Notes under the pieces: generated by a model | The model's database searches: none | What the model was told of the DNA's origin: nothing | Seen by the model: only the letters and a program-made list of their open reading frames with translations | Program-made: the position numbers and the translations under genes | Source of the DNA: a virus | Reading direction: 5' to 3' (one strand) | UHGV virus genome: UHGV-0281862 | Length of the DNA stretch: 10,630 nucleotides | Shown: positions 1 to 10,630 of the stretch, in pieces | Position numbering within the stretch: the stretch's first letter is position 1 | Layout: each line of letters starts with the position of its first letter

Positions 1-1
1 A

Positions 2-385
2 TCAGTTGATGAGTCCGTGCGAGTTCGTTCAAACCGACCGGAATACTCTCCGGAGTTTGAGCAGGCATGGCTGGCATATCCCAAACGTGCTGGTGGCAAT
101 TCAAAATCTGCAGCCTTCAAAGCCTGGAAAGCCCGTTTGAATGAGGGGGTAAACCCCGAAACCATGCTGGAAGGTGTGAAACGCTACGCGGGCTGGGTAT
201 CTGCGATGGGTAACAGCGGCACACAATTTGTGAAACAGGCTGTCACGTTCTTTGGTCCGGATCGTCATTTCGAAGAATCCTGGGAAGTTCCTGCGGTATC
301 TGCAGCCAGACGCGAGGACCCGTACTTCAAAGCCAGTTACGACAACGTGGACTACAGCCAGATCCCGGCAGGATTCAGGGGGTGA
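2..385 (+). CDS. phage replication-associated protein, C-terminal part (5' partial; frame is open to the window start)
   Basis: Frame stays open from position 2 to stop TGA at 383-385, so the gene starts upstream of the window. Position directly upstream of nin-like genes (methyltransferase, RusA) fits the end of a lambdoid replication module. The family assignment is recalled resemblance only. Confidence 0.45.
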   Translation, partial: SVDESVRVRSNRPEYSPEFEQAWLAYPKRAGGNSKSAAFKAWKARLNEGVNPETMLEGVKRYAGWVSAMGNSGTQFVKQAVTFFGPDRHFEESWEVPAVSAARREDPYFKASYDNVDYSQIPAGFRG

Positions 386-387
386 GC

Positions 388-876
388 ATGAGTCTTTTGA
401 ATGATGTTCAGAAATTCATTGAAGCCCATCCGGGCTGTACTTCCGGAGACATTGCGGATGCTTTTGCAGGTTACTCACGGCAGCGCGTTCTGCAGTCAGC
501 AAGCAAGTTACGTCAGAGTGGGCGTGTGGCTCACCGTTGTGAAGGAGATACACGCAGACATTTCCCACGCCTGACTGAGAGAGCGCAGGAGCCGGAACCA
601 CAACCAGTTCGTGAAACCAGACCTGTGCGCAATTTCTATGTCGGCACTAACGATCCCCGGGTGATTTTGTGCCTGACCCGCCAGGCGGAAGAACTGGAGT
701 CCAGGGGCTTATACCGTCGTGCTGCAACGGTGTGGATGGCGGCATTCCGTGAAAGCCACTCCCAGCCAGAACGAAACAATTTTCTGGCGCGTCGTGAGCA
801 GTGTTTACGGAAAAGCAGCAAGCGCGCTGCATCGGGTGAAGAGTGGTATCTGTCAGGGAATTACGTGGGGGCTTAA
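388..876 (+). CDS. PerC/ANR-like small regulator (putative)
   Basis: ATG at 388 with AGGGGG 7 nt upstream; stop TAA 874-876 overlaps the next ATG (TAATG). The C-terminal motif LESRGLYRRAATVW resembles the PerC/Pch family of small regulators; the N-terminal part looks like a small helical DNA-binding domain. The ORF track starts it at GTG 382. Confidence 0.45.
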   Translation: MSLLNDVQKFIEAHPGCTSGDIADAFAGYSRQRVLQSASKLRQSGRVAHRCEGDTRRHFPRLTERAQEPEPQPVRETRPVRNFYVGTNDPRVILCLTRQAEELESRGLYRRAATVWMAAFRESHSQPERNNFLARREQCLRKSSKRAASGEEWYLSGNYVGA

Positions 877-1529
877 TGAGTAATAAATATTGCCAGGAGC
901 TGGTGGAACTGCGGAACAAACCAGCCCATGAACTGAAGGAAGTGGGTGATCAGTGGCGCACGCCGGACAACATTTTCTGGGGAATTAACACCCTGTTTGG
1001 CCCGTTTGTTCTGGATCTGTTCACTGACGGTGATAACGCCAAATGTGCTGCGTATTACACGGCGGAAGACAACGCGCTGGCGCATGACTGGTCAGAACGT
1101 CTTGCGGAGCTTAAAGGGGCTGCCTTTGGTAATCCCCCATACAGCCGCGCCAGTCAGCATGAGGGGCAATACATCACCGGCATGCGTTACATCATGAAAC
1201 ATGCCAGTGCCATGCGTGATAAGGGTGGGCGCTATGTTTTCCTGATCAAAGCTGCCACCAGCGAAGTGTGGTGGCCGGAAGATGCGGACCATATTGCTTT
1301 TATTCGCGGGCGTATTGGTTTTGAACTGCCTGCCTGGTTTATCCCGAAGGATGAGAAGCAGGTGCCGACAGGCGCTTTCTTCGCTGGTGCTATTGCTGTT
1401 TTCGATAAGACCTGGAAGGGACCGGCAATCAGCTACATCGGGCGCGATGAACTTGAGGCATGTGGTGAGGCGTTTCTGGCGCAGGTTCGCCAGCAGGCGG
1501 AAAAACTGGTCAGGGAGATGGCGGCATGA
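876..1529 (+). CDS. phage-type DNA N6-adenine methyltransferase (Dam family), orphan
   Basis: 217 aa from ATG 876 (the track's GTG 843 start would overlap the upstream gene). Contains the amino-methyltransferase catalytic motif NPPY (FGNPPYSRA); size is typical of phage Dam proteins. No adjacent restriction endonuclease gene is visible. Confidence 0.75.
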   Translation: MSNKYCQELVELRNKPAHELKEVGDQWRTPDNIFWGINTLFGPFVLDLFTDGDNAKCAAYYTAEDNALAHDWSERLAELKGAAFGNPPYSRASQHEGQYITGMRYIMKHASAMRDKGGRYVFLIKAATSEVWWPEDADHIAFIRGRIGFELPAWFIPKDEKQVPTGAFFAGAIAVFDKTWKGPAISYIGRDELEACGEAFLAQVRQQAEKLVREMAA

Positions 1530-1852
1530 CGACGTTAACTCAATGCCAGCAGCAGGTGCTGGATATGCTGATTTCTTATCAGAAAGAACGTGGCTTCCCG
1601 CCAACCAATCAGGAGGTGGCAATCATGCTGGGATACCGTTCAGTGAATGCAGCGGTGGAGCATCTTCGCGCACTGGAGAAAAAAGGTGTCATCACGATAA
1701 AGCGTGGCGTGGCCCGGGGCATCACGCTTCATACCGCGGTGAAGGACGACGACAGCGAGGCGGTCGGGATTATCCGCTCACTGCTTGCCGGTGAGGAAAA
1801 CGCCAGGCTGCGTGCAACCCACTGGTTACATCAGAGGGGCCTGAAAGTATGA
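1526..1852 (+). CDS. LexA-like N-terminal DNA-binding domain protein (no S24 peptidase domain)
   Basis: 108 aa; start overlaps the methyltransferase stop (ATGA). The segment QQVLDMLISYQKERGFPPTNQEVAIMLGYRSVNAAVEHLRALEKKGVI closely parallels the LexA winged-helix DNA-binding domain. The protein ends before any Ser/Lys protease domain. Confidence 0.7.
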   Translation: MTTLTQCQQQVLDMLISYQKERGFPPTNQEVAIMLGYRSVNAAVEHLRALEKKGVITIKRGVARGITLHTAVKDDDSEAVGIIRSLLAGEENARLRATHWLHQRGLKV

Positions 1853-2238
1853 AGCTGATCCTGCCTTTCCCGCCCAGCGTGAACACGTACTGGCGACACC
1901 CCAACAAAGGGGCGTTTGCAGGTAAGAGCCTGATAAGCGCGGCGGGGCGAAAATTTCAGAGCGCGGCGTGCGCAGCAATAGTTGAACAGTTACGTCGTCT
2001 GCCGAAACCAACGTCGGCACCTGCTTCAGTGGAGATCGTGTTGTTTCCTCCGGATAACAGGATCCGCGATCTGGACAACAATAACAAGGCGCTGTTTGAC
2101 GCCCTGACCCACGCGGGGGTGTGGGAAGACGACAGTCAGGTGAAAAGAATGCTGGTGGAGTGGGGACCGGTTATCCCGGAAGGGAAGGTCGAGATCACTA
2201 TCAGTAAGTACGAGAAACCGGCGGGTGCAGCCGCCTGA
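1849..2238 (+). CDS. rusA: RusA-family Holliday junction resolvase
   Basis: 129 aa; start overlaps the previous stop (ATGA). Carries the conserved acidic catalytic motif (RIRDLDNNNKALFDAL) and the N-terminal PFPPSVNTYW motif typical of RusA; size matches RusA (about 120 aa). Confidence 0.85.
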   Translation: MKLILPFPPSVNTYWRHPNKGAFAGKSLISAAGRKFQSAACAAIVEQLRRLPKPTSAPASVEIVLFPPDNRIRDLDNNNKALFDALTHAGVWEDDSQVKRMLVEWGPVIPEGKVEITISKYEKPAGAAA

Positions 2239-2257
2239 TTAAGAGGAGAAACGAAGT

Positions 2258-3067
2258 ATGAATAATCTGATGGTCATTGATGGTATTGAAGTTCGTCGTG
2301 ATGCTTATGGGCGTTACAGCCTGAACGATCTGCATCGCGCAGCAGTAGCATCTGGTGCAAATGCCAGAACCAAGGAGCCGGGAAAGTTTCTTTCCAGCCA
2401 ACAAACTGTTGAGCTTGTTCATGAATTGACCAACACCCAGAATTTGGGTGTTGACCCGGTGAGTGTGATTCATGGGGGAAATGAACGGGGAACGTATGTC
2501 TGCAAGGAACTGGTGTATGCCTATGCAATGTGGATCAGCCCGTCATTCCATCTGAAGGTGATCCGTACTTTCGATATGGTAACCAGCACACCGGAAAAAT
2601 TATCCGGGCAGGCTGCTGACAAGATGCAGGCTGGCGTGATCCTGCTGGACTTTATGCGCCGGGAATTAAACCTGTCTAACTCATCAGTGCTTGGAGCCTG
2701 TCAGAAACTCCAGGAGGCTGTTGGCTTACCGAATCTGGCACCGCGCTATGCCATTGATGCTCCTGCTGACGCGCCTGATGGCTCAAGCCGCCCCACGCTG
2801 TCACTGAGTGCACTGCTGAAGCAGTATGGTATCCGCCTGACAGCTAATCAGGCATATCACCAGATGGCGAAGCTGGGGATCGTTGAACAACGTGAACGAT
2901 ACAGCCGCACTGCGATTAACAACATCAAAAAATTCTGGTCGCTGACGGCGAAAGGCTGCATGTTCGGCAAGAACATCACCAGTCCCGCAAATCCGCGCGA
3001 GACGCAGCCGCATTTCTTCGAATCCCGGTTCCCTGAGCTGTTAAAGCTGCTCGATACCGTTCATTGA
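2258..3067 (+). CDS. KilA-N domain protein (N-terminal KilA-N DNA-binding domain plus uncharacterised C-terminal domain)
   Basis: Strong RBS AAGAGGAG 8 nt upstream of ATG 2258. The N-terminal roughly 100 aa (MVIDGIEVRRDAYGRYSLNDLHRAA...YVCKELVYAYAMWISPSFHLKVIRTFD) match the KilA-N/APSES-type pattern. Function of the C-terminal half is not recognised. Confidence 0.65.
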   Translation: MNNLMVIDGIEVRRDAYGRYSLNDLHRAAVASGANARTKEPGKFLSSQQTVELVHELTNTQNLGVDPVSVIHGGNERGTYVCKELVYAYAMWISPSFHLKVIRTFDMVTSTPEKLSGQAADKMQAGVILLDFMRRELNLSNSSVLGACQKLQEAVGLPNLAPRYAIDAPADAPDGSSRPTLSLSALLKQYGIRLTANQAYHQMAKLGIVEQRERYSRTAINNIKKFWSLTAKGCMFGKNITSPANPRETQPHFFESRFPELLKLLDTVH

Positions 3068-3068
3068 G

Positions 3069-4064
3069 GTGACCGTGAGAGCGCTACTGACCCCTGAAAT
3101 TGCCCCGCGTATGGGGATCGTATTGTTCAGGCCCGGTTCAGAGCTGATGCCCCTGTTTATGCAGGGGCGTGTCCTGCTGGAGCCTGAGCCGGAACGTTAT
3201 TCATCTTTCGCCAGTGGTGCCGTTCCGGCGGCATCACAACCGCTGGCGGATGATCCTGCCGTTCGGGCCGTGTTCCGCAATGAGGCAGTGATTCGTCGTG
3301 CTGGTGGAGTGGAATGTCTTGAACGCTGGTTACTTCGTGAAAAAGGTTGCCAGTGGCCTCATTCCGACTGGCACAGCGAGAACATGACCACAATGCGACA
3401 CGCTCCGGGCGCAATCCGTCTGTGCTGGCACTGCGATAACCAGCTGCGCGATCAGTTCACGGAACGGCTGGAATCAATGGCAACGGATAACTGTACCCGC
3501 TGGGTGTTGTCTGTTGTGCGTCGGGATCTCGGTTTTGATGACAGTCACGTTGTGACAATGCCGGAACTGTGCTGGTGGCTGATTCGTAATGACCTGGCGG
3601 ATGCCTTACCGGAAAGTGCAGCCCGTAAGGCACTGAGATTACCGAAGCCTGTTGTGCCGTCTGTCACCCGGGAAAGTGACCTTGTGCCTTCGGTTCCTGC
3701 CACCAGCATCATCCAGGATAAAGCGAAAAAGGTGCTGGCGCTGAAAGTGGATCCGGAGTCGCCGGAGTCTTTTATGTTACGCCCAAAACGTCGCCGCTGG
3801 GTTAATGAAAAGTACACGCGCTGGGTTAAGACACAGCCGTGTGCATGTTGTGGAAAGCCCGCTGATGATCCCCACCACCTGATAGGCCACGGTCAGTGTG
3901 GAATGGGTACAAAAGCGCATGACCTTTTTGTGTTGCCTTTGTGCAGAAAGCATCACGACGAGCTGCATGCGGATACCGTGGCATTTGAAGAGAAGTATGG
4001 CTCTCAGCTGGAGCTGATATTTCGTTTTATCGATCGTGCGCTGGCAATTGGCGTACTGGCGTAA
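3069..4064 (+). CDS. DUF968-like prophage protein (YdfU-like) with C-terminal Cys/His HNH-like zinc-finger motif
   Basis: 331-aa ORF directly upstream of the Q-like gene, the position YdfU holds in the K-12 Qin prophage. C-terminal motif CACCGKPADDPHHL...CRKHHDELH resembles an HNH/zinc-binding fold. The start is uncertain (GTG 3069, GTG 3075 or ATG 3111; none has a good RBS). Confidence 0.6.
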   Translation: MTVRALLTPEIAPRMGIVLFRPGSELMPLFMQGRVLLEPEPERYSSFASGAVPAASQPLADDPAVRAVFRNEAVIRRAGGVECLERWLLREKGCQWPHSDWHSENMTTMRHAPGAIRLCWHCDNQLRDQFTERLESMATDNCTRWVLSVVRRDLGFDDSHVVTMPELCWWLIRNDLADALPESAARKALRLPKPVVPSVTRESDLVPSVPATSIIQDKAKKVLALKVDPESPESFMLRPKRRRWVNEKYTRWVKTQPCACCGKPADDPHHLIGHGQCGMGTKAHDLFVLPLCRKHHDELHADTVAFEEKYGSQLELIFRFIDRALAIGVLA

Positions 4065-4077
4065 GTGGAGAACGAGC

Positions 4078-4830
4078 ATGAACCTTGAAGCCTTACCGAA
4101 ATATTACTCCCCGAAATCTCCAAAACTGAGCGATGACGCACCGGCGACAGGCTCTGGTGGTTTAACAATTACGGATGTGATGGCTGCGCAGGGGATGGTG
4201 CAGTCAAAAGCACCGCTTGGGTTTGCTTTATTCCTGGCAAAAGTTGGTGTTCAGGATCCTCAGTTTGCGATTGAAGGTCTGCTCAATTACGCGATGGCAC
4301 TGGATAACCCGACATTGAATAAATTGAGTGAAGAAACCCGGCTACAGATCATTCCTTACCTTGTGAATTTTGCCTTTGCTGATTATTCCAGGTCTGCGGC
4401 AAGTAAGGCTCGCTGTGAGCATTGTGCTGGTACTGGATTTCATAATGTATTGCGCGAGGTGGTGAAACACTCCAGAAGCGGGGAATCTGTTATTAAGGAA
4501 GAGTGGGTGAAGGAACTATGTCAGCATTGTCATGGTAAGGGAGAAGTCAGCACAGCATGCAGAGGGTGCAAGGGTAAAGGTATTGTCCTGGATGAAAAAA
4601 GAACCCGGCTTCATGGCACGCCTGTTTATAAGGTTTGTGGGCGTTGCAATGGAAACCGGTTTAGCCGTTTACCAACCACACTGGCGCGGCTTCATGTCCA
4701 GAAGCTGGTACCAGACCTGACGGATTATCAGTGGTACAAAGGATATGCAGATGTCATTGATAAACTGGTTACAAAGTGCTGGCAGGAAGAAGCATATGCA
4801 GAGATACAATTGAGAAAGGTGACAAGATAA
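4078..4830 (+). CDS. late-gene antitermination protein Q-like (QuuQ/YdfT-like)
   Basis: 250 aa from ATG 4078 (GGAGA 8 nt upstream; the track's 4036 start lies inside the upstream gene). Sits immediately upstream of a promoter plus lambda-like pause element plus intrinsic terminator, the arrangement expected for Q. Has several CxxC pairs (CEHCAGTG, CQHCHGKG, CRGCKGKG, CGRCNG) consistent with a zinc-binding antiterminator. Length matches the K-12 Qin protein. Confidence 0.65.
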   Translation: MNLEALPKYYSPKSPKLSDDAPATGSGGLTITDVMAAQGMVQSKAPLGFALFLAKVGVQDPQFAIEGLLNYAMALDNPTLNKLSEETRLQIIPYLVNFAFADYSRSAASKARCEHCAGTGFHNVLREVVKHSRSGESVIKEEWVKELCQHCHGKGEVSTACRGCKGKGIVLDEKRTRLHGTPVYKVCGRCNGNRFSRLPTTLARLHVQKLVPDLTDYQWYKGYADVIDKLVTKCWQEEAYAEIQLRKVTR

Positions 4831-4861
4831 ATGGTTTTCGCCGAAGATGACGACATGATGC

Positions 4862-4908
4862 TTGCATTTTTCAAAAAATATGGATAAGATTTTCCCAACG
4901 ATGGGCTT
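4862..4908 (+). promoter_or_regulatory. putative late promoter (pR'-like) with promoter-proximal pause/Q-loading element
   Basis: -35 TTGCAT (4862-4867), 17-bp spacer, -10 TAAGAT (4885-4890). Immediately downstream is CCAACGATGGG, which matches my recollection of the lambda pR' initial transcribed region (CAACGATGGG) that induces the sigma70-dependent pause where Q engages RNA polymerase. Confidence 0.45.
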
Positions 4909-4936
4909 TGTATGTCTACCGTTGATAAGATTTAAG

Positions 4937-4961
4937 AACCCGCCGATGCGCGGGTTTTTTT
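4937..4961 (+). terminator. intrinsic terminator (tR'-like), ends a short late-leader transcript
   Basis: AACCCGC-CGATGC-GCGGGTT hairpin followed by a run of seven T; lies about 50-70 nt downstream of the putative pR' start. Confidence 0.6.
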
Positions 4962-5141
4962 GTACCCAGAATCCTGTGAGCTATACGGAAAGTACACAGA
5001 AAGGAAGGTGCGACCACAATTAATAACAAAATCTTAAAAATTGCACATGGCACTATTAGTTTACTAAATATTGTGTATTTTTTGTATTGCAGGATGACCC
5101 TGTAACGAAGTTTGCGTAACAGCATTTTGCTCTACGAGTTT

Positions 5142-5170
5142 GCCAGCCTCCCCCAGTGGCTGGCTTTTTT
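5142..5170 (+). terminator. intrinsic terminator
   Basis: GCCAGCC-tcccccagt-GGCTGGC hairpin followed by TTTTTT. Confidence 0.5.
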
Positions 5171-5172
5171 AT

Positions 5173-5292
5173 GTCTGTAGCGTCAAAGCAGCAATGTCGC
5201 TGGGGCGTCGTGCAATTGGCGTTGAGCTGGAGACTGAACGTTTTGAGCAGACGGTCAGGGAAGTTCAGGATTTAGTCAGTCAGAACGGATGA
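5173..5292 (+). pseudogene. possible C-terminal remnant of a DNA methyltransferase (no start codon or N-terminus)
   Basis: Open frame translating ...VCSVKAAMSLGRRAIGVELETERFEQTVREVQDLVSQNG*, resembling the C-terminal AdoMet-binding region of beta-class methyltransferases (...A..LGRR.IGIE...). It begins right after a terminator with no upstream coding sequence. Low certainty. Confidence 0.3.
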
Positions 5293-5332
5293 TATTGCAG
5301 GATTAGTTACGTACCGTTATTATCCTGCGCCC

Positions 5333-5408
5333 GGCCCTTTAGCTCAGTGGTGAGAGCGAGCGACTCATAATCGCCAGGTCGCTGGTTCAAATCCAGCAAG
5401 GGCCACCA
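5333..5408 (+). tRNA. ileZ: tRNA-Ile2-like, anticodon CAU (Met cannot be excluded from the anticodon alone)
   Basis: 76 nt with a manually folded cloverleaf: acceptor GGCCCTT/AAGGGCC, D-arm GCTC-AGTGGTGA-GAGC, anticodon loop CTCATAA (CAT), T-arm GCTGG-TTCAAAT-CCAGC, 3' ACCA. Closely resembles E. coli ileX-type tRNA. Confidence 0.8.
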
Positions 5409-5417
5409 TATCACATA

Positions 5418-5494
5418 CCGCCATTAGCTCATCGGGATAGAGCGTCAGCCTTCGAAGCTGGCTGTGCGGGGTTCAAGTCCCCGATGGCGGTCCA
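5418..5494 (+). tRNA. argN: tRNA-Arg, anticodon UCG
   Basis: 77 nt: acceptor CCGCCAT/ATGGCGG, D-arm GCTC-ATCGGGATA-GAGC, anticodon loop CTTCGAA (TCG), T-arm CGGGG-TTCAAGT-CCCCG, discriminator T, CCA. The gene symbol follows the ileZ-argN-argO trio of lambdoid/Stx phages; which Arg gene is argN and which is argO is uncertain. Confidence 0.8.
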
Positions 5495-5507
5495 TTATCA
5501 GCATCAT

Positions 5508-5584
5508 GCGTTGTTAGCTCAGCCGGACAGAGCAATTGCCTTCTAAGCAATCGGTCACTGGTTCGAATCCAGTACAACGCGCCA
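5508..5584 (+). tRNA. argO: tRNA-Arg, anticodon UCU
   Basis: 77 nt: acceptor GCGTTGT/ACAACGC, D-arm GCTC-AGCCGGACA-GAGC, anticodon loop CTTCTAA (TCT), T-arm ACTGG-TTCGAAT-CCAGT, discriminator G, CCA. Confidence 0.8.
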
Positions 5585-5599
5585 CACTTATTTTCCCTG

Positions 5600-5623
5600 G
5601 CTCGCTTTTGCGGGCTTTTTTTT
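5600..5623 (+). terminator. intrinsic terminator after the tRNA cluster
   Basis: GCTCGC-TTTT-GCGGGC hairpin (one G-U pair) followed by a run of eight T. Confidence 0.5.
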
Positions 5624-5629
5624 AAATGT

Positions 5630-5844
5630 CTCACAATTCAGGCGGTTGACTGTTGTCTGGTTTGCGGGGAGTTTGTTAAAAGAAACTGGCATGGTGAATC
5701 CCCCTGTGCGGAGGGGCAATCAGCGAGTAGGTATATGGGATAATCGCGGATTCAGGTGCTGGTACTGAATTCACCGGGAGGCACCCGGCACCATGCAATG
5801 GCACATAGCGCCACTCTCCAGCCCCTCTCCGGAGGGGCTTTTCT
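5630..5844 (+). ncRNA. candidate structured noncoding RNA module A (promoter-like box to intrinsic terminator)
   Basis: Begins CTCACAATTCAG-N4-TTGAC. Contains a conserved hairpin GCATGGTGAATCCCCCTGTGCGGAGGGGC, the conserved block CACCGGGAGGCACCCGGCACCATG, and ends in terminator GCCCCTC-TCCG-GAGGGGC-TTTTCT (5821-5844). All blocks recur in module B at 6098-6328 with divergent spacers. No conserved ORF. Confidence 0.35.
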
Positions 5845-6032
5845 GTGCCGGATACATCACAGTTTCTGGAACCTTAGGTACTACAGTATCAGTCAGGGTG
5901 CTATATTTTCAGATGTGATGAAAGCCTGTCAGCAGGCAGGGCGTATCGGAAATGACCCAGTAGAGAAAACGTTGACTCAGATACCGGTGCTGAGTTACCG
6001 GGAAACCGGCATCACATGACCGCTATCCTTCC

Positions 6033-6060
6033 AGGCCCATCCGCTCCGGTGGGCCTTTTT
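6033..6060 (+). terminator. intrinsic terminator between the two modules
   Basis: AGGCCCA-tccgctccgg-TGGGCCT hairpin followed by TTTTT. Confidence 0.5.
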
Positions 6061-6097
6061 ACTGCAGAAAACAGGTTCCCCGTTAAATGCTATGTTG

Positions 6098-6328
6098 CTC
6101 ACAATTCAGTAAGTTGACAGTTGCCTGTCAGACTGGGCATTTGTTAAAAAAATTTCGCATGGTGAATCCCCCTGAGCGGAGGGGCGACTGGTGACGGTAT
6201 AATCTCTGATTATCAAAACGAGAATGACGCGGGTTTAGTGGCACCGGGCTGAACTCACCGGGAGGCACCCGGCACCATGTGCATGATGATACAGATACGC
6301 GGCTTTAGCCCCTCTCCGGAGGGGTTTT
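6098..6328 (+). ncRNA. candidate structured noncoding RNA module B (paralogous to module A)
   Basis: Begins CTCACAATTCAG-N4-TTGACA. Shares TTTGTTAAAA, GCATGGTGAATCCCCCTGAGCGGAGGGGC and CACCGGGAGGCACCCGGCACCATG with module A; contains a perfect TATAAT at 6198-6203; ends in terminator CCCCTC-TCCG-GAGGGG-TTTTCTT (6309-6328). Small ORFs inside differ between copies, so protein coding is unlikely. Confidence 0.35.
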
Positions 6329-6559
6329 CTTGTGGGCAAAAAAAGCCCGCGCTGGGAGACGCGGGCGGCAAGGAATAAACAATAAAACGTGAAGTAATAT
6401 TTCAGCTGGCGAATAATACCCCATAGTAATCACTCTGCGCAACTGCGCGGTCTTTTTCGAATTGCGGGCTGTCGTCTCTCTTCTGCCATTGTCCTGTAAC
6501 TTCCGGACTTCAGCCCGCTCCTTATTTTACTCACAATATTATCCCGGCCGGGAGGATTC

Positions 6560-6787
6560 ATGGCATTTAAACACTATGACGTGGTCAGGGCGGTATCGCC
6601 GTCAGACCTTGCGAAACGACTGACACAAAAACTGAAGGAGGGCTGGCAGCCGTTTGGTAGTCCGGTGGCCATAACCCCTTATACCCTGATGCAGGCGATT
6701 GCAGCAGAAGGTGATGTGGTGGTCAGTGGTGCAACTGAGCCGGATTGGTACTACGTCATCGTACTGGCCCGGCATTCCAGGCCATAA
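6560..6787 (+). CDS. DUF1737-like small protein (stand-alone; possibly the N-terminal remnant of a NanS-p/YjhS-type esterase gene)
   Basis: 75 aa; RBS GGGAGG 5 nt upstream of ATG 6560. The protein resembles the N-terminal domain found on prophage 9-O-acetylesterases, which sit just upstream of the lysis genes in Stx and related phages. No esterase domain follows. Confidence 0.55.
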   Translation: MAFKHYDVVRAVSPSDLAKRLTQKLKEGWQPFGSPVAITPYTLMQAIAAEGDVVVSGATEPDWYYVIVLARHSRP

Positions 6788-6991
6788 AAGACAGTCTGGC
6801 AGTGGGACTAAATGCACTGACGCTGATGGATATTACCAAAAATGTAACGTATGGCGTTGAGATAGAAAGTCTGGCGCTGGAGATAAATGCACCGGCATCA
6901 TCATAAAAAGTGAGCCAGTCAAATGGAAGGTATCGTTAAACTCACCGGTAGTGTCAGTGGGTCGTCTGAGACGCTTGCATGAGTTATCAGA

Positions 6992-7020
6992 GCCATCAGT
7001 AGTTAACTGGTGGCTTTTTT
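6992..7020 (+). terminator. intrinsic terminator immediately upstream of the holin gene
   Basis: GCCATCAG-tagttaa-CTGGTGGC hairpin (one G-U pair) followed by TTTTTT. It lies inside the longest version of the holin ORF, which argues for the downstream start at 7056. Confidence 0.5.
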
Positions 7021-7055
7021 ATTGTTTTCAGCTTCCGGATAACGGGAGACGGGGT

Positions 7056-7271
7056 ATGGACCAGATGGAAAAAATCACAACAGGTGTGTCATACACCACG
7101 TCAGCGGTGGGAACGGGCTACTGGTTCCTGCAGTTGCTGGACAGGGTTTCCCCGTCTCAGTGGGCGGCAATAGGCGTGCTGGGGAGTCTGCTGTTTGGGC
7201 TGCTGACATATCTGACTAACCTGTATTTCAAAATCAGAGAGGACCGTCGTAAGGCGGCACGGGGAGAGTAA
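7056..7271 (+). CDS. S21-type pinholin (class II holin) with dual-start motif
   Basis: 71 aa: [71 protein letters not shown], very similar to the phage 21 S pinholin (two transmembrane domains, C-terminus ...[20 protein letters not shown]). Met1/Met4 give the antiholin/holin dual start; RBS GGGAGACGGGG upstream. Confidence 0.85.
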
Positions 7272-7275
7272 TTCA

Positions 7276-7620
7276 ATGACTCAAAACTATGAACTGATTG
7301 TGAAAGGGATCCGCAATTTTGAGAATAAAGTTACGGTAACTTTAGCATTACAGGACAAAGAACGCTTTGACGGTGAAATTTTTGACCTGGACATCTCGCT
7401 GGACCGTGTTGAAGGTGCTGCGCTGGAGTTTTATGAGGCAGCGGCCAGAAGGAGCATCAGACAGGTCTTCCTGGATGTCGCTGCCGGGTTATGTGAAGGG
7501 GATGAGCAGTCGCCGGAAAAGCGCCCCGTAATTTTAGAGGCGCAGAATGTATGGATAACCTACAAAGGAAAGCTACCGGGAAGGATTACTGGTTCCCTGA
7601 AGACTCCGCCGAAATGGTAG
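7276..7620 (+). CDS. hypothetical protein inserted between holin and endolysin (possibly the YdfR-like protein found at this position in K-12 Qin)
   Basis: 114-aa ORF starting 5 nt after the holin stop, with GGAGAG 7 nt upstream. No catalytic motif recognised. Its 3' end overlaps a convergent minus-strand ORF by 35 nt. Confidence 0.5.
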   Translation: MTQNYELIVKGIRNFENKVTVTLALQDKERFDGEIFDLDISLDRVEGAALEFYEAAARRSIRQVFLDVAAGLCEGDEQSPEKRPVILEAQNVWITYKGKLPGRITGSLKTPPKW

Positions 7621-7858
7621 TTTTGCCAGCATAATTTTCTTCCAGCAATGCCGCCAGCCACTTGAAAGAATTTTGTTGTTCCTGGGACCATTTGGGGTTG
7701 CGTGATTCAAAATGAATGGATGCCAGCGTTGGCAGCATTTGCTCCCTGGGAATTGATAAGGCCAGATGTGAAAATGCAACAGTGAGGGCATTTACATCAT
7801 CCCGAAGCCTGGAAATGCAGTCGAGCAACTCCTGTAGAGAAATGGTGCTATTGTCCAT
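7586..7858 (-). CDS. hypothetical small protein encoded antisense inside the lysis cassette
   Basis: 90-aa minus-strand ORF with a strong RBS (AAGAGGA, 5 nt spacer) before its ATG at 7858. Lies between the holin-proximal gene and the endolysin. No recognisable domain; predicted mostly helical. Confidence 0.3.
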   Translation of the reverse strand: MDNSTISLQELLDCISRLRDDVNALTVAFSHLALSIPREQMLPTLASIHFESRNPKWSQEQQNSFKWLAALLEENYAGKTTISAESSGNQ

Positions 7859-7963
7859 AAATAATCCTCTTGATTGTCTTTACCTTTTCCCCGCCTGATT
7901 CAACAGGCCGGGACAGATAAACATATCCAGGGTTCAGAAACCGATAAATCCTGATAAATATCC

Positions 7964-8497
7964 ATGAACGCAAAAATCAAATACGGCCTGTCAGCTGCAG
8001 TTCTGGCGCTGATTGGAGCAGGCGCATCAGCTCCTCAGATACTTGACCAGTTTCTGGATGAAAAAGAGGGTAACCACACTACGGCATACCGCGATGGTTC
8101 CGGCAACTGGACCATCTGTCGGGGGGCCACGATGGTGGATGGAAAACCCGTTTTTCCCGGTATGAAACTGTCGAAGGAAAAATGCGACCAGGTCAACGCC
8201 ATTGAGCGTGATAAGGCGCTGGCATGGGTGGAGAAAAACATCAAAGTGCCATTGAGCGAACCCCAGAAAGCGGGGATCGCGTCATTCTGTCCGTACAACA
8301 TTGGTCCCGGTAAGTGTTTCCCGTCGACGTTTTATAAACGAATTAATGCAGGTGATCGCAGGGGAGCGTGTGAGGCGATTCGCTGGTGGATTAAGGACGG
8401 TGGCAGAGACTGCCGTATTCGTTCAAACAACTGCTACGGTCAGGTATCCCGTCGTGACCAGGAGAGCGCGCTGGCGTGCTGGGGTATCGACAGATAA
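7964..8497 (+). CDS. SAR endolysin (phage 21 R-type lysozyme, GH24 family)
   Basis: 177 aa. N-terminal weakly hydrophobic Gly/Ala-rich segment (YGLSAAVLALIGAGASA) typical of a signal-anchor-release domain, followed by the lysozyme catalytic triad spacing E-x8-D-x5-T (EGNHTTAYRDGSGNWT). Pairs with the pinholin. Confidence 0.85.
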   Translation: MNAKIKYGLSAAVLALIGAGASAPQILDQFLDEKEGNHTTAYRDGSGNWTICRGATMVDGKPVFPGMKLSKEKCDQVNAIERDKALAWVEKNIKVPLSEPQKAGIASFCPYNIGPGKCFPSTFYKRINAGDRRGACEAIRWWIKDGGRDCRIRSNNCYGQVSRRDQESALACWGIDR

Positions 8498-8587
8498 GCA
8501 GAATATTTTGCTGAAAAATAAGGCATGGCCACGCGGGCGGATAACATGAAATCCTGCGAAGTGGCGAAACGTAAGTGAATAAAAGTA

Positions 8588-8620
8588 AAAACCCCGTTTG
8601 TTGGCACCAAGCGGGGTTTT
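8588..8620 (+). terminator. terminator-like hairpin between the endolysin and spanin genes
   Basis: AAAACCCCG-tttgTTGGcaCCAAg-CGGGGTTTT: a perfect 9-bp outer stem with an inner 4-bp stem, followed by T residues. The flanking A-run and T-run could allow function in either direction. Confidence 0.35.
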
Positions 8621-8656
8621 GTGTTTCCTGACTCCGGAAAAGTCAAAGGAGAAAGT

Positions 8657-8794
8657 GTGTTTGATTTTAGCAAACTGATTCGGGAGATTCGAGTGATGGC
8701 TGAAAAATTATCCACCTGGAAGTTCATTCTTATCTGGCTGGTGTTTGTGATTATGGCCTCTGGTTATTTCATCGGTCAGATACGCTGGTGGTGA
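8657..8794 (+). CDS. candidate 45-aa single-pass membrane protein, translationally coupled to Rz
   Basis: GTG 8657 preceded by AAAGGAG with a 5-nt spacer (alternative in-frame ATG at 8696). Translation [45 protein letters not shown] has a hydrophobic core. Stop TGA 8792-8794 sits 1 nt before the Rz ATG. Below the 60-aa cutoff of the ORF track. Confidence 0.3.
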
Positions 8795-8795
8795 A

Positions 8796-9260
8796 ATGAA
8801 CCGCGTACTGTGCGTGGTCATCATTGCCCTGCTGGTGGCCTGTGGTGCGCTTAGTCTGGGGCTGAATCATTACCGTGATAACGCCATTACCTACAAAGCC
8901 CAGCGCGACAAAAATGTCAGAGAACTGAAGCTGGCGAACGCGGCAATTACTGACATGCAGATGCGTCAGCGTGATGTTGCTGCGCTCGATGCAAAATACA
9001 CGAAGGAGTTAGCTGATGCGAAAGCTGAAAATGATGCTCTGCGTGATGATGTTGCCGCTGGTCGTCGTCGGTTGCACATCAAAGCAGTCTGTCAGTCAGT
9101 GCGTGAAGCCACCACCGCCTCCGGCGTGGATAATGCAGCCTCCCCCCGACTGGCAGACACCGCTGAACGGGATTATTTCACCCTCAGAGCGCGACTGATA
9201 ATAATGCAAAAACAACTTGAAGGGGCACAGCTATACATTCGAGAGCAATGCCTCAGATAA
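8796..9260 (+). CDS. Rz: Rz inner-membrane spanin subunit (lambda-type)
   Basis: 154 aa with an N-terminal transmembrane segment. The sequence from [17 protein letters not shown]... through ...MQKQLEG matches my recollection of lambda Rz nearly residue for residue. Confidence 0.9.
9016..9198 (+). CDS. Rz1: Rz1 outer-membrane lipoprotein spanin subunit, embedded in Rz in the +1 frame
   Basis: 60 aa, [60 protein letters not shown]: lipobox VVGC, proline-rich mature part, essentially lambda Rz1. RBS AAGGAG upstream of ATG 9016. Confidence 0.85.
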
Positions 9261-9567
9261 AAACCGGCCAAGGATAATCCGCTGAAGATTCGCCGGTGGC
9301 TAAAGTGTGCCAAGAGTTCAATTTACGCAATTACTCCTGTCGATGCTATGTACCGTCTTTGTGAAGTCAATGGATACCTGATTTATTTCTGTGCGCTGTA
9401 TCGTCGCTGTACTCTTGCATTAATTATGACTGTAGCCTGACGGGGAACTCCTTCTGCACAAGTGTGGGGGAATAATCAAAAACGATGCACACCGGGGTTA
9501 CCGGGTACACATATTTCATCATGCCAGCGAGTCCGGTTCTGGCACGGAAGAAACCGGACGTTATGAT

Positions 9568-9978
9568 TTAGTGCGGAAATATTTGTGTAGTGTTCTGAAT
9601 GTTCTCAGTAAAGAGTAATGAATTATCAAAGGTATAGTAATACCTTTTGTTTTCGTGGATATTTGTAATCCATCTGAAAACCCCTGCTGTAGCAAGATTT
9701 TTCCTGTATTCGTAAAATGATAACTCTCCTGATTTGAATCCTTTTAAGGTGGCTTCTATAAGGCATTTATTTTTTGAAAATCTTACATTTACAACCTTAC
9801 CCTGTCCTTTTATTAAAACCGTATTATCGTTTTCAAGAACAAGATGAATATTCTCTGTGGCTAAATAGTAAATGTAATGTGAGACATTGTGACGTTTTAG
9901 TTCAGAATAAAACCAGTGATAGTTTAAATTATTTCGCACTTTATCGAATATTTGTTTAAAAATGGCAATCTGAGCCAT
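9568..9978 (-). CDS. DUF1398-like prophage protein (YdfO/YbcV-like), in an AT-rich segment
   Basis: Minus-strand ORF; start preferred at the Met (MAQIAIF...) preceded by GGAAGG, giving 136 aa. The position after Rz on the opposite strand parallels ybcV of DLP12 and ydfO of Qin. Local GC content is clearly lower than the flanks. Family call is from recalled similarity. Confidence 0.55.
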
Positions 9979-10035
9979 TGTAGTACCTTCCATGTGATAT
10001 GAGGGGGCGTAGTCTGCACGATTATCTAAATTGCT

Positions 10036-10269
10036 TCAATCTGGTCTGACCTGTTTTCTGAGCAATTCAGTAATGTCACTCTTTTCTTTGTTTGCTTCAG
10101 GCGAAACTCTTTTTTCTGAGCACAGTCTCCGGCGGCAGGCTTCAATGACCCAGGCTGAGAAATTCCCGGACCCTTTTTGAACAAGAGCGATGTTAATTTG
10201 TTCAATCATTTGGTTAGGAAAGCGGATGTTGCGGGTTGTTGTTCTGCGGGTTCTGTTCTTCGTTGACAT
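10036..10269 (-). CDS. YlcI/YnfO-family small protein (DUF3950-like)
   Basis: 77-aa minus-strand ORF, MSTKNRTRRTTTRNIRFPNQMIEQINIALVQKGSGNFSAWVIEACRRRL..., with a basic N-terminus. Lies next to the DUF1398-like gene, as ynfO-ydfO do in Qin. Confidence 0.6.
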   Translation of the reverse strand: MSTKNRTRRTTTRNIRFPNQMIEQINIALVQKGSGNFSAWVIEACRRRLCSEKRVSPEANKEKSDITELLRKQVRPD

Positions 10270-10417
10270 GAGGTTGCCCTGTATTCAGTGTCGCTGATTT
10301 GTATTGTCTGAAGTTGTTTTTACGTTAGGTTGATGCAGATCAATTAATACGATACCTGCGTCATAATTGATTATTTGACGTGGTTTGATGGCGTAGATGC
10401 ACGTTGTGACATGCAGA

Positions 10418-10432
10418 TGATAATTATTATCA
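10418..10432. promoter_or_regulatory. perfect 15-bp palindrome TGATAAT-T-ATTATCA matching the 7-1-7 Fur-box core
   Basis: Exact inverted heptamers GATAAT/ATTATC around a single central base. Located about 150 bp upstream of the minus-strand ylcI-like gene and about 36 bp before cosN. Read directly from the sequence; function is not shown. Confidence 0.3.
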
Positions 10433-10468
10433 TTTTGCGGGTCCTTTCCGGCGATCCGACAGGTTACG

Positions 10469-10480
10469 GGGCGGCGACCT
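10469..10480 (+). other. cosN cohesive-end sequence (lambda-type 12-nt GGGCGGCGACCT)
   Basis: AGGTTACG-GGGCGGCGACCT-CGCGGGTTTTCGCTATTTATGAAAATTTTCCGG matches the lambda cohesive-end junction as I recall it (right end ...GATCCGACAGGTTACG, left end GGGCGGCGACCTCGCGGGTTTTCGC...). Confidence 0.8.
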
Positions 10481-10517
10481 CGCGGGTTTTCGCTATTTAT
10501 GAAAATTTTCCGGGATC

Positions 10518-10616
10518 CATGTCCGGTTTCTCTTCAAGTTAACTATATGAAAAATATAAAAACAGGTCTTCTGTGAACCGGACATGAACAAAAAACAGAC
10601 ATGTAAACCGGACATG
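10518..10616. other. putative cosB: three copies of a 12-bp terminase small-subunit binding motif with an AT-rich possible IHF site between them
   Basis: CATGTCCGGTTT at 10518-10529 and its reverse complement AAACCGGACATG at 10576-10586 (11 of 12) and 10605-10616. The AT-rich TTAACTATATGAAAAATATAAAAACAG lies between the first and second copies. The layout resembles lambda R3-I1-R2-R1, but the sequence diverges from lambda right after cosN. Confidence 0.5.
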
Positions 10617-10630
10617 ACCGGTTTTGTTGT

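Follow-up and report, generated by a model that had tools for sequence, protein, structure and literature searches.

The three consecutive genes at positions 876-2238 of the 10,630-nucleotide stretch of viral DNA analysed here (UHGV-0281862, referred to as the window) form part of the early-right (nin-like) operon in a lambdoid prophage of the SfV/mEp460 type from E. coli/Shigella, and the protein encoded by the middle gene is not a LexA: it combines a LexA-type winged helix with a C-terminal helical hairpin and has no self-cleaving protease domain. The reading favoured here, with a probability of about 40%, is that this protein is a RecA-insensitive SOS-box repressor, damping or resetting the SOS response during phage development; its main rival is a phage-specific regulator resembling gp6 of the Bacillus tectivirus GIL01. 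The sequence itself is ordinary, having been in GenBank since SfV and auto-named in thousands of genomes; the LexA-like protein is intact and strongly constrained, and interest centres on its function.

All three open reading frames lie on the + strand (876-1529, 217 aa, with its ATG at 876; 1526-1852, 108 aa; 1849-2238, 129 aa). Their identities as an N6-adenine DNA methyltransferase, a LexA-like protein and a RusA-family Holliday-junction resolvase, proposed in a preliminary description of this DNA, are borne out by Pfam and TIGR profile matches, and the two ATGA junctions reported there are read directly in the + strand: the methyltransferase stop overlaps the LexA-like start at 1526-1529, and the LexA-like stop overlaps the RusA start at 1849-1852. 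Upstream, a PerC-like (YfdN-like) gene occupies 382-876 on the + strand (PF06069 PerC, 4e-9; phrog_1324, 8e-79) and is named “putative protein YfdN” or “PerC family transcriptional regulator” in related phages. Its TAA stop shares one base with the methyltransferase ATG (TAATG, 874-878), a third overlap that the preliminary description did not contain. The chain of overlaps comprises at least five genes (17-385, 382-876, 876-1529, 1526-1852 and 1849-2238) and is followed, downstream of RusA and up to Q, by intergenic gaps of 1-19 nt. Among 81 close related loci from IMG/VR, the ATGA at 1526-1529 is present in 60, while the one between the LexA-like and RusA genes is kept in nearly all and recurs as a 4-nt overlap in divergent relatives; the LexA-like ATG is preceded, 8 nt 5', by the Shine-Dalgarno sequence GGGAG. 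Judged from the sequence, translation is coupled through these ATGA and TAATG overlaps, as is usual for nin regions. Since lambdoid nin regions regularly have ATGA-type overlaps (PMC8022706), and here these extend along the whole early-right operon, they do not set the three genes apart as a unit of their own.

The operon reads replication genes, PerC-like gene, optional PF05869 methyltransferase, LexA-like gene, RusA, KilA-N, DUF968 and Q, and the three genes have the properties of a nin region in lying between the replication genes and Q, in their tight packing with ATGA-type overlaps, and in the absence of internal promoters and terminators. A promoter scan finds no + strand promoter in 1-2238; over 1-5200 the sole + strand candidate is that at 2239-2266, immediately 5' of the KilA-N gene, and the earliest + strand terminator-like site is at 3493. 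Co-expression, which had been deduced from the overlaps, is thus likely, and the genes of 876-2238 are presumably transcribed, in lytic growth or upon induction, from the early promoter of the phage. All three are under purifying selection, with pN/pS values of 0.054 for the methyltransferase, 0.048 for the LexA-like gene (from 35 alleles) and 0.092 for RusA.

The methyltransferase (876-1529) matches PF05869 “Dam” (1e-45; 156 bits for a threshold of 28) and the TIGR01712 equivalog model (255.6 bits for a cut-off of 97). Its motif IV, NPPY at residues 86-89 (nt 1131-1142), fits the catalytic (D/N)PPY motif, and it shares with the phage N6-adenine methyltransferases of TIGR01712/PF05869 this NPPY, a small size and the lack of a partner endonuclease; a sequence search of the PDB returns no relative with a solved structure. 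No restriction endonuclease adjoins the gene, whose neighbours (PerC-like, LexA-like, RusA, KilA-N, DUF968 and Q) are all assigned to other families, in agreement with the orphan status first attributed to it. The gene is cleanly missing from 21 of the 81 related loci, in which the stop of the PerC-like gene and the start of the LexA-like gene are fused as ...GGCTTAATGACG, and from several divergent lineages too. It is a facultative, gene-sized cassette, present or absent by itself, and the view of the trio as a functional unit has to be given up. GATC is the target of characterised phage Dam enzymes, and the window contains 31 GATC sites for 41 expected, which is no striking depletion. The methyltransferase is an independent orphan cassette that probably serves to protect or mark phage DNA as it replicates. 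It belongs to a class unrelated to that of the M.EcoGII-type beta-class methylase, which in the window is reduced to a C-terminal remnant (5140-5292).

The RusA-family gene (1849-2238, + strand) encodes a 129-residue protein matching PF05866 (7e-14; 52.9 bits for a gathering threshold of 22.8) and phrog_34 (5e-56). It contains two acidic motifs, DLDN at residues 74-77 (nt 2068-2079) and DD at residues 94-95, which we take to correspond to Asp70, Asp72 and Asp91 of RusA. With the exception-level model NF007305 of the K-12 RusA ortholog it scores 70.6 bits, below the cut-off of 200, so that on profile scores it classes as a member of the RusA family and not as the K-12 protein; its predicted activity is the resolution of recombination and replication junctions. 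Pfam then identifies, on the + strand, a KilA-N protein (2258-3067), a DUF968/HNH-like protein (3069-4064) and the antiterminator Q (4078-4830), an order that is the same in SfV and in relatives down to 38% identity.

In the LexA-like protein (1526-1852, + strand), PF01726 LexA_DNA_bind covers residues 1-65 (1e-18), whereas phrog_362, annotated “transcriptional repressor” and 106 positions long, matches it end to end (residues 1-108 against 1-106, 1e-58). It hits the N-terminal domain of E. coli LexA (1lea) with an E-value of 1e-15, 35 of the 69 residues at positions 1-69 being identical to E. coli LexA (51%), and falls below the cut-off of the TIGR00498 LexA equivalog (69.1 vs 110.95 bits). 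The self-cleaving protease domain is indeed absent, as the preliminary description held: Pfam finds no Peptidase_S24 match, and the protein ends at residue 108, with the RusA gene next. RecA-stimulated self-cleavage thus cannot inactivate it. A single-chain AlphaFold2 prediction (pLDDT 81) contains helices at 6-22, 28-35 and 40-52 and strands at 56-58 and 66-68, forming a winged-helix DNA-binding domain at residues 1-69 (nt 1526-1732) that Foldseek superposes on 1lea and 3jso with an rmsd of 1.1-1.3 Å. The recognition helix (residues 40-52, nt 1643-1681), with the sequence S39-V-N41-A42-A-V44-E45-H at its start, has a pN/pS of only 0.024.

LexA contacts DNA through Ser39, Asn41, Ala42, Glu44 and Glu45 (PMC3091678). 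The alignment that had been proposed as a check on the DNA-binding domain retains four of these five residues (S39, N41, A42 and E45), the fifth, Glu44, being replaced by valine. Across the LexA-like family, Glu is never found at residue 44, R64, G65 and I66 of the wing are invariant, and most members keep the S-x-N-A-A-x-E-H helix at 38-50% overall identity. Residue 45 is G, D, L or I in 4 of 11 divergent members; as it is G, L or I in 3 of them, LexA-type specificity is not universal in the family. For the window protein, conservation of S39, N41, A42, E45 and the R64-G65-I66 wing, which it has in common with E. coli LexA (1lea, 3jso) along with the fold, makes recognition of LexA-type CTGT half-sites most likely. 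Unlike E. coli LexA, it possesses neither the S24 domain with the catalytic Ser119/Lys156, nor the LexA dimer interface, nor a functional cleavage site.

The remainder of the protein, beyond a low-confidence linker (residues 71-75), is predicted by AlphaFold2 to form a helix-turn-helix hairpin at residues 74-102 (nt 1745-1831), made of helices 74-87 and 93-102 and bearing the family motif LLAGEENARLRA..WL..RG. The hairpin has a pN/pS of 0.10, its A97 and L101 do not vary even in members with only 38% identity, and both the length of the protein and its non-LexA tail are conserved over the same range. It is a candidate dimerisation or interaction module replacing the C-terminal domain of LexA. 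The spacing of half-sites is set by dimer geometry, and this geometry cannot be that of LexA. The alignment with LexA ends after about residue 90, and within it HMMER places A88-G89 opposite the Ala84-Gly85 cleavage site of LexA (LLAGE vs VAAGE). Cleavage in trans at this Ala-Gly pair was considered and rejected: other family members do not keep the pair, and the catalytic domain is absent. Fusions of methyltransferase and LexA-type domains (P0022, P0092, P0098 and others), considered as a possible functional link, were also discarded, as they stem from frameshifts, rearrangements or internal deletions and are artefacts or pseudogenes.

The proposed role as a RecA-insensitive SOS-box repressor would work as follows. 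The LexA-like protein would be made once the early operon is on, at a time when the host LexA is already cleaved; the hairpin would take over dimerisation from the LexA C-terminal domain, and the protein would re-occupy SOS-box promoters independently of RecA. Its targets would be host SOS genes together with the LexA-controlled phage genes found in relatives (the KilA-N antirepressor-like gene, dinI and the M.EcoGII-type methylase), and the outcome would be an SOS programme damped or reset during phage development.

The search of the prophage for matching operators yielded none beyond chance. In the window, the top score with a position-weight matrix, built from known E. coli SOS boxes and giving approximate scores, is 8.5, below the mean shuffle maximum; CTGT-N8-ACAG with at most one mismatch occurs 5 times for 3.7 expected; and CTGT/ACAG pairs at spacings of 0-20, in the window and in SfV, do not exceed chance. 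As window and SfV have no other CTGT-type operator, the targets of the protein, if it reads LexA-type sites, would be SOS boxes elsewhere. Such boxes do accompany the gene in relatives, in a survey that covered loci carrying the LexA-like gene and in which matches are plain TACTGT-N8-ACAGTA/G sequences. Six loci from a divergent Klebsiella/Enterobacter clade (L091, L095, L096, L097 Klebsiella sp., L098 K. pneumoniae ATCC 13883 and L099 Enterobacter sp.) have a canonical SOS box such as TACTGTTTATTTATACAGTA 140-620 nt 5' of the LexA-like gene, at the head of the cluster [dinI]-small gene-LexA-like-...-DUF968-Q, with dinI found in three of the six and Q called in L091, L095 and L096. In the three loci read 5' of the box, it is preceded by a terminator hairpin and a promoter (L091, L095) or by promoter hexamers (L096). 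Five close relatives carry an SOS box before KilA-N, directly after the LexA-like-RusA pair (TACTGTATTTATGAACAGTG), and a phage SOS box is also found before the orf48-type methylase (TACTGTAAAAATAAACAGTG). Two members with G, L or I in place of E45 (P0224 and P0165) nevertheless lie behind canonical SOS boxes, which argues against simple autoregulation through the same box there. Across lambdoid prophages at large, SOS boxes occur commonly.

These arrangements recall the prophage dinI genes and LexA-controlled antirepressors of the Gifsy-type scheme (cited in PMC8044961), where phage genes are plugged into the host SOS response; in relatives, the cluster with the LexA-like gene also includes dinI and a KilA-N gene under SOS-box control. 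However, these dinI and antirepressor genes are targets of RecA/LexA or modulators acting through protein contacts, whereas the LexA-like protein would be a DNA-binding mimic of LexA, and the window lacks both dinI and an SOS box. A wider version of the SOS-box repressor reading, more doubtful than the reading itself, would make the protein a RecA-insensitive LexA mimic, carried by some 40% of E. coli genomes and by many prophages of Klebsiella, Enterobacter, Citrobacter and Salmonella, that dimerises via its novel hairpin, binds genuine SOS boxes and re-represses the SOS regulon along with LexA-regulated genes in other prophages of the same cell (antirepressors, dinI and non-specific methylases). 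The trigger would be induction of its own prophage or, in the Klebsiella-type clade, SOS itself acting through the SOS-box promoter. One prophage would in that case control the damage response of its host and the induction of its competitors.

The main rival, a tentative explanation and a less probable one than the SOS-box repressor, holds that the protein is a LexA-derived, phage-specific transcription factor with an operator of its own, which switches a phage promoter and leaves host SOS boxes alone. Its precedent is GIL01 gp6, the only characterised truncated LexA homologue of a phage, which binds its own palindromic site GaCACAnnTGTGaC, overlapping the -35 element of the late promoter P3, and activates rather than represses that promoter (PMC6182141). 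With gp6, here compared through its published description (PMC6182141), the LexA-like protein shares the LexA winged helix, the absence of a protease domain, a place in an early operon and a phage regulation wired to the host LexA. The family-wide lack of Glu44 and the variability of residue 45 in divergent members also fit such retargeting, and a dimer module unlike that of LexA may result in a different site spacing or symmetry. However, gp6 has only a 14-residue extension, which forms the wing, whereas the LexA-like protein has an extra 35-residue helical hairpin, and GIL01 and the window phage are of different types and infect hosts of different phyla. Phages of the window's kind already have Q for late transcription. 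No conserved operator emerges either, the CTGT/ACAG pairs of the window and SfV, the short inverted repeats of the window and a window search for gp6-type sites giving no candidate beyond chance. Retention of the LexA-type recognition helix by most members at 38-50% overall identity also speaks against a retargeted factor.

A second, unlikely alternative would make the LexA-like protein a DNA-binding accessory of RusA or DUF968, targeting or modulating junction resolution, or a small nucleoid-type protein. The usual pairing is indeed LexA-like then RusA, which follows directly (with the 4-nt overlap) or one gene away in 81 of 81 close and 7 of 10 divergent loci, and DUF968 follows the LexA-like gene in nearly all loci. 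However, RusA is widespread in phages devoid of the LexA-like gene, such as phage 82 and DLP12; conversely, the LexA-like gene is kept without RusA in L096, L097 and L098, and in L087 a reverse-oriented gene separates the two. The LexA-type recognition helix and its very low pN/pS moreover suggest sequence-specific binding.

Less probable still is a tie to upstream methyltransferases, with the LexA-like protein acting as their controller or as a buffer against an SOS response induced by methylation-dependent restriction. Three unrelated methyltransferase families occur directly or one gene upstream of the LexA-like gene in five independent lineages (PF05869 in the window and L087, PF05869 with PF00145 in L090, a PF00145-PF02086 fusion in L093 and PF00145 in L095), and methylases reportedly can induce SOS in E. 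coli, as Heitman and Model are said to have found in 1987. However, an adjacent methyltransferase is lacking in 21 of the 81 close loci and also in L082-085, L088, L091 and L096-099, where the LexA-like gene is retained under selection; the gene lies downstream of the methylases and not upstream; no operator-like palindrome is found 5' of the methylase gene; and cassettes may simply tend to insert at the replication/nin boundary. Neither the methyltransferase nor RusA is required for retention of the LexA-like gene. Finally, decay of a captured lexA into a functionless remnant, to which the resemblance to the N-terminal half of LexA and the HMMER alignment of LLAGE with the VAAGE cleavage region might point, is effectively refuted by the purifying selection measured on the 35 alleles, by the conserved length and tail, by the high prevalence of the gene in E. 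coli and by its having a PHROG of its own.

Should the protein bind SOS boxes, many clinical E. coli, including carriers of Stx2c phages, would have a second, uncleavable SOS repressor at the time of prophage induction, which is relevant to how Shiga-toxin phages are induced, how prophages compete with one another and how SOS drives mutagenesis under antibiotics. Should it bind an operator of its own, phages would have retargeted the LexA DNA-binding domain a second time, independently of GIL01 gp6.

The module is not new: it is annotated in SfV (sequenced in 2002), in mEp460 and in thousands of E. coli genomes, and it is also found in 1720a-02, in Stx2c phages and in the E. coli CPS-53-type prophage family. 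Of 5426 complete E. coli genomes, 2233 (41%) carry the LexA-like gene. A profile scan of genome contigs with the LexA-like family returned mostly genuine lexA genes of Vibrionaceae, and only three family members. SfV orf42 is annotated “unknown”, and later records call the product LexA-like or a transcriptional repressor, as names only; a search of the literature for work on the function of this enterobacterial phage protein found none. The gene is presumably missing from K-12, where we take CPS-53 to be truncated just upstream, and this absence may be the reason for the lack of experiments. In Stx phages the protein has been catalogued as “pham 237, pfam01726” (PMC8136144). The closest counterpart is dam-orf42-orf43 of phage SfV (GenBank U82619), with 97.8-98.1% nucleotide identity over all 1363 bases of 876-2238 and with the same order, overlaps and flanks (orf40/PerC-like 5'; orf44 KilA-N, orf45 DUF968 and Q 3'). 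Inside 876-2238 the two show no difference of substance; 3' of Q they diverge, the window carrying three tRNA genes and a mere remnant of the SfV orf48-type methylase.

The DNA between 876 and 2238 on the + strand carries three genes in close succession, namely those of a methyltransferase (876-1529, 217 aa from the ATG at 876), a LexA-like protein (1526-1852, 108 aa) and RusA (1849-2238, 129 aa); ORF calls and a direct reading of the sequence agree with the preliminary description on all three frames and on both ATGA start/stop junctions (1526-1529 and 1849-1852). Each is a real gene on which purifying selection is strong: across 35-46 distinct alleles from related loci, pN/pS is 0.048 in the LexA-like gene, 0.054 in the methylase gene and 0.092 in rusA. 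The interpretation as a translationally coupled trio is partly supported: the overlaps are real, but they do not delimit a discrete unit, since stop/start codon overlaps are what one normally sees in a lambdoid nin region (PMC8022706), the methylase is facultative and the upstream neighbour is variable. The three genes are part of a longer packed operon, in which the chain of overlaps begins upstream (17-385, 382-876, 876-1529) and goes on with 1-19-nt gaps down to Q. Scanning revealed no + strand promoter in 1-2238; the sole + strand candidate in 1-5200 lies at 2239-2266, directly 5' of the KilA-N gene, and the earliest + strand terminator-like site is at 3493. The PerC-like gene at 382-876 (+), translationally linked to the genes 3' of it, joins a winged-helix-like N-terminal part (weak MarR/BilQ-type matches) to a PerC/ANR-type, YfdN-like C-terminal segment.

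Many sequenced temperate phages share the 1363 bases of this segment at 97.4-98.1% identity, among them SfV (dam, orf42, orf43), mEp460, 1720a-02, a series of Stx2c-converting phages and several recent coliphages. SfV has the order cI, cro, replication genes, orf40 (PerC-like), dam, orf42, orf43 (RusA), orf44 (KilA-N), orf45 (DUF968), Q and lysis genes; the order around the three genes is identical in the window, and in every feature the segment fits the nin-like operon of the SfV/mEp460 type. The LexA-like gene is present in 2233 of 5426 complete E. coli genomes, with up to four copies each, and on more than 580 IMG/VR viral contigs. It carries the PGAP label "LexA family transcriptional regulator", its product is matched end to end by phrog_362 (PHROG), and it is probably the "pham 237, LexA family transcriptional regulator, pfam01726" of a Stx phage survey (PMC8136144); given these entries, the trio and its LexA-like gene are already known as a sequence feature. 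The value of the present analysis is that it points to a very common, intact putative LexA mimic and adds a new, circumstantial connection with SOS boxes and with dinI among its relatives.

The methyltransferase matches PF05869 "Dam" (E 1e-45), has its NPPY catalytic motif at residues 86-89 and, with 256 bits where 97 suffice, belongs to the NCBIfam equivalog TIGR01712 "phage N-6-adenine-methyltransferase"; a sequence search found no relative with a solved structure. Domain assignment placed no endonuclease next to it among its window neighbours, which carry other families, and the enzyme is thus a bona fide orphan, as had been proposed. That it would protect phage DNA or modulate expression is a reasonable and conventional suggestion. 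Its gene is a facultative, gene-sized, independent cassette, exactly absent from 21 of 81 related loci, in which the PerC-like stop codon TAA and the LexA-like start codon ATG share an overlap (...GGCTTAATGACG...). The cassette is bounded by shared TAATGA/ATGA overlaps (874-878 and 1526-1529 in the window; 3996-4003 in the related locus L004), and its presence or absence is a tidy case of module exchange at gene boundaries. RusA is a PF05866 member that also matches phrog_34; with its acidic DLDN and DD motifs it looks intact, and a role as Holliday-junction resolvase would be reasonable and conventional.

The sole domain match of the LexA-like protein is PF01726 LexA_DNA_bind (residues 1-65, E 1e-18); a domain search found no S24 peptidase domain, which bears out the earlier claim that the self-cleaving protease domain is missing. 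Residues 1-69 align gap-free with E. coli LexA at 51% identity (35/69). The AlphaFold2 model (mean pLDDT 81) comprises helices 6-22, 28-35 and 40-52 and strands 56-58 and 66-68, followed by a low-confidence linker (71-75) and helices 74-87 and 93-102; Foldseek superposes it on the LexA DNA-binding domain (1lea) and on DNA-bound LexA (3jso) at 1.1-1.3 Å over 66-69 residues. LexA contacts DNA through Ser39, Asn41, Ala42, Glu44 and Glu45 of helix III (PMC3091678); four of the five are kept (S39, N41, A42, E45), position 44 being V, and in the wing R64, G65 and I66 never vary across the family. Within the gene, pN/pS is 0.024 for the DNA-binding domain and 0.10 for the tail. Family members with as little as 38% identity retain the C-terminal hairpin (consensus LLAGEENARLRA..WL..RG), in which A97 and L101 do not vary; being conserved and under selection, the hairpin is a functional module, and we infer that it takes over dimerisation from the LexA C-terminal domain, which the protein lacks. 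The protein scores 69 bits against the LexA equivalog cut-off of 111, and its relatives do not conserve the Ala-Gly pair that lies opposite the LexA cleavage site in the alignment. Without the protease domain, a conserved cleavage site or a sufficient score, it falls outside the LexA family proper: the protein is no LexA, self-cleavage cannot switch it off, and it belongs to phrog_362 and to the loose class of phage truncated LexA homologues.

In six related loci of a divergent clade (L091, L095, L096, L097 (Klebsiella sp.), L098 (K. pneumoniae ATCC 13883) and L099 (Enterobacter sp.)), a canonical SOS box such as TACTGTTTATTTATACAGTA or TACTGTTTATATATACAGTG lies 140-620 nt 5' of the LexA-like gene. 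It opens a conserved cluster (L091 3480-4980; L095 3460-4740; L096 440-1720; L097-L099 about 4380-5600) that consists, in order, of [dinI], an unannotated gene for 75-82 aa, the LexA-like gene, an unannotated gene for 67 aa, [RusA] and DUF968; three of the six loci have dinI, and neither of the two small proteins matches Pfam. In L091, L095 and L096, the loci with gene calls there, Q comes next. In the same three loci the region 5' of the box was read, and contains a terminator hairpin and promoter (L091, L095) or promoter hexamers (L096). In the loci examined, one box this strong is met per 30 kb or so, and their recurrence in the same short interval in at least three independent lineages is therefore not chance; the LexA-like gene of the Klebsiella/Enterobacter clade appears to be LexA-regulated itself. 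Five close relatives (L060 4765-4784; L024, L063, L064, L080) carry an SOS box, TACTGTATTTATGAACAGTG, between RusA and KilA-N, an interval of 19 nt in the window versus a spacer of ~170 nt with a hairpin and promoter-like hexamers in those five; their KilA-N (antirepressor-like) gene looks LexA-regulated. In eight close relatives (L004 1043-1062, L009, L017, L022, L048, L050, L062, L074), the coding sequence for a cI-like repressor contains a perfect consensus box, TACTGTTTTTACATACAGTA; in L004 this gene (HTH + S24, 579-1271, - strand) places the box ~3 kb 5' of the LexA-like gene.

A tentative reading, with a probability of about 0.4, is that the protein resets the SOS response: dimerised through its hairpin, it would read LexA-type CTGT half-sites and restore repression at SOS-box promoters whatever the activity of RecA. 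It would be made from the early-right operon after prophage induction or, in the Klebsiella-type clade, from an SOS promoter after LexA cleavage, and the outcome would be a damped or reset SOS response and the silencing of LexA-controlled phage genes. Against this counts the lack of an SOS box in the window, where the operator search suggested in the preliminary description came out negative: CTGT-N8-ACAG with at most one mismatch occurs five times against 3.7 expected, a weight matrix built from E. coli SOS boxes, with approximate scores, gives nothing above background, and there is no enrichment of differently spaced CTGT/ACAG pairs, of short inverted repeats or of a palindrome of the gp6 type. 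The loss of E44 also counts against it, as does the replacement of E45 by G, L or I in three of 11 divergent members, two of which (the family proteins P0224 and P0165) sit behind canonical boxes. The main rival, possible if doubtful, is a retargeted, phage-specific regulator like gp6 of the Bacillus tectivirus GIL01, a truncated homologue of LexA that recognises a palindrome of its own and turns on a late promoter (PMC6182141). The LexA-like protein differs from gp6 by its extra hairpin and LexA-like recognition helix; as a mechanism, it would be a further, structurally distinct member of the kind that gp6 exemplifies.

Two other accounts concern the neighbourhood, which was compared in divergent family members (38-63% identity; Citrobacter, Klebsiella, Enterobacter, metagenomes). 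That the protein is an accessory to RusA and DUF968 is unlikely; RusA is the usual 3' neighbour, mostly with a 4-nt overlap and followed by KilA-N or ANT, DUF968 and Q, and the dinI-type loci L096-L098 are devoid of it. A link to the methylases encoded 5' of it, which belong to three unrelated families (PF05869, 284 or 392 aa; PF00145, 660-673 aa; a PF00145 + PF02086 fusion), is still less probable; the 5' neighbour varies widely, being elsewhere a PerC-like gene, a replication protein gene or dinI with a small gene. A dead remnant is contradicted by the selection data and can be set aside.

At 5140-5292 (+), just 5' of the tRNA cluster, the window encodes the last ~35 residues of a beta-class M.EcoGII-type methylase (63% identity to residues 316-350 of SfV orf48), a class that differs from the PF05869 enzyme (PMC5778455); the remainder of the gene is absent from the window. 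Its full-length counterpart is a ~350-aa beta-class N6/N4 methyltransferase (34162-35214 in SfV, L092). Nine close relatives have an SOS box at the start of this orf48-type gene, 3' of Q; boxes at or just 5' of the start read TACTGTAAAAATAAACAGTG in SfV (34170-34189) and eight IMG/VR loci (e.g. L019, 7921) and CACTGTAAAAATAAACAGTG in L095 (6739-6758). Their position suggests that M.EcoGII-type methylases are LexA-controlled, which could be the reason for the silence of M.EcoGII in lysogens. The three tRNA genes 3' of Q (5333-5584, +; tRNA-Met(CAT), tRNA-Arg(TCG), tRNA-Arg(TCT)) occupy the same position as the tRNA cluster of Stx phages, and no stx genes follow them in the window. From these tRNA genes to the DUF1737 gene the window is poor in ORFs and contains two copies of the GC-rich palindrome CCTCTCCGGAGGGG, ~490 nt apart (5820-5839 and 6311-6324), which may represent duplicated terminator hairpins or a repeated segment.

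Follow-up and report, generated by a model that had tools for sequence, protein, structure and literature searches.

The window analyzed here, a 10,630-nucleotide stretch of the virus genome UHGV-0281862, holds a late-gene control region of the ordinary type seen in lambda-like E. coli prophages. We consider it likely that the region combines late regulation with cargo ('moron') genes and belongs to a lambdoid, Stx-phage-type prophage that lacks stx and has a Q-antiterminated pR' promoter. An earlier note had described positions 4862-7020 as a long late leader with a promoter, a pause element and a series of hairpins. These observations stand, but their interpretation does so only in part: the 2.2 kb is not an empty leader, and nearly every terminator is the 3' end of a small unit. 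Encoded there are StxS, three tRNAs, three STnc100-family genes, a minus-strand small RNA and gene remnants.

We propose that the cargo units downstream of StxS (ileZ-argN-argO, three tandem STnc100/PasD-family small RNAs and a convergent minus-strand small RNA, followed by a conserved pre-holin hairpin) would each be self-contained, with a promoter-like site and an intrinsic terminator of their own. Owing to the unit terminators, a lysogen would be able to express the cargo genes with no transcription entering the lysis genes. After induction, Q-modified polymerase from pR' would ignore all of the terminators and continue into the holin, lysozyme and Rz genes.

The Q gene and its late promoter

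The promoter-proximal features are as follows.

4078..4830, + strand: gene for the Q antiterminator, 250 aa from ATG 4078 (the listed ORF start is GTG 4036)
4862..4890, + strand: pR'-type late promoter, -35 TTGCAT (4862-4867), 17-nt spacer, -10 TAAGAT (4885-4890)
4897..4905, + strand: predicted start A4897 and sigma-70-dependent pause-inducing -10-like AACGAT, then GGG, identical to lambda +1..+9

By its match to Pfam Antiterm (PF03589; E = 8.9e-53), Q is a member of the lambda Q family. It aligns in both halves with lambda Q of PDB 7UBM (phmmer, E = 1.7e-37), query residue 15 corresponding to lambda Q residue 1, and differs from it by an extra, inserted DnaJ-type zinc-finger segment (CXXCXGXG). 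Phages Ayreon and Lys8385Vzw encode this same 250-aa protein.

The earlier proposal of a sigma70-like TTGCAT-17-TAAGAT promoter downstream of a Q-like gene is borne out: the promoter begins 32 nt 3' of the Q stop codon (4830) and can be aligned with lambda pR' position by position. The two are collinear, with equal spacer and offset (TTGACT-17-TAAATT-TGACT-CAACGATGGG in lambda; TTGCAT-17-TAAGAT-TTTCC-CAACGATGGG in the window). The 10-mer that the note had matched to the lambda pR' pause region is indeed identical and lies at the same offset; the copy of CAACGATGGG at 4896-4905 is the only exact one in the window. The promoter is 100% conserved in Ayreon, Stx2c phages and the Stx1a phage Lys8385Vzw. 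Against our main reading, only 3 of the 6 bases in its -35 hexamer agree with the consensus. Because of this, pR' was not listed in a generic sigma-70 scan of the window, and the promoter call therefore rests on homology to lambda pR' and not on consensus strength.

Within the initial transcribed sequence, AACGAT-GGG would serve as the pause signal at which RNA polymerase takes up Q; the pause is predicted near +16/+17 (4912/4913). The first A of AACGAT is the start of the lambda 6S RNA, and 194 nt separate lambda position 44587 from the tR' T run (L001). A Q-binding element was not recognizable from the sequence here, which also counts against the main reading. The spacer between -35 and -10, the region of that element in lambda, matches lambda at 11 of 17 positions (manual count from the alignment), and the -35-like TTGACT used by lambda Q in the paused complex is not conserved (TTTTCC in the window).

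The arrangement resembles the lambda late module (Q, pR', qut pause site, tR', 6S RNA) in its lambda-family Q, a promoter just 3' of Q with a 17-nt spacer, AACGATGGG identical at +1..+9, an intrinsic terminator next and lysis genes downstream on the same strand. It differs in the position of the first terminator (+41..+65, versus +194 in lambda) and in the cargo between this terminator and the holin gene (about 2.1 kb, versus about 0.4 kb).

Terminators and the genes that they close

Downstream of the start, the window contains the following features.

4937..4961, + strand: hairpin 1, AACCCGC-CGATGC-GCGGGTT then T7, promoter-proximal tR' candidate, +41..+65 from the predicted start (fold 4934-4959, -13.5 kcal/mol)
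5086..5170, + strand: processed StxS homologue, ending at hairpin 2 (5142-5164, -13.3 kcal/mol, plus T6 reaching 5170)
5179..5292, + strand: 3' remnant of a DNA methyltransferase gene, 37 codons, from translation
5295..5623, + strand: tRNA unit ileZ-argN-argO (ARAGORN and Rfam), closed by terminator hairpin 3 (5599-5616, -10.9 kcal/mol, T8; site 5599-5623)
5333-5408, + strand: tRNA-Ile2 (CAT), ileZ in the Sakai annotation
5418-5494, + strand: tRNA-Arg (TCG), argN in the Sakai annotation
5508-5584, + strand: tRNA-Arg (TCT), argO in the Sakai annotation
5653..5846, + strand: STnc100-family small RNA copy 1 (RNA about 5689-5846), ending at hairpin 4 (5820-5839, -16.7 kcal/mol; site 5820-5846)
5897..6061, + strand: c3, probably a diverged third STnc100/PasD member (RNA about 5912-6061), ending at hairpin 5 (6033-6056, -15.7 kcal/mol; site 6033-6060)
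6121..6331, + strand: STnc100-family small RNA copy 2 (RNA about 6157-6331), ending at hairpin 6 (6308-6325, -13.7 kcal/mol; site 6307-6331)
6338..6407, - strand: convergent small RNA candidate, -10 TATTAT (ATAATA on the + strand, 6413-6418), terminator 6366-6345 (-15.5 kcal/mol) then T7
6435..6456, + strand: eighth hairpin and T run, CTGCGCAACTGCGCGG then TCTTTTT (hairpin 6435-6450, -8.6 kcal/mol)
6560..6906, + strand: internally deleted nanS-p (SASA esterase) remnant, with a DUF1737 ORF (6560-6787) and an out-of-frame 3' end (6745-6906)
6989..7020, + strand: pre-holin hairpin 7, GAGCCATCAG-TAGTTAA-CTGGTGGCTT then a T run (fold 6990-7016, -15.8 kcal/mol)
7056..9260, + strand: lysis cassette (Pfam PF04971, PF07041, PF00959, PF03245)
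7056-7271, + strand: phage-21-type holin
7276-7620, + strand: DUF1327/YdfR
7964-8497, + strand: lysozyme
8796-9260, + strand: Rz

All seven of the + strand terminators originally listed are compact G+C-rich hairpins followed by T runs, and an eighth, weaker one was also found. A strict scan identified eight + strand sites in 4896-7061, compared to a mean of 0.086 (sd 0.29, maximum 2) in 500 dinucleotide-preserving shuffles; otherwise the window had only two more sites on the + strand, at 8592 and 10510, and a single one on the - strand, at 6366-6345. Across the whole window, a separate scan returned 25 terminators, compared to 11.2 +/- 4.2 expected. No obvious promoter was found between the last terminator and the holin gene. 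With a lambda-family Q, a lambda-like pR' and pause element, many + strand terminators and no obvious promoter after the last of these, the natural reading is that the lysis genes are Q dependent. Read-through from pR' under the control of Q would be the best mechanism for their expression, and we infer both this dependence and the efficiency of each terminator from sequence.

StxS had been invoked in the earlier note as an analogue of a short tR'-terminated transcript; instead, the window encodes StxS itself, with hairpin 2 (5142-5170) closing it. Among Stx phages, including Sp5 and Sp15 of Sakai, this RNA is expressed, binds Hfq, activates rpoS and derives from a 258-nt precursor with an RNase E site at +173 (Sy et al. 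2020, PMC7547250). The window copy (5086-5170) is identical to that of E. coli O157 Sakai at 84 of 85 bases (manual count), and an RNase E motif, GUAUU, lies 5' of it at 5084-5088. As in Sakai, the locus lies between pR' and tR' with GUAUU 5' of the stable 3' fragment; in Sakai, 258 nt counted back from the T run lands 7 nt 3' of TATCAT and places GUAUU at +174. Positions 4937-5170 correspond to +27..+258 of the long precursor. Identity to the StxS region in Sakai Sp5 and VT2phi_272 is 95-99% over hairpin 2 together with the 234 nt before it, and the longer segment 4936/4937-5622 is 95-98% identical to the same two (Sp5: 95%). The short 144-aa Q expected with StxS was not found, Q here being the 250-aa lambda-family protein; the association of StxS with a 144-aa Q is a correlation and no rule (Sy et al. 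2020, PMC7547250), and the combination seen in the window occurs in 176 complete genomes.

E. coli genome annotations list the methyltransferase remnant as a partial DNA methylase, and the UTI89 prophage has the gene intact (1050 bp). For the adjacent tRNA unit, the sequence suggests a candidate promoter, TTGCAG (5295-5300), a 17-nt spacer and TATTAT (5318-5323); a tRNA promoter has been mapped in the homologous Sp5 region. The proposed promoters of the tRNAs and small RNAs are weak matches to consensus, a point against our main reading.

STnc100-family copies 1 and 2 score 136.3 bits (5660-5850) and 161 bits (6128-6337) against Rfam RF02076, whose gathering score is 47 bits. Copy 1 has a promoter-like TTGTCT-N18-TAAAAG with an upstream TG (5653-5682), and copy 2 has TTGCCT-N18-TAAAAA (6121-6150). 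Sizing experiments put the 5' end of PasD2 at GCAUGGUGAAUCC, which corresponds to 5689 in the window; the sized PasD 5' end falls 6-7 nt 3' of conserved -10-like sites. Both copies have the 5' GCAUGGUGAAUCC of STnc100 (RF02076)/PasD, and likewise its closing helix, inner hairpins and terminator. The window differs in having three units in tandem, the middle one of which (c3) falls under the Rfam threshold (30.1 bits, E = 0.0018). It has an extended -10 (TGcTATATT, 5899-5907), its minimum-energy fold is laid out like that of copy 1, and its closing and inner helices are kept through compensatory changes on both sides, most helix positions being different. At 90-100% identity, c3 is present in 7 of the loci compared. 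It is probably a diverged STnc100 relative that behaves like a family member yet fails the curated threshold. Copy 2 is 84.5% identical over 181 nt to the VT2phi_272 STnc100; its homologue sits directly 3' of stx2B in Stx2 phages (PMC12370729), and STnc100 copies are expressed in EHEC without induction.

The minus-strand candidate occupies the position of AsxR in Stx2 phages with a different sequence, and resembles an EPEC RIL-seq small RNA from the E2348C_1409-1408 intergenic region (sequence in a published supplement). Rfam searches for AsxR/AgvB and Esr41 gave no match at E <= 1 anywhere in the window. Convergent small RNA genes have been described at the moron site 3' of a Q-antiterminated pR' (Tree et al. 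2014). The eighth hairpin is conserved in Stx2a and Stx1a phages, which have a stronger one in the equivalent position. The ORF in the nanS-p remnant matches Pfam DUF1737 (E = 2e-16), and the remnant's 3' end lines up with the terminal part of the esterase gene in E2348/69; nanS-p is a partial gene in the UTI89 annotation. For PasA/PasC, sought between nanS-p and the holin on the strand opposite the late operon, the E2348/69 PasA segment had no counterpart in the window alignment. Hairpin 7 ends 36 nt before the holin start codon, and its helix is kept in 23 distinct variants 5' of S21-type holins, with A-U/G-C and C-G/G-C exchanges at four pairs; degraded U tracts in some of these variants count against the main reading.

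Hairpin 1 and the predicted products of pR'

Without Q, pR' transcripts would stop at hairpin 1 (about 65 nt). Those passing it would stop at hairpin 2, yielding a ~274-nt RNA that contains StxS and would be trimmed by RNase E at GUAUU. The stem of hairpin 1 is kept in Ayreon and Stx2c phages while its loop differs; it is annotated as 'terminator' in Ayreon, and it forms the exact mosaic junction with Stx2a phages. It also lies inside the 258-nt StxS precursor of Stx phages (+27..+51 in Sakai) and is therefore evidently read through there.

Tentatively, and with a chance somewhat short of even, hairpin 1 may be a shared first gate (tR'1) at the junction of two unrelated Q-family modules. StxS would then arise only from escaping polymerases, read-through would set StxS levels in the lysogen, and an overlooked 50-65-nt RNA would be the major constitutive pR' product; the same proposal takes c3 as a diverged STnc100/PasD subfamily. 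If it is true, read-through at hairpin 1 might vary between Q modules according to their promoter-proximal context.

It is rather unlikely that hairpin 1 instead terminates inefficiently in vivo and matters mainly as a conserved point of recombination or for the structure of the early transcript, with hairpin 2 as the effective tR' and the ~274-nt StxS precursor and its processed 3' fragment as the constitutive product. Sakai does make its 258-nt RNA and abundant processed StxS across the same hairpin without Q, and the mosaic break that separates lambda Q modules from those of the unrelated Q21 family falls exactly at this hairpin. However, it has five G-C pairs, an A-U extension and seven U's, its stem being conserved while the loop varies; a second copy, annotated as a terminator, follows another gene in Ayreon; and a 50-65-nt product would escape standard RNA-seq libraries.

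The evidence from StxS also bears on the view that the 2.2 kb is one long non-coding leader, with repeated tR'-type terminators that serve only strict Q-dependent lysis and a constitutive 50-70-nt counterpart of StxS. The hairpins are real and all on the + strand, hairpin 1 resembles a strong canonical terminator with a conserved stem, and the 66-nt transcript ending there folds well (z = -3.2). Nevertheless, we regard this view as very unlikely: six of the eight hairpins are 3' ends of recognizable genes (StxS, the tRNA cluster and the three STnc100-family RNAs), and StxS terminates at hairpin 2, its Sakai precursor running through hairpin 1.

Relationship to Stx phages and other lambdoid prophages

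In Stx phages of the Sp5/933W type, the late region has the order Q, pR', StxS, tR', ileZ-argN-argO, stx2AB, STnc100 convergent with AsxR, nanS-p and S R Rz. The window is alike over 4937-5622 (hairpin 1, StxS and its terminator, the methylase remnant, and three tRNAs with their terminator), and then again, in the same order, in an STnc100 copy, a convergent minus-strand small RNA, a conserved hairpin and the nanS-p start. It is unlike them in having two extra STnc100-family units in place of stx, a lambda-type Q and pR' instead of the 144-aa Q933 (Q21-family), a minus-strand RNA that is neither AsxR nor AgvB, and an internally deleted nanS-p; PasA is absent. Five of the hairpins recur at matching relative positions in a Stx2a phage, and four of these in a Stx1a phage, which lacks the tRNA cluster and its terminator. 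The Stx1a phage Lys8385Vzw (MT225100) is 99.4% identical to the window over 4830-5179 (Q end, pR', hairpin 1, StxS and hairpin 2), but stx1AB directly follows hairpin 2 there, whereas the window has tRNAs and small RNA genes. The junction is common to the window, Lys8385Vzw and 176 complete E. coli genomes.

Morons, as Tree et al. (2014) relay the definition of Juhala et al. (2000), are lysogen-expressed cargo genes with their own promoter and terminator. The window cargo resembles them in lying 3' of pR' as promoter-gene-terminator units, and differs in consisting almost entirely of RNA genes.

The methylase and nanS-p remnants count against the main reading, and because of them the prophage may be partly decayed. 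That the whole region is an inert relic, its features inherited scars with no current regulatory role, is nonetheless improbable. Both genes are truncated, the exact mosaic was found in one collinear piece in 0 of the 5,426 complete E. coli genomes searched, which counts against the main reading as well, and strain PV15-279 has the same junction beside a truncated Q gene and IS elements. Yet the Q, holin, lysozyme and Rz ORFs are intact; Q, pR' and hairpin 1 are 96-99% identical to plaque-forming Ayreon, mEp460 and Lys8385Vzw; and compensatory changes maintain the folds of the small RNAs and the pre-holin hairpin.

This layout is already known, and our findings refine current understanding without changing it. 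They correct annotation in three respects: StxS is present in a toxin-less prophage, 3' of a lambda-type Q; three STnc100-family genes occupy the place of stx; and base-pair covariation marks the pre-holin hairpin as conserved. The window illustrates clearly how, in lambdoid prophages, RNA genes expressed in the lysogen are packed into the interval from a Q-controlled late promoter to the lysis genes, each unit closed by a terminator of its own, the same layout that governs toxin and StxS expression in Stx phages.

The late region and its Q gene

In this lambdoid E. coli prophage, whose late region makes up the window, 2.2 kb separate the Q gene from a phage-21-type holin gene. We numbered the terminator-like hairpins of this stretch 1 to 7, and refer to three tandem units of the STnc100/PasD small RNA family as copy 1, c3 and copy 2.

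Features of the late region, in order (coordinates, strand, description)
upstream of Q, +, KilA-N and DUF968 genes
4078-4830, +, Q gene
4862-4867 and 4885-4890, +, candidate late promoter pR' by homology with lambda (TTGCAT, 17-nt spacer, TAAGAT)
4896-4905, +, pause element, TTTCC followed by the 10-mer CAACGATGGG at these positions
4937-4961, +, hairpin 1
5142-5170, +, hairpin 2
5179-5292, +, methylase gene remnant (3' end only; the gene is intact in strain UTI89)
ending 9 nt before the first tRNA gene, +, candidate tRNA promoter from sequence (TTGCAG-17-TATTAT)
5599-5623, +, hairpin 3
5820-5846, +, hairpin 4 (end of copy 1)
6033-6060, +, hairpin 5 (end of c3)
6307-6331, +, hairpin 6 (end of copy 2)
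6338-6418, -, candidate small RNA of ~67 nt, strong terminator 6366-6345 plus T7, convergent with copy 2
6560-6906, +, remnant of an internally deleted nanS-p esterase gene
6989-7020, +, hairpin 7
7056-7271, +, phage-21-type holin gene, followed by DUF1327, lysozyme and Rz genes

The window Q is a lambda Q family protein (Pfam PF03589, E = 9e-53) and matches the lambda Q structure 7UBM (phmmer, E = 2e-37). In this alignment query residue 15 pairs with lambda Q residue 1, indicating that the real start is the ATG at 4078, for a protein of 250 aa. Compared to lambda Q (207 aa), it has an insert of ~40 aa that contains an extra CXXCXGXG zinc-finger repeat (Pfam DnaJ_CXXCXGXG, E = 2e-8). The 144-aa Q933 type is distantly related to Q21 (PDB 6P18, E = 7.5e-8). 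In the literature the Q of Stx2c phages is called 'Q21'; we rejected this label: the window Q matches lambda Q structures, whereas it is the Q933 type that matches Q21.

The earlier note had described a lambda-like promoter and pause element downstream of Q. Comparison with the lambda reference in the phage collection (TTGACT-17-TAAATT-TGACT-CAACGATGGG) bore this out: the spacing is equal and the 10-mer, which has one exact occurrence within the window, is identical. Lambda's -35-like TTGACT beside the pause element, however, is not conserved. A generic promoter scan of the window listed neither pR' nor the small RNA and tRNA promoters; pR' went unlisted because its -35 matches at only 3/6 positions, and the promoter call thus rests on homology. 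In lambda, +1 is the first A of AACGAT; the T run of the terminator tR' comes 194 nt later, which equals the length of 6S RNA. By the same homology, transcription in the window would begin at A4897, with a sigma-70-dependent pause near 4912/4913. The end of Q, the sequence that follows it and hairpin 1 are identical in Ayreon, Stx2c phages and the Stx1a phage Lys8385Vzw, but Ayreon and the Stx2c phages have a different hairpin loop.

Terminators between Q and the holin gene

The seven + strand hairpin/T-run sites proposed from initial inspection of the DNA all hold up: each is compact, G+C-rich and followed by a T run, with energies of -10.9 to -16.7 kcal/mol. An eighth, weaker hairpin with a T run at 6435-6450 is conserved at the equivalent place in Stx phages. 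A strict scan of the + strand from 4896 to 7061 returned 8 sites; 500 dinucleotide-preserving shuffles gave a mean of 0.086 +/- 0.29 (maximum 2), and elsewhere in the window (8.5 kb) there were only two + strand sites and one - strand site. The scanner overlooks lambda's own tR', and the strict scan is therefore conservative. Outside the stretch, the lysis cassette has a strong palindromic hairpin of 13 bp at 8588-8620 (AAAACCCCG...CGGGGTTTT), after the lysozyme gene and before Rz; it is also present in UTI89 and could terminate transcription in either direction.

Starting at 4937, the window shares 95-98% identity with the Stx2a phages VT2phi_272 and Sakai Sp5, the latter a source of the small RNA StxS. 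Sy et al. (PMC7547250) report a mapped Sakai pR' start, a 3' end placed by Term-seq 258 nt after it, cleavage by RNase E at GU|AUU (+173) to yield stable StxS, and a correlation of StxS with short Q. Counting back 258 nt in Sakai from the T run of a GCCAGCC...GGCTGGC hairpin leads to a point ~7 nt after the TATCAT -10, and places GUAUU at +174. This geometry identifies the hairpin as the StxS terminator, which corresponds to hairpin 2 of the window. By our own count from the sequences, window 5086-5170 differs from processed Sakai StxS at 1 of 85 positions.

The mosaic junction falls exactly at hairpin 1: left of it the window matches phages with this lambda-type Q (mEp460, Ayreon and Stx2c phages), and right of it phages with the 144-aa Q933 type. 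The stem of hairpin 1 is kept in Ayreon and the Stx2c phages, where the loop differs; in Ayreon it is an annotated terminator, with a second copy further downstream. The pairing of window-type Q with StxS is not rare: 176 complete E. coli genomes have it, and so does Lys8385Vzw, in which stx1AB comes immediately afterwards.

In Sakai Sp5 (locus L004, 670-694) hairpin 1 occupies +27 to +51 of the 258-nt StxS precursor, and in that context it is at least partly read through. We found no mention of this hairpin in the available text of Sy et al. (PMC7547250), and a Sakai RNA of ~50 nt may have been overlooked. Hairpin 1 looks like a strong terminator, yet Sakai StxS is made across it.

Hairpin 7 precedes the holin start codon by 36 nt. 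Its helix is kept in 23 distinct variants found upstream of near-identical holins, and four of its pairs show A-U/G-C and C-G/G-C exchanges. The U tracts of some variants are degraded. We considered hairpin 7 as part of a PasA/PasC small RNA and rejected this assignment: E. coli E2348/69 has PasA in this interval, but encoded by the opposite strand, and the window has no PasA homologue.

Small RNAs, tRNAs and gene remnants

Two STnc100 small RNAs (Rfam 136 and 161 bits; gathering score 47) have hairpins 4 and 6 as their terminators. Between these clear copies lies c3 (5897-6061), which ends at hairpin 5 and scores only 30 bits in Rfam. Its fold has the same architecture, with closing and inner helices kept through compensatory changes on both sides, and it has a good extended -10 (TGcTATATT) placed as in copies 1 and 2. 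A variant of c3 with 90% identity is present in one comparison locus (L018). The experimentally sized 5' end of PasD2, GCAUGGUGAAUCC (Pearl Mizrahi et al., table S6), aligns to window positions 5689 and 6157, each of which is preceded, at a distance of 6-7 nt, by a -10-like site that has a TG upstream of it. Uninduced EHEC expresses STnc100 copies, and Stx2 phages carry one copy just 3' of stx2B. Ahead of both STnc100 copies is a repeat, CTCACAATTCAG (5630-5641 and 6098-6109), which includes CUCACA, reported to be the common target site of PasD; the near-identical GTCACAATTCAG comes after stx2B in VT2phi_272.

The minus-strand candidate resembles a small RNA detected by RIL-seq in the E2348C_1409-1408 intergenic region of EPEC; its sole Rfam match is a weak one to OmrA-B (25 bits). 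Stx2 phages have AsxR in this place, but the two sequences differ, and we rejected assignment of the candidate to AsxR, AgvB or Esr41, none of which Rfam matched to it. Convergent small RNA pairs have been described in the moron site downstream of the Q-antiterminated pR' (Tree et al. 2014).

Hairpin 3 follows three tRNA genes with CAT, TCG and TCT anticodons, which are ileZ, argN and argO in Sakai. In the homologous region, a start site appears to drive these tRNAs, according to Sy et al. (PMC7547250). The nanS-p remnant contains a 29-nt direct repeat with 79% identity (6789-6817 and 6864-6892), which may mark the deletion or a rearrangement.

Relation to other phages and proposed regulation

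Features, homologies and conservation could be observed directly, and the layout matches that of the Stx-phage late region. VT2phi_272 has five hairpins at the window's relative positions, and four are present in Lys8385Vzw, where the tRNA cluster is missing; the window's higher count reflects two extra STnc100-family units in the place of stx. Among 63 IMG/VR loci, the median number of strict terminators in the 2.2 kb upstream of the same holin is 1 (range 0-6), which we take to reflect intact nanS-p usually filling that space. Of 80 IMG/VR loci with this holin, most have other Q types.

The whole 4000-7300 mosaic has no collinear match of at least 80% among the complete E. coli genomes of the collection; the best one covers 77% of it, in 4 pieces. 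Its halves are common singly, the Q-StxS junction in 176 genomes and the tRNA-to-holin part in 227. All components have been described previously and novelty is low; the minor new points are the diverged c3, the covariation of the pre-holin hairpin, and hairpin 1 as a junction common to two Q families.

The best-supported account of the 2.2-kb stretch is the established lambdoid scheme, for which we infer the start site, pause, terminator efficiencies and Q dependence from lambda and Stx-phage biology. Under this scheme, pR' would fire constitutively and, without Q, transcripts would stop at hairpin 1 or at hairpin 2, the latter producing the StxS precursor. In the lysogen, cargo units would be expressed from their own promoters, each halted by its own terminator, with hairpin 7 as the last barrier ahead of the lysis genes. 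After induction, Q would load at the sigma-70-dependent pause, and polymerase would pass all of the terminators.

Follow-up and report, generated by a model that had tools for sequence, protein, structure and literature searches.

STnc100 is a catalogued sRNA family of lambda-like prophages that is already in Rfam (RF02076) and in the EHEC/EPEC literature. The same RNA was named EcOnc27 in Sakai and sRNA103 in EDL933; this prophage sRNA binds Hfq and is a relative of PasD1/PasD2 of EPEC, and homologues have been detected experimentally as Hfq-bound RNAs (PMC4104026, PMC5331693, PMC8550237). Hfq-CRAC of EcOnc27 gave a peak that spans the linker, the terminator and the core's 3' end, and on Northern blots the EcOnc27 band was destabilised when hfq was deleted. 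For EDL933, 11 STnc100 copies have been listed, all with transcriptome reads and one confirmed by Northern blot. PasD1 and PasD2 rank among the candidate sRNAs richest in RIL-seq interactions, and their predicted seed, UGUGAG, falls in the corresponding 3' linker; the homology of PasD and STnc100 has already been proposed (bioRxiv 10.64898/2026.05.13.724894). The only STnc100 effects reported are changes in fimZ/espA upon over-expression. Few sRNAs are annotated as often in enterobacterial genomes as STnc100, which lies beside stx2. Pairs of sRNAs on opposite strands have been described for the moron site, i.e., the cargo-gene insertion site of lambdoid phages, 3' of the late promoter pR'; in Sakai Sp5 the order is stx2B, STnc100 and the opposite-strand AsxR.

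The window analyzed here is a stretch of 10,630 nucleotides from the virus genome UHGV-0281862. Its positions 5630-6404 probably form an sRNA gene cluster in the moron slot of an ExPEC-type E. coli lambdoid prophage, working in the manner proposed below. The module at 5630-5844 is referred to as unit 1, the sequence at 5889-6062 as the middle unit, and the module at 6098-6328 as unit 3. The features of the locus are as follows.

5333-5584, + strand: three tRNA genes (anticodons CAT, TCG and TCT; ARAGORN, Rfam tRNA and UTI89 annotation)
5599-5624, + strand: intrinsic terminator after the tRNAs (stem 5599-5616 and T run), common to Sakai Sp5
5630-5651, + strand: upstream conserved block of unit 1, CTCACAATTCAG-N4-TTGACT, 5' of the predicted -35
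5653-5682, + strand: predicted sigma-70 promoter of unit 1, from positional conservation in 41 sequence clusters (-35 TTGTCT at 5653-5658, 18-nt spacer, extended -10 TGTTAAAAG at 5674-5682, predicted start at about 5689-5690)
5660-5850, + strand: Rfam extent of unit 1, STnc100 copy 1 (136.3 bits; 108.3 bits on our own model, R1)
5687-5799, + strand: core of unit 1 by folding (closing helix 5689-5696/5789-5796, hairpin 1 5701-5705/5712-5716, hairpin 3 5748-5755/5765-5772, hairpin 4 5774-5788), with a pseudoknot of 5719-5725 and 5757-5763 from the cognate-pairing test
5797-5819 and 5820-5839, + strand: variable linker, then terminator and U tract, of unit 1 (terminator scan)
5889-6062, + strand: middle unit, a diverged STnc100-like unit (Rfam 30.1 bits, E = 4e-5; R1 46.8 bits, E = 3e-9), with an extended -10 TGCTATATT (5899-5907), core (5911-6020), closing helix (5913-5920/6010-6017), hairpin 1 (5925-5936), hairpin 3 (5974-5980/5990-5996), hairpin 4 (5998-6009, GAAA loop), pseudoknot (5944-5949 with 5984-5989) and terminator (6033-6056 and T run)
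6098-6119, + strand: upstream conserved block of unit 3, CTCACAATTCAG-N4-TTGACA (alignment and repeats)
6121-6150, + strand: predicted promoter of unit 3, from comparative positional conservation (-35 TTGCCT at 6121-6126, 18-nt spacer, extended -10 TGTTAAAAA at 6142-6150, predicted start at about 6157-6158)
6128-6337, + strand: Rfam extent of unit 3, STnc100 copy 2 (161 bits; R1 106.2 bits)
6155-6283, + strand: core of unit 3 by folding (closing helix 6157-6164/6273-6280, hairpin 3 6231-6238/6249-6256, hairpin 4 6258-6272), with a pseudoknot of 6188-6193 and 6242-6247 from the cognate-pairing test
6281-6306 and 6307-6326, + strand: linker, then terminator and U tract, of unit 3 (terminator scan)
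6338-6404, - strand: short sRNA gene facing unit 3, from terminator scan, fold and EPEC near-identity (extended -10 TGAAATATT at 6404-6396, predicted RNA from about 6390 to 6338, ~51 nt, terminator 6366-6345 and U7)
6435-6565, + strand: conserved leader of the DUF1737 gene, containing the third CTCACAAT (6530-6537) and 95% identical to positions 4210-4340 of Sakai L122

The locus is 100% identical in UTI89, where the annotation places an antiterminator upstream and lysis genes downstream of the units, which confirms the previously assigned position between the tRNA trio and the lysis genes. The first tRNA of the trio is annotated as tRNA-Ile in RefSeq, and unit 1 begins directly 3' of the terminator that follows the tRNAs. 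A location between the gene for antiterminator Q and the lysis genes was also seen in Sakai Sp5 and in a Pantoea prophage.

The initial annotation had described units 1 and 3 as a pair of diverged, terminator-capped noncoding modules and proposed that they encode prophage small RNAs. Pairwise alignment recovered them as diverged direct repeats with a mean column identity of 82% over 250 columns, and a strong intrinsic terminator ends each. The repeat search found an 88-nt repeat (5630-5717/6098-6185, 80%), a 31-nt repeat (5765-5795/6249-6279, 97%) and, as a further repeat common to both units, the terminator sequence. In the covariance-model search that had been suggested as a check, both units lie far above the curated RF02076 gathering score of 47 bits and cover the full model (positions 1-206). 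Furthermore, unit 1 contains exact matches to the STnc100 qPCR primers of PMC12370729. Judged by their sequence, units 1 and 3 are copies of STnc100, a family that is already known and not new.

The two repeats stand, but the count of two does not, as a diverged third copy lies between them. The middle unit is short of the 47-bit threshold, yet it folds as units 1 and 3 do. It was found in 673 of the 5426 complete E. coli genomes (12%), where it is unannotated, and it occurs as two conserved alleles with compensatory changes. The conserved sequences of hairpins 1 and 4 have been lost from this unit while their shape has been kept.

All three copies in the window have a common fold, comprising the closing helix, hairpins 1, 3 and 4, and the terminator, so that the STnc100 consensus structure is kept. 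In a MAFFT alignment that was not fitted to the structure, 82.5% of cells are paired, compared with 40-48% when the partners are slid, and 17 pairs have changed on both sides. The comparison of homologous loci that had been proposed to look for compensatory changes gave the same picture: among 135 distinct Enterobacterales sequences, 90.8% of cells are paired (41-48% when slid) and both sides have changed in 23 of the 26 pairs. GCATGGTG in the third conserved block of the initial annotation and CACCATG in the fourth do not belong to local hairpins; they are the two strands of a single long-range closing helix.

The pattern of change also bears on whether the modules are decayed gene remnants, or small-protein genes on either strand, which is hardly credible. 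Short ORFs do exist: 25-aa and 11-aa frames open on the + strand from a shared ATG in units 1 and 3, as had been stated, and 42-46 aa frames on the - strand, and the NCBI annotation pipeline PGAP has placed features on the antisense strand, namely a pseudogene fragment opposite unit 1 in UTI89 and a hypothetical protein opposite PasD1. However, none of five ORFs tested inside the modules, on both strands, matched Pfam; relatives have GTG, TTG or another triplet in place of the shared ATG, and no frame survives their 1-2 nt indels. The substitutions are compensatory in helices and not codon-like. Both the earlier preference for a structured RNA over a protein and the prophage small RNA hypothesis were borne out, the latter by Rfam STnc100 membership, by the covarying helices and by the experimental detection of homologues as Hfq-bound RNAs.

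A covarying pseudoknot pairs the 6-7 nt that follow hairpin 1 with the hairpin 3 loop. Scored by fixed columns of the MAFFT alignment, only 36.6% of its cells are paired, because the register shifts between variants. A register-free test, in which cognate partners were compared with non-cognate ones, supports the pseudoknot. Cognate partners form a mean run of 7.3 nt (-10.9 kcal), compared with 4.8 nt (-5.5 kcal) for non-cognate partners. In a larger set, the values are 6.1 nt (-7.7 kcal) and 4.3 nt (-3.8 kcal), respectively, and runs of at least 6 nt are found in 70% of cognate but 16% of non-cognate pairs. The Rfam STnc100 structure line is drawn without this pseudoknot, and its 5' 29 positions correspond to the region read here as the predicted promoter. 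In the literature searched, we found no description of the covarying pseudoknot, of the positionally conserved promoter or of the third copy.

It is possible, though unlikely, that the conserved pseudoknotted core is itself functional, as a protein-binding decoy or sponge or, once processed out of the transcript, as a tRNA-like unit; the terminator and the 3' linker would then be of secondary importance, and tandem copies would raise the dose of the core and not the diversity of seeds. Among the 135 relatives, the sequences of hairpins 1 and 4 are near-invariant, whereas free covariation is seen in the closing helix and hairpin 3; the pseudoknot is conserved across >100 sequence versions. In the sequence, hairpin 4 is followed immediately by the 3' strand of the closing helix, with no intervening nucleotide, much as the T arm adjoins the acceptor stem of a tRNA. 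Arrays of 2-6 cores recur in the Q-lysis slot across Enterobacterales; those of Pantoea, Citrobacter and Superficieibacter hold 3-6 cores, some of them ~8-20 nt apart with one terminator in common, and such cores must therefore be co-transcribed. These multi-core arrays in other genera hint at a role of the core beyond that of a seed carrier. A passive seed scaffold would need neither such strongly conserved sequences in hairpins 1 and 4 nor the pseudoknot or the multi-core transcripts of Pantoea. Nevertheless, the Hfq-CRAC and RIL-seq signals of relatives map to the 3' linker and terminator, a core function has no known protein partner, and each copy in the window has its own terminator. In the middle copy the shape has been retained and the conserved loop sequences lost, and ARAGORN calls only the three true tRNAs and none of the cores as tRNA or tmRNA. 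We regard it as no better than a tentative idea that the ~115-nt pseudoknotted four-helix core common to STnc100, PasD and the middle copy is an autonomous functional RNA domain, for instance a decoy or sponge for a protein of the host or the phage. If it were one, lambdoid phages of many Enterobacterales would carry arrays of 1-6 such cores in the antiterminator-lysis interval, and the biology of the core would comprise more than the Hfq-bound 3' seed described to date.

The reading that we favor, a cluster of sRNA genes, predicts separate promoters for the units. A strict sigma-70 consensus scan found no + strand promoter 5' of any unit, because TAAAAG/A is without the final T of the -10 hexamer. 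The promoters were instead modeled from comparative positional conservation together with the 5' ends of PasD2 in RIL-seq, where the 5'-most of the fragments listed begin at 741157, one nucleotide 5' of CATGGTG. The extended -10 of the STnc100 units, TGTTAAAAG/A, is conserved in position, and in nearly all of the 41 clusters the arrangement TTGnnn, 17-18 nt, (TGT)TAAAA(G/A) or TAAATT lies 7-10 nt 5' of TGGTG. In Salmonella LT2, RpoD ChIP-exo signal has been reported at STnc100 promoters. The promoters and transcription start sites given here are predictions of this comparison. A transcript that began at the closing helix would measure ~180 nt, but the Northern size reported for the Sp5 STnc100 copy is ~235/247 nt; transcription of E. 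coli-type copies may therefore begin close to the CTCACAAT block, ~60 nt further upstream, or their RNA may be processed.

Two other candidates for promoter elements were considered and set aside. If TTGAC(T/A) at 5646 and 6114 were the -35, only GAGTTT and GCATTT would be found 17 nt 3' of it, and the block CTCACAATTCAG-N4-TTGAC is present only in the E. coli-type subgroup, being absent from PasD and the other subgroups; it is treated as an upstream element. As a -10 or start-site element (TATGTT/TATTTT-nCTCACAAT), CTCACAAT has no credible -35 at any of its three places, and its spacing to the -10-like hexamer is inconsistent. There are exactly three copies of CTCACAAT in the window, all on the + strand (5630, 6098 and 6530); the chance expectation is 0.44 per window and three copies occurred in 1 of 200 shuffles. 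Two of them belong to the module repeat, and one extra 8-mer is close to chance. The third copy is present as reported, but it does not mark a recurring module boundary; it lies in a leader whose counterpart 5' of the DUF1737/esterase gene of Sakai Sp5 is 95% identical, and the pattern was found 5' of the homologous gene in 13 loci. Pfam confirmed the DUF1737 domain of the downstream gene, and the leader is outside any sRNA module.

The terminators said to cap both modules were called as intrinsic-terminator-like, and the region holds 10 such sites compared with 1.8 expected. At least five intrinsic terminators (tR', the post-tRNA terminator and one per unit) follow one another on the + strand from pR' to the holin gene. 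Together with the conservation of the Q-lysis slot across genera, this series would fit units that are mainly cis-acting, as a terminator/insulator stack that prevents lysis gene expression before Q-modified polymerase passes it, or as RNA-stability elements, the RNAs being by-products. We consider such a role improbable. A terminator needs neither a covarying 110-nt pseudoknotted core nor its own promoter, in lysogens that have not been induced, discrete Hfq-bound RNAs of homologues accumulate, and one copy in Stx phages is downstream of stx, not upstream. The 3' linkers preceding the terminators are hypervariable, single-stranded and 14-27 nt long, and differ in each of the three units.

On the opposite strand, the element 6390-6338 is near-identical to the EPEC RIL-seq candidate E2348C_1409.E2348C_1408.IGR and is equivalent in position to AsxR in Sakai Sp5; a short opposite-strand element of this kind recurs 3' of many STnc100 copies. 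AgvB and AsxR had been named as known anti-sRNAs of EHEC prophages. Membership in these families was judged by a match to RF02703 (AsxR) or RF02702 (AgvB) and by a 51-60 nt RNA with a conserved ~42-nt 3' region. Rfam gave no match to either in 4800-7000 even at E up to 5, while the same search found AsxR in Sakai at 88 bits, and pairwise alignment confined the likeness of the - strand element to AsxR to the terminator. A sequence relationship of the modules to AgvB/AsxR is rejected; AgvB and AsxR are opposite-strand neighbours of STnc100.

We therefore propose a cluster of three same-strand STnc100-family genes and one short opposite-strand sRNA gene. Each STnc100 unit would be an autonomous transcription unit of four parts. 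An extended -10 sigma-70 promoter would start the RNA at or just before the closing helix; a core of ~110-130 nt would follow, its closing helix enclosing hairpin 1, a variable insert and hairpins 3 and 4, with the pseudoknot; next would come the hypervariable single-stranded 3' linker of 14-27 nt, and finally the GC-rich intrinsic terminator with its U tail. By analogy with the characterised relatives, we infer that the linker and terminator form an Hfq-binding end that pairs with targets in trans, the seed lying in the linker, and the three different linkers would then give three different target sets. In the lysogen, transcription of the RNAs would start at their own promoters; once the prophage is induced, none of the terminators would stop Q-modified RNA polymerase. 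With three units and three different 3' linkers, the ExPEC tandem array is a natural experiment on seed diversification.

Comparison with known systems places the locus closest to STnc100 of Stx2 phages. Both lie after a tRNA/stx slot and before DUF1737/lysis genes, and both have an opposite-strand partner gene; STnc100 of Stx2 phages directly follows stx2B, whereas here there are three tandem units and no stx. AsxR and AgvB share the moron slot and form the opposite-strand half of an sRNA pair with STnc100, and the - strand element (6390-6338) is their equivalent in size and position; the modules 5630-5844 and 6098-6328 differ from them in lying on the other strand and in being ~3x longer. 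PasD1/PasD2 of EPEC E2348/69 have the same core fold, pseudoknot, slot and promoter layout (TTGACT, 18 nt, TAAAAA), but they reach just 38-41 bits on Rfam STnc100, and their copies are reported as distal to each other and not tandem. PasD genes are defined by the UGUGAG linker seed and near-identity to the E2348/69 genes; here the linkers are unrelated and the core alone is common, no TGTGAG occurs in 5630-6340, and blastn found no PasA homologue in the window. StxS and lambda 6S RNA, the short pR'-tR' transcripts, are likewise short, terminator-capped late-region RNAs, and further upstream the window contains a pR'/tR' segment of the StxS type (4936-5332, 95% identical to Sp5). The STnc100 units differ in lying 3' of tR' and the tRNAs, in having their own predicted promoters and in showing no sequence similarity to those RNAs.

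Homologous sRNA genes that lie side by side or occur in several copies, with a conserved scaffold and pairing regions that differ in part, are also known from OmrA/OmrB, PrrF1/PrrF2 and Qrr1-5, which are core-genome regulators of ~80-110 nt without a pseudoknotted multi-helix core. Unlike siblings of the OmrA/OmrB type, the copies in the window look, from their sequences, to have been assembled by recombination of phage modules, because each allele also occurs singly in other phages.

Two noncoding modules, at 5630-5844 and 6098-6328 (units 1 and 3), are tandem, diverged and terminator-capped, as the initial annotation had described. Pairwise alignment of 5620-5850 with 6088-6335 gives a mean column identity of 82%, and a repeat search recovered an 88-nt pair (5630-5717 / 6098-6185, 80% identity), a 31-nt pair (5765-5795 / 6249-6279, 97% identity) and the repeated terminator. 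Both intrinsic terminators (5820-5839 and 6307-6326) were detected by a consensus scan, which found 10 terminator-like sites in 4800-7000 versus 1.8 expected. The proposal that the modules are prophage small RNAs was correct: an Rfam scan places both in STnc100 (RF02076; gathering score 47), with full-length matches at 5660-5850 (136.3 bits) and 6128-6337 (161 bits). Membership of units 1 and 3 is essentially certain, and as STnc100 is known already, the observation is a careful rediscovery of a catalogued family. Open reading frames from a common ATG run to 25 aa in the first module and 11 aa in the second, the very difference that had been pointed out between the copies, and a coding role of the modules is poorly supported.

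Features of the window, including a third, middle unit
5333-5584: tRNA trio
5653-5658 and 5674-5682, + strand: predicted promoter elements of unit 1, from positional conservation
5719-5725 with 5757-5763: predicted pseudoknot of unit 1
5899-5907, + strand: predicted extended -10 of the middle unit, TGCTATATT
5944-5949 with 5984-5989: predicted pseudoknot of the middle unit
6033-6056: the middle unit's own terminator
6121-6126 and 6142-6150, + strand: predicted promoter elements of unit 3, from positional conservation
6188-6193 with 6242-6247: predicted pseudoknot of unit 3
6338-6404, - strand: candidate short sRNA gene, from its terminator and near-identity to an EPEC sequence

The two modules originally claimed are both real; a third diverged copy at 5889-6062 had been overlooked. 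In a permissive Rfam scan, this middle unit matches STnc100 over its full length at 30.1 bits (E = 4e-5), below threshold, and it reaches 46.8 bits (E = 3e-9) on our own covariance model of the core, where PasD of EPEC is comparable (49.3 bits); PasD1 and PasD2 score 38-41 bits on the Rfam STnc100 model. Its fold has the STnc100 architecture, with every helix different in sequence (AUGUGAUG/CAUCACAU, CCUGUC/GGCAGG, GACUCAG/CUGAGUU and CCGG-GAAA-CCGG). Two alleles of the middle unit account for its presence in 673 of 5426 complete E. coli genomes (at least 99% in 347, about 91% in 327), and it is annotated in none of the genomes carrying it. Between the alleles, a C-G pair of hairpin 1 is exchanged for U-A and a loop change turns a U-G pair of the pseudoknot into U-A. 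The middle unit is not decaying.

The conserved stems of the initial annotation correspond to real structure, except that two of its blocks, GCATGGTG and CACCATG, had not been recognized as the two strands of one long-range closing helix enclosing everything between them. An exact-pattern scan of IMG/VR yielded 120 phage loci, grouped into 41 clusters of units less than 92% identical, and a scan of species-representative genomes yielded 120 further loci, whose named records are mostly Enterobacterales, with genera including Escherichia, Shigella, Salmonella, Citrobacter, Klebsiella, Enterobacter, Kosakonia, Raoultella, Pantoea, Erwinia and Rahnella. When 29 diverse cores were aligned by MAFFT, 82.5% of cells pair versus 40-48% with partners slid, and 17 of 32 pairs change on both sides. 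A model-fitted alignment of 135 distinct sequences gives 90.8% versus 41-48%, a pairing figure less independent than that of MAFFT because this alignment is biased to structure, with both-side changes in 23 of 26 pairs. The compensatory changes that had been proposed as a check on the stems are found. Covariation is heavy in hairpin 3 and the closing helix, and sequence is almost constant in hairpins 1 and 4, partly because both served as search patterns.

Furthermore, every subgroup in the alignment shows complementarity of the 6-10 nt right after hairpin 1 to the hairpin 3 loop, the sequences themselves differing (AUCAGC/GCUGGU, CCAGUC/GACUGG, CUGGUG/CACCGG, UCCAGCA/UGCUGGA, AAUGAC/GUCAUU, ACUGGAUA/UAUCCAGU and UGCGGC/GCCGCA; AAUGAUC/GAUCAUU in PasD). 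The complementarity is kept in all three copies of the window. A fixed-column count gives 36.6% paired, the register shifting between variants. In a register-free test, cognate strands form a 7.3-nt run (-10.9 kcal) versus 4.8 nt (-5.5 kcal) for non-cognate strands among 30 phage versions, and 6.1 nt (-7.7 kcal) versus 4.3 nt (-3.8 kcal) among 119 Enterobacterales versions, where runs of at least 6 nt occur in 70% of cognate and 16% of non-cognate combinations. Mann-Whitney tests give tiny p-values, which among related sequences cannot be read as true probabilities; the real weight lies in how many distinct versions there are. With more than 100 sequence versions, the predicted pseudoknot is a covarying element common to STnc100, PasD and the middle copy. 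It is absent from the structure line of the Rfam STnc100 match, a 2026 preprint concluding that PasD1/PasD2 and STnc100 have a common ancestor (bioRxiv 10.64898/2026.05.13.724894) never uses the word "pseudoknot", and the feature was not found in the literature searched.

A strict consensus scan found no + strand promoter. With the closing helix as anchor, the 41 clusters reveal a positionally conserved one, with a -35 of the form TTGnnn (TTGTCT, TTGCCT, TTGACA, TTGAAA or TTGATT), a 17-18 nt spacer, usually TGT, and a -10 (TAAAAG, TAAAAA or TAAATT) ending 7-10 nt ahead of TGGTG. In Salmonella LT2, RpoD was located at STnc100 promoters by ChIP-exo, and in EDL933 all 11 STnc100 copies have transcriptome reads, one being Northern-confirmed (PMC5331693). 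Of the RIL-seq fragments listed for PasD2, those lying furthest 5' start at 741157, 1 base before CATGGTG, consistent with initiation at the closing helix. All three units are likely independently transcribed sRNA genes. EcOnc27, the STnc100 member of Sakai, gives Northern bands of about 235/247 nt, the longer destabilised without Hfq (Tree et al. Table S2), versus about 180 nt predicted from the helix start (L122, the Sakai Sp5 locus, 3950-4133), an excess of about 55-65 nt. The CTCACAATTCAG-N4-TTGAC block is found only in E. coli-type copies, which may have an extra upstream start or be processed from longer transcripts. HUS-predictive variants have been reported at +90 and +103 after stx2B (PMC12711010); by our own coordinate count they lie within the extended -10 and discriminator predicted for the Sp5 STnc100 (L122 3935-3952), which suggests that they could alter expression of the sRNA.

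The 8-mer CTCACAAT occurs three times in the window (5630, 6098 and 6530; 0.44 expected) and had been taken to suggest a recurring module boundary or promoter element. The modules are homologous from (C)TCACAAT onward, the sequence ahead of it being unrelated, and the motif thus marks the left boundary of modules of the E. coli type; the third copy is part of the DUF1737 leader rather than a module edge. That copy is real, but one extra 8-mer is weak evidence. It lies within 6435-6565, 95% identical to the DUF1737/esterase gene leader in Sp5, and an extended string, CTCACAATATTATCCCGG, stands ahead of this gene in 13 loci. CUCACA is the PasD target motif, a link treated as coincidence, no window unit having a matching seed. 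The leader also holds a terminator-like hairpin at 6435-6450 (+; CTGCGCAACTGCGCGG then TCTTTTT), about 100 nt past the unit 3 terminator. Just past the DUF1737 ORF is a direct repeat (6789-6817 / 6857-6892, +), whose second copy (gagatagaaagtctggcgctggagataaatgca) matches an EPEC PasA RIL-seq target site (E2348C_1246 / E2348C_0688); no PasA gene lies within the window.

Over its 971 bp, the segment 5590-6560 matches at 100% identity a lambdoid prophage found in UTI89, S88, IHE3034, ATCC 11775 and numerous further strains of ExPEC type; among 5426 complete E. coli genomes, 353 hold 80% or more of this segment, and some match to it is seen in 2869. The order in UTI89 is RusA, antiterminator, small ORF, DNA methyltransferase, three tRNAs, sRNA region, DUF1737, holin, lysozyme and lysis protein. 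The methyltransferase gene, full length there, is a C-terminal remnant in the window (5140-5292). The first tRNA (5333-5408) is tRNA-Met (CAT) by ARAGORN versus tRNA-Ile in RefSeq for the identical gene (ileZ-type, CAT reading Ile after lysidine modification). Positions 4936-5332 are 95% identical to the Q-tRNA interval of the Sakai Stx2 phage Sp5, which contains pR' and the StxS/tR' element; the window is thus an Stx-phage-like late region without stx. Despite that identity, the Q gene of the window (4036-4830) differs in type from that of Sp5.

At least two cores occur in 15 of the 120 phage loci, one having four. The exact three-unit layout of the window is found in 6 of these 15 and a variant of it in 3 more. 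Each outer allele (units 1 and 3) is also found singly in other phages, which argues for module recombination and not recent duplication. Five or six cores per 8-kb locus occur in a Pantoea sp. App145 plasmid, Ca. Pantoea formicae, P. rodasii and Ca. P. communis, four in Citrobacter braakii, and three to five in Superficieibacter.

Loci with three to six cores
L168, 947-1990, - strand: Pantoea plasmid, three cores with gaps of 8 and about 30 nt and a single linker and terminator in common
L214, 4135-5928, - strand: Pantoea, array flanked by NinG plus a candidate Q gene on one side and by a lysozyme gene on the other
L157, L198, L208, L213, L166 and L167: further multi-core loci

Some cores, about 8-20 nt apart with one terminator, must be co-transcribed, and in L168 the core is a repeated domain inside one transcript. 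The main rival to a trans-acting sRNA is a highly conserved pseudoknotted core with its own function, e.g., as a decoy for proteins or as a tRNA-like unit released by processing. By analogy with EcOnc27 and PasD, we consider it somewhat better than an even chance that the three units would act in trans via Hfq and their variable 3' linkers. The EcOnc27 Hfq-CRAC peak stops 4 nt short of that of the neighboring sRNA AsxR, so that the Hfq signal covers the linker and the terminator together with the 3' strand of the closing helix. Over-expression of EcOnc27 (sRNA103 of EDL933) raises fimZ and espA transcripts, and PasD1/PasD2 are among the sRNA candidates richest in RIL-seq interactions (PMC8550237). 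A purely cis-acting insulator role is poorly supported. Five points merit specialist attention: the third copy, which no genome annotates, the pseudoknot, the positional conservation of the promoter, the opposite-strand sRNA partner in ExPEC prophages and the multi-core arrays.

The moron site 3' of pR' carries opposite-strand sRNA pairs, that of Sp5 being EcOnc27 and AsxR (EcOnc02) (Tree et al., PMC4104026). Our Rfam scan of Sp5 finds STnc100 (207.7 bits) 75 nt past stx2B, followed directly by AsxR on the opposite strand, exactly the arrangement given by Tree et al. (PMC4104026). In the window, a - strand stretch of about 51-53 nt (about 6390 to 6338), preceded by TGAAATATT and closed by a strong terminator (6366-6345, with U7), occupies the AsxR/AgvB position, yet it matches neither Rfam family. 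An sRNA candidate from EPEC RIL-seq, E2348C_1409.E2348C_1408.IGR, is almost the same in sequence, and phage contigs show variants of the 6338-6404 element after many STnc100 copies.

Follow-up and report, generated by a model that had tools for sequence, protein, structure and literature searches.

A small antisense protein gene in the lysis cassette of a lambdoid prophage, probably carried as moron-type cargo

A lysis cassette that contains a reading frame pointing against its own direction of transcription raises three questions: whether that frame codes for a protein, how it came to lie there, and what its product might do. The window studied here, a 10,630-nucleotide stretch of the virus genome UHGV-0281862, carries the late region of a lambdoid prophage. 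Between its holin and endolysin genes lie two convergent reading frames, at 7276-7620 on the plus strand (114 aa) and at 7586-7858 on the minus strand (90 aa; hereafter p90), which overlap tail to tail by 35 nt (7586-7620). These positions and the overlap are as a preliminary description of this DNA gave them, and its statement that p90 is oriented against late transcription follows from the geometry. The 1.1 kb from 7000 to 8100 has 100% identity to E. coli UTI89, ATCC 11775, APEC O1, S88 and many further strains.

The late genes on either side are recognizable. The gene at 7056..7271 (+) encodes an S21-type class II holin (pinholin family) of 71 aa with a Met1/Met4 dual start; its product matches PF04971 (Phage_holin_2_1; E = 9e-33, 112.5 bits against a cut-off of 26) and phrog_9876/phrog_20 (holin), is named 'class II holin family protein' by PGAP, and begins MDQM..., features from which an S21-type pinholin is predicted. 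Four nucleotides separate the holin stop from the start of the 114-aa gene at 7276..7620 (+), whose product matches PF07041 over residues 1-112 (E = 6.9e-44, 148.4 bits against a gathering cut-off of 25) and phrog_406 over its full length; PGAP calls it 'YdfR family protein'. The earlier guess of a YdfR-like protein was thus correct: the plus strand carries an ordinary late gene of the YdfR/DUF1327 kind, transcribed together with the holin gene as it is in K-12 Qin. Its N-terminal 75 residues are strongly conserved across loci. K-12 YdfR binds RNase E's catalytic domain through residues 1-72, RNA co-purifies with it, and its overexpression changes growth and the transcriptome little (PMC13232886). 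The lysozyme gene R (7964..8497, +) encodes 177 aa matching PF00959 (E = 4e-24, 85.7 bits) and phrog_7 (endolysin), and its PGAP name is rrrQ lysozyme. A weakly hydrophobic, Gly/Ala/Ser-rich N-terminal segment (MNAKIKYGLSAAVLALIGAGASAP) and the catalytic motif E-x8-D-x5-T suggest a SAR endolysin. Rz with embedded Rz1 follows at 8796-9260.

The minus-strand frame, p90 (7586..7858, -), is likewise already present in databases. Its product is identical to a UTI89 protein that PGAP labels 'hypothetical protein' (WP_001351274.1) and matches the phrog_2411 profile over its full length (positions 1-90 of 90, E = 5.5e-55). The Shine-Dalgarno sequence first proposed for it, AAGAGGA, was borne out at 7865..7871 (-; read 7871-7865), with a spacer to the ATG of 6 nt (TTATTT) in place of the 5 nt originally counted. 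The 10.1-kDa protein is acidic (pI 4.95) and has no transmembrane segment; it is predicted to be soluble and cytoplasmic. An AF2 model shows three helices (pLDDT 79.6), with residues 81-90 below a pLDDT of 50, so that the 35-nt overlap encodes a predicted disordered C-terminus of p90 on one strand and the ...TGSLKTPPKW* end of DUF1327 on the other. Searches of p90 against Pfam, NCBIfam, PADLOC and PDB sequences, together with fold searches, gave no functional clue; literature searches returned no match to its protein identifiers, nor any paper that treats antisense genes of a lysis cassette. Its minus-strand neighbours include the further cargo genes DUF1398 and ynfO.

Comparison of 84 copies, drawn from viral contigs, deposited phages, E. 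coli genomes and one Escherichia ruysiae genome, establishes that p90 is a genuine protein-coding gene under purifying selection. Among them are 27 distinct sequences, the most divergent at 85% nucleotide identity, and none has an indel. Homologous loci with a broken minus frame, which the preliminary description had named as grounds for rejecting the gene, were looked for with negative outcome: the frame is intact in 81 of the 84 copies, two lose only the last codon, and one carries a nonsense codon. Within the 237 nt of p90 outside the DUF1327 overlap, to which the codon-position test was limited, variable sites at codon positions 1/2/3 of the minus frame number 14/12/35 (chi-square p = 3.4e-4). 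By the Nei-Gojobori method dN/dS is 0.27 for p90 and 1.15-1.43 for four other frames, with 0.10 for the holin and 0.39 for DUF1327 as comparisons. The conservation and purifying selection that had been anticipated for the minus frame are therefore found.

A chance reading frame, or a shadow of constraint on the plus strand, would account for p90 differently. This idea draws on the plus-strand frame that shares third positions with p90, whose dN/dS is equally low at 0.23, and on stop avoidance in p90, which taken by itself falls short of significance (2 stop-creating states, where 3.1 were expected). However, the low value of the plus frame arises because its third positions are common to the p90 frame, and that frame lacks a conserved start, having an ATG in the window's own clade only, and ends at stops placed differently from lineage to lineage. 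The minus frame, in contrast, retains its ATG, the GAGGA core of its Shine-Dalgarno sequence, its stop and its 90-aa length in every lineage. Against a shadow stand also protein homologs in unrelated genomic contexts. An exhaustive HMM search and a profile search found homologs of 81-106 aa: those in Serratia, Sodalis, Chania, Gibbsiella, Chimaeribacter and Acerihabitans have 26-35% identity, and one in Citrobacter has 55%; they have in common the motif ELLDxIxxLRxxVNxLxxAFxYLAFS...TIxALxFES. This protein family is the strongest evidence that p90 codes. The chance or shadow explanation is already largely refuted, and it would be very surprising if it proved correct.

How the gene came to lie between S and R can be read from relatives. 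In K-12 DLP12, essD adjoins rrrD directly, and K-12 Qin has essQ-ydfR-rrrQ without an extra gene, the stop of ydfR and the start of rrrQ overlapping. Because S and R are adjacent in DLP12 and only ydfR separates them in Qin, the minus-strand gene is an insertion, as had been proposed. Alignment of the window's arrangement (type A below) with types B, D and D' and with locus L140 places its boundaries, with BLAST alignments breaking at 7611 and 7920. The left junction falls at 7611/7612 and the right at about 7918-7920 ('AACATATCCAGG'), which delimits a variable cassette of about 300 bp (7612..7919) that carries p90, is lost in cargo-free sibling phages and is swapped for other cargo in others. 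Cargo-free variants differ from type A by exactly the segment from 7612 to about 7919. Every DUF1327 form contains '...GRITGSLK(T/M)PP' and diverges beyond it; in the window the last two DUF1327 codons and the stop (KW*) fall past this mosaic junction. The GC content of the cassette is 45.5%, lower than in the holin (54.2%) and R (53.2%) genes, but the contrast is modest, since DUF1327 itself has 48.8%.

Downstream of the right junction, a 26-nt AU-rich endolysin leader (ccgataaatcctgataaatatcc; 7938..7963, +) is identical in all types, cargo-bearing and cargo-free. It contains no Shine-Dalgarno sequence, and no purine-rich one occurs within 25 nt upstream of the lysozyme ATG, in agreement with the earlier remark that the endolysin start lacks an obvious ribosome-binding site. 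The further suggestion that endolysin translation may depend on the inserted upstream context finds no support, since cargo-free variants have this very leader too, so that translation of the endolysin would not depend on the insertion. Judged from these aligned junctions, the recombination hotspot is the interval between the '...ITGSLKTPP' end of DUF1327 and the invariant endolysin leader.

Across 166 loci, the stretch that begins at the DUF1327 start and ends at the lysozyme start falls into discrete types. Type A, exemplified by the present window, combines a 114-aa DUF1327 with p90. No minus-strand gene accompanies the 116-aa DUF1327 of type B (locus L092), the 104-aa form of the K-12-like type C, or the 268-aa form of type D' (locus L113). 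Type D (Stx2 phage 86) also has a 268-aa DUF1327 and carries p104, an unrelated minus-strand gene of 104 aa, whereas type E (locus L097; DUF1327 of 183 aa) carries p88, another unrelated gene of 88 aa, and type F (PhiR5_1; DUF1327 of 211 aa) carries p86, which is an 86-aa form of p88. In a set of 5426 complete E. coli genomes, 1139 (21%) carry p90, 314 carry p88 and 90 carry p104, with all three annotated 'hypothetical'; the E. coli copies of p90 number about 1250. Carriers of p90 include BL21, E. coli C, UTI89 and ST131. Within this phage group an antisense gene at this place is accordingly not the unusual feature it was first taken for, given how common p90 is and that p88 and p104 use the same slot. 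Only 3 deposited phage genomes contain p90, so most copies may sit in defective prophages.

Several apparent relatives were rejected. The 'LxxLxxLRxxVxAL' look of p88 and p104 suggested remote homology to p90, for which BLASTP and hhalign show no similarity. Small antisense ORFs beside MTLEQRVE-type ORFs at loci L271 and L272 resemble p90 and p88 without significant similarity, and a 'DUF1823' label in phage PhiR5_1 is a sub-threshold match (E = 0.11). A viral scan with an alignment built on distant p90 members returned E. coli type A loci only, a genome scan returned one locus, and a metagenome scan yielded none.

Outside the lambdoid slot, members of the p90 family occupy quite different places. 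The Serratia homolog, seen in S. marcescens, in S. rubidaea and on a third contig, has a fixed chromosomal position, X in rne...pyrC-dinI-[X]-bssS-solA, downstream of the dinI terminator and behind a conserved promoter-like element of its own (TTGGAA/CTGGAA, 18 nt, TGTAAT/TGTATT). The Sodalis homolog is an isolated chromosomal gene, a member in an E. coli island adjoins an AIDA autotransporter, and a further chromosomal member lies among the small stress-protein genes DUF892 and DUF1883. In prophages (E. coli, Citrobacter and the L178/L275 type) the orientation is always opposite to the late genes, at varying positions: between DUF1327 and R in E. coli, directly upstream of the holin in Citrobacter, and after an Rz-like gene and before terminase in the L178/L275 phages. 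In BL21 a decayed Rac remnant still contains the whole S-YdfR-p90-R module, flanked by sieB and trkG, and its p90 is intact. The chromosomal homologs and the intact BL21 copy indicate that the protein evidently can work without a phage partner, and these partner-free contexts argue for a host-directed function of p90 and not one in lysis.

Signals for expression of p90 are less distinct than its ribosome-binding site. Two scans found no sigma-70 consensus promoter on the minus strand within 300 nt of p90. By eye, a weak candidate can be discerned at 7920..7947 (-), with a putative -35 element TTATCG (7947-7942), a 16-nt spacer and a putative -10 element TATGTT (7925-7920); it has 7/12 consensus positions and was missed by the consensus scans. 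This candidate lies in the segment common to other cargo types and overlaps the R leader, which makes its conservation ambiguous, because the same segment is the R leader. A search for a hairpin with a U-run detected no terminator on the minus strand from the p90 stop as far as the holin start, and RNA initiated at p90 would therefore be likely to continue through the DUF1327 and holin genes in antisense. Inspection by eye revealed no LexA box ahead of p90 or of its Serratia ortholog. In an RNA-seq study of LF82 prophages, the prophage Perceval has the same spacing, and the tables leave a 370-nt gap unannotated.

The term moron denotes an extra gene unit in the late region of a phage, in the usage of Hendrix and co-workers. 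Such a unit lies between genes that are adjacent in related phages, and this is the situation found here when type A is compared with type B and L140, type D with type D', and the window with DLP12 and Qin. We consider it probable, with considerable room for doubt, that p90 is a moron-type cargo gene, independently acquired, that encodes a small acidic cytoplasmic helical protein and resides in a lysis-cassette hotspot. The gene is carried on the cassette of about 300 bp (7612-7919) in the slot between the DUF1327 end and the endolysin leader, opposite to Q-dependent late transcription and with a strong ribosome-binding site of its own, and relatives of its product are free-standing chromosomal genes in Serratia and other Enterobacterales. 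On this account it would be transcribed in the lysogen from its own putative promoter, with the transcript probably running on antisense into DUF1327 and the holin gene, and the protein would act in the host cytoplasm by binding a partner, not in lysis. Several observations count against this reading. Neither a consensus-grade promoter nor a terminator was found for p90 in the sequence scans, both being classic moron features; the family and fold searches gave no functional clue; and only 3 deposited phage genomes carry the gene. In other prophages, moreover, the gene is consistently overlapped by an ORF of the late strand with a relationship to the tail of DUF1327, a hint of a functional tie to the late gene that a pure cargo model would not predict.

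That overlap underlies the chief rival to the cargo model, in which p90 is coupled to the late gene that it overlaps (DUF1327/YdfR here, elsewhere a 62-63-aa 'MTLEQRVE...ITGSLxxP' ORF) as a convergent 3'-overlapping switch. In an RNA version, transcription of p90 in the lysogen would silence leaky DUF1327 and holin expression until, after induction, Q-modified polymerase overran the p90 promoter; in a protein version, p90 would bind and antagonize the YdfR-type RNase E-binding protein. The Citrobacter p90 homolog overlaps tail to tail with a 63-aa late-strand ORF (MTLEQRVEILERTISGLKKST...NEKITGSLRAPIKL*), and in the L178/L275 phages a homologous 62-aa ORF, related to it over the full length (E = 4e-7), overlaps the p90 homolog likewise. 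This partner family comprises 11 clusters from Salmonella, Citrobacter and other sources, and at every fetched locus that reaches far enough the p62/63 ORF is convergent with an overlapping p90-family gene or remnant, a pairing seen in four lineages and, relative to the lysis cassette, at three different positions. The p63 coil has its homolog in the extension of long DUF1327 forms (E = 3e-8). At its end this ORF looks like the end of the window's DUF1327 (RITGSLKTPPKW*), although that match is of 11 residues only (E = 0.006) and its shortness counts against a coupling. The minus strand without a terminator from the p90 stop to the holin start, and the binding of RNase E by YdfR with co-purifying RNA (PMC13232886), also fit a coupling. 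On the other hand, the partner is not obligate: p90-family genes have no p62/63 beside them in Serratia, in Sodalis, in the E. coli island or elsewhere in chromosomes; types B, C and D' and K-12 have a DUF1327 but no p90; and in Salmonella the partner ORF is intact while the p90 homolog is recognizable only as a remnant of its C-terminal ~25 residues. That the genes adjoin may mean no more than that a single mobile module was passed on by common descent. From the sequences compared, DUF1327, the p63-type ORF and antisense p90 may once have been neighbours, with type A arising by recombination between two ITGSL-coding segments. A functional link between p90 and a YdfR-type late gene, whether through an antisense RNA effect or protein antagonism, is a possibility that we regard as unlikely, and the convergent switch as such seems unlikely on a similar footing.

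Two further explanations assign p90 a role of its own in the lysogen or pair it with its neighbour. An anti-phage or superinfection-exclusion factor expressed by the lysogen, as the preliminary description had envisaged, would suit a position and orientation typical of lysogen-expressed cargo, a slot in which unrelated small genes replace one another rapidly, in the manner of defence hotspots, and the neighbouring minus-strand cargo genes. Yet p90 matches no known defence system: PADLOC-DB contains no family at E <= 1 for p90, DUF1327, the Serratia homolog, p88 or p104. A lone protein that is small, soluble and helical and has neither an enzymatic nor a membrane domain, and whose Serratia orthologs occupy a fixed core site by dinI and bssS that is atypical of defence islands, makes such a role improbable. 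Still less can be said for DUF1327 and p90 as a toxin-antitoxin-like module in which one protein is toxic and the other neutralizes it. Both genes are small, adjacent and overlapping, and other toxin-antitoxin genes (hokD, HicAB) lie near in prophages of the same group, but obligate co-occurrence is absent on both sides, with DUF1327 lacking p90 in types B, C and D' and Qin, and p90 homologs lacking DUF1327 in Serratia, Sodalis and others. The slight effect of K-12 YdfR overexpression on growth and transcriptome (PMC13232886) and a convergent layout atypical of type II systems also speak against it, and we regard this explanation as highly improbable.

If p90 is only cargo, as the preferred moron-type reading has it, the result is a tidy annotation of a real and widespread small gene that has neither a Pfam family nor a literature, and whose family includes core chromosomal members by dinI and bssS in Serratia. 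A second outcome is the exact location, within the S21-type lysis cassette, of an insertion hotspot at which three unrelated antisense genes replace one another. Should the convergent overlap be functional, binding of RNase E by YdfR would be tied to a prophage-encoded antagonist, or the lysis genes would be placed under antisense control. A broader and more speculative proposal, which we hold to be distinctly unlikely, joins these elements: the junction of DUF1327 with R, and more generally the edges of the lysis cassette, would be a dedicated docking site for small antisense genes. There p90 and its overlapping late ORF (the DUF1327 tail here, the 62-63-aa ORF in Citrobacter, Salmonella and other prophages) would form a conserved convergent switch; in the lysogen p90 would be made and its read-through transcript would silence stray holin and YdfR expression, on induction late transcription would shut p90 off, and the p90 protein might counteract the YdfR-type protein. 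Were this docking-site and switch proposal true, it would represent a previously undescribed layer of lysis-gene control in lambdoid prophages.

Comparison with known systems places p90 among familiar elements. It is a full member of phrog_2411 / WP_001351274.1, from which it shows no difference, a family with neither a Pfam model nor literature; p90 is therefore already known as an annotation ('hypothetical'), is common, and is probably an ordinary prophage cargo gene. The Qin segment essQ-ydfR-rrrQ agrees with the window in its S21-type holin, DUF1327 gene and lysozyme and in how these follow one another. In Qin, however, the ydfR stop overlaps the rrrQ start with no antisense gene, whereas in the window 343 nt with p90 separate DUF1327 from R, and the C-terminal end of the window's DUF1327 differs from that of Qin YdfR. 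The genes p88 (phrog_2572) and p104 (phrog_1853, Stx2-86 gp06) occupy the same slot, also antisense, encode proteins of 86-104 aa and have a similar Shine-Dalgarno context (AGAGGATTA for p104); unlike p90, to which they show no sequence or profile similarity, they go with long DUF1327 forms of 183-268 aa. The late-region morons, such as lambda bor and DLP12 borD on the minus strand after Rz and ant of Stx2 phage 86 between R and Rz, are likewise extra genes between late genes that are adjacent in relatives. Like bor, p90 is small, opposite to late transcription and variable among otherwise collinear phages. Unlike bor, which follows Rz, it is inserted within the lysis cassette, with the YdfR gene on one side and R on the other, and its product is predicted to be a soluble cytoplasmic protein, in contrast to the lipoprotein of the bor type.

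A hairpin of the form CGCCAG(C/T)G-GTAGGA-CACTGGCG followed by a T-run is common to two of the compared loci, L099 and L169. At the Citrobacter locus (L169, 4928-4955) it lies on the strand of the homolog of p90, the 90-aa minus-strand ORF of the window, just upstream of that gene. At L099, a type D locus, it precedes p104, the antisense gene that there takes the slot filled by p90 in the window, again immediately upstream and on the strand of the gene itself. The two downstream genes are both antisense, mutually unrelated, and from different genera. The hairpin may be a portable element of the cassette border, an insulator or terminator.

Prophage Perceval of E. coli LF82 has an unannotated 370-nt gap between its DUF1327 gene and endolysin (CU651637, 1192010-1192379; PMC9928086 supplement), and this spacing equals that of type A, the p90-bearing arrangement. 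A p90 gene was probably overlooked in that annotation, and hence also in the RNA-seq tables of the study. Separately, an essD-YdfR-p90-rrrQ-Rz module is kept in the Rac remnant of E. coli B strains, as at the BL21 locus, between sieB/ydaF and trkG. Small antisense ORFs also overlap tail-to-tail with ORFs starting MTLEQRVE that directly follow a lambda gpI-like tail gene at two further loci (L271, 2501-2984; L272, 2501-2837), and relatedness of these antisense ORFs to p90 or to p88, the unrelated antisense gene of another sibling phage, was not demonstrable.

The interval that separates the holin from the Q region in the window carries three tRNA genes (5333-5581), which correspond to Ile, Arg, and Arg by annotation of the related UTI89 prophage, and then two copies of the STnc100 sRNA (5660-5850 and 6128-6337; family matches of 161 and 136 bits). 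Ahead of this cluster, a 50-aa ORF (5140-5292) ending ...GRRAIGVELETERFEQ... resembles the C-terminal part of a DNA methyltransferase; in UTI89 the tRNAs are preceded by a complete methyltransferase gene of 1050 nt. A terminator-like plus-strand hairpin with a T-run (6989-7017) precedes the start of the holin gene by ∼40 nt, at the site expected for a late terminator overridden by Q antitermination.

The 300-nt lysozyme-Rz gap (8498-8795) is a possible second site for cargo within the lysis cassette. It contains a symmetric hairpin (8588-8620), terminator-like in both directions with an A-run before and a T-run after, and a plus-strand 57-aa ORF (8621-8794), hydrophobic in its C-terminal half, which is without annotation in UTI89. 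Stx2 phage 86 carries ant at its R-Rz junction. Beyond Rz, two further antisense cargo genes lie on the minus strand, a ydfO/ybcV-like DUF1398 gene of 31.5% GC (9568-9993) and then a ynfO-like gene (10036-10269), the same layout as in K-12 Qin and DLP12.

Follow-up and report, generated by a model that had tools for sequence, protein, structure and literature searches.

Our results demonstrate that the hairpin and the small open reading frame (ORF) located between the endolysin and Rz genes of virus genome UHGV-0281862 form a single mobile cassette of approximately 215 bp, dropped between these two genes. Conservation of its coding sequence indicates that the ORF is a genuine gene for an essentially uncharacterized single-pass membrane protein. 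We lean toward reading it as an antisense-guarded, type-I-toxin-like late membrane peptide, with the hairpin and the ORF acting as one cassette and its adjacency to Rz being incidental. The whole stretch analyzed, 10,630 nucleotides, is referred to below as the window, and the cassette and its surroundings within it are as follows.

7056-7271: S21-type holin gene (PF04971).
7964-8497, plus strand: phage-21-type endolysin, the upstream neighbor (Phage_lysozyme PF00959, E 4e-24; phrog_7).
8498-8577, plus strand: endolysin-side flank, context outside the cassette, common to Sakai Sp15.
8578-8794, plus strand: whole cassette (A-rich run, hairpin 1, hairpin 2, and 45-codon ORF), delimited by homology edges, GC content, and covariance model R1.
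8796-9260, plus strand: Rz i-spanin, the downstream neighbor (PF03245, E 1e-52).
9016-9198: Rz1, embedded in Rz (PF06085, E 5e-20).

The original prediction of lambda-like Rz and Rz1 genes beside a holin and an endolysin of the phage 21 type agrees with these four Pfam assignments and with the 86% identity between this Rz and that of lambda; the endolysin has a hydrophobic segment at its N terminus. The entire segment of about 300 bp between endolysin and Rz had been taken for the mosaic joint. A foreign insert is indeed present, with a GC content of 0.43 against 0.53 in the flanking genes and with no counterpart in lambda R/Rz or K-12 Qin rrrQ/rzpQ, where the genes overlap and no spacer exists, but only positions ~8578 to 8794 make up the cassette. 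Homology with loci from other genera starts about 10 to 12 nt 5' of hairpin 1 and stops at the stop codon of the ORF, and the leader covariance model R1 gives 78.6 bits at 8581 to 8659. Sakai Sp15 shares the sequence from 8498 to ~8587 and diverges beyond it, carrying an antirepressor gene and an unrelated 48-aa ORF with a transmembrane (TM) segment in place of the cassette.

Several other candidates in this segment were set aside: a recombination site resembling integron attC (a GTTRRRY-type core is absent), the mini-ORF MATRADNMKSCEVAKRK (8528 to 8581) as an attenuation leader (it lies in the context-specific flank outside the cassette), a named small protein such as ynfS or ydfR at the K-12 Qin position (Qin is without the cassette), and a minus-strand 95-aa ORF at 8440 to 8727, annotated in CP-1639, which has no family match and spans the hairpin.

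Of 5,426 complete E. coli genomes, 2,005 carry the 298-bp spacer, as do 323 phage records, and a single E. coli genome can have up to 7 copies. The cassette occurs in at least 17 distinct flanking contexts. Most commonly the cassette lies directly 3' of an endolysin gene, usually before a spanin, and the upstream endolysins belong to at least four unrelated Pfam-supported families (GH24 lysozyme, GH108, M15 peptidase, and CHAP); two further upstream proteins in contexts of this type have no family assignment. In SEN34, Rac-SA53, and 17 further loci, the cassette is found between the baseplate V and W genes with no Rz nearby, and other Rz-free sites follow tail genes or a 777-aa protein or lie in the tail region of a Pseudomonas phage and in a toxin-antitoxin (TA) island. 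Cassettes form a tandem array at locus L171 and are interleaved with ParE, RelB/YafQ, and HicAB genes at loci L167 to L169. Model R1 matches upstream of every family member and also upstream of other small TM ORFs ending in AIRWW, some of them in tandem.

This distribution bears directly on a second role that had been proposed for the ORF, that of a leader peptide translationally coupled to Rz and setting its expression. The arrangement is as described: the stop codon TGA (8792 to 8794) is followed by a single base, A8795, and then by the Rz ATG at 8796, and the same 1-nt gap occurs in Citrobacter (L007). Because the cassette also resides at baseplate, tail, and TA-island sites, with most of its distinct contexts being Rz-free, such a leader fails as an explanation; linkage to Rz is not obligate, anywhere from 1 to more than 100 nt can separate the cassette from the gene that follows, purifying selection acts on the peptide itself, and the Rz genes of lambda and Qin need no leader of this kind. 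The cassette ends at its own stop codon wherever it is inserted, and thus the proximity of stop codon and ATG lends no support to coupling, which we regard as highly improbable.

A classical moron is preceded by a promoter of its own, is followed by a factor-independent terminator, and is expressed by the prophage. Examples among the lambdoid phages, by the definition of Juhala et al. (2000), are lambda bor and lom and HK97 gp15. The cassette resembles morons in being extra DNA placed precisely between genes that are contiguous in relatives (lambda and Qin are spacer-free at this point, and Sp15 has another insert), in its deviant GC content, and in its presence at known hot spots in the lysis and tail regions. 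It differs from them in that its terminator-like hairpin lies upstream, the cassette ending at the stop codon, and in that the minus strand, not the strand of the ORF, carries the one complete transcription unit that is predicted; a promoter scan and inspection found no plus-strand sigma-70-like promoter inside the cassette. The ORF and the leader structures preceding it are located as follows.

8588-8620, both strands: hairpin 1, bidirectional and intrinsic-terminator-like (fold, terminator scan, covariation, and U-rich tails).
8624-8652, plus strand: hairpin 2, with the Shine-Dalgarno sequence (SD) AAAGGAG (8645-8651) in its 3' arm (predicted fold and compensatory changes).
8657-8794, plus strand: 45-codon ORF for a predicted tail-anchored single-pass membrane peptide (phrog_6632, dN/dS, and hydropathy).

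The product of the ORF (WP_000459345.1, annotated as hypothetical) matches phrog_6632 with an E value of 1.2e-29 over positions 1 to 45 of the 45-position profile. Thirty distinct peptides are encoded by 39 distinct 138-nt ORFs, all but three of which start with GTG, and the median pairwise dN/dS of 0.15, with dS saturated, demonstrates purifying selection. Homologs with 47 to 87% identity occur in 11 other Enterobacterales genera and in Pseudomonas phage YMC11/02/R656. The reading frame keeps its 45 codons in the 39 ORFs, and the homologs reach from Escherichia phages to those of Pseudomonas. Among 1.84 billion representatives, a profile search returned only 41 clusters, all of 32 to 86 aa.

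The expected hydrophobic single-pass character of the peptide was confirmed by Kyte-Doolittle 19-mer means above 2.0 across residues 22 to 42, which form one segment and place the TM helix at about residues 22/23 to 42. The N-terminal 22 residues have a net charge of +2, and the C terminus reads ...GQIRWW. We model the peptide as a tail-anchored protein of the inner membrane, with a cytoplasmic N terminus, one TM helix, and the C-terminal RWW, and it is most likely membrane-active. The proposal that this is an undescribed small membrane protein also holds: phrog_6632 is labeled only "hypothetical," searches of Pfam, NCBIfam, and PADLOC with four peptide variants gave no family, literature searches by accession, peptide sequence, and topic found no description, and a Salmonella small-protein census contained no match to the peptide, leader, or antisense strings. 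Most of the phage matches carry "none" in the annotation column; that is, the gene is mostly unannotated.

The strong hairpin with a T-run that had been noted at 8588 to 8620 is well supported. Its fold, a 13-bp stem capped by a 7-nt loop, has a dG of -18.9 kcal/mol (z = -3.2 relative to dinucleotide shuffles, 2 of 200 of which fold as well), and a terminator scan detects it with the tail GTGTTTCCTG. It is flanked by an A-run (8578 to 8591) and a T-run (8617 to 8630), and the T content of its 10-nt tails is 6.7 on the plus strand and 7.5 on the minus strand. A GC-rich stem-loop followed by a U-tract is therefore present on both strands, termination itself being a prediction. Among 25 sequences, 8 of 12 pairs of hairpin 1 display compensatory changes, and 96.7% of cells are paired. 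For hairpin 2, compensatory changes are found in consensus helices 2 and 3 (CCTTG/CAAGG, CGTTA/TAACG, and TGACT/AGTCA), both hairpins are predicted in every homolog folded, and the whole consensus has compensatory changes at 12 of 20 pairs with 94.4% of cells paired, a value that falls to 43 to 61% when the pairing partners are slid and that is matched by 0 of 500 shuffles. Rfam searches of the window and five related loci found no family at the cassette, the one sub-threshold match, to the rimP leader, being caused by the terminator. As for the ribosome-binding site, which had been described as excellent, AAAGGAG is present 5 nt ahead of the GTG start codon (8657 to 8659), but it is buried in the conserved hairpin 2.

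Overlapping the hairpins and the 5' end of the ORF are three further candidate elements.

8578-8657, minus strand: predicted cis-antisense RNA of about 75 to 80 nt (from its fold).
8664-8692, minus strand: candidate antisense promoter within codons 3 to 12 (frozen synonymous sites and conserved hexamer).
8682-8698, plus strand: candidate internal start, with GGGAG at 8682-8686, a 9-nt spacer, and the ATG of Met14 at 8696-8698 (invariance and a truncated Serratia copy).

Synonymous sites are invariant in codons 3 to 6 and 10 to 12 and variable in the spacer codons 7 to 9, and synonymous entropy rises from 0.46 in the N-terminal half of the ORF to 1.01 in the C-terminal half (p = 0.0009). The frozen sites follow the pattern of a minus-strand extended -10 element, TGCTAAAAT. 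Ser5 is always encoded by AGC, Asp3 by GAT, and Phe4 by TTT, even in the GC-rich Pseudomonas phage, where the element or close variants of it are kept against the regional composition. The candidate promoter would comprise a -35 element TCGAAT (8692 to 8687), a 17-nt spacer, and the extended -10 TGC-TAAAAT (8672 to 8664). A -10-like hexamer with A2 and T6 occurs at the same offset in 14 of 14 cassettes, including those with unrelated N termini, and across four ORF types with different amino acids it reads TAAAAT, TATACT, TACAAT, or TAGAAT; the chance of such a hexamer per window is 1.5% for a 5/6 match and 9.6% for a 4/6 match. In the relative L170, the hexamer is shifted and matches at only 4/6 positions. 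An RNA from this promoter would be complementary to the start codon, the SD, and hairpin 2 and would end at hairpin 1 and its U-run; its predicted fold consists of a 5' anti-SD region, a stem-loop, and the terminator (dG, -23.2; z = -3.3, with 0 of 200 shuffles as good). Judging from these sequence features, a cis-antisense RNA probably covers the start region of the ORF.

Some observations count against the promoter reading. The -35 element matches at only 3/6 positions, a promoter scan of the window did not report the site at 8664 to 8692, and none of the leader, antisense, or peptide strings turned up in the EHEC Hfq-CRAC supplements. Strong conservation also marks the residues that the frozen codons encode (D-F-S-K and E-L-R), and these codons lie near the start codon, where AU-rich unstructured sequence is favored anyway. 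Two further candidates were rejected, namely, a scan-reported minus-strand promoter at 8779 to 8750 (CTGACC-18-CATAAT), whose -10 element falls in codons unconserved in relatives, and a long-range mRNA structure behind the frozen codons (none by RNAalifold; z = -0.3 against shuffles for the single-sequence fold).

The cassette could instead be a plain late-gene moron, lacking an antisense RNA, whose membrane protein is co-transcribed with the late operon. Hairpin 1 would then be an insulator, a terminator, or an mRNA-stabilizing stem, hairpin 2 and the GTG codon would keep translation low, and the frozen synonymous sites would reflect translation-initiation constraints together with an internal start. 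This account draws on the coding constraint and the two hairpins, both of which are observed, on the weak antisense -35 element, on the lack of a match to an antisense transcript in Rfam or the EHEC Hfq-CRAC supplements, and on the conserved GGGAG and Met14, which alone account for part of the codon freezing. We consider it possible but on the whole rather unlikely, as it leaves unexplained the upstream terminator-like hairpin that moves with the gene together with its conserved A-run, the AGC, GAT, and TTT codons in the GC-rich Pseudomonas phage, and the -10-like hexamer at the same offset in unrelated N termini. An antisense RNA that ends at hairpin 1 would account for a "terminator" that precedes the gene and accompanies it from site to site.

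Met14 is invariant in all 39 sequences as well as in distant relatives, and Arg9 uses only the codons CGG and AGG, with CGT and CGC never occurring. The Serratia copy (L014) retains codons 13 to 45 only, fused straight onto the gpV stop codon (TAA TTG ATG). The invariant Met14 and the GGGAG ahead of it point to a probable second product of 32 aa (8696 to 8794), which would arise outside the antisense duplex.

This raises the possibility that the peptide is a lysis accessory, either a dual-start antiholin- or holin-like protein, with the 45-aa and 32-aa forms acting like S107 and S105 and hairpin 2 like lambda sdi, or a protein that regulates the spanin or the membrane-tethered endolysin. Such a role concerns the function of the peptide and is compatible with regulation either by an antisense RNA or as a plain moron. 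As in the dual-start holins (lambda S105/S107 with sdi; S21 68/71), two apparent in-frame starts each have an SD, a hairpin lies over the upstream start, and the ORF of this window sits within a lysis cassette; the preference for sites directly after endolysins of unrelated families and usually before a spanin, and the unrelated 48-aa TM ORF at the same spot in Sp15, point the same way. The starts are 13 codons apart, however, rather than 2 or 3, and the peptide has one TM helix and a short aromatic C terminus. Holins combine a TM segment with a highly charged hydrophilic C-terminal tail, unlike the RWW end found here, and are encoded beside, usually before, the endolysin, whereas the cassette lies after the endolysin or far from lysis genes, many copies being in baseplate, tail, and TA-island contexts with no adjoining lysis gene. 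The window, moreover, already contains the full lysis set of S21 holin, endolysin, and Rz/Rz1, and we judge a lysis-accessory role unlikely.

A membrane protein of benefit to the lysogen, acting by superinfection exclusion or by blocking an inner-membrane transporter used by other phages, is more doubtful still. HK97 gp15 and DicB are models for such proteins, and residence at classical moron positions of the tail and lysis regions, the small size and inner-membrane location, and the wide horizontal spread would all fit. Expression in the lysogen is argued against by the upstream terminator and the buried SD, the cassette has no plus-strand promoter, and PADLOC gave no match.

By analogy, the architecture is closest to that of a type I TA module, with a geometry like that of symE/SymR or hok/Sok. 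SymR is transcribed from a promoter within the 5' portion of the toxin ORF and extends over the SD and the start codon. The cassette shares with the type I modules (symE/SymR, hok/Sok, hokW-sokW, ldr/Rdl, and zorO/OrzO) a single-TM hydrophobic peptide of at most 60 aa (45 aa here, conserved over the 30 distinct peptides), a 5' leader whose structure conceals the SD, a multicopy and tandem organization with other TA genes nearby, and a predicted antisense RNA of ~75 nt, with its promoter inside the 5' end of the ORF, over the SD and the start codon; the elements observed for it are the conserved extended -10 TGCTAAAAT, the weak -35 at 17 nt, and the bidirectional terminator. It differs from them in having no similarity to known toxin families (Pfam, NCBIfam, and PADLOC were empty), in lacking its own toxin promoter, and with it the independently transcribed toxin mRNA that helps to define a classical type I locus, in using the phage late promoter, and in placing a terminator in front of the toxin gene; its antisense RNA and its toxicity are here putative. 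In P22, a cis-antisense RNA of ~70 nt, sar, keeps translation of the adjacent phage gene ant from initiating. The antisense RNA predicted here would likewise be a small phage RNA covering the ribosome-binding site of an adjacent gene, but the target in P22 is a regulatory protein rather than a membrane peptide, the P22 unit is not a mobile cassette, and the two are unrelated in sequence. Phage-borne hokW-sokW, whose toxin is of type I, is reported to assist the lysis of Sp5 (PMC8621323).

In the antisense-guarded model that we favor, three layers would restrain the peptide. The bidirectional terminator lies just upstream and should let through to the ORF only late transcription that is antiterminated (Q-modified); the conserved hairpin 2 would bury the SD of a weak GTG start; and an antisense RNA of ~75 nt would cover the SD and the start codon and stop at the same hairpin 1. 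Expression seems to depend on antitermination because the cassette has no toxin promoter and a terminator precedes the toxin gene. In a lysogen, the peptide should be off. Upon induction, a flood of late transcripts would read through hairpin 1 and outrun the antisense RNA, and the peptide would then appear alongside the holin, endolysin, and spanins. The copy in the TA island (L167) counts against the model, as a source of read-through of its hairpin is not evident.

A wider reading, which we put forward tentatively and hold to be possible rather than probable, is that the cassettes belong to an unrecognized superfamily of promoter-less type I toxin modules triggered by phage antitermination. 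Its members would combine a bidirectional terminator, an SD-locking hairpin, and an embedded antisense promoter with at least four types of small tail-anchored peptide ending in IRWW, sometimes in tandem, and would have spread through temperate phages of the Gammaproteobacteria, settling in their late operons and accessory islands. The peptides would be active at the membrane and released only in committed lytic cells, where they might tune lysis timing or abort competing infections. If so, one such cassette has gone unnoticed in the R-Rz junction of H-19B-type Stx phages and in about one-third of complete E. coli genomes. The leader covariance model R1 can be used for finding further cassettes.

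Few pieces of phage DNA have been studied as closely as the R-Rz junction of lambdoid and Stx phages, yet it harbors a conserved gene that is mostly unannotated. Within 40 bases, the cassette would superimpose a protein code, a putative antisense promoter, and a putative internal ribosome-binding site. If our model is correct, it would add a new family of small protein and antisense RNA to phage lysis biology, together with a type-I-toxin-like design that lacks its own promoter and relies on antitermination to arm it. The peptide would then be a candidate modifier of lysis timing, and hence of Shiga toxin and phage release, with relevance to Stx1, Stx2a, and Stx2c phages and to ExPEC prophages.

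The window corresponds to the late region of an Escherichia coli prophage of lambdoid type, with genes in the following order.

Start of the gene order: Q-like antiterminator and methyltransferase genes
Next: three tRNAs and STnc100-like sRNA copies
5660-5850, 5889-6062, and 6128-6337: tandem STnc100 (RF02076) matches, two strong (136 and 161 bits) and one weak (30 bits)
7056-7271: S21-type holin
7276-7620: DUF1327/YdfR gene, between holin and endolysin
7964-8497: phage 21-type endolysin
Endolysin-Rz spacer: the 298 bp queried here, identical to UTI89, S88, APEC O1, and ATCC 11775
8796-9260: Rz
9016-9198: Rz1, embedded in Rz

The STnc100 matches lie just 3' of the tRNA cluster (5333-5584; anticodons CAT, Arg-TCG, and Arg-TCT), and this stretch is the post-Q region, where Stx phages carry stx. 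A RefSeq-annotated 90-aa ORF on the minus strand (7586-7858; phrog_2411 match, E = 5e-55) is convergent with the DUF1327/YdfR gene and overlaps its 3' end. The ATCC 11775 prophage has an identical cassette, and the neighboring endolysin gene (L001, 8466-9000) carries a pseudogene annotation there because of a frameshift; its counterpart in the window (7964-8497) is an intact 177-aa ORF. In that prophage, hokD is found approximately 7 kb upstream.

The original prediction described the spacer as a joint between 21-type holin and endolysin genes and a lambda-like Rz, carrying a strong hairpin and a small ORF for a single-pass membrane peptide. All of this is borne out. Rz and its lambda counterpart share 86% identity, and the hairpin at 8588-8620 (13 pairs, dG of -18.9 kcal/mol, z of -3.2) is the best terminator-like site of the region. 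The ORF begins with GTG at 8657, five bases past AAAGGAG, and ends with TGA at 8792-8794, one base ahead of the Rz ATG. The peptide has an amphipathic N terminus of 22 residues (net charge of +2) followed by one transmembrane segment (residues ~23 to 42, hydropathy above 2.0).

Comparative sequence data show that the 45-codon ORF is a genuine gene. Its product aligns with PHROG 6632 (unknown function) over the full length and corresponds to the RefSeq hypothetical protein WP_000459345.1, annotated in some genomes; in most phage records, among them those of H-19B and of dozens of Stx1a, Stx2a, and Stx2c phages, the gene is unannotated. Relatives with 47 to 87% identity are found in Trabulsiella, Citrobacter, Edwardsiella, Yersinia, Izhakiella, Sodalis, Brenneria, Symbiopectobacterium, Serratia, Providencia, and Dryocola, and in Salmonella phages SPN3UB, FSL SP-016, and SEN34, Escherichia phage Rac-SA53, and Pseudomonas phage YMC11/02/R656. 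Among 159 copies there are 39 different 138-nt ORFs and 30 different peptides; every ORF has 45 codons, and GTG is the start codon in all but three. Pairwise dN/dS has a median of 0.15, with dS saturated between clades. When 1.84 billion representative proteins were searched with a profile, only 41 clusters were returned, all of 32 to 86 aa, and no fusion of the peptide to another domain was found among them.

In every relative the same two elements precede the ORF: an A-rich run, GC-rich hairpin, and T-rich run (AAAGCGAAA-CCCCG...CGGGG-TTTCTGTTTCT), and a second hairpin with the Shine-Dalgarno (SD) sequence as its 3' arm. Both hairpins covary, with compensatory changes in 12 of the 20 consensus pairs, such as AAAACCCCG/CGGGGTTTT versus AAAGCCCCG/CGGGGCTTT versus AAAGCTCCG/CGGAGCTTT, and CCTTG/CAAGG versus CGTTA/TAACG versus TGACT/AGTCA. 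Paired cells amount to 94%, versus 43 to 61% with slid partners, and none of 500 shuffles reached the observed covariation. Because hairpin 2 is conserved and covarying, the ribosome binding site that had been called excellent is present as AAAGGAG but structurally masked.

Homology between distant loci extends from approximately 10 nt before hairpin 1 to the stop codon. The post-endolysin sequence of Sakai Sp15 follows the window up to ~8587 and then continues with an antirepressor gene, an unrelated 48-aa membrane ORF, and Rz. On these grounds the cassette is placed at ~8578-8794, and 8498-8577 is assigned to the endolysin-side flank. The cassette has a GC content of 0.43, versus 0.53 in endolysin and Rz. 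Judged by these comparisons, the hairpin turns out to belong with the ORF as one conserved, mobile, putatively RNA-guarded cassette. The 48-aa ORF of Sp15 (ECs_5741; L164, 3749-3895, minus strand of the locus) has one hydrophobic segment and ends 7 nt ahead of the Rz ATG; a small membrane ORF just 5' of Rz thus recurs with a different sequence.

The one-base gap to Rz had suggested a coupling leader for Rz. The cassette ends at its own stop codon, which accounts for the gap, and its flanking genes differ so widely (at least 17 combinations, many without a tie to Rz) that the leader idea is contradicted; the part of the interpretation that stands is the small membrane protein, which is genuine and undescribed. 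Copies follow endolysins that Pfam assigns to at least four unrelated families (GH24, GH108, M15 peptidase, and CHAP) and two further upstream proteins that have no Pfam assignment, with lambda-type or other Rz genes downstream. Others occupy the baseplate gpV/gpW junction (SEN34, Rac-SA53, 17 loci) or follow DUF2612 or tail fiber genes, tail protein K, or a 777-aa protein; the Pseudomonas phage copy is in the tail region, and a prophage accessory island is a further site, among ParE, RelB/YafQ, HicAB, and BrnA genes. In CP-1639 (L002, 2515-3300), the cassette and its 5' flank lie ~0.6 kb past stx1B with no holin or endolysin annotated between, which suggests that the S-R region was deleted and the cassette and Rz left in place.

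R1, a covariance model of the leader, recovers every copy and also extra cassettes with this leader ahead of other small single-transmembrane ORFs, which differ in their N termini and all end in AIRWW-stop. Up to seven places per E. coli genome are occupied.

Extra cassettes by compared locus
L171 (three cassettes in tandem): 2429-3087
L167 (three cassettes): 2420-2635, 3124-3379, and 4650-4884
L170 (two cassettes): 2105-2363

ParE, RelB/YafQ, and HicAB genes are interspersed among the L167 cassettes. One extra type (…DAGIVARRLANAALIL…) also lies 3' of the family member in Pseudomonas phage YMC11/02/R656 (L162, 3174-3290).

Third-position entropy averages 1.01 in the C-terminal half, where synonymous variation is normal, and drops to about half of this, 0.46, in the N-terminal part (Mann-Whitney P = 0.0009). 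Codons 3 to 6 (GAT TTT/ATT AGC AAA) and 10 to 12 (GAG TTG CGA) are invariant, and codons 7 to 9 between them are free to vary. On the minus strand, the pattern reads TCGCAA (TCGAAT in the window), then 17 nt of spacer, then TGC-TAAAAT, a putative promoter of the extended -10 type whose -35 is weak. The three synonymous sites in the -10/TG element (Ser5 C, Phe4 T, and Asp3 T) are all fixed toward promoter consensus, even in the GC-rich Pseudomonas phage. All 14 of the cassettes examined have a -10-like hexamer (A2, T6) at one and the same offset (background chance per window, 1.5% for 5/6 matching positions and 9.6% for 4/6), and it is kept despite unrelated N termini: TAAAAT from DFS or MDF, TATACT from KYT, TACAAT from KLY, and TAGAAT from NSS. 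Residue conservation and start-proximal AU-richness could explain part of the frozen codons.

From the predicted promoter, an antisense transcript would begin at about the complement of GTG, cross the SD sequence and hairpin 2, and meet hairpin 1, which would be its terminator; this would explain why a "terminator" precedes the ORF and travels with it. The tails of hairpin 1 hold 7.5 T of 10 on the minus strand versus 6.7 on the plus strand, and the predicted fold of the putative RNA of ~80 nt comprises an unpaired anti-SD stretch at the 5' end, one stem-loop, and the terminator (dG of -23.2, z of -3.3). No experimental RNA or protein trace of the cassette was found in Rfam, the literature, or the EHEC Hfq-CRAC and Salmonella small-protein supplements.

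Met14 is invariant in every member, the most distant included, and Arg9 is encoded only by CGG or AGG, which places GGGAG 9 nt upstream of Met14. A Serratia sp. Ag1 prophage (L014, 2508-2615) carries only codons 13 to 45, fused directly to the baseplate gpV stop (TAA TTG ATG). Together these features make a putative 32-aa form from Met14 likely; its initiation region falls outside the predicted antisense duplex. The Serratia copy is without the leader, hairpins, and antisense promoter region.

The mode of action we propose is in part shown and in part inferred. In the lysogen, transcription arriving from upstream would stop at hairpin 1, and the SD hairpin, weak GTG start, and predicted antisense RNA would silence any leak-through. 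As is established for lambdoid phages, Q-modified RNA polymerase ignores terminators; after induction it would pass hairpin 1, the late transcript would outnumber the antisense RNA, and the peptide would enter the inner membrane late in infection. The cassette resembles type I toxin-antitoxin loci in architecture, tandem and multicopy habit, and toxin-antitoxin island neighbors. However, no sense promoter was found within the cassette, so it lacks one defining feature of the classical loci; nor does it fit the promoter-gene-terminator definition of a moron. A phage-borne type I toxin, HokW, reportedly contributes to lysis and release of Sp5 (PMC8621323). Given these likenesses and this precedent, we favor, by analogy, a membrane-active, toxin-like peptide. 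The cassette turns out to be widespread and overlooked in well-studied phages, and its peptide may serve lysis tuning, exclusion of other phages, or mere self-propagation.

Follow-up and report, generated by a model that had tools for sequence, protein, structure and literature searches.

A nohB/nohA-type Fur box beside cosQ in a lambdoid virus genome, and what it may control

Close to the right end of a 10,630-nucleotide stretch of viral DNA (UHGV virus genome UHGV-0281862; the whole of this stretch is referred to below as the window) lies a short palindrome, TGATAATTATTATCA (TGATAAT-T-ATTATCA, positions 10418-10432), which is placed between a pair of minus-strand genes and the cos site. A preliminary description of this DNA, made from its letters, had read the palindrome as a Fur box that might bring the minus-strand genes under iron control, and had named the site of another dimeric regulator or a packaging-related element as alternatives. 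Two questions are raised by this locus: whether the palindrome is a genuine Fur-binding site and, if it is, which process in the prophage it serves.

The palindrome is an exact 7-1-7 inverted repeat, as had been claimed, and inspection of the sequence confirmed both its position and its singularity, no second match to it being found in the 10.6-kb window with up to two mismatches allowed. On base composition, 3.8e-5 exact matches would be expected in the window by chance; at least one match with up to two mismatches was obtained in 13 of 200 dinucleotide shuffles of the window, and, if the sequence is left free, the window holds just two perfect 7-1-7 inverted repeats. When the classical 19-bp Fur box, GATAATGATAATCATTATC, was laid over the locus, 16, 15 and 15 of its 19 positions were matched in overlapping registers, the runner-up place in the window reaching 12/19. 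The distance of 36 bp separating the box from the cosN nick was likewise correct: the box ends at 10432, and the top-strand nick falls between 10468 and 10469, since the cohesive end starts at the latter position. The features of the locus are collected in Table 1.

Table 1. Features at and around the palindrome, in window coordinates
Feature	Position	Strand	Basis or remark
YbcV/YdfO-family gene (DUF1398)	9568..9993	-	E 3e-43
YlcI/YnfO-family gene (DUF3950)	10036..10269	-	E 2e-20; start codon 149 bp from box
PdhR-type motif AACAGGTCAGACCAGAT	10039..10055	-	identical to PdhR genomic-SELEX motif, Qin ynfO-ydfO
Predicted strong sigma-70-like promoter, GTGACA-16 bp-TATCAT	10406..10433	+	predicted; 10/12 consensus match
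Predicted single-dimer Fur site of 19 bp (9-1-9), GATGATAATTATTATCATT	10416..10434	.	same as DLP12 nohB/nohD site over M9 span
Predicted weak mirrored promoter-like element	10417..10445	-	predicted; score 6.5
Perfect 7-1-7 inverted repeat, core of the probable Fur operator	10418..10432	.	sequence
cosQ, GGGTCCT, packaging-termination subsite	10439..10445	+	6 bp right of box; invariant in all surveyed sites
cosN, 12-nt cohesive end GGGCGGCGACCT	10469..10480	+	sequence
Non-lambda cosB, three copies of CCGGACATG	10518..10616	.	copies at 10518-10526 (inverted), 10578-10586 and 10608-10616

The first question can largely be answered from E. coli K-12, in which the box region has two homologues, one lying between ylcI and nohD in DLP12 and the other between ynfO and nohA in Qin. 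The DLP12 palindrome is that of the window, the two loci being fully identical from -9 to +9 and differing only at -10 and +13. The Qin box, TGATAATCATTATCA, is also that of phage lambda (48452-48466), where 6 bp separate it from cosQ on its right (48473-48479), and this nohA variant differs from the window box at the centre base and at +8. Both K-12 boxes are already known as Fur sites, under the names nohB and nohA, the site having been recognised as a Fur target in K-12 prophages since the 1990s, so that the label of Fur box given in the preliminary description is correct. In the study of Chen et al. 2007 (PMC2189734), which used an M9 model comprising 24 sites, spanning -9 to +9 and having a proven-site cut-off of 10 bits, the nohB site scored 25.3 bits and was the third strongest K-12 Fur cluster, and the nohA site scored 22.3 bits. 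Because the M9 model extends from -9 to +9 and the differences between DLP12 and the window lie outside this span, the score of 25.3 bits carries over unchanged to the window; weight-matrix scoring against E. coli Fur sites, which had been proposed as a check of the box, has thus in effect been published.

Experimental evidence for the homologues comes from the same source. Chen et al. 2007 (PMC2189734) credit the nohB site to a Fur titration assay of 1994, and the nohA site to Vassinova and Kozyrev, who selected it in vivo on Sau3A fragments; in the paper of Chen et al. a nohA oligonucleotide was moreover shifted by 150 nM Fur. That these reports concern the very palindromes discussed here follows from the coordinates of Chen et al., which map onto the palindrome centres of both K-12 boxes. 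The start of nohA changed from 1634391 to 1636367 between genome versions, an offset of +1976, by which the published 1634624 is carried to 1636600, where the Qin palindrome has its centre; adding 777 to the published DLP12 value of 579824 likewise gives the box centre, 580601. In reviews, nohB is placed among the non-iron Fur targets.

Occupancy in living cells is supported for a homologue in strain CFT073, in which a Fur ChIP-exo peak, P53, was reported at 1424699-1424711 in the iron-replete condition alone (Gao et al. 2023, PMC10164565). On the extracted CFT073 locus (L003) this peak corresponds to positions 2000-2012, and the homologous box, TGATAATTATTCTCG, which is of the phage-21 type and stands just left of cosQ and cosN, occupies positions 1995-2009. 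For MG1655 and W3110 no Fur ChIP-exo peak is listed at the DLP12 or the Qin box, nor do five other strains have one listed in their DLP12-equivalent regions (PMC10164565). Inspection of published ChIP data, which the preliminary description had recommended, therefore gives a divided answer, with a peak on the CFT073 homologue and none listed at the K-12 copies. Strain O157 Sakai was considered as a source of further in-vivo support and set aside, its three candidate Fur peaks close to unnamed prophage genes lying in tape-measure genes or in a P2-like prophage and not at cos. Fur is bound in vitro and in vivo by homologues of the box, and the window shares the sequence of such Fur-bound sites. 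With the identity to nohB at 25.3 bits, the gel shift and selection of nohA and the ChIP-exo peak on the CFT073 homologue, it is very probable that the palindrome of the window is a real Fur-binding site, and its own copy may be occupied by Fur.

A palindrome of this kind could instead serve another dimeric regulator, e.g., FNR, or act through nucleic-acid structure as an RNA hairpin or terminator or as a DNA cruciform. In favour of the former, a ChIP-seq summit at 1634625, which Myers et al. 2013 placed among Fur-bound operons, lies on the Qin copy and was obtained with an anti-FNR serum. In the old coordinates used there, this summit is 1 bp from the centre of the Qin box (1636600 in NC_000913.3; box at 3594-3608 of the extracted locus L002), and it is one of ten "FNR" peaks that fall on strong Fur sites without FNR-dependent expression; one possibility is that the antibody cross-reacted at such sites. 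The FNR consensus is TTGAT-N4-ATCAA. As TGAT and ATCA are 7 bp apart in the box, its spacing does not fit the N4 of this consensus, and FNR was rejected as the binder.

As for structure, the region folds better than shuffled sequences (z of -2.4 and -2.7), and variants such as GCAAA/TTTGC, GCTAA/TTAGC and GCCAA/TTGGC, together with CGATAA/TTATCG in N15, appear to be compensatory. This impression did not survive a pair-count test, in which pairing was maintained in 80.9% of cells as against 81.2% in shuffled data and the covariation score was 0.140 as against 0.141; the two arms of the box behave as independently conserved half-sites without base-pair covariation. The stem would consist of A/U only, a proper U tract is absent after it, and a search of Rfam returned zero family matches to the palindrome region; on these grounds the RNA hairpin, the terminator and the cruciform were all rejected. 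Explanations by structure or by a regulator other than Fur are accordingly disfavoured, and we regard them as extremely improbable.

If the palindrome is taken as a Fur operator, the nearest candidates for control are promoters that would fire from the box itself. On the plus strand, a predicted promoter has its -35 element at 10406 and its spacer and -10 element (10428-10433) within the box; it ranks among the approximately 12 best of some 106,000 positions scored in the window, and it is the sole strong promoter-like element of the intergenic region according to both a consensus scan and our own scoring. Its predicted start lies near cosQ, and the transcript would run across cos towards the terminase genes. 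Because the box is a palindrome, a TATCAT -10 element is available on the minus strand too (10422 down to 10417), where the -35 combined with it is poor, its sequence AGGACC being cosQ read in reverse complement. The AT-rich region around the box, in which the promoter of the minus-strand genes had been expected, has 61% A+T over 10270-10440, and the element found on that strand is a weak one.

From these elements a mechanism may be proposed. In an iron-replete cell, one Fe2+-Fur dimer would occupy the 9-1-9 site, possibly accompanied by a second dimer in a register shifted by 6 bp. The box would supply the TATCAT -10 element of both the strong rightward and the weak leftward promoter and, as it supplies both, Fur bound to it would block RNA polymerase at either. 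The likeliest direct target would be transcription from the box through cosQ and cosN into the terminase operon, and the ylcI/DUF1398 genes, which read leftwards, might conceivably be affected as well. We consider it probable, with reservations, that the box is an operator occluding promoters that fire from within it, in this lineage mainly the rightward one into cos and terminase.

Expression data from fur mutants bear on both directions. In CFT073, the genes flanking P53 on both sides belong to the Fur regulon, the log2 changes in the fur mutant being +2.9 for C_RS26755, +2.3 for C_RS07340, +1.3 for terL (C_RS07355) and +2.1 for C_RS07370 (PMC10164565). For comparison, classical Fur targets are raised by log2 5-10 in the same tables (PMC10164565). 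In MG1655, ybcV, ybcW, ydfO, nohD and nohA are near-silent and keep the same level in the fur mutant. The W3110 fur mutant shows lower levels of the corresponding genes, with log2 values of -5.1 for ynfO, -2.0 for ydfO, -3.7 for ybcV, -3.9 for ylcI and -2.8 for nohD (PMC10164565). The decrease in W3110 extends over ynfO, ydfO, ybcV, ybcW, ylcI and nohD (log2 2-5) and is shared by appY (log2 4); in the MG1655 fur mutant, appY and the DLP12 and Qin genes are unchanged, which constitutes a strain difference that the Fur box does not explain. As to gene content, the left side of the CFT073 box (L003 955-1900, NC_004431.1 approximately 1423650-1424600) carries a plus-strand gene for a lipoprotein with a TonB C-terminal-like domain, annotated as "TonB family protein", and a minus-strand gene for a small cysteine-rich secreted protein (MKIRNILAISLATSSFSCLAF...), a context that recurs in another locus of our set (L057); the minus-strand side of the box is derepressed in the CFT073 fur mutant.

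It is against these data that iron control of the minus-strand cargo has to be judged, that is, the proposal that the box is the operator of the ylcI-like/DUF1398 promoter. The box does stand within the ylcI-terminase intergenic region, upstream of the ylcI-like start codon, a TATCAT -10 element is present on the minus strand of the palindrome, and minus-strand genes beside the homologous box of CFT073 are derepressed in the fur mutant. The CFT073 cargo is, however, a different and unrelated gene, and the K-12 genes ynfO, ydfO, ylcI and ybcV show no derepression by RNA-seq in fur mutants, being unchanged in MG1655 and down in W3110. The minus-strand element is weak, with a poor -35, and the only strong one points the other way. 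Of 28 unrelated box contexts, furthermore, 19 have a co-directional ORF as their nearest upstream neighbour and 9 a divergent one. The DUF1398 gene has in addition a regulator candidate of its own: ATCTGGTCTGACCTGTT, found at 10039-10055 of the window and the reverse complement of AACAGGTCAGACCAGAT, falls within the final codons of the DUF3950 gene and immediately upstream of the DUF1398 gene. The same motif was recovered by PdhR genomic SELEX between ynfO and ydfO in Qin, and ybcV and ybcW are reported to be activated about 10-fold by PdhR. Since the strong promoter-like element is on the plus strand and the DUF1398 gene has a PdhR candidate, control of the cargo by the box is conceivable but unsupported, and we consider it unlikely. 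The annotation of the window can be settled accordingly, as another Fur site of the nohB/nohA type and not as evidence for an iron-responsive ylcI/DUF1398 cargo.

Whether the box belongs to a promoter, to a cargo or to cos was further approached by comparing 205 lambda-type cos sites, pooled from a viral contig collection and anchored on cosN and cosQ, the box being called present at up to three mismatches. A box was found in 180 of these sites and none in the other 25. The spacer between box and cosQ is 5-6 bp in 151 of the 180, within a range of 3-8 bp from which two outliers depart. The box is kept in lambda, phi80, 21, N15, mEp213 and HK225, whose left flanks are mutually unrelated, and in mEp213 the cosQ-cosN interval and the cohesive end differ as well; there the box is a perfect 12-1-12 palindrome, GCAAATGATAAT-C-ATTATCATTTGC, matching the Fur box at 17/19 positions. 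The consensus of the 59 distinct cos-adjacent boxes, given as ATGnAAATGATAATCATTATCATTT and as AAATGATAATCATTATCATTT, has a core that matches the E. coli Fur 9-1-9 consensus. Among the 39 distinct lambda-type sequences the left arm is invariant, 7 depart at the centre base, which is not contacted, and variation is greatest in the spacer adjoining the box. The N15-type clade has diverged in the spacer, in the cosQ-cosN interval and in all left flanks, and about three quarters of its loci keep the Fur consensus. The left border of the box is often the exact point at which homology to the lambda type sets in. The survey results therefore describe the box as a conserved Fur-consensus site which has cosQ as its one constant partner and which is dispensable.

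The comparison also sets a limit to the promoter model. Across the 28 unrelated contexts, the -35 preceding the box does not exceed random expectation in quality, so that the rightward promoter is specific to a lineage and its repression cannot account for the conservation of the box; a conserved promoter as the cause of that conservation is rejected on this comparison. Lambda-like phages thus retain a site for a host regulator next to cosQ in spite of extensive mosaic shuffling.

One way of accounting for this is that the box is an accessory part of cos, and that either the palindrome or Fur bound to it takes part in the termination of packaging at cosQ or functions at the right DNA end, e.g., by slowing the translocating terminase shortly before it arrives at cosQ, any transcriptional effects being secondary. 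The frequency of the box and its near-constant distance from cosQ are consistent with such a role, as are its retention across unrelated left flanks (in mEp213 even with another interval and cohesive end), the beginning of homology at its left edge, and the finding that neither a promoter nor a gene orientation is conserved alongside it. Its position is conserved across differing cosB specificities, as that of a cos subsite would be, whereas a subsite would also be present in all functional cos sites and the box is missing from 25 of the 205, among them bona fide phages with the Rz-Bor-cos-Nu1 order and the isolate 4A7. The possibility that the box-less cos sites belong to PICI satellites was considered and rejected, the lambda-type loci checked being ordinary phages with that same gene order. 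Further arguments against a packaging role are that the spacer is not constant (3-8 bp), that the packaging papers examined define cosQ as 7 bp and name only cosQ, cosN, I2 and cosB as subsites, and that fur is absent among the hits of a genome-wide screen for lambda host factors. No Fur element beside cosQ is described in the packaging literature examined, and no open-access paper linking Fur with lambda Nu1 or cos was found. The packaging-related alternative of the preliminary description has consequently gained some comparative support, in that the box follows cosQ, and is weakened by the sites that do without it; we consider it distinctly unlikely that the box serves as an accessory part of cos.

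A broader formulation is that the cos region of the lambda family has inherited a Fur operator from its ancestor, mostly 5-6 bp left of cosQ, that this operator is under selection independently of promoter and cargo in lambda, 21, phi80, N15, mEp213, HK225 and many uncultured relatives, and that Fur, and with it iron status, acts on cos. This reading is considered unlikely. Were it true, Fur might slow the terminase, or mark the DNA for it, as the enzyme comes to cosQ during packaging termination, or might shield the cos site and the terminase genes of the prophage. If the conservation reflects a function of cos and not of a promoter, a well-studied DNA-packaging system would receive an input from the iron sensing of its host.

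The opposite explanation is that the box binds Fur and has no function in the prophage, being a decoy that is carried along 6 bp from the essential cosQ. Its abundance would suit such a part: of 5426 complete E. coli genomes, 4615 have lambdoid prophages that match the 431 bp surrounding the box, at a median of 2 and a maximum of 13 places per genome, and matches occur in phage lambda and its relatives as well. Most E. coli genomes hold several copies of this Fur site, which ranks among the strongest known, all on lambdoid prophages. The lack of regulatory output from the K-12 copies and the dispensability of the box in some phages are also in keeping with a decoy. Passive carriage is difficult to reconcile, however, with the N15-type clade, which has kept the Fur consensus in most loci despite the changes in spacer, interval and flanks, or with lambda-type boxes, in which the left arm is invariant while the centre base varies and the spacer most of all; nor does it agree with the Fur-dependent expression on both sides of the CFT073 box. 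A functionless box is, in our judgement, very unlikely, and the operator for promoters within the box remains the preferred reading for the window.

Compared with known systems, the window is closest to the K-12 nohB/nohD and nohA sites, with which it shares homologous DNA, the same palindrome, the same distance to cosQ and cosN, and a location beside a gene of the YlcI/YnfO family, with the small terminase gene following after approximately 233-240 bp. It differs from them in that theirs are defective prophages with a cosB of the lambda type, whereas the cosB of the window is made up of CCGGACATG repeats and the terminase genes are intact in genomes matching the window. With chromosomal Fur operators such as those of fepA-fes, entC, fhuA and ryhB, the box has in common the 9-1-9/19-bp consensus, the overlap with -10 and -35 elements, which in the window are predicted ones, and, as judged from the peak on the CFT073 homologue, the binding of Fur under iron-replete conditions. 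Unlike those operators, which are derepressed by log2 5-10, the K-12 copies give no derepression and the CFT073 copy gives log2 1.3-2.9, and no part in iron metabolism is known for the genes beside the box. A host Fur operator on a lambdoid prophage has a precedent in Stx1-converting phages, in which a Fur box within the stx1 promoter governs this one defined toxin promoter, situated in the late region; the box described here differs from it in adjoining cosQ and in having no consistent promoter or cargo across phages. It also resembles the accessory sites of lambda cos (the IHF site I1, I2 and cosQ/R4) in being a short conserved element at a nearly fixed distance from a cos subsite and a site for a host DNA-binding protein. 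Packaging phenotypes have been demonstrated for I1, I2 and cosQ, whereas the box, which has no known packaging role, lies outside the cos subsites named in the packaging papers examined and is missing from some viable phages.

Some further observations concern the surroundings of the box. In the cosB of the window, three copies of CCGGACATG, one of them inverted, stand where lambda has its R sites, and they are probably binding sites of the small terminase. The same arrangement is found in E. coli O26:H11 11368, in which it is followed by the small and large terminase genes, the start of the small one lying about 34 bp beyond the point that corresponds to the end of the window. In the cos-site survey, at least six types of cosB were joined to the same box-cosQ-cosN block.

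A scan of species-representative genomes for exact lambda cosN returned Escherichia/Shigella and apparent contaminants and was uninformative on host range. The matches in unrelated assemblies (Oceanobacillus, Shewanella, Streptomyces, Mycolicibacterium and several MAGs; L124-L146) were in many cases at contig ends or on contigs with a coverage of 1, and look like contamination with lambda DNA.

Phage lambda itself carries, at 48109-48303 of NC_001416.1 (1810-2004 of the extracted locus L147, minus strand), an intact ORF for a YlcI/DUF3950-like protein of 64 aa (MSTKNRTRRTTTRNIRFPNQMIEQINIALEQKGSG...), the N-terminus of which is nearly identical to that of the 77-aa DUF3950 protein of the window, in a part of the reference record, from 47944 to the right end, with zero annotated CDS. 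In the window, the DUF3950 and DUF1398 ORFs lie downstream of a holin-lysozyme-Rz cassette; upstream of this lysis cassette are three tRNA genes (5333-5405, 5418-5491 and 5508-5581), followed by two copies of the STnc100 sRNA family at 5660-5850 and 6128-6337.
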